Shown one piece after another: positions 1-35,020 of a stretch of DNA of 35,020 bases; position 1 is the first letter of the stretch, and every line of letters begins with the position of its first letter. The notes under the pieces were generated by a model. The model had not been told where the DNA came from, did not search any database, and saw nothing but the letters and a program-made list of their open reading frames with translations. The translations under genes were made by a program, and so were the position numbers. The stretch is from the IMG/VR virus record IMGVR_UViG_3300015370_000032, positions 1-35,020 of that record, one strand, 5' to 3'. The stretch is from a virus. Lineage: Duplodnaviria; Caudoviricetes.

Positions 1-281
1 CACGGCGATCCCTGTGCGTTGCCGCCGGTGAATGGGGCGGTGAGCTGATCGTCCAGGTTGTCCATGGAAAACGTGGCGGAATCCACGATTTTCGCCAGGG
101 AATAACTCACGTTGCCCAGCGCATACCCCCTGGGCTGATACATGGCGCCGTTGAAATAGATGGGCACGTCGCACTCGGTGTAGCAGTATTCCACCGAGTC
201 GATGACCATGCGGATCAGGGTGAACGCCCGGATCTCGCCGGAGGCGAGCTGCGCCTGTATGGCCGGATCGATATCAAGCAT
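1..281 (-). CDS. Tail/baseplate hub protein, DUF2163-like (partial, runs off window start)
   Basis: Not in the ORF track. Read manually from ATG at 281: MLDIDPAIQAQLASGEIRAFTLIRMVIDSVEYCYTECDVPIYFNGAMYQPRG...; overlaps the DUF2460 stop; usual DUF2460-DUF2163 order. Confidence 0.7.
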   Translation of the reverse strand, partial: MLDIDPAIQAQLASGEIRAFTLIRMVIDSVEYCYTECDVPIYFNGAMYQPRGYALGNVSYSLAKIVDSATFSMDNLDDQLTAPFTGGNAQGSP

Positions 282-858
282 TGAGCTGGCCCTTGAGTGT
301 GAGGCCGGTGGTCACCAGCCGGTTGTAGAAGGTCTCGAAGTTCATCACATCCTCGCCGAACTTGCAGCGCACCTTGAGACGTCCGGAGAAATCGCAGGTG
401 ATGTGCTGACCGGCCGCAGGCGGCGCCGCAAAGGTGATTTTGTCCGCTCCATCCTCGCCGCCCTCGGCGGTGAAGGTGTAATCCACCCCGGATGCCTTGG
501 CCACGCCGCCCACATAAACGGTATAGCCGGAGGCCAGCTTGGAGGGCATGTTGTAGATGGCTGTGGCGCCATCGGCGGTGCCTACATATTCTCCGACATA
601 AACCGCCTCGAACGGATGAAAGAAGTTGAACGGCAGGTGCTTGCCCCGGCGGGACATGAAGAACTGCCAGAGGATGCGCGCATTGGCCACCGTGATGTTC
701 TTGTATTTCAGCGGGAACGATCGTTTCGGAAAAAGGCGCTTCTGCTTGGTGGCCTCCCGGCCGGACTCATACTCCGAAACCAGGGTGCGGTATTCGATGG
801 ACTCGGCCAGGGGATTGCTCGGGCGAACGGATGCAAGCAGATCCGGGAAGGCTGTCAT
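274..858 (-). CDS. Distal tail protein, DUF2460 (TIGR02217-like)
   Basis: Motifs SGRE, FFMSRRGKHLPFNF, GTADG, ITFAAPPAAG; directly after the tape measure gene. Confidence 0.8.
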   Translation of the reverse strand: MTAFPDLLASVRPSNPLAESIEYRTLVSEYESGREATKQKRLFPKRSFPLKYKNITVANARILWQFFMSRRGKHLPFNFFHPFEAVYVGEYVGTADGATAIYNMPSKLASGYTVYVGGVAKASGVDYTFTAEGGEDGADKITFAAPPAAGQHITCDFSGRLKVRCKFGEDVMNFETFYNRLVTTGLTLKGQLNA

Positions 859-3170
859 GAGATCACCCGCTGCAGGTTGGAGCGCAGCCCGCGATCGCCG
901 CGCTGCAGGGCCTCATTCAACGGGCCAAGCACAGCCTGTGGATTACGGCGCATCATGTCGGTGATGGATTGGGCATCGGCGGCAATGATGGTTATGGAGA
1001 TGGGAGCGGCTGCCGGCGCCGGAGCGGCGGATGAGTTTGGTCGAGCGGAGGATGCCCGCACCTGGCTCTGGTTCATCACCAGCTCGGATTCATTTTCCGC
1101 AAAGGAATACCGGCCGCCGGACCGCAAGCCGACCCCGACCACGGGCTCCTTGATCCAGCCGCCGTCGGCAAAGGCGAAATTAAAAGGAGCAGGGGTGCCG
1201 ACCATGGAATCATAGGACCCGGTGTAGGATGTCCCAGGCGCAGCGGCGGAGGTGATTCCCCCACTGCCTCCGAACATTCCGGCAAGCGAGGTGGCAGCCG
1301 TGCCCAGCAGCCCGCCGAGATCTCCGCCTTTGGCGAATTCACTGCCGAACAACCCCATCATCATTTGCGCGGAGGCCCACTGGTCCACCATTTGCAGGGT
1401 CATTTCCTCGAAGCTGTCCAGCCAGTCATCGCTATCCTTGCGCAGGGATCTAAACAGGGATGCCCCTTCGTCCTGAATATTGCGGAACGCCTGGATCTGG
1501 AACTGGGAAAGATCGTCGGTTTTATCCTTGATGGCGTCTATTGCCTCTATCTGTCGCTCAGAAAGCCTGTCCTGTATCTCAATGGCTTTTTCTGCGGAGA
1601 TAATCCCTGAGTTGTGCGCGTCCAGAATGGCAATGTCCAGTTCCCGGTACTGCTGGGCCACCTTAGCCACGGCCTGTTCATACTCCGGCAGGGAGGCCGT
1701 CAGGGCATCGTGATAGGATTCGGTGGTTTTTTTGAGTTCGTCCTGGGCTTTTTTCTGTTGATCCAGATAGTCAGCCTGAATAGCCGCGTTTTCCGCAGCA
1801 GCCATCCAGGTGTCGATCAGTCCCTTGTCGCCGAATTTTTCCCGCAGTTCATCGGCTCGCTGGGTGATCTGCAGCAGCTCTTTGTCAAGTCCGTCCAGGC
1901 CGGAGAGGTTGATCTGTTGTTCCAGGTCGCGGCGGGTGTCCGCCCATTGTTCGGCGAGTTTTTTGGCCAGCTTGATGGCGTTTTCATCCGGAGATGGCGA
2001 ATGAGAGCCTGTGCCGGTGCGACCGGCGAAGGAGGGAGCTGACGCGCCGACCCCGCTTTCCAATGCGTTGTAGCGCTCGGCGAGGGCCATCAACTGCCGA
2101 TCGGTTTCCGCATACCTGTTCTCGTACATGATGTTGTAGTCAGCCATCCTCTGCATCCGTTCTTGCGAGCTTTTAACACCAAGCGCAGATGGGATAGCGG
2201 AAGGAAGCGAGGCCAGGAAGGTCATGGTGCCGCCAGCCTTGTCCAACAACATGGAAAGTCGCATGATTTCTGCCTGAGCAGACATAAGGCCGAGCTTGAA
2301 ATCTTTCAGCCAAACGGTGGTGGCCTCCTTGTTGCGGTCACCCCAGTCATCCATTGCGTCTGCCACCGAGATAATATTCTCGGCCAGGATGCCGGTGAGA
2401 CCTCCGGCCTGATCAGTATTGGAGATGAGTTTTCCCAGCGAATTATTCACAACGGACAGGGCCCGACCCACTGTTTTTGGCATCTCGGAAAACTCTCGAT
2501 TGACGGCTTCGGACTGGCTTATCAAAGCTTTCACCACTTCCTCGGCGGTGAGTTTTCCTTCTTTCCCAAGAGCCCGGAGCTGACCAACACTGACCCCCAT
2601 GCCATCTGCAATGGCCTCAGCGAGGCGTGGAGCCTGCTCCAGAACAGAGTTGAGTTCTTCGCCGCGCAACACTCCTGAGGCAAAGCCCTGGCCTAATTGG
2701 ACAATGGCCGCTTGGGCTGAATTTGCGGAAGTGCCGGAGACTACCAAAGATTTATTGATCGCATCGGTAACCGTCAGCCGTTGTGAATCTGTGATATTCA
2801 AATCCTTGGTTGATCTGGCGATTCTGGTATAGAGATCGATGGTCTGAACGTAGCCTTGACGGGACTCTTGAGACAAGCTGTACAACTGCTTTTCGATAGT
2901 CGCCAATTCTTCCGCTGAACTGGTCACCAGCCGAAGACGGCCATGCAGGTTCTGATATTCGTCGGCTGTATTGATCAGTTCCCTGACCCCAAGCCCGGCG
3001 GTGATGGCGGCAAAAGTGGTTTTTAAAATATTCGCCGCTTTGTCCAGACTTCGCATCCGTTGTTCGGCGGCATGGGTGGAGCGTTCCACCATGACCATGG
3101 CCTGGTTCATCGGGGCGGTGGCCTGGTCTACCAGTCGGAGGGCTATGCTGATCGCGGCGTCTTGATTCAT
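855..3170 (-). CDS. Tail tape measure protein
   Basis: 771 aa helical Ala/Leu-rich; TMP motif QLGQGFASGVLRGEELNSVLEQAP; C-terminal FADGG. Confidence 0.95.
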   Translation of the reverse strand: MNQDAAISIALRLVDQATAPMNQAMVMVERSTHAAEQRMRSLDKAANILKTTFAAITAGLGVRELINTADEYQNLHGRLRLVTSSAEELATIEKQLYSLSQESRQGYVQTIDLYTRIARSTKDLNITDSQRLTVTDAINKSLVVSGTSANSAQAAIVQLGQGFASGVLRGEELNSVLEQAPRLAEAIADGMGVSVGQLRALGKEGKLTAEEVVKALISQSEAVNREFSEMPKTVGRALSVVNNSLGKLISNTDQAGGLTGILAENIISVADAMDDWGDRNKEATTVWLKDFKLGLMSAQAEIMRLSMLLDKAGGTMTFLASLPSAIPSALGVKSSQERMQRMADYNIMYENRYAETDRQLMALAERYNALESGVGASAPSFAGRTGTGSHSPSPDENAIKLAKKLAEQWADTRRDLEQQINLSGLDGLDKELLQITQRADELREKFGDKGLIDTWMAAAENAAIQADYLDQQKKAQDELKKTTESYHDALTASLPEYEQAVAKVAQQYRELDIAILDAHNSGIISAEKAIEIQDRLSERQIEAIDAIKDKTDDLSQFQIQAFRNIQDEGASLFRSLRKDSDDWLDSFEEMTLQMVDQWASAQMMMGLFGSEFAKGGDLGGLLGTAATSLAGMFGGSGGITSAAAPGTSYTGSYDSMVGTPAPFNFAFADGGWIKEPVVGVGLRSGGRYSFAENESELVMNQSQVRASSARPNSSAAPAPAAAPISITIIAADAQSITDMMRRNPQAVLGPLNEALQRGDRGLRSNLQRVIS

Positions 3171-3496
3171 TCGTCGGCGTCCTCTACTCCGTCTGATTTT
3201 CGGTGGCTTTGGGCAATGGCCTCAATAGCCAGCACCTTGTCAAGATCCTCCTCACTGCCGTCCATGGCAGTGAGGATGGCGATGATGTTCACGGCCTGCA
3301 TGGTTCCGGCTATGCCTTCGCGGCCTGCCTGATCGCAGATCCCCCAGGCTTTCCATGCCAGATGATTTCCGGTATAGAGATGATCCGGGCGGGGGCACTC
3401 CTCGCATGGAGGATCACCGTTCCAGGTCTCGGAGCAATCCTCGCAGCTTACTTGGCCTGGGTCGAGGTGCCACTCGGCCCAGGCTGTGAGTTTCCC
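3167..3496 (-). CDS. Tail assembly chaperone gpT segment, expressed by -1 frameshift (gpGT about 221 aa)
   Basis: -1 frame is open from slippery GGGAAAC (3490-3496) to a TGA overlapping the TMP ATG; KLTAWAEWHLDPGQVSCEDC...CEECP...KVLAIEAIA. Confidence 0.85.
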   Translation of the reverse strand, partial: GKLTAWAEWHLDPGQVSCEDCSETWNGDPPCEECPRPDHLYTGNHLAWKAWGICDQAGREGIAGTMQAVNIIAILTAMDGSEEDLDKVLAIEAIAQSHRKSDGVEDADE

Positions 3497-3831
3497 TGTT
3501 CTTCACTCCTTTCTGCCGCCGCAGCAGCAGAAAGCTTGGCCATAACCTCGGCCACGAAGTCTGGATTGTTTTCGTAAACAATTCTTTTCTGGCCAGCGGT
3601 ACAGGGAATATCTTCCCCCGTCTCCAGGCTTTTGGCATCCCAGTCAGTTACTTCGCGGTCGAACAGCTCAATGGTGAGCTCTGCCCCATCCACCACTTCA
3701 ACGCCTTGTATAATTCTGGTATGTTTGCGCCGGAGCGCCGACAGTTCCGAAGCTTGAAGCGGCGCGCCGGTGACATTGATTCCACCGACAATAACGGTGA
3801 TATTGTTTGCTTTGGTTGTTCTCAGCCTCAT
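3448..3831 (-). CDS. Tail assembly chaperone gpG-like
   Basis: 127 aa between tail tube and TMP, with a slippery heptamer near its 3' end. Confidence 0.85.
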   Translation of the reverse strand: MRLRTTKANNITVIVGGINVTGAPLQASELSALRRKHTRIIQGVEVVDGAELTIELFDREVTDWDAKSLETGEDIPCTAGQKRIVYENNPDFVAEVMAKLSAAAAAERSEEQGNSQPGPSGTSTQAK

Positions 3832-3877
3832 AAGACGGTCCTTTTCTTAAAGTTGATCATCAGGTTTTGCCGGCCGA

Positions 3878-5056
3878 TCAGTTGAACAACATGGAGATTT
3901 CATCCTCGCCCGCGGTGCCCAGGGCGGTGATGTCCATGCGCAGCTCCACGGTCGGGGAAGAGGGGTTCATGGTCGGGGCCTTGATCCGACTGCGACCCAT
4001 GGTGAGGGATACGCGCTTGCCAGCGGTATTTTCTCCGGCGGATATTTTGATGTTTTTCTCCACCCCCGCAGTGATCCCGTCGTAAAAATATTTGAGGTCG
4101 TCCCGCCGCAGAAGCAGGGTTACAGTTCCGACGACTGACCGCTGCCCCTCCACGTAGTCGGTGGGGTATTCAATGCCGGGCGCCTGGATCTCATCCTCCT
4201 GATACTGGATGCCGTTGCCGATTGTCAGGTCCATGCCCTTGATCTTGATGGCTGTCGAGCCGCCGTCGAAACTCACCGAGGCGGTGCGCGATTCGACAGG
4301 GGAGCCGACGATTGTTCCTGCCGGCAGGAACGGAGCGACCACGGTGTCCACGGCATGATCTGTTTGCACCCCTACGGCAATGGTGAGGGTGTTGGTGGTC
4401 ACATTCACCGCGGTGATGGTGTATCCGGCACCGGCGTTGTCATCGGTGCCGACCTTGATTTTTCCGCCGACCGTATATTTTTTTGCATCCTTTACCGGGA
4501 TGGCGGTTATCGGAGTGGCGATGTAGTCGATCAAGGCGGAAAGTTCGTCCGTGCCGCACCAGCCCATGGCCATGAATTTGCCGGAAAGATCGAGCTTGAG
4601 GGCTCCCTTTTTGGAGATCCCCATCTTGGCCTGATCAGCGGTGGCGCCGGTGGCGAAAAACACGGTGTCGCCGTACTTGGTCCAGAGAGAGAAGCTCGGC
4701 AGTTGCTTGGCCAGGGAATAGGTGACAGAGGTCGAACCGACCACCGTTTCCGAGCCGAACAACGCCTTGAACAAGGATCCGCCCTGGGGGGCAACGCCCG
4801 GAGATCCGGAGGGGCGGAGGTACATGGGCAGCGACCAGTCTCCGGAGGTCAGCGCATCGCGGAACTGTTCGATGAGAGAGCGGGAATCCACGATCTCCTC
4901 GCTGTCGGAATATGTCGGCACCTGGCCGATCTGTCCGTACCCGGCAGGGACAATCAGGTTGGTGGAGGCAGGGTAGGCCAGCTCTCCCCTGGCAGCTTCC
5001 GCCACCACGAAGATCTTGTGCTCGCGGGCAAGGATGAGTTTGTTGTCGAGGCTCAT
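3878..5056 (-). CDS. Major tail (tube) protein with internal beta-rich insertion
   Basis: 392 aa, strong SD (AAGGAG), upstream of chaperones/TMP; beta-rich tube-like sequence. Confidence 0.8.
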   Translation of the reverse strand: MSLDNKLILAREHKIFVVAEAARGELAYPASTNLIVPAGYGQIGQVPTYSDSEEIVDSRSLIEQFRDALTSGDWSLPMYLRPSGSPGVAPQGGSLFKALFGSETVVGSTSVTYSLAKQLPSFSLWTKYGDTVFFATGATADQAKMGISKKGALKLDLSGKFMAMGWCGTDELSALIDYIATPITAIPVKDAKKYTVGGKIKVGTDDNAGAGYTITAVNVTTNTLTIAVGVQTDHAVDTVVAPFLPAGTIVGSPVESRTASVSFDGGSTAIKIKGMDLTIGNGIQYQEDEIQAPGIEYPTDYVEGQRSVVGTVTLLLRRDDLKYFYDGITAGVEKNIKISAGENTAGKRVSLTMGRSRIKAPTMNPSSPTVELRMDITALGTAGEDEISMLFN

Positions 5057-5071
5057 GGTCGCGTACTCCTT

Positions 5072-5500
5072 TTAATGTGATTCCAGCAGGGTGATTTTCC
5101 AGGTTTGAACGTAGAGGAAACGGCCCATGTGAACGTGGACCAGCTCCTCGCCGATTATTTCCGCTTGGCCGAGTCCGGCGATGATCTTGCCTGACACTTT
5201 GGTTTCCGAGGCTCCCATGATGTCCATGGCCTGGTTGTCACCGGCTTCGCCGTTATGCACATTGGCGGTGCAGACAAAGACCTGAAACACATGGTTTCTG
5301 GCATAGGTGGCCTGATCGCTGCCGATCTCCTGCTGCTCGCCGAATTCGGCGCCTGCATAGGCCACGGCCAGGCTGGGCCAGGCATGGGAATTGTTGAACA
5401 CCGCCTCCTCGCCGTCCCAGGAGTCTACGGGGACAGTGGGATTGGCGGCGGAGATTTTGGCGACCAGGTCGATCTTGATGGCAGTGCGATCGTCGCTCAT
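5072..5500 (-). CDS. Tail terminator/completion protein
   Basis: Just upstream of the tail tube gene; ATGA coupling at 5497-5500; WPSLAVAYAG-type motif. Confidence 0.6.
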   Translation of the reverse strand: MSDDRTAIKIDLVAKISAANPTVPVDSWDGEEAVFNNSHAWPSLAVAYAGAEFGEQQEIGSDQATYARNHVFQVFVCTANVHNGEAGDNQAMDIMGASETKVSGKIIAGLGQAEIIGEELVHVHMGRFLYVQTWKITLLESH

Positions 5501-6162
5501 GTGTTCCCCCACTCCTTGGCCCAGTTTCTCGAATACCCGACCCCGTTGAACTTGGCGGCGTACAAGGCCTGTATGTTGCGAACGCTGCGGCTATGTTCCT
5601 GCTGCAGCACCGGCCCGGCAAATGGCCTGGCCGCAACGCGGCGAACCCCGATCCTGGGGATCATGGCCGTGGTTTTGATCAATTTGCTCTGCATTCCCCT
5701 AGCAGTCTTGACCCCGCGCAGGTTCCTGCCTGAGGCGCTGGTGAGTCTTTTGGCGATCTGCCTTTGCTGCTCCCTGCCGATTACCATGGTGAATCCGGCA
5801 GAAAGACGCCTGGCGGAAGAAGCAAATGATCGGCTGATCGGGGTGAACCGCATGGAGGTGTTGGTCTGCCCGGGCTGCTTGTCGATCATCCCGGCAAAGG
5901 CGGTGAGATTGGCCACATCCACAAAATAACGGCTGAACCTGGCCACCCATTTTCCGTAGCCCTGGCCTTTACGGAGAGGCTTGGTGATCGGGGCGTACTT
6001 GTTCCATGATCCTGCCCCTTCGCTTTTGGCAAATTTCTGGATCTGCTGGTTGAGCCGGTACGATTCGCTTTTGAGCGCAGCGCTCATGGCCGCTGCATGC
6101 CGCTTGGGAAAATCGGCGAGCATCCGGCGCATGCCTGATTTGTCGAACTGGACCTTAATCAT
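5497..6162 (-). CDS. Neck/tail completion protein (gpZ-like, basic)
   Basis: Arg/Lys-rich 221 aa with C-terminal ARPFAGP motif, in the neck region. Confidence 0.55.
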   Translation of the reverse strand: MIKVQFDKSGMRRMLADFPKRHAAAMSAALKSESYRLNQQIQKFAKSEGAGSWNKYAPITKPLRKGQGYGKWVARFSRYFVDVANLTAFAGMIDKQPGQTNTSMRFTPISRSFASSARRLSAGFTMVIGREQQRQIAKRLTSASGRNLRGVKTARGMQSKLIKTTAMIPRIGVRRVAARPFAGPVLQQEHSRSVRNIQALYAAKFNGVGYSRNWAKEWGNT

Positions 6163-6530
6163 GGCGTCACCCGGATGTTCTGCTGGCAGGTAAGGCGCCA
6201 GACTCCAGACTCATCCCGCACCGGCTGGGAGGCAACCTCCAGGGATTGAACCCGGGGAGAACCATCAGCTCCGGCAGGGAGCGTTCTGGCGATGACGTCT
6301 CCCCGCAGCGGCTGACGATTGAACGGCGCCGCGTGGATCTCCGCCTCCAGTATCTCGCAGACCACGGCATCGGCCATGACATGCTCGCTCACCAGATCGT
6401 CCACGGTGAGTCCGCGGAAGACCGCTGGAACGACCACGGAGTCAGCGCCGCGCGAATAGATGACAGGCTCTCCCTGTTCTCCGTGGATGGCGGCCAAGTC
6501 CTTGGCCATTTGATCCTGAAAGGCGGACAT
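6159..6530 (-). CDS. Head-tail joining protein (gpFII-like)
   Basis: Synteny; patterns GEPVIY, PLRGDVI, GVWRL. Confidence 0.6.
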   Translation of the reverse strand: MSAFQDQMAKDLAAIHGEQGEPVIYSRGADSVVVPAVFRGLTVDDLVSEHVMADAVVCEILEAEIHAAPFNRQPLRGDVIARTLPAGADGSPRVQSLEVASQPVRDESGVWRLTCQQNIRVTP

Positions 6531-6533
6531 AAG

Positions 6534-6929
6534 TTACTCAGCCTGCTTATTGAGGATTTCAACGGCTTGGTCCCGTTCCTCGGCGCTGATATTAAATTTG
6601 GCGATGGCCTCGATGGCCTTTACCTGCGGTTTTTTGTCCGCGGTCCAGTTGGCCGGATTATCGGGGGAAAGTTTTTGGATGGCTTCAACAATGGCAGACA
6701 ATCTGGCCGCGGATTGATCATCCGTCTTTTTGGAGGCCGCTTTGGCGGATGCCTCGATTTCCGCGGAAGAAGGTCCCTCTGCCGGCGCAAGCACCACCGC
6801 GCCAAGTTCCAGTAATTCCCCGACCAGATGGGCAGGGCAGTCAAAGGTGGAGCCGGGGGCTCTGTATTTGCCGCTCACCTTTGGGTGGGTGACAGCCGTG
6901 CAGCGCACGGTATTTTCAGTTACGGACAT
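6534..6929 (-). CDS. Small phage protein after the capsid gene (gpFI position)
   Basis: Strong SD GAGGAG; C-terminal WTADKKPQVKAIEA...ISAEERD helical motif typical of phage proteins at this position. Confidence 0.6.
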   Translation of the reverse strand: MSVTENTVRCTAVTHPKVSGKYRAPGSTFDCPAHLVGELLELGAVVLAPAEGPSSAEIEASAKAASKKTDDQSAARLSAIVEAIQKLSPDNPANWTADKKPQVKAIEAIAKFNISAEERDQAVEILNKQAE

Positions 6930-6948
6930 GGTCGACTCCTCTTGGTTA

Positions 6949-6973
6949 CGGGCGCCCCGGAAAGGGGCGCCCG
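6949..6973. other. GC-rich stem-loop just downstream of the capsid gene
   Basis: Perfect 10-bp inverted repeat CGGGCGCCCC-GGAAA-GGGGCGCCCG; no U-tract on the coding strand. Confidence 0.6.
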
Positions 6974-6989
6974 GTTATGGTCCAGACCT

Positions 6990-8021
6990 CTACACCGCCT
7001 TGGCGGAAAGGAAGGCGTCCGGCTGCAGCATGGCGACCAGGGGCGCGGACTGGAGCATGACCCAGCGCACCGAAGGATCTTCCTGATCCCATGATTTCGG
7101 GAACCGGGCCACGGCAGCCAGGCCTCCGGCCTTGAGGTCCTGGATGGCTCCGTACAGGATCTTGTTGGCGGTGTTGGAGGAGCCGAGCCAGATTTTGTCC
7201 GCCGGAACCATGGGCTGCTCGACCTCGTTGGCGTCGAGATACCACTCCTGGTAGGTAAAGAGATCCAGAGCCACTCCGGCATGGGAGACATTGCCCAGAT
7301 AGGTGACGCCCTCGGGAAGCTGCTGCGGATCGATCTGACCCATGGTGATGCGCCGGTTGTTCAGCACATCCTTGACCTTGGGATGATTAACAAACGCCTT
7401 GGCAACATCCAGGCCAAGCACTGCTTTGCGCGGCACGATTCCGCTGTCCTTGATGACCAGATTGCACCAGTCCACCAGGTCGGTCAGGGGATCTGAGTTG
7501 GTGGTGTCGGTCCAGAGGTCGGTGCCGGTGAGGGTGATCTTATGGGTGGCGGGCATGCCGAAATCAACCTGCACGTTGATGCCGTCGCCGGTACAGACCA
7601 CGGTGCCGCCGTCAAGGATGGAAGCGGCCTGCACTTCCTCGGCCCGGGTGTAACTGGTGTCCAGCTCGCCGAGGATCCGGCCGAGTTCGCGCTGGGCGCG
7701 CTCATTGGGGCCGTCGCCGGGGGCGTAGATTACGTTTCCGGCCTCGCGGGTGAAAAACTCCTGCGGGGTGATCGGCTCTTTTTCCTTGAGGTATGGGGGC
7801 TCGAAGCTCTTGGTGGTCATGCCCTCCTTGGTCCGCACCTTGCCTTCCTTGATGGGCGAGACATACGCGCCGACCTTGCGCTTTCCTTTAATGATGTCTA
7901 CATCGACATGCTTGGTGGTGAATTCCTTTTTGCCGGGGAAAAAAGTCCGCAACAGCCAGGCGTTGGCAGGCGGGAGCTGCCTGACCGCTGTCATCATGGT
8001 TCTGGTATCGTAGATGTTCAT
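6990..8021 (-). CDS. Major capsid protein, lambda gpE family
   Basis: 343 aa; FFP, VDVDIIKG, AYVSP, FEPPYLKEK, C-terminal LQSAPL motifs. Confidence 0.95.
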   Translation of the reverse strand: MNIYDTRTMMTAVRQLPPANAWLLRTFFPGKKEFTTKHVDVDIIKGKRKVGAYVSPIKEGKVRTKEGMTTKSFEPPYLKEKEPITPQEFFTREAGNVIYAPGDGPNERAQRELGRILGELDTSYTRAEEVQAASILDGGTVVCTGDGINVQVDFGMPATHKITLTGTDLWTDTTNSDPLTDLVDWCNLVIKDSGIVPRKAVLGLDVAKAFVNHPKVKDVLNNRRITMGQIDPQQLPEGVTYLGNVSHAGVALDLFTYQEWYLDANEVEQPMVPADKIWLGSSNTANKILYGAIQDLKAGGLAAVARFPKSWDQEDPSVRWVMLQSAPLVAMLQPDAFLSAKAV

Positions 8022-8079
8022 GCTGTCGACTCCTTGTTAAAAATGGTTGGATTGACTTTTAGTTCAATATCCGCAGTGT

Positions 8080-8706
8080 TTAGCTCAAGGTCCGCAGGTA
8101 GATGTTGCGGGCGGCCAGGGCATCGATGACATCGGCGGCAACGGTGCCGGCGGCAAGCGAAATGGCGGCGATGTTGAACTCGCCGGTTTCCGCGCCGATG
8201 CCGGAGGCATCTGCAGCAGTGGCGTCAACCGCTTCCTTGAGGATGGCCACCGGGTTCTGGGAGCCGTCAACGGCGGTTTTGTCCACCAGCTTGCATTTCT
8301 TGCTGCCTGCAGCCACCGGAATGGTGAAGCTGTCGCCCACGATGAAATCGGTGGCGCCGTCGTTGATGGTGAAGCCGATGGAGTCGTTGGCATAGGCAAC
8401 TGCGACCGTGGCGTCGTTCAGGCGGAAGCCGTCCGGATCCACGACCTTGAAGGTGCCGCCGTTGGCTGCAGCGGTAATGCAGGTGAGCACATAGTTGCCG
8501 AGCTTGGTGTTTTTCTTGAGGGCCGTACCGGTGCAGGTGCCGTTGCCGGTGTTGGCCCCTGGGGCTACCGCTCCCAAAGCTTTGGTGATCTCTCCAAGCA
8601 CAGCACCCTCGGCCAGAGACTGGCCGGACAGAACGGTTACCGACTTGCAAGCCTGCGGGAAAGCCCCGCCCAACAGGTTTTTCGGGGTATAAGTTTCTTC
8701 TGCCAT
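8080..8706 (-). CDS. Head decoration protein (gpD-like) with inserted beta domain
   Basis: GQSLAEGAVLG...DGSQNPVAIL...GEFN motifs; between protease and capsid genes. Confidence 0.9.
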   Translation of the reverse strand: MAEETYTPKNLLGGAFPQACKSVTVLSGQSLAEGAVLGEITKALGAVAPGANTGNGTCTGTALKKNTKLGNYVLTCITAAANGGTFKVVDPDGFRLNDATVAVAYANDSIGFTINDGATDFIVGDSFTIPVAAGSKKCKLVDKTAVDGSQNPVAILKEAVDATAADASGIGAETGEFNIAAISLAAGTVAADVIDALAARNIYLRTLS

Positions 8707-8746
8707 GGTGTTCCTCCTTGTTTATCCTCCAGCGGGAGGAATGCTT

Positions 8747-9175
8747 TTAACGGCCTGCTCCGGCCACGATATTATCGACCACGGCCTTGGCTTCCGCTGC
8801 CGATCCTTCGGTGTCGGCAGCTCCGGACCCGGAATCTATCACCGGGATCTGGGCGGCATCGGCGGCGAGATCCTGGGCTGCCTTGGTTGCAACCTCCCCC
8901 TGCTCGGTCATCAGCTTGTACGCCGCGGCCTCCGGGGTGGTGGCGCCATCCAGGGCAAGCTTGACGATGGTGTCGGACAATTCCGTTTTCTTGGATTTGT
9001 CCAGGGCTAAAACGCCCTTGATCCTGGCAAGCTCGGTTGCGGATGCATCCGCTTTTGCTTGATCGATTGCGGCGGTTGTTTCATTGTTGACTGCCGCTTT
9101 GCCTGCCTCCATGCCAAGGGCGTGGATGGTGGCGTAAGTTTCGGGGTGTTTCTGTTTCAGGTCGTCCGGGTTCAT
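8747..9175 (-). CDS. Nested scaffold protein (Nu3-like), internal start in the protease gene
   Basis: In-frame ATG (MNPDDLKQKHPE) preceded by AGGAGGT. Confidence 0.75.
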   Translation of the reverse strand: MNPDDLKQKHPETYATIHALGMEAGKAAVNNETTAAIDQAKADASATELARIKGVLALDKSKKTELSDTIVKLALDGATTPEAAAYKLMTEQGEVATKAAQDLAADAAQIPVIDSGSGAADTEGSAAEAKAVVDNIVAGAGR

Positions 9176-10048
9176 AAAGAGTACCTCCTGTGTTGAGTGT
9201 TTCCCGGATTGAGCCGTCCAGGAACCGGACGACGGTGGTTGTGCATTCAATTCGGCTATAAGCCCTTCCAGGCTGCCGATGCGGTCGGCAAGACCGGCCG
9301 ATACGGCTTTTTCTCCGATGAGGATGTCTCCTCCGCCGAAGTCGGCTTCCACTGTTTCCTCGGAAACCCCGCGAAACCTGGCCACCGAGGCGATGAACAC
9401 GTCGCAGAGATCGTTGGCCCAGGATCGGATCTGCGCCTGGCCATCCTCGCTGTTCAAGTCCGGCCTTTTTTTCGGGCTCCGCTCGCTGACGATTTCGATC
9501 ACATTTTGATCCGCTGATGGCTTTTGCAAGCGGAATACAACCCCGATGCAGCCGACCATGGCGGTGGCATCGATCACAACTTCCGCACAGGCGGAGGCAG
9601 GCCAGTAACCGGCTGATGCGCATTGGCCACCGACATAGGCGATGATCGGCTTGCCAGCGGCGCGGGCGGCAAAGATCCGGTTGGCATGCTCATTGATGCC
9701 GGTGGCCTGGCCGCCCGGGGTGTCATAATGCATGATGATGGACCGGACGGAGGGATTCTCCTCGGCCAGGGTGAGGTCGGATGATATGCCGTCCACCGAA
9801 CAGACGCCGGAAATGCGCGAGAACATGGAGGCGTAGCGAATAATGGGGCCGGTGACATGGATAATGGCCACACTGCCGCGGATCTCCATATTCTGGGATT
9901 CATCCGGGCTTTCTCCGCGCTTGGCAAGCACTGCTTCCGGATCTCCGAGACGGGCGGCCACATCGCAAACCTGTTGATAGGCGGCAGGGGTGATCAGCCA
10001 GGGCTTGCCGTATACTTCGGTGGCCAGGATTGAATATTTTTTATTCAT
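8747..10048 (-). CDS. Prohead protease, S49 family (gpC-like), with C-terminal scaffold
   Basis: DTPGG, CASAGYW, GCIGV motifs; C-terminal ELARIKGV scaffold-like region. Confidence 0.93.
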   Translation of the reverse strand: MNKKYSILATEVYGKPWLITPAAYQQVCDVAARLGDPEAVLAKRGESPDESQNMEIRGSVAIIHVTGPIIRYASMFSRISGVCSVDGISSDLTLAEENPSVRSIIMHYDTPGGQATGINEHANRIFAARAAGKPIIAYVGGQCASAGYWPASACAEVVIDATAMVGCIGVVFRLQKPSADQNVIEIVSERSPKKRPDLNSEDGQAQIRSWANDLCDVFIASVARFRGVSEETVEADFGGGDILIGEKAVSAGLADRIGSLEGLIAELNAQPPSSGSWTAQSGKHSTQEVLFMNPDDLKQKHPETYATIHALGMEAGKAAVNNETTAAIDQAKADASATELARIKGVLALDKSKKTELSDTIVKLALDGATTPEAAAYKLMTEQGEVATKAAQDLAADAAQIPVIDSGSGAADTEGSAAEAKAVVDNIVAGAGR

Positions 10049-11604
10049 TCTTCATCGGTCTCCTCTTTGTCTGGCGGAGAAACGGCAGCCGGTGAATTGC
10101 CCCCCTCAATCAAGCGAAGTCCACCATCACTGCGCTGCTTTTCTTCCCGAATCCGCTGGGGCAGATTGACGGAAAAATCTCCGCCGGTGAGCCTGCGAGT
10201 CTCGGTGGTTCGGGTGGAGAAATCTTCATCGCACATCATCTTGGAGGCGGTGACCTCTTTGAGCGGATCGAGCTGGCCCATGATCGGGCCGTTCCATTCG
10301 GCCTGGCAATAGGCTGCGCGGATGGCCGAATCCTGCAGGAATCCGGGGGCCTTGATCCTGCCGGTGATTACCGCTTCGCGCAGGAACTCGATGAATATGG
10401 GCTGACAAAAATTGTTGACCAGCCAGGAGCGGCGGCGGCTGTAAAATTTCCAGGCCATCAGGAAGGCGGCGCGGGAAGCGGAATACGATTTGTTGAAACT
10501 CTTGAGGATCACGTCCGCCGGCTGCTCAATGGCCCCGCCGATCTCCTGGACAATGGCACGGAAGAACGGCTCGAACAGGGCATTGGGACGTTTCGGATCT
10601 GCAAGCTCTATTTCCTCGCCCGCAGCAAGGTCAACGATGTTGCCATGGCCCATGGCCTGCTCTCCGGATCCGAGCTGCACCTTGTTGGCCAGGGGCTTGC
10701 CATCCGGGCCGACTCCGCCGCCGAAGGCGACACCCTGGGCAGCCGGAGACTTGACAAAAACCGTCAGAAACGAGGTGACCACCGAGGCCATCAGCTCCGC
10801 ATCGGAAAGGCGGGAGAGTTGTTTGAGCTTGGGCAGCACCGAGGAGAGATAAGGGAAACCGCGCGACTGACCAACCCGTTCCCGCTCGAACAGATGGATG
10901 ATGTTCGGCCGGCCGGACTTGTCGCCGAAAAATTGCACTTCCCGCCACTGTCTGTTGTTGAACAGCGAGCCTGGATGCGTGGTCTGCACAAAACAGGAAA
11001 CGGGCTCTCCGCGCTTGTTGCGGCGAATGCCGCCTGAGATTGCTGGATCGTTGAGCATTCCGTCCGGGGTGGATACCTGATGTCCCTCAATGAGCTGTAC
11101 GGCGAGCATATAGTGGGAGGTGGAGCGTTTGATCAGCGGCAAGGCGGCAAAGACATCACCATTCATCAGCGCTGAAAGCAGAGCCAGCCCTTGGATTTCC
11201 TCGAATACCTGAGCTTTGGTGGCATCGCAATCCTTGGATCCAGCCCAAAGACGATATTCGCGCTCGGCGGTGTCCTGCCAGGCGTCGGCTTCGTCGTGCG
11301 AAAGGCCGAGAAATTCGCGGTCAATGCGTGATTGCGGAGTGAGGCCCGGCCCGACGATGGAGGTTACCGCGCCCTTGATGGCGCTGGCTGCCACCGGAAT
11401 ATTGCGATAAGCGTCTCCGGAGAACTTCCGCAGGGTATCAAGGTCGTTGTCAACATGGACATCGGAGGAGCCGTCGGACGCTGCCCAGCCACGGGTAACG
11501 CGACTGAACTGGTCGGCGGCGGCATACCCGGCGGACGAACCGATCCCGGCCGCTGTCGGGTATGGGATGCCGCGCTGATCGAGAATGAGAGATTGATTAA
11601 TCAT
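10045..11604 (-). CDS. Portal protein, lambda family
   Basis: IVGPG, GQSRGFP, SYSASRAA, LDPLKE motifs; start placed at the ATG overlapping the gpW-like stop. Confidence 0.95.
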   Translation of the reverse strand: MINQSLILDQRGIPYPTAAGIGSSAGYAAADQFSRVTRGWAASDGSSDVHVDNDLDTLRKFSGDAYRNIPVAASAIKGAVTSIVGPGLTPQSRIDREFLGLSHDEADAWQDTAEREYRLWAGSKDCDATKAQVFEEIQGLALLSALMNGDVFAALPLIKRSTSHYMLAVQLIEGHQVSTPDGMLNDPAISGGIRRNKRGEPVSCFVQTTHPGSLFNNRQWREVQFFGDKSGRPNIIHLFERERVGQSRGFPYLSSVLPKLKQLSRLSDAELMASVVTSFLTVFVKSPAAQGVAFGGGVGPDGKPLANKVQLGSGEQAMGHGNIVDLAAGEEIELADPKRPNALFEPFFRAIVQEIGGAIEQPADVILKSFNKSYSASRAAFLMAWKFYSRRRSWLVNNFCQPIFIEFLREAVITGRIKAPGFLQDSAIRAAYCQAEWNGPIMGQLDPLKEVTASKMMCDEDFSTRTTETRRLTGGDFSVNLPQRIREEKQRSDGGLRLIEGGNSPAAVSPPDKEETDEE

Positions 11605-11824
11605 CGACCGGCACCGCGCGGCGACAGCGGGTGGACCCGTCGCCTCCGTTTTCAAGGCGGGAAACCTGGACCCGCCAGTAATCGATTCGCTGGCCGATTA
11701 CATCAAGATCGGCGCGAGTGACCTTGGTTCCGGCGACCTCGTAAGCCTGGTTAACGGCAACGGCGGCCTCGGCTTCGAGCCATTTTTCGAGCATTGCTTG
11801 TGCTGTGCTGAGATCAACCGGCAT
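11597..11824 (-). CDS. Head-to-tail joining protein gpW-like (DUF6148-like)
   Basis: WLEAEAAV..NQAYEVAGTKVTRADL..I..RIDYW; SD GAGG before ATG 11824; precedes portal. Confidence 0.85.
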   Translation of the reverse strand: MPVDLSTAQAMLEKWLEAEAAVAVNQAYEVAGTKVTRADLDVIGQRIDYWRVQVSRLENGGDGSTRCRRAVPVDD

Positions 11825-11913
11825 GTGAGCCTCGCTGTGTGGGTTGCACTCAAGATGCAGCAGCGAGGAAAAAATAAAAAGGGGGTCGTATCTTGTAGAA
11901 GATATTTGCTTCC

Positions 11914-11961
11914 ACACGAAAATTCCTGTGGAAGAATTTTCGTGTACAGGAATTTTCTTGT
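11914..11961. promoter_or_regulatory. Three abutting 16-bp repeats, putative late-activator binding sites
   Basis: ACACGAAAATTCCTGT / GGAAGAATTTTCGTGT / ACAGGAATTTTCTTGT; unit 1 is inverted relative to units 2-3; upstream of the head operon. Confidence 0.6.
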
Positions 11962-12052
11962 GGGGGGAATGGGGGTGGTGATAGAGTGGTTAGGATGCTT
12001 TTACATTGATCTATTCCAGTGGAAAAGAAAAACAATCACAGGGAGGAGAATG

Positions 12053-12208
12053 ATGCAGGACAAATGGGAATTCTACAAAGACGGGGAGAAAAAATGGCGC
12101 TGGAGACGCACCGCATCGAACGGGAGAATTGTGGGAGCCTCTACGCAAGGGTATGTAAACAAAGCAGACTGCGAAGCTAATGCCAGGATAAATGGCTGGA
12201 AGGGTTGA
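12053..12208 (+). CDS. YegP/DUF1508 family protein (moron)
   Basis: WEFYKD..KKWRWRRTASNGRIVGASTQGY..KADC motif; SD GGAGG. Confidence 0.9.
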   Translation: MQDKWEFYKDGEKKWRWRRTASNGRIVGASTQGYVNKADCEANARINGWKG

Positions 12209-12312
12209 AACCAGACATAAACCAAAATATCGGCCTGGTGCTACGCTAAAATTCTATCTCGGCCAACAAGAGGGTGGTGATCTTGAAGCCGCCGCGCTCC
12301 ACGGTATTCAAT

Positions 12313-12786
12313 ATGACAACAGAAACAATGAATCTTATTGCTGTAATTGTCGGTCCAATTATTGCTGTTATAATTACTTTGCTGTATCAAAAGCATAAAG
12401 AGAAGCAAGATACTAAACATAGGGCGTTCCTACTCTTGATGGCCCATCGAAAGTCGATTCCCCCGAATTTCGCAATGGTTGAGGTTCTTAATACCCTTGA
12501 TGTTGTTTTTTCAAAAAATCAAAAAGTTGTGGATCTTTGGCACAAATATTATACGCTTCTTGCTCAACCACCATCTCAGGAGAGAGAGCATACCTGGCTG
12601 GAGCTTCTATCTGAAATAGCCAATGATCTGGACTATCCAACAGTGAAACAAACTGATCTTGATAAGTTTTACATACCACAAGGCCATATTGATCAATTTG
12701 AACTTCAGGGGAAAATACAAAAGGAGCTTTTAAGGGTTTTAGAAAACACTTCAAAGTTCGTTGTTGCTCAGAAAAAAACACCTTAG
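12313..12786 (+). CDS. DUF6680-like protein with N-terminal membrane anchor (moron)
   Basis: AVIVGPIIAV TM segment, F..LMAHR, LNTLDVVF, LL.EIA..L.Y motifs; visibly AT-rich. Confidence 0.75.
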   Translation: MTTETMNLIAVIVGPIIAVIITLLYQKHKEKQDTKHRAFLLLMAHRKSIPPNFAMVEVLNTLDVVFSKNQKVVDLWHKYYTLLAQPPSQEREHTWLELLSEIANDLDYPTVKQTDLDKFYIPQGHIDQFELQGKIQKELLRVLENTSKFVVAQKKTP

Positions 12787-12792
12787 GTTATC

Positions 12793-13056
12793 TCACCCAC
12801 CCATTGCTCGCTGCCGAACCGGATCAACCTGCACGGACTTGATGGTTATATCCATTCTGTGAAGCGGGCAATCCTGGTTGCTACACTTGTGGTAGCGCGT
12901 TTTGAATCCATCCTCCCAGGGCAGGGAACCGGTAATCCTGGCGCGAGGAGTGGCGCAGTGTGGACAGGTGGCGCCATCCTGGGCGGAGTAATCAACCCCA
13001 CTCTTGGCTTCGTTGGTTGCGGAGAGCAGTTTTTCTTCATAAGCATCTGTTGTCAT
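12793..13056 (-). CDS. Ogr/Delta-like zinc-finger late transcription activator
   Basis: CPHC...RYHKCSNQDC pattern; follows the large terminase. Confidence 0.7.
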   Translation of the reverse strand: MTTDAYEEKLLSATNEAKSGVDYSAQDGATCPHCATPRARITGSLPWEDGFKTRYHKCSNQDCPLHRMDITIKSVQVDPVRQRAMGG

Positions 13057-13074
13057 ATCGTTGTTTCCTCTTGG

Positions 13075-15003
13075 TTAAGCTTCCACGCCTTTACTGCGCA
13101 CCCTTCGTCCTGAACTGTCTTCCTGCACTTCCTCCGGCCTGGGCCAGAACTTCACCTCCACCAGATCCGCCAGGGCCAGGTTGTAGACCTCGACATCAAA
13201 AGCGTGGTTTGCTTTCCCCTCCGGACACTCCCACAACCCCTTTCCGTTGACGAACTCGACGCACATCTGCTGGGCCCACTCCGAGTTGTAGTCTTTGTGC
13301 AGATGCCATGCTCCCGGATCTGCCGGGAAGATTTCCAGCTTGGTGGCAAGGTTGTCTTTGAAATAATTGGTGTTGATCCGGAGGAGCTGCACGCCGCCCG
13401 GGATCGCCTTTTTCGTGCCGGGGTAGGTGGTGATCGTTGTCCAGGAAAACGGGGTGGCCATGCGCTCCTCGCCTTTGAGCGGCACGATCTTTCCCTTTCT
13501 GGCCCGGCACCAGTCGTAGACCTCCTTGGTGCGGTGGCCCATTGCGTCGATGGCGCAGAAGTGCAGAACATATTTCCGGCCGGAGGCGTCCAGGTATTCA
13601 TCCTGCCAGAAGACCTTTTCCAGGGCCTCGAAGGTATCGACAAACCCCTCGCGGATCAGCCAGCTTTCCTGCTCAAGGCCATAGCCCCAGGCCCTGATCT
13701 TGTAATAAAACCCGTTGTCCTGGGTGTCGGCGGTGCCGAGCAGGCAGGCCACTTGATTGCCTGCCGGCACCAGGCCGCGGGGGCGGTCGTCGCAGAGGGC
13801 GAGGATTTTATCTTCTTCCCGTTCCTGGTGATGCTCCAGCCACGGCTCCGCCTTGTAGCGGTTGCAAAAATCCTTGTGGGCGTTGAGGTCGATTACCTTG
13901 GTGCCGGGCTTGCGGCACTTGAGCCAGGCGGCGGCGATCTCGGCCAGCGGAACGAAGGGAGACAGCCAGGAGGGGAGGTGGAAGCCTATCTTGCGGGGGC
14001 GGACAGCCTCCAGATAGGCGAAGAGTTCCCGGCCATCCGGCTTGTCCGGATCGCTGCTCTTTGCCACCCAGCCGCCGAGGCGCACTGCCTGGTCGCGGTG
14101 GTGGTCGTCCCAGTGCGCTCCGCAATGTTCGCATTCGTACCAGGCGAGCCCCTGGGCCTCAATGATGTTCGGATCGCGCTCATCCTCCGGCCAGTGGATC
14201 CGCTCGAAGGACATAACCTGCCGACCGCTGCAGGATGGACAGCACACCTGATATTCGAAAATCACCTGCGCATTCTGCAGAGACTGCCAGATATATCCTG
14301 ATTCCACCGAGGGGGTGGAGATCTTCCATATCTTGTAGTTCCAGCGGTAGGTGGTTTTTCTGGCTTCTCCCAATCGGATGGGATCGGTTTCCCGGTTGTT
14401 TGACTCGGGGTATTTGTCGGTTTCATCGAAAACGATGTAGCGGATCGGCTTGTTGCTCAGGCGGGAAACCGACCTGGCCCAGGCCATATAAATTGGCATG
14501 TGCTTGAGATTGATCCGCATGGATGATGCGTCATCCATGCGGCCGGTCATGGTTTCGCGCAGCCGCCGCGACGATGTGAACATGGGCTGGATGCGGTCGT
14601 TGCAGTTCTCTTTGGAGACCTCCTGGTCCGGGAAAACATACATCACCGGGCCCGGGTCACGGTCAGCCGCATAGCCGATGCAGTTGTTTACGCCCTCGGA
14701 GCCGCCTGTCTGCGGAGACTTGCACATGGCAATCTCGCGGACCGAGACAAAAAACGAGGCATCCATGATCCCGGCCAAGTACGGGGTGATGTCGTTCCGC
14801 CACGGCCCGGCCAGTGAGCTCATGGTCAAGACGCGATGCTTCTCACACCATTCCGACACCTTGATCTTGCGCCGCTTGCGAAAGACGCGCCGCTCCGCCG
14901 CCGAAAACCGGAAGGAGATGCGCACCGGTGCCGGCCGCTGGTGCAGCGACAGCGGCAGCCATGGGCGGGATCCGGTAAGGGTGATTGGTTGGGGGATGGT
15001 CAT
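13075..15003 (-). CDS. Terminase large subunit, lambda gpA family
   Basis: TPYL, Walker A KSPQTGGSE, Walker B FDETD, ISTP, zinc motifs, C-terminal NHAFD. Confidence 0.97.
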   Translation of the reverse strand: MTIPQPITLTGSRPWLPLSLHQRPAPVRISFRFSAAERRVFRKRRKIKVSEWCEKHRVLTMSSLAGPWRNDITPYLAGIMDASFFVSVREIAMCKSPQTGGSEGVNNCIGYAADRDPGPVMYVFPDQEVSKENCNDRIQPMFTSSRRLRETMTGRMDDASSMRINLKHMPIYMAWARSVSRLSNKPIRYIVFDETDKYPESNNRETDPIRLGEARKTTYRWNYKIWKISTPSVESGYIWQSLQNAQVIFEYQVCCPSCSGRQVMSFERIHWPEDERDPNIIEAQGLAWYECEHCGAHWDDHHRDQAVRLGGWVAKSSDPDKPDGRELFAYLEAVRPRKIGFHLPSWLSPFVPLAEIAAAWLKCRKPGTKVIDLNAHKDFCNRYKAEPWLEHHQEREEDKILALCDDRPRGLVPAGNQVACLLGTADTQDNGFYYKIRAWGYGLEQESWLIREGFVDTFEALEKVFWQDEYLDASGRKYVLHFCAIDAMGHRTKEVYDWCRARKGKIVPLKGEERMATPFSWTTITTYPGTKKAIPGGVQLLRINTNYFKDNLATKLEIFPADPGAWHLHKDYNSEWAQQMCVEFVNGKGLWECPEGKANHAFDVEVYNLALADLVEVKFWPRPEEVQEDSSGRRVRSKGVEA

Positions 15004-15139
15004 TTATTTATTTTCCGCAATACGAGCAAGAAGGAATAGCCGAGAAATGCTTTGTTTCGGTTGGAGAATTTAGAACCTCACTCATGATGATCAAGCTCCT
15101 TTGTGCCTCAATTTTTCGCTTTTTTGAGCGACAAATTAA

Positions 15140-15451
15140 TTACGCTCTCAACTCCAGCACCGGACCGAGGCTGATCAGAAAATACTTGTCAGCCGTTATC
15201 TCTTCACCGTGCATGGGCGCGATGAAGTCATTGCGATAAACGGTTAAGCTGTGGAGCTTTACCCGAATGAACGGCGCATTCCGAGAGTGTCCGTTTCGGA
15301 AGTGAACCTCTGTGAAGTCCTGCCGAATAGCACCGTTGGCCATCAGCCGTGACACCCAATATGGCTTGAATTCCCGGTACTCTACTGTCTTTTGTCCGGA
15401 GGCTATCAGGTCAAACCACTTCTTCTTGAGAGTCAAATTTAGAATGGCCAT
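15140..15451 (-). CDS. ASCH domain protein
   Basis: LTLKKKWFDLIASGQKTVEYR (GxKxxExR) motif. Confidence 0.9.
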   Translation of the reverse strand: MAILNLTLKKKWFDLIASGQKTVEYREFKPYWVSRLMANGAIRQDFTEVHFRNGHSRNAPFIRVKLHSLTVYRNDFIAPMHGEEITADKYFLISLGPVLELRA

Positions 15452-15460
15452 ATTCTCTCC

Positions 15461-15688
15461 TTACAGTCTCGCCGGAACACGGACCAGAGACACCTCGCCA
15501 GGAATGACGCGCTCCAGATCCCCGTCTTCCGTCCGCAAAATCTTTGGCGTCCCGAAGGTCTTCTTGATGGAAACCTTGCAGGCCGGGCACTGAAAAACAT
15601 CTTTCGGCATGATCATTCCGGAGATGGTCTCAAGCCACATCTCGAAGAGGTTTTCCGCTCCGCATTCTCCGCAGGTTATTGTGCACAT
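15461..15688 (-). CDS. Small zinc-finger protein
   Basis: 75 aa from ATG 15688 (SD AGGAG); CGEC and CPAC pairs. Confidence 0.7.
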   Translation of the reverse strand: MCTITCGECGAENLFEMWLETISGMIMPKDVFQCPACKVSIKKTFGTPKILRTEDGDLERVIPGEVSLVRVPARL

Positions 15689-16611
15689 TCGCTTTCTCCT
15701 GGGAATTCCATGTGCTCCTTTCCGTCCAACAGACGACCGGCTGCTTTCTTTCCGACGCGGTATGATCTGGTCCCATCTCCCCAGACGTGATACATGGCGT
15801 TTCTGCTGGACAGTGCTGTAAAGGGGCTGGATGTAAAATCTGCTTGCGATTGGTGGCTCCATTCCCCCCATTGCTTGAAGAAAAAAGGTATTTTTGCGTC
15901 GGTGCATTGGTAACGCAGAAAGTTTACCCACTCAGGAGACAGCGCCCTGGCTTCATGCCCTGATTCACCACCGCAGATGACCAGGTCAACACAAGGAACA
16001 GGTCTAAACCGAGAGTGTGCCGCCGCTTCCCGGTTGCAGTGGCGCAGGATGTTTACCGGTCCAAGCATCGGCTCTATGGAAATAAACTTGTGAGCAACCT
16101 GCAGGCCGCACAGGATAGGAATGCTCCTGTCTGCGCTGGCCTGATCCCAAACCGTTACCCCGAACCAGAAGCAATCTTGAAGCGTCTCAACGGAGTAGGT
16201 GGACTCGCTGTTCATCCATTGAAAAAACTCCGCCATCCGCTCTGGCCGCTTGGTAAGGATCATGTAGCGGTGATGTGGAGCCATTGCCGCATAGGTGAGA
16301 ACGGCCTGGATGTACCCAAACGGAACCAAAGGGTGGAACAGGTCGCTGCGTTCGGTCACGAACCAGACGGTTGGCTTTTTGATTGTACTCGGCAGCTTGA
16401 GCTGATCTCTGCATATCATCACCATGCCATTCCATTTTCCTTCCTGGTTGGTCAGTCCGCGAAGGGAAGGGAGCGAATCTTTAAACCTGTGAGCATATTT
16501 GGCGGCAAAGCAGTTATCGCAGGCAGGCGAGCAGGGCGTGCAACCTTCCAGCACAGGCCAGTTGCGATCCCACCACAACCCTTTTGCAATGCGTTTTTCA
16601 GATGGCTTCAT
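15676..16611 (-). CDS. Phage Gp37/Gp68 (DUF5131) family protein
   Basis: GCTPCSPACDNCFA, SDLFH, LTKRPERM, SIEPMLGP, GGESG, PFFFKQWG motifs. Confidence 0.93.
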   Translation of the reverse strand: MKPSEKRIAKGLWWDRNWPVLEGCTPCSPACDNCFAAKYAHRFKDSLPSLRGLTNQEGKWNGMVMICRDQLKLPSTIKKPTVWFVTERSDLFHPLVPFGYIQAVLTYAAMAPHHRYMILTKRPERMAEFFQWMNSESTYSVETLQDCFWFGVTVWDQASADRSIPILCGLQVAHKFISIEPMLGPVNILRHCNREAAAHSRFRPVPCVDLVICGGESGHEARALSPEWVNFLRYQCTDAKIPFFFKQWGEWSHQSQADFTSSPFTALSSRNAMYHVWGDGTRSYRVGKKAAGRLLDGKEHMEFPGESECAQ

Positions 16612-17446
16612 GGTGACAAGCTCCTTTTGTTTTCCTCTTGCGTCCTCTACCCGGGTGTGTCCTGATCCCGGCTTTTGCTTCAAGTTTTGCCAGGGCCAGC
16701 ACCGAAGGTTTCAATTCTGCCGGTGTGGCTTGATAGTTGAGCAGGTTCAGGCACAACAGCTCCTTGCGGTTGAGCAGCATCAGATTTTCAGGATTGCAAT
16801 TGAGCTTGTCGCCATCGATAAAGGACACCACATGCCCCTTGGGCACCGGGCCGTTATTTTTCTCCCAGACATGGACGTGCTTGTGTTTGTACCGGGTCGG
16901 GAACCCGGTATATGGGTTGGTCTCGGCGATCTTTATAAGCACAAACCCGTCTTTCGAGCAGATTCTTTCGGTGCCGAGCGGCTTCCGGTTTTTCGGCACA
17001 CTGCCTTTTTTGAAGCTGGTCCGGTTGGGCCCCATGTAGCCTTTAACTCCCTTGTTCCATGATTTTTGCCCCTTCACGAACCTTCCGGTATTGCCGGAGG
17101 TAATTCCCCGGTTATGGACAAAGGTTTTGATCTGGCGTTCCGTCATGTCTGCGCCGAACCATTTATTGAACACGCCGGTCAACTCGGCCACGCTTCGGCC
17201 CATATAGTTGTACCGTAGAAAAAATACCTGCTCCGCGGTGTACAAATGCGCGGAGTAGATCCGCTCGCCGTATTTTCGGCCGCAAGTGATGCGGTGATTA
17301 TTCAATGCCGCCTTGATCTGGGTCTCCGTCTTTTCCAAGTCAAATTTCGCATTGAACGCAGGAGTGAGCTGCCGGATAGACATTGTGGCGTATCCGGTCC
17401 GCAGGAAAGCCAGCTGCTCTACCGTGTACCTATTCCGCCGCTTCAT
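16598..17446 (-). CDS. HNH endonuclease (HNH_3-like) with duplicated N-terminal helical DNA-binding repeats
   Basis: HVHVWE...GPVPKG..VSFIDGDKLN..PENL; GRFVKG..WNKG motifs. Confidence 0.9.
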   Translation of the reverse strand: MKRRNRYTVEQLAFLRTGYATMSIRQLTPAFNAKFDLEKTETQIKAALNNHRITCGRKYGERIYSAHLYTAEQVFFLRYNYMGRSVAELTGVFNKWFGADMTERQIKTFVHNRGITSGNTGRFVKGQKSWNKGVKGYMGPNRTSFKKGSVPKNRKPLGTERICSKDGFVLIKIAETNPYTGFPTRYKHKHVHVWEKNNGPVPKGHVVSFIDGDKLNCNPENLMLLNRKELLCLNLLNYQATPAELKPSVLALAKLEAKAGIRTHPGRGRKRKTKGACHHEAI

Positions 17447-17675
17447 TGACTGCACCGATCATCATGAGTGGAGCACGGCGGATCAAGCCGTCGTTAAGCG
17501 CTTTCTGTGCGTTCAACACCAAAGTTGCATTGCCGATGATGTGACTCGCTACCTGTGATACTGCCCTGGCGCGTTCGATCTCTTCTTTTAATGCTTCCCC
17601 TTTTATTTCTTCGTCGGACAGTCGCTCTAACTGGCAAAACAAGTGGTCATTGAGATCAGTCAGTTTATTCTTCAT
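17430..17675 (-). CDS. Conserved phage hypothetical protein (usually upstream of HNH_3 genes)
   Basis: MKNKLTDLNDHLF.QLERL...EEI.RA.AV motif; SD AGGAG. Confidence 0.8.
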   Translation of the reverse strand: MKNKLTDLNDHLFCQLERLSDEEIKGEALKEEIERARAVSQVASHIIGNATLVLNAQKALNDGLIRRAPLMMIGAVNEAAE

Positions 17676-17707
17676 GATGTTTCTCCTTTTTTTGTCGTCA
17701 TCTTGGT

Positions 17708-18154
17708 TCATCGCACCCCAAACAGGGCCAGAAGATACCCCCGGTTCTGGTTCTGGTCGCTGTTGGCCCGGTACACCGTGAGCCTGTCCCACAGCCACAA
17801 CGCCTTGCTGATCGAGAGCTTCATAACCTTGTGGCTCAGGAGCGACATGGCCTGGTGGTTGTCCTTGCTGGTATGCTCGGCAAGCGCGGCGGCAATGCGC
17901 GGGGCGATTCCGGCAATGCTTCCCGGATCAACTTTCATGCCGGTGGTGGCGGCGATCAGCAGCAGGATCTCCGCCTCGCTGAAACTGCCATCGATCATCG
18001 CTTCCATGCCGAGCAGATCCAGCAGGGCATGGTAAAAGCGCAGGTCGCTGCTCACCTGTCCTGAAAGAGCGTTTTTCTTTCCACCGTGGCGCCGCGCCAG
18101 CTCATCAACAGTCGACTGCGGGATTGTTATGCTGTTTTTGACTGTTTTTTTCAT
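17708..18154 (-). CDS. Hypothetical protein with ribbon-helix-helix-like N-terminus
   Basis: KNSITIPQSTVDELARR beta-helix pattern; start placed at ATG 18154. Confidence 0.55.
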   Translation of the reverse strand: MKKTVKNSITIPQSTVDELARRHGGKKNALSGQVSSDLRFYHALLDLLGMEAMIDGSFSEAEILLLIAATTGMKVDPGSIAGIAPRIAAALAEHTSKDNHQAMSLLSHKVMKLSISKALWLWDRLTVYRANSDQNQNRGYLLALFGVR

Positions 18155-18239
18155 TTTTCGTTTCTTTGAGTTTTCAGGATAACTCTCTGTTTTTTCGATA
18201 ATAACAGGCAAAAAATACCTTGTTTTATGGTGGGATGAT

Positions 18240-18989
18240 TCATTCATCCGGTGGCATGTTCTCGGCAAGCTCAACCTCGATATCCATTGCCGAGGCATAC
18301 TGATTGAACCAGTCATCCCTTGCTGTCAACAGCAGCTCGATCAGCATGCTCGCCTTGGCCGGATCGCCGCCGACCACGGAAATAAATTCCTGCACCCGGC
18401 TGTAAACCATGTGGTTGTAACCGGCATCCAGGGCAACGGCGCGGCCGGCCAGCTCCTGCTCGACTTCCGCCCGGAGCAGGTACTTGCCGCGCTCGACATC
18501 GAACTTGAAGTTTTCCCGCTTCTGCTGGACCCTGATCCGCTCGATCTCTTCTTCGAGCTTGATCCGCTGCAGGTCGTCCTGGTCTTCCCTGTCCTTCTTG
18601 CCGGTTTCCGCACGAGGTACCCAATCCTTGGCATACTTGAGCACGGCGCGCCGGGTATAAAGCCCCTGGGCATTTCTGACCAGCTTTCCCTGCTTGACGT
18701 GCTGATAAAACTGAGTCTTCTCCAGATTCCAGCCGTTGTCCTGCAGGTAACGCAGAACAGCGGCACCGTTCTTGGTGTCCTGGAACTGCGCTTCCGGTTC
18801 CTGATCGGCCGCTTTTTCCTTGGCCAGGTGTTTCTCGATCATGTTGGTTGCCCGTTCCATGGCCACCAAATTGGTCGCGGAGGGATCCTGCAAGGCCCGT
18901 TGCTTGGCCTCCTCCTTGGCGGATATCAGGACCGACAAATCCGTTTTTCCGGACTCCGAAAGGATGCTATCCAGTTCGTTGCGATCCAT
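18240..18989 (-). CDS. Probable terminase small subunit (Nu1-like)
   Basis: wHTH-like KTQFYQHVKQGKL...GLY followed by coiled coil ending ERGKYLLRAEVEQE; start overlaps the DUF488 stop. Confidence 0.62.
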   Translation of the reverse strand: MDRNELDSILSESGKTDLSVLISAKEEAKQRALQDPSATNLVAMERATNMIEKHLAKEKAADQEPEAQFQDTKNGAAVLRYLQDNGWNLEKTQFYQHVKQGKLVRNAQGLYTRRAVLKYAKDWVPRAETGKKDREDQDDLQRIKLEEEIERIRVQQKRENFKFDVERGKYLLRAEVEQELAGRAVALDAGYNHMVYSRVQEFISVVGGDPAKASMLIELLLTARDDWFNQYASAMDIEVELAENMPPDE

Positions 18990-19336
18990 TACCTGCCAAG
19001 CTCCCACTCCGGCAATTCGATGCCTAGAACCTCTCTCACGTGCGCCGCCAGCTCCCCGCGATGGCATTCATCTCGGTTTTTTTCGTAGCAGCAAAATATG
19101 GGGTTCGGAACCTTCCCCTCGATATAGGCAAGCACTTCCGCCAGCCTGTCCGGAGTCGGGAAGCGGTCCCGCAAATCCCGCCTGTATTGCTCCCGCCAGT
19201 CTTCCGCCCAGGGATTAGACGGGGCAAGCTCTACAACCCACAGCCCTCCCTTGCTGAAAAACCGCGGACGCTTGAGAGATATGCACACCTTTCGTTCCGC
19301 CGGCGCCTTGCTTGCAAAATAGGATGTCTGGATCAT
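18989..19336 (-). CDS. DUF488 family protein
   Basis: IQTSYF, ELAPS, FCCYEK..ECHR motifs. Confidence 0.8.
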   Translation of the reverse strand: MIQTSYFASKAPAERKVCISLKRPRFFSKGGLWVVELAPSNPWAEDWREQYRRDLRDRFPTPDRLAEVLAYIEGKVPNPIFCCYEKNRDECHRGELAAHVREVLGIELPEWELGR

Positions 19337-19364
19337 TGCTTTTTCCTCTGCTCTTTTCTATAGT
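19336..19364 (+). promoter_or_regulatory. Sigma70-like promoter P1 for antisense sRNA-1
   Basis: TTGCTT(19336-41)-17 bp-TATAGT(19359-64); predicted start falls at the base of the first hairpin. Confidence 0.6.
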
Positions 19365-19371
19365 CCACATC

Positions 19372-19515
19372 GTGCAATATCCCTCCCTTTTAGGGGTATT
19401 GTGCAGGCCCTGCCCCGTTGGCGCGGGGCGGGGCCACTTTCCGGCTCTATAAGCCGGGGCCTCAACTCGGAAGCCAGGACTCTCGGAAACTCCTTGAGTC
19501 CTGGCTTTTTCTTCT
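19372..19515 (+). ncRNA. Putative structured antisense small RNA 1 (about 145 nt)
   Basis: Four consecutive hairpins (19372-404, 19406-435, 19441-457, 19471-507) whose non-Watson-Crick positions form G-U pairs on the + strand; last hairpin followed by a T-tract. Confidence 0.6.
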
Positions 19516-19522
19516 TTATAGT
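19494..19522 (+). promoter_or_regulatory. Sigma70-like promoter P2 for antisense sRNA-2
   Basis: TTGAGT(19494-99)-17 bp-TATAGT(19517-22), nested in the sRNA-1 terminator. Confidence 0.6.
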
Positions 19523-19528
19523 GTCCGC

Positions 19529-19600
19529 AGAACCTTCCCCTTTAAGGGGGAGCGGTTCTTCTCTTCGGCCCCTCCTGTTGCAGCGGGAGGGGTTTTTCTT
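19529..19600 (+). ncRNA. Putative antisense small RNA 2 (about 70 nt)
   Basis: Hairpin 19529-559, linker, terminator hairpin 19569-592 + TTTTT; 14-nt complement to the RBS of the large ParB gene. Confidence 0.62.
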
Positions 19601-19610
19601 CGCCTTCCGG

Positions 19611-21305
19611 TCATGCTCCTAGAATCTCCGAGGGCACCCGGCCAACCAGATTGACGCCGGACTCCAGGAAGACCCTTTTCAGCTCTCCTTTCTTACATTT
19701 TCCGTAGGCTCCTTCCGGCTTGCCGATTGTTTCAGTGAGGAATTTCACCGCCTGTTCCTCTGCGAAGATCCCCAGGGACTCGCCCATGGCCATCATTTCA
19801 GCTACGGTTTTCTTGTCGAGATACTCTTCGGTGATCGCCCACTCCTGGGCCATGTCGATGCCAAGATGCTCCGCCGCCCGCCAACGTCCGGCACAGGTCA
19901 CCTTGTCTTTTTGCAGAAAGGTTTCCAGGGCGGCGGCCACCAGCTCTTCCTCAAGCTCCTGGCCGCTCATGGTGGCCAGCTTGACCATGATCTCTTCGTC
20001 CGAAAGCCTGGTCCAGGTATCAATCTCCTTTTCCCCTGCCATTTTGTGGCGTTGAACAAACCACGGCTGCAGATCCCGGTTGGAAACGAGCTGGGCAAAG
20101 AGGATCAGCCGCCGACGGCTCGCTGAATCGACCCCACCGGCCTGTATTTTGGCGGGCAAGGCCTCCCGGAAGAAAAGATCGCGGAAGTGCTCTCCGTGCC
20201 ATGCCACCCTGGGGCCAGCCGCCTTGGCCGCTGCAGTCTTTTCCACGCTCTTGCCTTCACTCCAGGCTTCGGTGGTGGTTTTCTTGAAACAGGCCTTGTC
20301 GCCCATGCAGACCTTGGGCCGGTCCACCTTGCCGGTGAGCGACACCAGGGAAAAGAAGGACTCGCAGGATTTGCATGGTTTCGGCGTCTTCTGCCAGCTG
20401 CCGATCTCCTCGTAATCATTCCACTGAAAATCCGATGAAAAACGGAAGCCGTTGGTGGGCAGTTTGTGCTTTGCCCGGAAATCATTCCAGTTGTCCTTGA
20501 GCCAGTTGTTCTGTTTCTGCTTGAAGCATTTCGGATTGTTGCACTGAATGGCATCAGAGGCGGAGCCGAACAGGCTCTTCTGGACATCCGAGTTCTGGAA
20601 GCAGGTGGCGCACCCGGCTTTGTCGACATCGAAAAAAGCCGACTTCAACTCCGGAGATTCACTGTCGATCTTGCGGGCCAGATCCCGCACCGCCACATGC
20701 CGGAACCTGGATTGTTCTTCCATCCATTCAAACAGTATTTTTACCTGCTTTTTGTCACCAACCCGGGTGAGTTGTTCCAGGTGGCCATATTTCAGGCTGC
20801 CCTGTGCCCAGGCCTCAAGAACCTCTTTCGGAAGCTCCAGTATCTTGACGCGGCGGCGGATATAGGCAGGGTTGATACCGATCCTCTCGGCCAGAATCGG
20901 GACCGCTTCGTCGCCCATCCGGTCGATATATAATTTGAAGCTGTTTGCCTCCTCCAGCTCTGTGATGTCGTTGCGCTGGAGGTTCTCGATGGTCATAATC
21001 TCAAAGGCTTCGTTGTCGTCCAGATCGCGCACCATGGCCGGGATGGCATGCTTGGACAGACCCCCGTTTTCCTTGGCAAGGTCGCAACTGACACGCCAAC
21101 GGCGCTCTCCGAAGACTATCTCGTACTTCTTGTCCGGGAGCTGTCGGACCATAATGGGCTGGAGCACTCCTTTTTCACGGACCGAGGCAAGCAGGTCCTC
21201 ATAAGCCTTTCCGGTAAAGTTCTTTCTTGGGTTCAGTGGGTTGGCAATGATCTTGTTCAGCTTGATCTGTTCGATTGTCTGTTGTTGCGCGGTGTTGGTG
21301 GTCAT
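19611..21305 (-). CDS. Large ParB/RepB/Spo0J-family protein (PRTRC-ParB-like)
   Basis: NPRK, GVLQPI.VR, GERRWR, ENLQR, HTH; Cys cluster CATCFQNS...CNNPKCF; 564 aa. Confidence 0.9.
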   Translation of the reverse strand: MTTNTAQQQTIEQIKLNKIIANPLNPRKNFTGKAYEDLLASVREKGVLQPIMVRQLPDKKYEIVFGERRWRVSCDLAKENGGLSKHAIPAMVRDLDDNEAFEIMTIENLQRNDITELEEANSFKLYIDRMGDEAVPILAERIGINPAYIRRRVKILELPKEVLEAWAQGSLKYGHLEQLTRVGDKKQVKILFEWMEEQSRFRHVAVRDLARKIDSESPELKSAFFDVDKAGCATCFQNSDVQKSLFGSASDAIQCNNPKCFKQKQNNWLKDNWNDFRAKHKLPTNGFRFSSDFQWNDYEEIGSWQKTPKPCKSCESFFSLVSLTGKVDRPKVCMGDKACFKKTTTEAWSEGKSVEKTAAAKAAGPRVAWHGEHFRDLFFREALPAKIQAGGVDSASRRRLILFAQLVSNRDLQPWFVQRHKMAGEKEIDTWTRLSDEEIMVKLATMSGQELEEELVAAALETFLQKDKVTCAGRWRAAEHLGIDMAQEWAITEEYLDKKTVAEMMAMGESLGIFAEEQAVKFLTETIGKPEGAYGKCKKGELKRVFLESGVNLVGRVPSEILGA

Positions 21306-21335
21306 GGTGGTTCTCCTCTTCGTTTTCTGTCGTTT

Positions 21336-21614
21336 TTATTGGACGCTTGTTGCAGCAAGCTGGTTCAGATCGAGGCCGCAAGTTGCCGCCTCGATCATGG
21401 CTCTCATTTCGTTTGATTTGTAGCTGGCCAGGGCAGACGCTTTATCGTCGAAGATGCGGCCAGCTCCTCTCCAGACTCTGTGTGAGGCGTTTTTGCAGCA
21501 CACCTGTATGGTTCCGTCTCGGTGGACCGAGACAAAGGCCTCCTTGTTTCCGGCTTTCAGGGTGAAATATTTCACGTTGTTGCCTTCGCTCTGTTCCAAG
21601 ATCATGATATCCAT
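21336..21614 (-). CDS. Hypothetical protein (92 aa)
   Basis: SD GAGGGG before ATG 21614; fills the gap between DUF6908 and ParB. Confidence 0.75.
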   Translation of the reverse strand: MDIMILEQSEGNNVKYFTLKAGNKEAFVSVHRDGTIQVCCKNASHRVWRGAGRIFDDKASALASYKSNEMRAMIEAATCGLDLNQLAATSVQ

Positions 21615-21624
21615 GGCGAGCCCC

Positions 21625-22029
21625 TCAAATTCCCTGCTGATAACGGATATTCTCCATCCACATGCCGGTAAATGCCGCAATATCCCGCTGCTGCCGAGGG
21701 TTGAAACGGACAGCCTTGCCCTCATCATCGCAGGTGACCGCTTTACGACAGACCCCGATGTAATCCTGGATAATGCTCTCCGGGTAATAGTTGCCTTGCT
21801 CGTCGCGGATAAAGACAATTTCCGGATCCCGCATCAGGTCGCCGTTCTGCTCTCCGTAATGTGCGACGCTGATCAGCTCGCAACTCTGCTTTCCGACGAC
21901 GATGGACCCGACCCTTTCGACAACAACCGGCATAAACGTGTCGTTGTTGCTTAGTTTGAGGTAGTTTTCCGTCATCATGGACCGCATTTTGTCGAGTACC
22001 TTTGTTGCTTTTTTGTTCACTTTTTTCAT
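21625..22029 (-). CDS. DUF6908/DUF1249-like protein
   Basis: FMPVVVE, SVAHYGEQNGDLMRDPEIVF, W..NI..Q motifs; SD GGAGG. Confidence 0.82.
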   Translation of the reverse strand: MKKVNKKATKVLDKMRSMMTENYLKLSNNDTFMPVVVERVGSIVVGKQSCELISVAHYGEQNGDLMRDPEIVFIRDEQGNYYPESIIQDYIGVCRKAVTCDDEGKAVRFNPRQQRDIAAFTGMWMENIRYQQGI

Positions 22030-22076
22030 TTCCGTGTCCTCCGTTTTGGTAAAAAGTAATGTTATTCCATATACTT

Positions 22077-22105
22077 ATGATACCAAACGGGCCACGGAAG
22101 TACAC
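22077..22105 (-). promoter_or_regulatory. Putative promoter of the DUF6908-hypothetical-ParB cassette
   Basis: GTGTAC-17 bp-TATCAT with extended -10 TGn and an upstream A-tract. Confidence 0.45.
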
Positions 22106-22115
22106 TTTTATTTGC

Positions 22116-23456
22116 TTATTTCCTCGTTTTTTTTGTCCATATTTCAAGCACTTGCGCGATATTGTGCGCCCCGGCCTCTGCACAGTAGTTGAGCAGGAAA
22201 CCGCCCTCCGCCTCTTTGCGTTTATGGAGCGTAAAGATGCCGCGATACTTCATGCTCACCGGGTGCTTGGCAAAGGCGCTGGTGGTGATCCAGCCAAAGT
22301 CCTCTATGTAACGCAGGTCAAGGATCTCCTTGATCTCTTTGGAGAGCAGACAGAGCAACACCAGTTTTGCCAGCCGCTTTTCAACGCTGGGCACTGCCAG
22401 GTCGGACATCAGGTAGATCATGGGCCTGTCATCCGGCAGCTTCCACTGGTGCGAGGACGGGCAGAAATCCGCCTTGCCGATTACGTGGCCGTCGAGCAGG
22501 AAGGCCAGGGAGACGCCGACGCCGCCGGTGAAATAGTCGATCCGCGAAGAGAGGAACAACTCATTCATTCGGATAGATTGACCAAAGGTGATTTTTGCAA
22601 AGGAGAGCTGTTCTTTTCCGGTCACTTCCCGGTCGGCAGGCCAGATAGGGCCGATGGCTTCACTTTTGACTACTTTGCGACCCACGATCCGGCGGCGATC
22701 GCTTTTAGCGATGATGTGGGAAAAACTGTTCCGGCCGCGCGGCAGAATGGCGGACGGCTGGCCAAGGATTGCATGCACATCCGGGAGGTCTTTTTCCAGG
22801 ACCACAAAATATGAGGTAAAGCGGGAAATTTCCTCGTACAGTTCCATGCTTTTGTCGGTCATTTCCTTGTAGGCAGGTTGTTCCCAGGCGATTGAGGCGC
22901 GCAACAGCTTTTCCAGGCGCTCATAGCCTGCCCGGTAAGTCGGGGGGAAAGCGAACACCGTATGCTCCGAGGATTTCTCGGCCAGAAGCTCAAAGCCGTC
23001 TTTGGCCTGGTAGTCGATGGGGCCTATATGCTTCTTGTATATCTGTAGCTTCTCTCTGGTGGTGGCGAGCAGGGTTTCCCATTCCAGCCGATACTGGCGC
23101 ATGACCTTTTCTTGATATGGGTTCTTTATCTGCCACACTTCCCGCAGATCGTAGAGCAGGGCGATGGAGGCCACGACATCCACGGGCGAGTCGAGACGGA
23201 GCATCCCTTGCAACTGTTCCGGGCACTCCGGGTTTTCGCTGACATCAAAAGGGCTGTCCGCCAGAAATGCGCCAAGAGCCGAGGTGTAAAGGGAAACATC
23301 ACAAGCCGTTATGGGCCCGGTATATCCTCCGGAACGCAGGGCCGAAGCAACGGTGAAGTTTCCGGCGCCGATCAGCAGCACCGGGTGCTCAATTTCTTTT
23401 GCGTATTGCGCCAGGGTCTGCCGGACAGAGGCGGCGACTGCTCCGATAAATGACAT
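22116..23456 (-). CDS. Putative anti-restriction adenine methyltransferase fused to a GNAT-like C-terminal domain
   Basis: SAM motif LLIGAGNF, catalytic-like FPPTY; C-terminal LMSDLAV..KRLAKLV...SMKYRG; start ATG 23456 just after the ParB-N stop. Confidence 0.72.
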   Translation of the reverse strand: MSFIGAVAASVRQTLAQYAKEIEHPVLLIGAGNFTVASALRSGGYTGPITACDVSLYTSALGAFLADSPFDVSENPECPEQLQGMLRLDSPVDVVASIALLYDLREVWQIKNPYQEKVMRQYRLEWETLLATTREKLQIYKKHIGPIDYQAKDGFELLAEKSSEHTVFAFPPTYRAGYERLEKLLRASIAWEQPAYKEMTDKSMELYEEISRFTSYFVVLEKDLPDVHAILGQPSAILPRGRNSFSHIIAKSDRRRIVGRKVVKSEAIGPIWPADREVTGKEQLSFAKITFGQSIRMNELFLSSRIDYFTGGVGVSLAFLLDGHVIGKADFCPSSHQWKLPDDRPMIYLMSDLAVPSVEKRLAKLVLLCLLSKEIKEILDLRYIEDFGWITTSAFAKHPVSMKYRGIFTLHKRKEAEGGFLLNYCAEAGAHNIAQVLEIWTKKTRK

Positions 23457-23457
23457 C

Positions 23458-24198
23458 TCAGACCACCTCTTCCAGCTTTTCCAGCAGGCGCAGCATGGCC
23501 AGACTGCCGTTCTTGATATTGTCCTTCTTCTTGACCGCGAGCAGTTTTTTGAAAAAGGCGTCAAACTGATCGGCCTGGGCAAGATAGACGTTATCTGAGG
23601 GGATCCGCCCGAGTTCGTCCATAATCTCTGCGACAGCCCCGAATTCCATTTCGGTGAAGGCGAAAGTCACCTGCCTGGTGCGCGGCTGCGGGGTGCTGAA
23701 ATTAAGCAGCTTTACATTCTGCAGCTCACCGATTGTTTCGCTGGAAAGCCCGGCGTAGCATTTTGCTTTGATGTCATCGATGCGGGCCCAGAGTCCGGCA
23801 AGAATCTGCTGGTCATCTTCACCGACCAGGGAGTTATGGGAGAGCTGGATAGAAATTTTTTGGCTCAATTCTATTGCTTCGATGATCACGATTACCATGA
23901 TCCATTGGATTCCGGCCTCGACAGAGGCTTTTACCCTGTGATTTCCGGAGAGCACTTCCAGCCGGTTGCTGTCATCCATCGGATAACAGAGAGGGACACT
24001 GGAAAGCCGCTGATCCTGCCGGAGGTTGGCCACCAGCTGCTTGAAGGTTTCCTTTTTGAAATAACGGGCATTTTCTTTGAGAATAACCAGGGATGCCGGA
24101 TCAACAATGCGGAGTTCTGCGGAATCTCCAAAGAGAAGGCGGCTGGTTTCCTTGAGGGCTTCGTTTTGACGCGCAATATCTTCTGGCTGCATGATCAT
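23458..24198 (-). CDS. ParB N-terminal (Srx/ParB) domain protein
   Basis: NARY, SSVPL, VLSGNHRV.A, QLSHNSLVG.DD motifs. Confidence 0.85.
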   Translation of the reverse strand: MIMQPEDIARQNEALKETSRLLFGDSAELRIVDPASLVILKENARYFKKETFKQLVANLRQDQRLSSVPLCYPMDDSNRLEVLSGNHRVKASVEAGIQWIMVIVIIEAIELSQKISIQLSHNSLVGEDDQQILAGLWARIDDIKAKCYAGLSSETIGELQNVKLLNFSTPQPRTRQVTFAFTEMEFGAVAEIMDELGRIPSDNVYLAQADQFDAFFKKLLAVKKKDNIKNGSLAMLRLLEKLEEVV

Positions 24199-25670
24199 CC
24201 TCCCTGGATAAGATTACCGGCATGAATCTCTTTGGCCGGGTGGTAATGGATTGCCTTGCCGACCGCTTCCGACTTGAACACCAGATCCGATATTCTGGCA
24301 GCGGCGGCAAGGTTTGCAGAGCGCCAGGCCGGTGTCCACTTGATACGCACTTCGCAGGGGTCCTGGCTCTTGATCACCCGAACCGGAGTATTTGCCAGCA
24401 ACCCGGCGAGCTCGGCAAGATCATCACCGGACGCTGGGGCCGCAACCACCGTTTCCTTTTTTTCAACTTCATCCGAGGCCGTGATCGCTTCCACCGCAAC
24501 CGCCTCAACATCCGCCGCCCCCTCCACCAAACCAGAAGAAAGAGACTGTCCGGGACGGTCCGGAGTGCCGGAACCGATCTGGAAAACCGGAGGCAGGCCG
24601 GCCTTGATCCAGGCGCGGAGATCCACCCCGGCCTTGAATGCCTCGCCCGGGTCTTTGCCCACCGGCACCGGCCAGCGCAGATGCCGGTCGAAGGTGGCGG
24701 ACCATTTTGCAAGGGCCCGCTGCAGGGCCGGGGTTTTCGGGTCGTCCGCATCGAGGGCATCGATGATGGCCAGGGATCCGAAGAGGAGCGCGTAGGCCTC
24801 GGCGTCCAGGTTTCCCTCAAGTGTTTCGATGGACACGGCGCCAACCAGATCCGCAGCGGCCGCGAAGATGGCCACGGCGTCGAGCTCCGCCTCGACCACG
24901 GCGAAGGCCCGGGCAGACTCTCCCAGGATCATGGTGGTTCCGGCTGAACCTGGTATCCGGTAGTATTTGAGGTTTTCACAGTTCTTTGCCCGCTCGTAAT
25001 CAGGGCGGCGAATTCGGATCCGGTGAAGTACGCCGCCGCGGTAAACCGGGATGACCAGGCCGGAAGGCAGCCAGAGACGCTTAGCCTTGCCGGTTTGTCC
25101 GTGCAGCTCGGTGGGCAGGCCCCAACTCTCCCTGGCCCGGTAAGTGTCCGTCGGATTCCATCCGAGCCTGCAGTCTATGGCAGCTTCCTGGGTGATGCCC
25201 CTTGAAGCGAGATAGTCGAGCTGCTCCTGATTGGCCAGCAGCTGCTCGTGGCACCAGGACACGAACTTCTCGGCATGCTCGATCCACACCGGTGATGGTG
25301 AGGTGGTGGGGTGGATGGTGATCTTGCGAGACTGCTCCAGGACAGGCCTGGGTGCGGATGAACGCCCGGGGACCGAGGCCTTGGCCTGGGTCTTCGGCTC
25401 GATCCCGAGATAGGAGCATGCCTCGATGTAGCCAAGGCCCTGAAAATCGCGCAGCCACTGGATGGCGTCTCCGCCCCGACCGCACTTGCGGCAACTGAAG
25501 GTGCCGACATTGCCCTGCAGCGGCCACACCCGCATCCGGTCGGTGTTTTCCTCAAGAGAAACGCAGTCCGGACCATTGCCTGGACATTTGCCCTGGTACT
25601 CTCCACCGTTTTTCCCGCCGGCGCGAAATCCTGAAAAGCCAGGAAAATTAAAGAATTGCATCATACTCAT
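24195..25670 (-). CDS. Phage primase (zinc-binding + TOPRIM)
   Basis: GEYQGKCP...DR.RVWP...CRKC..GDAI; VVEAELDA, ALDAD, GKDPGE motifs. Confidence 0.88.
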   Translation of the reverse strand: MSMMQFFNFPGFSGFRAGGKNGGEYQGKCPGNGPDCVSLEENTDRMRVWPLQGNVGTFSCRKCGRGGDAIQWLRDFQGLGYIEACSYLGIEPKTQAKASVPGRSSAPRPVLEQSRKITIHPTTSPSPVWIEHAEKFVSWCHEQLLANQEQLDYLASRGITQEAAIDCRLGWNPTDTYRARESWGLPTELHGQTGKAKRLWLPSGLVIPVYRGGVLHRIRIRRPDYERAKNCENLKYYRIPGSAGTTMILGESARAFAVVEAELDAVAIFAAAADLVGAVSIETLEGNLDAEAYALLFGSLAIIDALDADDPKTPALQRALAKWSATFDRHLRWPVPVGKDPGEAFKAGVDLRAWIKAGLPPVFQIGSGTPDRPGQSLSSGLVEGAADVEAVAVEAITASDEVEKKETVVAAPASGDDLAELAGLLANTPVRVIKSQDPCEVRIKWTPAWRSANLAAAARISDLVFKSEAVGKAIHYHPAKEIHAGNLIQGG

Positions 25671-25692
25671 CTTCTTCTCTCTTCTTCTTTTC

Positions 25693-25797
25693 TGGATAGT
25701 TGGACAGTTGGAGGGTTATATAATACGTGCGCGCGTAAACATTCCCCCGTATGAATTATTTCTGTAGATATGCACTGTCCAACTATCCAACTATCCA
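25693..25797. repeat. Putative replication origin: two inverted arrays of 8-bp iterons
   Basis: TGGATAGT-TGGACAGT-TGGAGGGT (25693-716) and ACTGTCCA-ACTATCCA-ACTATCCA (25774-797) flank a core containing AT-rich runs. Confidence 0.7.
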
Positions 25798-27438
25798 TTA
25801 TTTTGACCATAACCCACCAGAATCAGAGGGATTTCCGTCTTTTAGGACCTTCTCAAGAATGTCCGGCTTAACCTCCAGGCCAAAGTAGGTGACAGTGCCT
25901 TTCTTCTCCTTTTTGAAGTGGAGCTTGAGCCCGTCTCCGAAGTTTCTGGCGTTTGGCGGGCTGTTGTTGACGTTTTCTCGCCACCATGCCCGGAAAGCGG
26001 TGTAAAGATTGGTGGCGTTCTCCTGGAGGTGTTTGTCCTGGAGACAGCAGGCCTCCACGAAATCGAGGATCTGATCTTCGCCCCGCTTGTATGCTGCGGT
26101 CGGCTCCTTGATGCTGTCCGGAGTGGCCAGCCCTTGCTGCTGGAATAGCAGCGCCCCCTCTACCAGCCAGCCGAGAATTCCGGAGGCCTCGGCCAGCAGC
26201 TTCTCTTTCAGGTTTGGATCCGCCTTTTTCTCGTATGGCGCCTTGGGATCCTCCACGAACGAAAACGGGAAGGGAATTATCTTGGCCCGGTTGAAGAAGC
26301 CGTGATCATCCGCCGGCGCATGCGGCGTGTAGTTGGTGAGCAGGAACATGGTATGGCTGGGAATGAACTCTGTGAAATCACGATCCTGCAGGCCTCGGCC
26401 CTTGAGTTTGTCGCCGCCGGCGTATCGCTTGACCGCGGCGGTCGCAAAGCGTTGCCCTTTTTCGGTCTCGCTGGCGAATACCGGCCGTTTTCCCTTGAGG
26501 TCCATGATCTCCGGGGTCGGGCTGCCTGCCGCCTTGGCAAACTTGGTGGCGATCAGCATCTCTGACTGGATGGTACCAGCCACTTGGCCAAGAACGGAAA
26601 GCACAACTTCCTTGATGGTCCCCTTGCCGTTCTGGGAGTGTTCTCCGTGAAAGATAGGAAAGACCCGGACACCGAGATCCGCGCCGATGATTGAATATCC
26701 CAGGAGGCGCTGGAGGTAGTCGATTATGGTCGGATCCACCAGCACCTCGAGGAGAAAACTTTTCCAGGCAGCGCACTTGGCGGTGATGCCTTGGTATGCG
26801 GTCGGGGCGACGATGGTAATCAGATCTTCCGGACGGCCGTCTCGGAGGAGGCCGGTGCGTAGATCCACCACGCCGTTCTTCACACCCAGAAGAAACGGGT
26901 CCTGGTCGAGCTGATCGTAAGCGATCACCAGCGGCTGTGAGTTGGAGGTGGCCAGGTCCAGCACGTTCTTGCGGCCTCTGCCGGTTCGGAGTCTGCTGCA
27001 GCGTTTGATTATCGCCTCCTGTTTTTTAGCCAGCCTGGAAACGATATCCTTTTTGTTTTCGTCCCCATGAAGACTGAGCATTTTCTCTTCGACATCGGCC
27101 AGCTCGCGGAGGTATGCCTGGACCACGTCTTCAACCGCATCAAGAGAGCGGTTTGTCTTATCGACTTGCCAGTGATGGCCGGTAAAGGCATACCATGTCC
27201 CAAGGGTATCAACGTTTTTGGCGTATTTCTTGCGGTGGAGCGCGCAATAAATTTCAGAGTCGCCCACTTCGTTCTTGGCCCGGCAATCGGTAATGAACTC
27301 AAGTGGCAGTCCGGCGACTCCTTGAGGGGCATCCGTCTGCGCCGCATCGCGCTCGGCATCCGCCCGCTCCTGGCTCAGTCTCTTGATTTCGTCCATATCC
27401 GAGGGGAATTGGTTCATATCGCCATCATTTTCGACCAC
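25798..27438 (-). CDS. P4-family D5 helicase (phage/plasmid primase C-terminal type)
   Basis: D5_N LLGVKNGVVDLRTG, Walker A G...NGKGT, ASE, LLTNY.P, IIPF; C-terminal wHTH. Confidence 0.93.
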   Translation of the reverse strand: MVENDGDMNQFPSDMDEIKRLSQERADAERDAAQTDAPQGVAGLPLEFITDCRAKNEVGDSEIYCALHRKKYAKNVDTLGTWYAFTGHHWQVDKTNRSLDAVEDVVQAYLRELADVEEKMLSLHGDENKKDIVSRLAKKQEAIIKRCSRLRTGRGRKNVLDLATSNSQPLVIAYDQLDQDPFLLGVKNGVVDLRTGLLRDGRPEDLITIVAPTAYQGITAKCAAWKSFLLEVLVDPTIIDYLQRLLGYSIIGADLGVRVFPIFHGEHSQNGKGTIKEVVLSVLGQVAGTIQSEMLIATKFAKAAGSPTPEIMDLKGKRPVFASETEKGQRFATAAVKRYAGGDKLKGRGLQDRDFTEFIPSHTMFLLTNYTPHAPADDHGFFNRAKIIPFPFSFVEDPKAPYEKKADPNLKEKLLAEASGILGWLVEGALLFQQQGLATPDSIKEPTAAYKRGEDQILDFVEACCLQDKHLQENATNLYTAFRAWWRENVNNSPPNARNFGDGLKLHFKKEKKGTVTYFGLEVKPDILEKVLKDGNPSDSGGLWSK

Positions 27439-27589
27439 GCACTTCCCCCTGATTCGCCTAAATGCTCCACATTGATCCTGTCATCGCTAACTGGTCAAAA
27501 GATTGACATAATTTGCGCATCCGACAATGGATTCGCTATTTTCCGGTTTTCCGGTCTTCTGAGAATTTTTTGTGTACCAATAAACCGGG

Positions 27590-27629
27590 GGGGGCCGACC
27601 CTTGTGCTTTGAATGGCCCCAAAGGACCC
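27590..27629 (-). other. Putative cos site (cosQ + cosN-like)
   Basis: Minus strand CGGGTCCTTT (lambda cosQ GGGTCCT, 27623-29), then 21 nt later GGGTCGGCCCCC, resembling the lambda cohesive end GGGCGGCGACCT. Confidence 0.55.
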
Positions 27630-27819
27630 GCGACCGTCATGGACCTTTGGCGTGACTTTTTGAAAAGGGGGGAGGGGGGCGAGCCGGGGAGTGGCGACTC
27701 CGAAAGAATGTACGGCCACCGGAACGGTCGGCACCTTCAAGGCTACGACGAACGACGGTGGCTGCCCGAAGTCTGCGGCTTGCGATAAGCGGTGGCCCTC
27801 TGATTGATACATGCCAGAG

Positions 27820-28077
27820 TTAAAGGGCGGCATCATGGGTGACCTCTTTCTGCGTCTTGGTTGTCGAGCTGGATGGCCACATGAAAAAGCCCACCACGGA
27901 AAAGCCGAGGTAGGCGACAAAAAGACCGGCCTGTGGCCACAGACCACGGGAGGCATTGGCGATGACCCAACCGATGTTGCTGAATATCCAGACAGTGAAC
28001 CCGGCACGGCGACCAACTGCGTTCAAAGCGGCTCCGATCACGCTGGCTGCTGTCAAGGCCCAGGTGGGATCGATCAT
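27820..28077 (-). CDS. Small PnuC-like membrane protein
   Basis: Three hydrophobic segments, GF.VW..SNI.W pattern; ATGA coupling. Confidence 0.65.
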   Translation of the reverse strand: MIDPTWALTAASVIGAALNAVGRRAGFTVWIFSNIGWVIANASRGLWPQAGLFVAYLGFSVVGFFMWPSSSTTKTQKEVTHDAAL

Positions 28078-29399
28078 GCAGCCAGCTCCGCAATGCTAGA
28101 GCGGATGGCGATCACCAGTGCGGCGATGTAGTTGATGGCTCCCAACAAGTCTGCGACAGCACGCTCCGGATGATCATCACAACCGCGCACCGCCTCGAGT
28201 ATCTTCTTGCGGGCCTGACCTGCAGGGAACCCGAGGCCAACTGCCTGCGTCTCACGCATGATGGGTTGATTGTGGAATGGCTGATCATCGGCGTGGCGTT
28301 CCAGGCCCTTACCGTTGGCAGCCTGGTCAATTGCATCCTGCAGTACTGCGGTTAATGCCTCGTAACCGTCTGGAGCCGGCAATGCTGACCACTTGGCGAC
28401 GATGCTCTCCTCTGTTGCTGCCGGTGTTTCCAGGGGATGGGTGGCCAATAGTCGGTTGAGACTGGCAATTTCTTGCCGGAGTTCAAGGTTCTTGTTGATT
28501 TCCCTGATAGCCATGGCAGATTCATCCTTGCGTCGTCTGGCAACCTGGGAAAGGTTGTCTGCCGCACCAGCACCAAGGATATCCGCCACTTCGCCGCACA
28601 TTGCGGAGAGGATGTCATTCTCTTCTGTTCTGTCTTTCAGGCGCATAACCAGCTTGTCGACATGCTCCGGGATCTCATACCAGGGAGTATTGTCATCAAG
28701 GCCCAGAGATCGGCACAGTGCCAGCCTCAAGGTGGTCAAATTTTTCAATGGATCGTTACACTCCACCTGCCCGGCCACGGCGGGGGGGGCCGCAGGAGAT
28801 GACGGCACCATGACCGGGCTGGTGGATACCTGATTAGTTTTTTGTGATGCTTCGGTCTGGATATTTTTGTCGCCACCGGCCCGCATGGCCAAATGCTCCA
28901 GCAGGGCTGGCCCTGCGAGGTTCTGCTTCGCTACCTTGGCGCTGTTGCATCCACCGCAGAGTCCACGGCATTTAAGCGTTCTGATATTTCCACAGCATGG
29001 GCATTCGCTCGCCTGGCCAATCTTGATCAGCGGTCGACGCCAAAATTCCATCAAATCCTTGAGGGTGATCGTCTGGGCCTCTGCATGCGATATCGGCTTC
29101 AATACCTTGGCCAGGGCCGGAGGCAGTGTATATTTCGGCTCGGCACCTGTCCTGGATGTTTGCTGTGTCCCCATGATCATCCCCTCCATGCTTATTATCT
29201 CAAGCTCAACAGGCCTGTTCAGGCCCTTGCATTCACGGCAATATGCGGCGTGTGGATCCGTGCTGCTTACTTCCGCCAGCTTCTTTATCCGTTCCAGTCG
29301 AGCAGCACAGGCCCGGGAAAAACCGGATTCCGTCATTCGAGTTGCAAGCCCGCATGTGAGTGGGCATTGGCGCAAGATTGGCCGGGCAATCTCAGTCAT
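28074..29399 (-). CDS. Multidomain phage protein (Cys motifs, coiled coil, C-terminal GKG.ERHA...GQA.KK...LLGAINY domain)
   Basis: Long ORF; start placed at ATG 29399 overlapping the upstream stop; alternative internal SD/ATG at 29174. Confidence 0.7.
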   Translation of the reverse strand: MTEIARPILRQCPLTCGLATRMTESGFSRACAARLERIKKLAEVSSTDPHAAYCRECKGLNRPVELEIISMEGMIMGTQQTSRTGAEPKYTLPPALAKVLKPISHAEAQTITLKDLMEFWRRPLIKIGQASECPCCGNIRTLKCRGLCGGCNSAKVAKQNLAGPALLEHLAMRAGGDKNIQTEASQKTNQVSTSPVMVPSSPAAPPAVAGQVECNDPLKNLTTLRLALCRSLGLDDNTPWYEIPEHVDKLVMRLKDRTEENDILSAMCGEVADILGAGAADNLSQVARRRKDESAMAIREINKNLELRQEIASLNRLLATHPLETPAATEESIVAKWSALPAPDGYEALTAVLQDAIDQAANGKGLERHADDQPFHNQPIMRETQAVGLGFPAGQARKKILEAVRGCDDHPERAVADLLGAINYIAALVIAIRSSIAELAA

Positions 29400-29491
29400 C
29401 ACCCAATCTCCCAGGCCTTGCATGCCTGCCCGGTCCGGCTTGGGCATCCCCAGGCCGTGCGCCATTTACAGTTGCCGCACCGCTCAATCAT
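29399..29491 (-). CDS. 30-aa four-cysteine microprotein
   Basis: MIERCGNCKWRTAWGCPSRTGQACKAWEIG; overlaps the upstream stop, and its TGA overlaps the next ATG. Confidence 0.6.
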   Translation of the reverse strand: MIERCGNCKWRTAWGCPSRTGQACKAWEIG

Positions 29492-29717
29492 TTTTATTTC
29501 CTGGTTGCGCCGCCCGAGAATCGGCATTAACGGCGGCAAGGAGAACAGAGCGATCCATCGTGGGTGAAGCTGGGCGACTTGATGCAGAATTCAGGATGCT
29601 GTTGCTCGTGGCGCAAGTGAATGCCACGGCACACCATCCGACCACCAGGAGAAACACGGTCATGCCGAGACCGATTGCTATACATTGCAGGCGCTCTTTC
29701 AGTGTGCATTCGCTCAT
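29484..29717 (-). CDS. Small membrane protein
   Basis: One TM segment (CIAIGLGMTVFLLVVGWCAVAF); ATGA coupling. Confidence 0.55.
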   Translation of the reverse strand: MSECTLKERLQCIAIGLGMTVFLLVVGWCAVAFTCATSNSILNSASSRPASPTMDRSVLLAAVNADSRAAQPGNKND

Positions 29718-29902
29718 ACAATCACCATTGGTTGGTTTGATTGATCCCTTGCTTTCCTGTATTCCTTCACAACCCGCAAGGCACTGCGCGGGCTATCTAC
29801 CTTGCAAACCAGATGCACCACCCTGCGCTCAAGCTCAGTGGCGCCAATAGAGTCCAGGGCCAGATCAACAGTGGGTGGTGATGATGGCCCGGGGTCGTTC
29901 AT
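29714..29902 (-). CDS. Hypothetical protein (62 aa)
   Basis: ATGA overlaps at both ends within the early operon. Confidence 0.55.
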   Translation of the reverse strand: MNDPGPSSPPTVDLALDSIGATELERRVVHLVCKVDSPRSALRVVKEYRKARDQSNQPMVIV

Positions 29903-30195
29903 TGCGCCCGCTTTCCTTTCAGCAGCCGGTAATTTTTGACAAAATATTGCCAGTCTTCCGGCATCACAAAGCAGTTGCGGCCAAGCTTGGTAATCTTGAT
30001 CCAGCCTTGCTGACGCCAGTACTTGATGGTGTTTACCGGCACCTTTCCCTTGGTGATCTTGACGATATCCTCCGGGAAAGCGTACATCTCCGGAAGGGAT
30101 TGCTGGTGTTGCATTATTACCGCGACCTGCTTGGCCATTTCTCCGGCCAAGGCGGCAAGGTCGCCGCGGGTTATGGTCACAACTTCGCCGCTCAT
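29899..30195 (-). CDS. Excisionase-like winged-HTH protein
   Basis: VPVNTIKYWRQQGWIK..KLGRNCFV..EDW pattern of HTH_17/Xis proteins. Confidence 0.7.
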   Translation of the reverse strand: MSGEVVTITRGDLAALAGEMAKQVAVIMQHQQSLPEMYAFPEDIVKITKGKVPVNTIKYWRQQGWIKITKLGRNCFVMPEDWQYFVKNYRLLKGKRAQ

Positions 30196-30746
30196 GCCGC
30201 CTGCTCCTCAGGCTTGTGGTGCCCGTTGGCGATGCACTTTGCCTGCTGCCGGTCGTAAATTTTCTTGAAGTCAGCGCTGCTGTGAGCCCCGGAAAGTATG
30301 AGCTGATACTCAAGGATTTCAATGGCCCGCTTGGCGTCTATCACCTGTTCCATGCCAGCTTCAAATATCTCCATGTAGTCAGGGCGGCTTTTGAAATCTG
30401 CATCTCCGAACCGTTCAGTGAGGCGATCAAGAGCATCTGCTGCTTCAAGCATCTCCTTGCGCAGCTTGTTCGCGATAATTGCCGGTTCCGGTCTGATGTT
30501 GTTCAGATCTGGAAACTGTTTTATGAAAACATGCTTGCGTACAGGGCACTCCTGACAGTGATGCACCAGTATTGAAAGATCGTTGAGGGAGTCGGCAATT
30601 TTGCACAATGTGTCCGGATCGTATGTTTTCGGCTGCCCGTTTTCATAGCCTGAGAGCGTTCCTTTTGTCAGGCCGACAGCTTCACCAAGCTGATCAAGTG
30701 ACCACCCGCGTTTATTTCTTGCTTTTTTTATGATGTCGCCAATCAT
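30192..30746 (-). CDS. Cro-like XRE HTH regulator with C-terminal helical extension
   Basis: IKKAR..RGWSLDQLGEAVGLTKGTLSGYENG; first gene of the lytic operon, divergent from the repressor. Confidence 0.88.
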   Translation of the reverse strand: MIGDIIKKARNKRGWSLDQLGEAVGLTKGTLSGYENGQPKTYDPDTLCKIADSLNDLSILVHHCQECPVRKHVFIKQFPDLNNIRPEPAIIANKLRKEMLEAADALDRLTERFGDADFKSRPDYMEIFEAGMEQVIDAKRAIEILEYQLILSGAHSSADFKKIYDRQQAKCIANGHHKPEEQAA

Positions 30747-30759
30747 TTCCCATCTCCAT

Positions 30760-30901
30760 GTTTAACTATTTCATACTTTATCGTTTAAATATTTCAAACA
30801 GTCAAGAGAAAAGTTTGAAATATTTACACCGAAGCAGATCATTTCGTGTGTTTCTTTTGTAATAACAAACTGTTACACATATCTGTTTGATTATTTCAAA
30901 C
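30760..30901. promoter_or_regulatory. Immunity region: four 17-bp operators plus leftward promoter
   Basis: GTTTAACTATTTCATAC (30760), GTTTAAATATTTCAAAC (30783), GTTTGAAATATTTACAC (30813), GTTTGATTATTTCAAAC (30885); minus-strand TTGACT(30805-800)-17-GATAAA. Confidence 0.8.
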
Positions 30902-30905
30902 GTGT

Positions 30906-30933
30906 TTGACATGGTAAAAAAATGGCGTAATAT
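30906..30933 (+). promoter_or_regulatory. Repressor promoter (likely leaderless transcript)
   Basis: TTGACA-16 bp-TAATAT; ATG at 30940 sits at the expected +1; no SD. Confidence 0.6.
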
Positions 30934-30939
30934 TTTGAC

Positions 30940-31578
30940 ATGACCACAGAAAAAGAAATAAGAGGCAGGCGGATCAGGGATATAAGAAACCGATTGGGTT
31001 TAAGCCAGGAGCAGCTTGGTAAAAAGCTCGGTGGGGTTTCAAAAGGTTCAATCTCCGGATATGAGTCTGGCGATGTCAACCCAACCCCTGAAGCACTAAT
31101 TAAACTAGCCAGAATGGGCGAGGTCACCCTTGACTGGATTCTCACCGGGCATGATCAAGGTGAAAATCCAATGGCTGAATATCAAAAAAAGAATGGTGAA
31201 ATTGCCGCTACTATTGAACCTGGATCACGTGCTGGCCGAAATCGCTCATCAGTGATTGAGCCACCATCTGTCAATGCCCTGAAAAAAACTGCATCCATGC
31301 CGGTTGAAGATCTGATCGACGAATCTTTCAGCATGTCGGAGATGGTCACCATGACCATCGAGGTGCTGGAGTCAAAAACTGTTTACAGGTCGGCCCTGGC
31401 GTCAAACGTCCGGGCGTTTCATCAAGCAGTGAAAATGGAGGGGGAAATGGCAGGGGTAAAAGAAGAAGTGCAACAGATGCGAGCGGAGCACAGAGTGGAG
31501 ATGGAAGAACTGAAAGAGATGATTCGTTCTTTAGGTGGTCAGATTCCGCAAAAAAGAGACACGGCGGCAAACTCTTAG
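30940..31578 (+). CDS. CI-like XRE repressor (no recognisable S24 peptidase domain)
   Basis: IRDIR..LGLSQEQLG..LGGVSKGSISGYESG...LDWILTG; divergent from Cro. Confidence 0.88.
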   Translation: MTTEKEIRGRRIRDIRNRLGLSQEQLGKKLGGVSKGSISGYESGDVNPTPEALIKLARMGEVTLDWILTGHDQGENPMAEYQKKNGEIAATIEPGSRAGRNRSSVIEPPSVNALKKTASMPVEDLIDESFSMSEMVTMTIEVLESKTVYRSALASNVRAFHQAVKMEGEMAGVKEEVQQMRAEHRVEMEELKEMIRSLGGQIPQKRDTAANS

Positions 31579-31736
31579 GCTGGTGGTGCCTATGGCCTCA
31601 TCGGTTGTTGTTAGGAAAAAACTTAATACTGAAAAAATACTGAACCTGCAAAACACAGAGAAGCCATTAGCAGGTAATTTCTCATGGCCAAAGGGGTGGG
31701 CATGGGATGATCGGCTTATGAGCGTGATGGGGGAAG

Positions 31737-32543
31737 ATGGAATTGGCAACTATACCAAAAAGAGCTGAGGACCGTATAAAGACAGGGATAAAGGCATTTT
31801 CCAAAGTAATCGAAGGCGCAAAGGCCCGGGATGTAAATGAGTCTGACACCGTTACCATCGTGGTGGATATGCTCTCAACCATCTGCGGCTACGACAAATA
31901 CACCGAGATCACCAGCGAGTATGTGATCCGTGGAACCTATTGCGACCTTGCCATTAAGGCCGGGGATGACAAGCCCACCTTCTTGATTGAAGTCAAGGCC
32001 ATCAATATTCCTCTCAAGGAAGCCCACCTGCGGCAAGCCATCAACTATGCCGCCAATGAGGGGATTGAGTGGGTCATGCTTACCAATGGTGATCACTGGC
32101 AGGCTCACCGGGTAATCTTCGGCAAGCCGATAAAAACTGAGGTGGCTTTTGATTTCAGTTTTTCCGACACGGCCAAGCTGCCGATGTTGACCGACTTCTT
32201 TTTCCTGATCAGCAAGGAAGGTGTGAGCAAGTCCGCCATCGCCACATTTCACGAAGAATGCCAACTTACCAGCAAGCACATGGTTGCAGCCGCACTCATG
32301 ACAGAACCAGTGGTGGGTGCGGTGCGGAGGCAGCTCGTTGCCGTCGGAAAAGGCGTGAAAATTACCGACGATCAGATTCTTTCCACCCTCCAAAACTTGG
32401 TGCTCAAGCGTGATGTGCTGGAGGGGGAAGAGGCTGTCAAAGCAAAACGACGAATGACAGCAGCTAATCGTCCTAAGAAAAAATCTGGCCAGGGAGCTGA
32501 AGTCAAGTGTGTTCCGGAAACAACGGCGCAGCCGGCAACCTAG
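31737..32543 (+). CDS. Stand-alone type I restriction HsdR N-terminal domain protein (moron)
   Basis: NESDT, CDLAI, IEVKA, QAINYA, LTNG nuclease motifs; no helicase, HsdM or HsdS nearby. Confidence 0.88.
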   Translation: MELATIPKRAEDRIKTGIKAFSKVIEGAKARDVNESDTVTIVVDMLSTICGYDKYTEITSEYVIRGTYCDLAIKAGDDKPTFLIEVKAINIPLKEAHLRQAINYAANEGIEWVMLTNGDHWQAHRVIFGKPIKTEVAFDFSFSDTAKLPMLTDFFFLISKEGVSKSAIATFHEECQLTSKHMVAAALMTEPVVGAVRRQLVAVGKGVKITDDQILSTLQNLVLKRDVLEGEEAVKAKRRMTAANRPKKKSGQGAEVKCVPETTAQPAT

Positions 32544-32580
32544 CATGAAGTCCGTTGTCATTGGGAGTGGGAGACAAACC

Positions 32581-33015
32581 ATGCCTGGTCGAGTCCTAAT
32601 TCTTACTATTGTTGCTTTATCAGTTGTGGGTTGTGCTACGACTGTACCCACGATGGCAGAGCTGCAGCCTGTACCGGAAAATAGAGTTTTTGCCAACCAA
32701 TTACAAACTGAAGGCAATGCTGAACTGGCTGTTCTCAGAGACAAATCATTCTCTGGGTCAGCCGTTGACTACCGGCTATTTGTTGATGGGAAATTATCCG
32801 CTCAATTGGCATGGGGAGAATTCGTGATTATGTCCCTACCAGCCGGAGAACGCATCATTGAAATTCGCCATCCCAGTCCTTTAGTGGGAGCAATCGGTGA
32901 TTCAGCGACATTACGCGCGGAGCCAAATGTCACATATTACTACCGGGTCAACTCCGATTCGGGGCAAATTCGACTCCTCCGCACAACGGCTGAATCAGCA
33001 ATGACACCACCCTAA
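32581..33015 (+). CDS. Lipoprotein, DUF2846-like (moron)
   Basis: Signal peptide with lipobox VVGC; RD....GSA..Y.LFVDG....L..GE...LPAGE pattern; SD GGGAG. Confidence 0.75.
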   Translation: MPGRVLILTIVALSVVGCATTVPTMAELQPVPENRVFANQLQTEGNAELAVLRDKSFSGSAVDYRLFVDGKLSAQLAWGEFVIMSLPAGERIIEIRHPSPLVGAIGDSATLRAEPNVTYYYRVNSDSGQIRLLRTTAESAMTPP

Positions 33016-33069
33016 TTTTTTAGGGAGTAAATATATAATTCCCCGAAAAATAGAATATAAGGCTAGCCG

Positions 33070-34290
33070 ATGCCAGCAAACATCAAAAAACAGGGAAGCA
33101 AATGGAGGGTACGCTGGAGGCTATACCTTCCAGATGATTCCTGGCTGGAGCGGTCACGCTTGACCGCCGATAAAGGGCGGGCCAAAGAGGTCAAGGCCAT
33201 GGCTGATCTTATCGAGATCAAGACCAGACACCAGGAGAGCACCGCCGCGGATCTCGAGTACTGGCAACGCCATCGCCTGATAAGCAGGCAGGATGCCGAG
33301 CTGCTTAATACATTCAAAGATGCCAGAAAGACATTGGCTCAAGCTGCCGAGGAATACAAACAATCAAACGATTGCGGAAAAGAAGAGATGGAGGCGAGGG
33401 CGGTGCGCATCGATCGCGTGGTGGCGATATTGGGTCCGGAAAGATCGGTCGGCGAGATCCGCCACTCTGATGGCGAGCGCATCAAGACTGTGTTGCGGGA
33501 TGGCTGGAAGGACAACAAAGACGCAAAGGAAAAGAAATACAAGGCGGTAACCATCAACAAGCATCTGCAGGACGGCAAGCGCATGTTCACCCTGCAGATG
33601 GCCGAGGGTGTCATCGAGCACAATCCCTGGGGGGTGCTCAAGGGCGCGAAGATCCCTAAAGAGGAAGTGATAGACCATACTGTTCTCAGCCATGATGATA
33701 TTGTCAAGGTCCTGGCCGAGGCCGAGATCAGCGACAAACGCACGGATCCTGGAAACCCGGCCAGCATGGGAGGAAATCTCACTCTATTTCTGCTCATGTT
33801 TTTCGGCACCGGCCTGAGGCGCAAGGAAGCAATGGCCGCGAAGATGGAAAACATCGACTGGCAAAGTCGGAGCCTGCGACTGATGGAAACCAAGAATGGC
33901 GAGGATAGGTCTGTCGGTCTCGGCGATCGGCTATACTTATTATTGCTGAACAGAAAAGGGGAAACCGGCTACATCCTGCCGCGATTTTATCTCAATTCGG
34001 TGAGCAGGGCAATCAGTCGACATTTCAAGCGGTGCGGATTCAAGATGCGCTTGCACGACACCAGGCACACATACACCACAAGGCTGCTCGACCTCGGAGT
34101 GCTCCGGCACAATGCCATGGGACGAACCGGACACAAGGACTCCAGAATGCTGGATCACTACACCCACCCGATCTTTGGCGAGGTTTACGAGGACCAGTTT
34201 CCATTCATGCAGCAGGTCAAGGGGGATGAAGCAGAAGCTGCCCAGCAACCACCTAAAAATAAGAAAACTGTCTTGCGAGTGGTAAAATAG
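33070..34290 (+). CDS. int: Tyrosine recombinase/integrase
   Basis: Catalytic R (TGLRRKE), K (TKNG), HxxR (HDTRH), GH, Y; next to the att site. Confidence 0.96.
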   Translation: MPANIKKQGSKWRVRWRLYLPDDSWLERSRLTADKGRAKEVKAMADLIEIKTRHQESTAADLEYWQRHRLISRQDAELLNTFKDARKTLAQAAEEYKQSNDCGKEEMEARAVRIDRVVAILGPERSVGEIRHSDGERIKTVLRDGWKDNKDAKEKKYKAVTINKHLQDGKRMFTLQMAEGVIEHNPWGVLKGAKIPKEEVIDHTVLSHDDIVKVLAEAEISDKRTDPGNPASMGGNLTLFLLMFFGTGLRRKEAMAAKMENIDWQSRSLRLMETKNGEDRSVGLGDRLYLLLLNRKGETGYILPRFYLNSVSRAISRHFKRCGFKMRLHDTRHTYTTRLLDLGVLRHNAMGRTGHKDSRMLDHYTHPIFGEVYEDQFPFMQQVKGDEAEAAQQPPKNKKTVLRVVK

Positions 34291-34335
34291 TGGTAAGAAG
34301 GCTGAAAAGCCTTGCGAGACTAAATACGATATATA

Positions 34336-34380
34336 CCTCTCACGCCGGTAACACGGGTTCGAGTCCCGTAGGGGTCACCA
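34336..34380 (+). pseudogene. att core: 3' half of tRNA-Glu(CTC), anticodon loop to CCA
   Basis: CT-CTC-AC loop, GCCGG, T-arm ACGGG-TTCGAGT-CCCGT, acceptor strand AGGGGTC-A-CCA; 5' half absent. Confidence 0.9.
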
Positions 34381-34391
34381 AGTGAGAAATC

Positions 34392-34434
34392 AAGGGAAAT
34401 CAGGCTATTATGCTTGGTTTCCCTTTTTCTTTTT
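34392..34434 (+). terminator. Rho-independent terminator (likely the original tRNA terminator)
   Basis: AAGGGAAATCAGGC-TATTAT-GCTTGGTTTCCCTT followed by a T-rich tract. Confidence 0.8.
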
Positions 34435-34547
34435 GTGCTGTTGAGTGTGTTTTTGTGGCTAATAACGGCAAGTTGAAATCGGCCCGACAGGGTGTGGCAA
34501 CATACTTCTTCTCTGCCTGTCATCGTTTTCCCCGGACTGTTTCCGAC

Positions 34548-35018
34548 TCACTCCATGTTTATCTGGGAATATCCCTTGGTCTGATAGCCAATCATTGAAA
34601 CGTACCCATTGTTGACAGGTTCGAGTTCCGGAAGGAAATCTTGCGGGTCAATTTCATAAATTTCAGCGGAAAGCATGCACTGTTCCATGATTATGCCCCG
34701 TTTCTTAAAGAGCCGGATCCATTCATGGACTTTTTTCTTGGCAGCGATTTCATCATCGTCAAAGACATAATCTTCGTCCCCTTTTGTGACAAAGTTGCTT
34801 GCCGCGCTTCGAAATCCGACGATGAATTCCGGCTTGATGCCGGATTGTACGAGTTGTTCATGGGTTTTATCGATAAACAGAAGTTTTGATTTCAGTTTTG
34901 CCGGAACTCCGGTGTTGACATCAAAATAGGCCTTTACGGTGGAAAGACCACTTAGAGCCCGGGTATTCTTGTATTCTTCCGTCGAGGCCATCCCGGAGAA
35001 AAAAAGAACAAGGAATCC
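34548..35018 (-). CDS. Host DsrE-family protein (N-terminus probably beyond window)
   Basis: KAYFDV, EQC..SA, FLPE...V.NGYVS.IGYQ.KGY; frame stays open and hydrophobic upstream of Met 34991. Confidence 0.75.
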   Translation of the reverse strand, partial: GFLVLFFSGMASTEEYKNTRALSGLSTVKAYFDVNTGVPAKLKSKLLFIDKTHEQLVQSGIKPEFIVGFRSAASNFVTKGDEDYVFDDDEIAAKKKVHEWIRLFKKRGIIMEQCMLSAEIYEIDPQDFLPELEPVNNGYVSMIGYQTKGYSQINME

Positions 35019-35020
35019 CA

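What the first reader, a model, noticed from the sequence alone, without database searches (positions are those of the whole stretch)
19336..19600. Tandem pair of promoter-hairpin-terminator small-RNA units antisense to the lytic operon
Seen: this 275-bp gap is almost entirely hairpins (six stems) whose mismatches resolve as G-U pairs on the + strand, opposite to all flanking genes. Two promoter-like elements share the same -10 with 17-bp spacing (TTGCTT/TATAGT at 19336-64; TTGAGT/TATAGT at 19494-522). Each puts +1 at the base of a hairpin (about 19372 and 19529), and each unit ends in a GC stem plus T-tract (19471-515; 19569-600). P2 is nested in the terminator of unit 1. Inference: two independent ~145- and ~70-nt sRNAs; I do not recognise them as a known family.
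Basis: partly seen in the sequence, partly recalled or inferred. Interest (0 to 1): 0.85.

Follow-up and report, generated by a model that had tools for sequence, protein, structure and literature searches.

The report
Tandem Sar-like antisense RNAs in prophage
A prophage carries two tandem, conserved promoter-plus-two-hairpin units built like the Sar antisense RNA of phage P22; the first lies exactly opposite a ribosome-binding site just ahead of the DNA-packaging genes and likely blocks it, while the second has no start codon opposite it and may act in trans, and neither RNA has yet been detected.

Summary
In detail: six hairpins, + strand preference (z -8.3) and two 17-bp-spaced promoter-like sites. 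Against a related prophage the gap differs at 16 of 235 positions, versus 123 of 351 at silent sites, and stem changes keep pairing. The two units are paralogues. A distant phage contig (L042) has one unit (TTGACT-17-TATAGT) opposite the start of a 58-aa gene. Unit 1 copies the layout of P22 Sar: -10 box in codons 3-4 of the opposite ORF, RNA starting next to the start codon, anti-Shine-Dalgarno loop, and a second hairpin capped GUUNNNGC (identical to SymR's GUUGGCGC). It is likely a ~70-nt translational repressor, with 145 nt as read-through. No Rfam family reaches its threshold, so it works like Sar but is not filed as Sar. Unit 2 is equally conserved but has GCG where the start codon would be; its best partner in the prophage is inside DUF488 (weak lead). 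No RNA data. The scan noted SymR/sas-like modules before on other prophages. New variant of a known kind.

The parts
19336..19364 (+). P1, predicted sigma-70 promoter (TTGCTT-17-TATAGT); its -10 box is codons 3-4 (ACT ATA) of the - strand leader ORF, and its -35 abuts the DUF488 start
   Evidence: homologue L042 has TTGACT-17-TATAGT
19371..19441 (+). Unit 1 predicted antisense RNA (~70 nt): H1 19372-19404 with anti-SD CCCUCCC running into the loop, H2 19406-19435 with GUUGGCGC apex, weak tail ACUUU
   Evidence: fold -48.2 kcal/mol, z -7.3; 3 of 77 differences to L086, none in a stem
19441..19457 (+). H3, short hairpin in the read-through part; loop differs and stem is kept in L086
19469..19515 (+). 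H4 hairpin plus U-tract, predicted back-up terminator for P1 read-through (145-nt form); contains the P2 -35
   Evidence: 0 of 37 differences to L086
19494..19522 (+). P2, predicted sigma-70 promoter (TTGAGT-17-TATAGT; TATGAT in L086)
19529..19599 (+). Unit 2 predicted RNA (~70 nt): H5 19529-19559, H6 19567-19594 with GUUGCAGC apex, U-tract; paralogue of unit 1 with no start codon opposite (GCG)
   Evidence: 5 of 71 differences to L086, four in stems that keep pairing (one C-G to U-A) and one in the U-tract
19381..19387 (-). Shine-Dalgarno GGGAGGG of the leader ORF, the cis target of unit 1
   Evidence: sequence; kept in L086, L028 and L042
19215..19370 (-). 51-codon leader ORF (MWTIEK...) overlapping the DUF488 start in another frame; likely a remnant of the 58-aa ORF (MITIEK...) seen in L042
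   Evidence: ATG kept in L086 and L028
18989..19336 (-). DUF488-N3-like gene (Pfam PF22751, E 0.002, below the curated cut-off); its stop overlaps the next start (TAATG)
19108..19119 (-). 12-nt exact complement of the unit 2 5' arm inside the DUF488 coding region (candidate trans target, weak lead)
18240..18989 (-). Probable terminase small subunit (phrog_57, E 2e-4), first packaging gene downstream
19611..21305 (-). ParB-domain gene whose stop lies about 11 nt from the 3' end of unit 2

Best explanation
The gap holds two paralogous promoter-plus-two-hairpin units laid out like phage P22 Sar, and unit 1 likely makes a ~70-nt antisense RNA that would pair with the Shine-Dalgarno sequence of the leader ORF on the lytic mRNA and block its translation. 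Shown: the stems, their conservation, the promoter boxes, and the fixed register (-10 box, 3 nt, complement of the start codon, RNA). Inferred: host sigma-70 fires P1 in the lysogen; the C/U-rich H1 loop makes first contact with GGGAGGG and a full duplex follows; the RNA ends at H2, with H4 catching read-through before it runs over P2. Inferred further: the leader overlaps the DUF488 start here and stops 3 nt before it in L042, and DUF488 is stop-start coupled to the probable terminase small subunit. The block would therefore damp DUF488 and the packaging genes by lost coupling or polarity, silencing leaky lytic transcripts in the prophage until induction makes mRNA outnumber the RNA. Unit 2 is most likely a duplicate that lost its own start codon and is still made; it would add a second brake on the same mRNA, by duplex formation in cis or by pairing inside DUF488.
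For: (1) Selection: 16 of 235 gap positions differ from L086 against 123 of 351 four-fold sites in the three flanking genes; unit 1 3 of 77, unit 2 5 of 71, H4 0 of 37. (2) H2/H6 across six units: 94.6% of cells paired, 5 of 13 pairs changed on both sides, slid controls 52-57%. (3) All six units keep TTG-N20-TAT..T. (4) Model R1, built from unit 1 of three close sequences, finds L042 at 36.4 bits, E 3.5e-6. There a single unit fills the space between a ParB-like C-terminus and a 58-aa ORF with SD AGGAGG and GTG in the same register, followed by DUF488 and the terminase small subunit homologue; that ORF has an independent homologue, P0012, 63% identical. (5) RefSeq P22: sar 15021-15090, ant ATG 15091, Psar 15097-15125, i.e. 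TATACT-att-CAT-RNA, the same register as TATAGT-cca-CAT-RNA here. Sar folds into two hairpins with CUCC in the first and a GUUACCGC apex and AACUUU tail on the second. (6) Model R3, not trained on Sar, returns sar as the best hit outside its training loci in 268 kb (23.2 bits, E 0.011). (7) SymR's second hairpin has the same 8-nt apex GUUGGCGC as unit 1. (8) Sar and SymR repress translation initiation of their targets (passages of PMC12197685; PMC1891008).
Against: No transcript is shown. The P1 -35 is poor (3 of 6) and fails the consensus scan. The leader ORF in the window resembles the L042 ORF only in its first six residues, which the promoter itself constrains, has no family hit and may be a dead remnant. 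DUF488 has its own SD-like GAGGA, largely unpaired in the predicted mRNA fold, so blocking the leader need not repress it. Unit 2 has no cis start codon in either copy. Only three homologous loci were found, 3 of 41 DUF488 loci searched, two of them close relatives; R3 found no further copy in 145 other genomes of the order. R1 alone scores sar weakly (12 bits, E 0.39) and ranks another P22 site higher. Low divergence of the gap could in part reflect recent exchange of the module.
Confidence: 0.6

Rival explanations
1. Translational switch like P22 sas: unit 1 blocks the out-of-frame leader start and so frees the DUF488 ribosome-binding site, raising DUF488 rather than lowering it.
For: The leader starts 34 nt upstream of DUF488 and runs across its SD and start in another frame; DUF488 has its own SD. 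P22 sas switches translation between sieB and esc (passages of PMC12197685).
Against: In L042 the target ORF ends 3 nt before DUF488, which fits coupling rather than occlusion. The register matches sar, not an in-frame pair like sieB/esc.
Confidence: 0.12
2. The hairpins or promoters act without RNA-RNA pairing: P1 and P2 interfere with lytic transcription by convergent collision, or the stems work in the - strand mRNA as pause, processing or attenuator signals.
For: The - strand also folds better than shuffles (z -5.5). Unit 2 has no start codon to cover. The SD is paired in the predicted mRNA fold.
Against: G-U pairs and U-tracts favour the + strand; the A19551G change keeps a pair only on +; the anti-SD loop and start-codon register are kept in L042.
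Confidence: 0.15
3. Type I toxin-antitoxin addiction module as in symE/SymR or the proposed PtaRNA1 system, with the leader peptide or DUF488 as toxin that stabilises the prophage.
For: Apex identical to SymR; weak PtaRNA1 hit, 26.2 bits; DUF488 homologues weakly match PADLOC candidate defence models PDC-M19A and PDC-M45C (12 and 10 of 12 members, best E 2e-6 to 4e-6, short stretch).
Against: PtaRNA1 scores up to 26.9 bits on generic hairpins in this order. The leader has no toxin family hit. No sense promoter was seen in the gap, so the target is part of the lytic operon, as ant is.
Confidence: 0.08
4. The stems are only terminators that insulate the lytic operon from + strand read-through, and the promoter matches are incidental.
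For: H6 and H5 are called terminator-like; weak genome-wide hits of R1 and R2 were ordinary terminators or coding stems.
Against: Promoter boxes and spacing are kept in all six units while the spacer varies; H1 has no U-tract yet is conserved.
Confidence: 0.05

Closest known systems
Phage P22 Sar RNA (Rfam RF00262), antisense to the ant ribosome-binding site
   Same: About 70 nt; promoter inside the first codons of the target with the -10 box in codons 3-4; RNA begins at the base next to the start codon; sits between two genes of one operon; two hairpins; CUCC anti-SD in the first; GUUNNNGC apex and weak ACUUU tail on the second.
   Different: No RF00262 match at this locus even at E 10; the target is not a recognisable antirepressor but a short leader ahead of DUF488 and packaging genes; two tandem units, one without a cis start codon; a Desulfurivibrio-type host rather than Salmonella.
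E. coli SymR antitoxin RNA (Rfam RF01809), antisense to symE
   Same: 77 nt, two hairpins one base apart, promoter inside the target ORF, anti-SD at the tip of hairpin 1, identical GUUGGCGC apex (PMC1891008 passages).
   Different: SymR covers the AUG itself and symE has its own LexA-controlled promoter and is a toxin; RF01809 gives no match in the genome; no SymE-like target was found here.
PtaRNA1 (Rfam RF01811), putative antitoxin RNA
   Same: Two-hairpin ~72-nt model with an anti-SD stretch; best sub-threshold Rfam hit, over unit 1 (26.2 bits).
   Different: Gathering score is 47 and 26-27 bits is background in this order; the original paper was not held.
P22 sas antisense RNA of sieB/esc
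   Same: Antisense RNA over one of two nearby start sites of a prophage gene (PMC12197685 passages).
   Different: sieB and esc are in frame and have their own sense promoter; here the two starts are out of frame inside the lytic operon.

Membership tests
sar RNA (RF00262) | Score at or above the gathering threshold of 43 bits | tested here: not met
   No match at the locus at E up to 10; the P22 control scores 97.8
sar RNA (RF00262) | Antisense promoter within the first codons of the target, RNA starting next to the start codon | tested here: met
   Unit 1, L086, L028 and L042 share the register of P22; unit 2 has GCG instead of a start codon
sar RNA (RF00262) | Two stem-loops, anti-SD in the first, about 70 nt | tested here: met
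sar RNA (RF00262) | Target is the antirepressor gene ant in an immI (mnt-arc-ant) region | tested here: not met
   The target is a leader ahead of DUF488; no ant, arc or mnt family hit next to the gap; the fold of the L042 58-aa ORF was uninformative
sar RNA (RF00262) | RNA is made and represses translation by base pairing | not testable with these tools
   No RNA holder listed
SymR (RF01809) | Score at or above 61 bits | tested here: not met
   No match in the genome; the E. coli control scores 95.3
SymR (RF01809) | Opposite gene encodes a SymE toxin | tested here: not met
   No SymE hit for the leader, the L042 ORF or DUF488
SymR (RF01809) | Two hairpins one base apart with GUUGGCGC apex | tested here: met
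PtaRNA1 (RF01811) | Score at or above 47 bits | tested here: not met
   26.2 bits, equal to background
Type I toxin-antitoxin system | Toxic small protein repressed by the RNA | not testable with these tools
   No toxin family hit; toxicity needs a bench test

The most novel reading that the evidence does not exclude
Unit 2 is a Sar-type RNA caught changing from cis to trans action: after duplication it lost the start codon it once covered, stayed under selection, and now pairs with the DUF488 coding region 420 nt away, so the pair locks the DUF488-terminase entry at two points. More widely, Sar, SymR, these units and two unrelated phage loci (L313, L315) would be one unrecognised class of portable silencer: a -10 box in or near codons 3-4, an anti-SD hairpin and a GUUNNNGC-capped hairpin, placed in front of risky phage genes.
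Probability: 0.17. Interest if true: 0.7.

Novelty: new variant of a known kind. Interest (0 to 1): 0.42.

Why it matters
Sar-type control is characterised in enterobacterial phages. Finding its layout, below every Rfam threshold, in a prophage of a sulfur-cycling Desulfurivibrio-type host and in unrelated phage contigs suggests the design is wider than current families capture. It also gives a simple search rule: a -10 box in codons 3-4 plus a GUUNNNGC-capped hairpin. The tandem pair, one unit with a cis target and one without, is a small testable case of how a cis antisense RNA might become trans-acting. The mechanism itself, antisense blocking of a ribosome-binding site, is well known.

Tried and rejected
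Expression: no RNA holder listed; the one run offered held 0.04 of the words, is probably DNA and covered only 19195-19382 well, so it says nothing either way. Rfam at gathering level: 0 hits in the window. PtaRNA1 membership rejected as background. blastn against phages and plasmids gave only 25-49-nt hits at E 0.07 or worse. Two exact hairpin patterns found nothing in viral contigs. The phylum-wide pattern was mis-specified (it missed the window itself) and is void. L164 lies inside a coding frame and is chance. Eight ParB homologue loci and 28 terminase-small-subunit loci carry no unit. Of the R1 (5 of 141 genomes) and R2 (16 of 141) hits only G000 and G008 are real; the rest were inspected and are terminators or coding stems. 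The C149 match to H4 lies in a flagellar FlhA-like gene (name recalled from the translation) and is chance. The 58-aa ORF gave no family, Atlas, viral-contig or class-wide homologue beyond P0012, and its model was poor (pLDDT 52; no fold match). Stop-free frames across the gap (32 aa from the ParB stop; 35 aa from TTG 19465) stay open in L086 but have no supporting SD and are treated as by-products. No paper held explains DUF488 function.

Full report
Setting. The window is a lambdoid-type prophage: repressor and integrase on the + strand at the right end, and a long - strand operon running from a Cro-like gene through primase, ParB, DUF488, probable terminase small subunit, terminase, portal, capsid and tail. 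The closest homologous locus, L086, is titled an uncultured Desulfurivibrio; L002, from a genome of the window's genus, has the same sequence there and is counted once.

Observation. All six stems and both promoter-like sites are present at the stated places. The + strand folds at -129.7 kcal/mol (z -8.27) and the - strand at -109.6 (z -5.51). In a coarse scan of 280 120-nt windows, 19365 (+) ranked fifth by z-score. Rfam gives no hit at gathering level; the best weak hit is PtaRNA1 at 26.2 bits over unit 1, which is background for this order (up to 26.9 bits, 29 of 121 genomes ring at E up to 1).

The two units are paralogues. Pairwise and multiple alignments put promoter, first hairpin and second hairpin of unit 1 in register with those of unit 2, and model R1, built from unit 1 only, finds unit 2 weakly (16.7 bits). 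The repeating unit is promoter + two hairpins, about 70 nt.

Homologues and selection. DUF488 relatives were collected from viral, metagenome and genome collections: 97 loci with a match, 64 distinct upstream regions. Many follow directly on another gene; some have their own sense promoter. I searched 41 of these loci with R1; 3 carry the unit: L002/L086 (both units), L028 (unit 1, contig ends inside H2) and L042. Against L086 the non-coding gap differs at 16 of 235 aligned positions, while four-fold sites in ParB, DUF488 and the terminase small subunit differ at 123 of 351. Unit 1 changes lie in the discriminator and the H1 loop. Unit 2 changes are C-G to U-A, U-A to U-G, U-G to C-G and one in the U-tract; the P2 -10 changes from TATAGT to TATGAT; H4 is invariant (0 of 37). 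For the second hairpin across six units, 94.6% of cells pair and 5 of 13 pairs change on both sides, against 52-57% for slid controls. These are few and related sequences, so this is support, not a significance test. The count on A10 (18 of 25 pairs) uses an alignment fitted to the model and leans towards it.

L042 shows the simpler state. One unit (TTGACT-17-TATAGT, CCCUCC loop, AUUGCAGU apex, U-tract) fills the space between the stop of a ParB-like C-terminus (667) and a 58-aa ORF (GTG 734, SD AGGAGG), which stops 3 nt before DUF488, followed by the terminase small subunit homologue. The 58-aa ORF has one homologue at 63% identity and no known family or fold. In the window the matching start is ATG 19370 with SD GGGAGGG at 19381-87; the ORF begins MWTIEK (MITIEK in L042) and then runs out of frame across the DUF488 start for 51 codons. 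I infer that most of the small gene was deleted in this lineage.

What it works like. The RefSeq annotation of P22 places sar at 15021-15090, the ant ATG at 15091 and Psar at 15097-15125: TATACT-att-CAT-RNA. Unit 1, L086, L028 and L042 read TATAGT-nnn-CAT/CAC-RNA. Sar folds into two hairpins with CUCC in the first and a GUUACCGC apex and AACUUU tail on the second; unit 1 has CCCUCCC, GUUGGCGC and ACUUU. SymR has the same two-hairpin build and the identical GUUGGCGC apex, though it starts further into its target. R1 scores sar weakly (12 bits; second of its hits in P22). R3, trained on window units 1 and 2, L086 unit 1, L042, L313 and L315, returns sar as the best hit outside its training loci in 268 kb (23.2 bits, E 0.011); L313 and L315 were picked by a pattern that imposes the same register, so this is not fully independent. 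By Rfam score the units are neither sar nor symR (controls 103, 113).

Wider occurrence. A pattern for SD, start codon, antisense -10 and TTG gave 120 viral loci of an estimated 310 and 3 of 301 genomes of the class. Of 109 distinct rows folded, I read the 28 with the best z-scores; besides the known loci, two (L313, L315) show the two-hairpin build, facing an integrase-repeat-like gene (weak Pfam hit) and an HNH endonuclease gene. R3 found no further copy in 145 other genomes of the order, so this particular family is rare among those searched.

Mechanism. Shown: structure, conservation, promoter boxes, register. Inferred: unit 1 RNA pairs with the leader SD and blocks initiation, as Sar does for ant and SymR for symE (passages of PMC12197685; PMC1891008; PMC5415839; PMC2629481). 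Inferred, less firmly: loss of leader translation damps DUF488 and the packaging genes behind it. Against this, DUF488 has its own SD that is largely unpaired in the predicted fold, so the sign of the effect on DUF488 is open, and a sas-like switch is a live rival.

Unit 2. Both copies have GCG where the start codon would be, yet the unit is as conserved as unit 1. Its only exact complement of 11 nt or more elsewhere in the prophage is 12 nt at 19108-19119 inside DUF488. Duplex energy there is -42.8 kcal/mol against -36.3 for the best of 98 other blocks, and 1 of 200 shuffles reaches it; DUF488 is also the best block in L086 (-37.7 against -33.1 outside it). But the pairing arm is held in an 18 kcal/mol hairpin, duplexfold ignores that cost, the L086 change is a wobble and not compensatory, and the site is altered in L028 where unit 2 is not on the contig. 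It is a lead only.

Literature. I read passages only, no whole paper and no supplements. PtaRNA1 is known to me from the Rfam model and one passage each of PMC3013711 and PMC3300014; its original paper was not held. A search for papers holding at least two of SymR, sar RNA, PtaRNA1, stem-loop motif and GUUGGCGC listed 2, neither with the motif; a search on cis-encoded antisense with phage HNH genes listed 0. The library lacks most subscription journals and the classic Sar papers, so this does not show that the shared apex is unreported. Earlier notes of this scan describe SymR-like and sas-like modules in other prophages; they sent me to P22 but are not evidence.

Verdict. A real, selected pair of Sar-like antisense units; new variant of a known kind; interest 0.42.

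Noticed in passing
L320 (phage P22) 38084-38167, - strand: Unannotated two-hairpin element with a GUUAGCGC apex upstream of holin gene 13; best R1 hit in P22 (22.1 bits).
   Followed up: partly
L015 661-764, - strand: TATAGT followed by two hairpins with a GUUCCAGC apex between DUF488 and the terminase small subunit homologue in a gut phage contig; R3 19.9 bits, no start codon in the Sar register.
   Followed up: partly
L313 247-327 and L315 247-328, - strand: Sar-like units in unrelated phages facing an integrase-repeat-like gene and an HNH endonuclease gene, each with a sense TATAAT just beyond the second hairpin.
   Followed up: partly
L011, about 2890-2970, - strand: Two hairpins and a T-tract antisense directly upstream of DUF488, with a different sequence and no R1 or R3 match.
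   Followed up: partly
L009, L080, L087, upstream of DUF488: DUF488 homologues preceded by their own near-consensus sense sigma-70 promoter, as for an independently expressed moron (read by eye).
   Followed up: no
window 11865-12786: Long A/T-rich hairpin (about 11890-11965) ahead of a + strand moron of DUF1508 (12050-12208) and DUF6680 (12274-12786) inserted between terminase and portal genes.
   Followed up: partly
window about 34335-34380: A tRNA 3'-half-like stretch ending in CCA followed by a terminator right after the integrase gene, likely the att core; the tRNA-Glu label is recalled, not from a call.
   Followed up: no
window 19466-19488: Direct repeat CTCGGAA twice, 16 bp apart, just upstream of the P2 -35 and invariant in L086; a possible protein-binding site.
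   Followed up: no
window 22116-24198: ParB-like nuclease-type gene followed by a Dam-like methylase plus GNAT gene upstream of DUF6908 and ParB, a possible DNA-modification cassette.
   Followed up: no
window 12793-13056: Ogr/Delta-like zinc-finger gene directly after the terminase large subunit in a phage with lambda-type head genes.
   Followed up: no

Follow-up and report, generated by a model that had tools for sequence, protein, structure and literature searches.

Introduction

To our knowledge, few phage RNAs are known to control genes of their own phage in trans. The c4 antisense RNA of phages P1 and P7, which we take to be Rfam family RF01695, is cut from a precursor and has two separated pairing elements. 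The sar RNA of phage P22, like the OOP RNA of phage lambda, overlaps its target site directly. In type I toxin-antitoxin (TA) systems, in which an antisense RNA adjoins its target gene, the toxin is typically a small hydrophobic peptide.

In the passages of two papers that deal with it, c4 is a phage RNA of ~75 nt that blocks translation by pairing around the ribosome-binding site (RBS), with pairing parts that likely lie in loops (PMC12197685, PMC8198154), and it is placed in the same operon as its icd-ant target (PMC8198154). PMC12197685 describes sar as blocking initiation of ant translation and OOP as promoting RNase III decay of the cII mRNA, and one of its tables lists sar as acting in trans. 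SR4, of the bsrG/SR4 system of Bacillus subtilis, makes first contact through its terminator loop and affects both decay and translation of its toxin-gene target; it stops translation by lengthening an internal mRNA helix until this covers the Shine-Dalgarno (SD), rather than by pairing with the SD (PMC3834814). A YUNR U-turn is a feature of loop-loop antisense systems of the CopA/CopT type, according to PMC4485353.

Here, we describe a candidate phage RNA, sRNA-2, encoded opposite a parB gene in a 35,020-nt stretch of viral DNA (IMG/VR record IMGVR_UViG_3300015370_000032, positions 1 to 35,020; hereafter the window). On balance, we think it likely that this predicted 74-nt, two-hairpin RNA represses parB in trans through two sites in the parB leader, a reading built on sequence comparison and folding. 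Like c4, sRNA-2 has two separated elements that are predicted to be complementary around an RBS. Unlike c4, it has its own promoter-like site and lies on the opposite strand, behind its target gene, which is of ParB type rather than an icd-antirepressor operon. Compared with sar and OOP, its RBS target is 1.75 kb away and the match is imperfect, and in contrast to SR4, whose target is a toxin gene, it would pair directly with the SD of its target.

Results

A candidate RNA lies opposite the end of parB in a lambdoid prophage

The window holds most of a lambdoid prophage, with nearly all genes on the minus strand. The gene set comprises divergent repressor and cro-like genes, D5-type and primase replication genes, terminase, portal, capsid and tail genes, and an integrase gene (33070-34290). 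After the repressor, two plus-strand genes for an HSDR_N-domain protein and a DUF2846 lipoprotein (31737-33015) are likely expressed in the lysogen. The closest relative of the prophage is found in G039, a genome of the same genus, and its matching record is referred to below as L043.

The site of interest is a gap that separates the parB stop (19611) from a minus-strand gene for 115 aa (18989-19336) with a weak likeness to DUF488, below the cut-off. parB (19611..21305, minus strand) encodes 564 aa with ParB_N and HTH domains, Cys clusters and a helical C-terminus. Upstream of it lies orf92 (21336..21614, minus strand), which stops 30 nt before the parB start and gave no match in a family search. 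It is preceded by a DUF6908 gene (21625..22029, minus strand), which we infer to be the first gene of a DUF6908-orf92-parB unit; an extended -10 promoter-like site before it (22077..22104, minus strand) was called by a scanner in the relative and read by eye in the window. Back to back with this putative DUF6908 promoter, a plus-strand promoter-like site (22046-22075) points into the 3' end of a methylase-like gene.

In genome G060, a homologue of the DUF488-like gene lies directly 3' of a methylase-like gene, with neither parB nor the hairpins between them. Because the flanking genes are adjacent there, DUF6908, orf92, parB and the RNAs look like a separable unit, judging from this one genome. 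The flanking minus-strand genes in the window are a methylase-like/GNAT-like gene and a ParB_N-like gene (22116-24198), together with the DUF488-like gene (18989-19336). These genes may form a phage DNA-modification module, which the DUF6908-orf92-parB block interrupts here and whose members are adjacent in G060.

On the plus strand of the gap, a sigma70-type promoter-like site (19494..19522, TTGAGT-17-TATAGT) precedes the sRNA-2 candidate (19527..19600, predicted ends), which consists of a 5' hairpin, a pyrimidine linker and a terminator-like hairpin (19567-19594) with a U-tail. Its 3' end is ~10 nt from the parB stop, and the two are convergent. The predicted fold, with its two hairpins, has a z-score of -3.9, and 0 of 200 shuffles were equally stable; the minus strand of the same region reaches -2.3 only. 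Nothing in Rfam reached its gathering score anywhere in the window. Among 24 sequencing runs, no RNA run was listed as carrying the sequence, which is evidence neither for nor against its transcription. A 32-aa minus-strand ORF across sRNA-2 is not kept in the relative and was rejected. Just upstream of sRNA-2 lies a strong hairpin followed by a U-run (19469..19512, plus strand; z -5.6), whose 3' arm contains the -35 box of sRNA-2.

Two sites in sRNA-2 are complementary to the parB leader

The first-pass annotation had reported a 14-nt complement to the parB SD, with one G-U pair and about half of its length in an unpaired linker, and both observations hold. The sequences GGTTCTTCTCTTCG at 19554-19567 (site b, the anti-SD seed, plus strand) and GGTTCTCCTCTTCG at 21309-21322 lie 1755 nt apart, and their single difference, at 19560/21315, produces a U-G pair. 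On the minus strand, the target (site b') spans positions -17 to -4 of the parB leader, includes GAGGAG and stops 3 nt short of the AUG at 21305. In the predicted fold of sRNA-2, 6 nt of the seed are paired in the 5' stem and 7-8 nt are free.

A second leader site, of the loop-loop kind, adds to that annotation. The terminator loop of sRNA-2, UUGCAG (19578-19583), together with its upper stem (site a, 19576..19587, plus strand), complements a 5-bp hairpin with a CUGCAA loop located in the last codons of orf92 (site a', 21345..21360, minus strand). The match is perfect over 9 nt and extends to 12 bp with two G-U pairs. In the parB leader, the CUGCAA loop is 27-32 nt upstream of the SD match, and the two sites are colinear, in an order fit for one antiparallel complex. 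Co-folding sRNA-2 with the leader gains ~18 kcal/mol over the separate folds in the window and 13 in L043, and opening the seed costs 8 kcal/mol in the accessibility model, which weighs against pairing. Co-folding also predicted that the U-tail pairs with AGAAAA in the leader; this contact is not kept in L043 and was discarded.

On the minus strand, these elements follow the same order in the sRNA-2 copy as in the leader copy. The copies resemble each other in the two pairing elements alone; their stems are unrelated and their spacers measure 8 and 25 nt, which argues against a recent duplication. No start codon follows the minus-strand copy at 19554.

The parB leader is the top-ranked predicted target of sRNA-2

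Match length alone is not rare: counting the sRNA-2/parB pair, the 2.83-Mb genome has 22 non-self matches of 14-15 nt that contain no more than one G-U pair. Targets were ranked by helix energy plus opening costs, in a helix-only scheme of our own rather than IntaRNA, over the start regions of 2309 crudely called genes of at least 100 aa, of which 2234 had accessibility computed and 75 were dropped. The parB leader came first of the 2234, at -12.2 kcal/mol (next, -9.9), the rank that the first-pass annotation had expected of it. The pairing does not stand out in length, and it ranks first among these start regions once accessibility is weighed.

A hairpin with the CUGCAA loop was found in one of the 2234 leaders, that of parB; its 8-mer alone occurs in four. 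When sRNA-2 was dinucleotide-shuffled, 1 of 300 shuffles reached the parB energy on parB and 10 of 300 did so on any of 37 contig start regions. Shuffling the linker only gave 4 of 300, one of the 300 being the unshuffled sequence. The neighbouring gene contains a 13-nt match to sRNA-2 at 19108-19120, which we dismissed as a target because it is coding and involves the paired 5' stem.

Both predicted pairing sites persist in close prophage variants

We compared three close prophage variants, which are not independent. In L043, whose ParB is 87% identical to that of the window, the sRNA seed and the free linker are unchanged. The L043 leader retains the 17-nt hairpin and 11 nt of the SD site without change, its spacer and flanks have a different sequence, and immediately upstream it carries an insertion of 27 nt. 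All 23 base pairs of sRNA-2 are kept between the window and L043, one via a double change and two via single changes, which is consistent with a structured RNA; in a shuffle control limited to these two sequences, 233 of 500 scored as high, so that the comparison carries no statistical weight. The variable pairs include G-U pairs that are possible only on the plus strand. The -10 box TATAGT of the window is replaced in L043 by TATGAT, another good -10 box (TTGAGT-17-TATGAT), and both genomes have a promoter-like site and a U-tail on the plus strand. Within orf92 of the window, an inverted repeat of 14 nt (21368-21396) shortly precedes the leader hairpin; in L043 this repeat is broken by the 27-nt insertion.

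Variant X8 differs in the leader at 21306, 21309, 21328, 21332, 21343 and 21369, with a 13-nt core of the SD site and the leader hairpin intact, among the 11 of its 19 differences that were listed. Neither X8 nor X10 has a change inside the seed among the rows listed. Run X16 gave nothing on the parB leader, and X17 and X18 are the same 454-nt record, which ends before the leader hairpin. Compensatory changes between sRNA and target, which the first-pass annotation had named as a check, were not seen in the three variants, where every change trims an outer pair (L043 leader, 19576; X8, 21309). The target cores would be conserved anyway because they are also the RBS and orf92 coding sequence, and we take their conservation as weak support for the predicted pairing.

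A DNA search of 301 genomes of the order with the sRNA-2 region found a homologue only in G039. Model R2 gave strong scores only in G000 and G039 among 151 genomes, and the 18 weaker loci that were inspected looked like ordinary terminators. Phage and plasmid collections gave no real match to the sRNA-2 region.

The predicted target gene encodes a large ParB-type protein

ParB proteins are CTP-dependent DNA clamps. The protein encoded here passes the cut-offs of both TIGR00180 (128.3 bits versus 58.45) and PF02195 (95.5 versus 26.3), and with the PRTRC ParB family TIGR03734 it scores 195.1 bits, under the curated cut-off of 278.6. It resembles PRTRC ParB and Noc in having ParB_N and HTH domains, a length of ~560 aa and N-terminal structural matches; no other PRTRC gene was found among 44 ORFs scanned with Pfam and PHROGs. 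The predicted structure (mean pLDDT 91.8, pTM 0.61) matches Noc and ParB over the first ~200 residues only, with no listed structural match for the C-terminal half, and it has invariant cysteines across 86 aligned sequences. Homologues number 226 at E up to 1e-40, the ParB of P0003 and P0004 is 86% and 83% identical, respectively, and in three other phage loci (L017, L019, L020) parB sits between primase and terminase. PADLOC gave no match for ParB.

Among 13 more distant loci, whose ParB is 37-47% identical and which include some redundant and two truncated entries, 0 have an sRNA-2-like partner within 4-5 kb, and model R2 likewise finds no such element in them. In L017, the gene after parB has a 14-nt RBS match to the RBS of parB. 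Since this is the next gene's own RBS, it shows how such matches arise and supports a relic origin for the match in sRNA-2.

The UUGCAG/CUGCAA loop recurs in other phages

Scans of viral contigs took 120 loci each for the loop motif and for a scrambled control (one control loop), among the matches listed, corresponding to 88 and 86 distinct contexts. The motif lay in stems of at least 7 bp in 23 of its 88 contexts, versus 9 of 86 for the control. Among the same listed matches, it was accompanied by a U-tail in 11 cases (control, 0), and in 10 the other strand had an SD and ATG at a distance of 8-50 nt (control, 1). Two other loop patterns were in long hairpins less often (6 of 81 and 6 of 106 contexts).

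Individual loci illustrate the range of arrangements. In L083 (2150-2910, plus strand), a CUGCAA hairpin precedes the SD by 20-35 nt in each of three consecutive small genes, the stems differing from gene to gene, and the 5 kb examined yielded no partner RNA. Between repressor and integrase, L090 carries a promoter-led two-hairpin element with UUGCAG and CUGCAA loops (2483-2620, minus strand), which has a ~26-bp complement to the leader behind an HTH gene (~1170-1260, minus strand); CUGCAA hairpins lie downstream on the same strand. This appears to be a c4-like layout in an unrelated phage, in which a loop combined with a long complement would pair much as proposed for sRNA-2. Hairpins with UUGCAG loops, most with a U-tail, also lie just upstream of an opposite-strand gene start in L098, L117, L123, L130, L145, L149, L062, L357 and L323. 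In L098, a promoter-like site in the 5' end of the gene would give a ~50-nt cis-antisense RNA over the SD and start codon.

A broader, speculative reading is that UUGCAG/CUGCAA forms a kissing-loop code of temperate phages across phyla. A CUGCAA hairpin upstream of the RBS would mark genes for silencing, antisense RNAs with a UUGCAG terminator loop would dock there, and a second, gene-specific segment would pick the target, in cis or in trans; sRNA-2 would then be a trans member that grips its mRNA at both ends. We consider a code of this generality unlikely, and regard the recurrence of the loop as providing leads for a wider class, not proof of one.

A second candidate RNA and adjoining hairpins lie upstream of sRNA-2

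The gap contains another candidate, sRNA-1 (19336..19445, plus strand), which has two hairpins, an anti-SD loop, a UUGG loop and a separate promoter-like site (read by eye). Its best Rfam match is PtaRNA1 (RF01811), at 26.2 bits (E 0.004) and below the gathering score of 47. The likeness to that family lies in two stacked hairpins and an anti-SD-like loop; sRNA-2 has no match to it. In the helix-energy ranking, sRNA-1 showed no outstanding trans target (-8.6, -8.4, -8.2). Its first loop complements the SD and ATG of a 51-aa ORF (19215-19370, minus strand) that overlaps the DUF488-like gene in another frame and is also 51 aa in L043, a length that the overlap may force. The layout of sRNA-1 and this ORF recalls hok/mok/sok. 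The region 19443-19512 (plus strand) contains a small hairpin, whose stem is kept in the relative with a changed pair, and then the strong hairpin with its U-run, the last hairpin overlapping the -35 box of sRNA-2. sRNA-1 may therefore reach ~145 nt.

Discussion

We propose that the promoter-like site would drive transcription of the 74-nt sRNA-2 from the plus strand and that the RNA would then meet the parB leader in one of two ways: the UUGCAG and CUGCAA loops would kiss first, or contact would start at the linker with its 7-8 free bases. Pairing would next open the base of the 5' hairpin to form an 11-14 bp helix over the RBS, and this helix would block 30S entry at the SD and turn parB initiation off. 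We found no minus-strand terminator after parB, between 19340 and 19611, so sRNA-2 would be a full 74-nt complement of parB 3' read-through, on which RNase III cleavage could add to the block. RNase III is present in the genome; a search of this 91%-complete genome with PF17209 found no Hfq, which is a point against the model. The likely purpose would be to prevent production of a DNA-binding ParB-type protein while the shared promoter drives DUF6908 and orf92, for example in a lysogen.

The kissing step is the least certain part of this mechanism, for two reasons. The leader hairpin lies within the last orf92 codons, where translating ribosomes would melt it, so that it could form only in the intervals between them; this counts against the model. 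In addition, UUGCAG and CUGCAA lack the YUNR of CopA/CopT-type systems, which the UUGG loop of sRNA-1 has. As for the first-pass claim that ParB translation is silenced with c4-like logic, the first rank among 2234 leaders, the second loop site and the cores kept in three variants argue for it. Against it, the expected compensatory changes did not appear, none of the 13 distant loci shows the arrangement and, as L017 illustrates, two RBSs can match over 14 nt for no regulatory reason.

The same features could arise in other ways. sRNA-2 may be real and act only in cis, as one of two or three convergent plus-strand units that meet the parB-to-terminase transcript, in which case the leader match would be the remnant of a shared unit made up of a hairpin and an RBS, which may have belonged to a gene since lost from behind parB. 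This would fit the lack of a minus-strand terminator in 19340-19611 and the absence of an outstanding trans target for the neighbouring sRNA-1. It would also fit the frequent placement of the loop in hairpins 8-50 nt upstream of phage gene starts (10 of 88 versus 1 of 86 in the control, among the matches listed), its repetition before three genes in L083 and the 14-nt match between neighbouring RBSs in L017. However, an RNA acting only in cis would have no need to keep the leader match, the linker has no structural role and yet is unchanged in the relative, and the two copies have unrelated stems and spacers, with no start codon after the downstream one; we judge a purely cis role to be fairly unlikely, if plausible. 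Less probable still is an element of the mRNA strand, in which a protein or nuclease would bind a CUGCAA hairpin and the purine tract that follows it at either end of parB, the plus-strand promoter and terminator being incidental. Retention of the loop with different stems in many phages and the shared minus-strand order of both copies speak for such an element, but the plus strand folds better (z -3.9 versus -2.3), the variable pairs include G-U pairs open to that strand alone, and promoter and U-tail lie on it in both genomes.

If chance were at work, a pyrimidine linker between terminator-like hairpins would simply happen to match a purine-rich RBS; the 22 genome-wide matches of 14-15 nt, the 10 of 300 shuffles that do as well on some contig start region and the 13-nt match at 19108-19120 speak for this. 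Against it, the top target of 2234 is the adjacent gene, which independently has the only matching loop hairpin, and we think coincidence very improbable. The type I antitoxin role that the first-pass annotation had suggested, with ParB as a toxic protein, fares worst and strikes us as scarcely credible. The layout would allow it, with sRNA-2 adjoining its target ~10 nt from the parB stop, convergent with it and complementary to its 3' read-through, and the terminator loop would make the first contact, as described for bsrG/SR4 in PMC3834814. But ParB as a toxin is unsupported, because this is a 564-aa protein with a ParB/Noc-like N-terminal half rather than a small hydrophobic peptide, and because none of the 13 distant loci has such a partner within 4-5 kb. 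PADLOC has no match for it, and its gene sits between primase and terminase in L017, L019 and L020.

The best reading of sRNA-2 is accordingly that of a c4-like two-site antisense RNA that is not a member of c4, PtaRNA1 or the type I TA systems; no c4 family match appeared among 14 Rfam matches up to E 10. Our literature search, in a collection with few subscription journals, returned no description of the UUGCAG/CUGCAA loop or of this arrangement.

The pairing proposed here is an exact two-site model that can be tested in a standard reporter. Were the loop code general, the targets of many unannotated phage RNAs would be readable from sequence. The trans-acting phage RNAs with which we compared sRNA-2 come from enterobacterial or Bacillus phages, and this candidate belongs to a Desulfurivibrio-related prophage of a groundwater bacterium. 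Its target is a large, widespread and uncharacterised ParB-type protein, which this phage would keep switched off.
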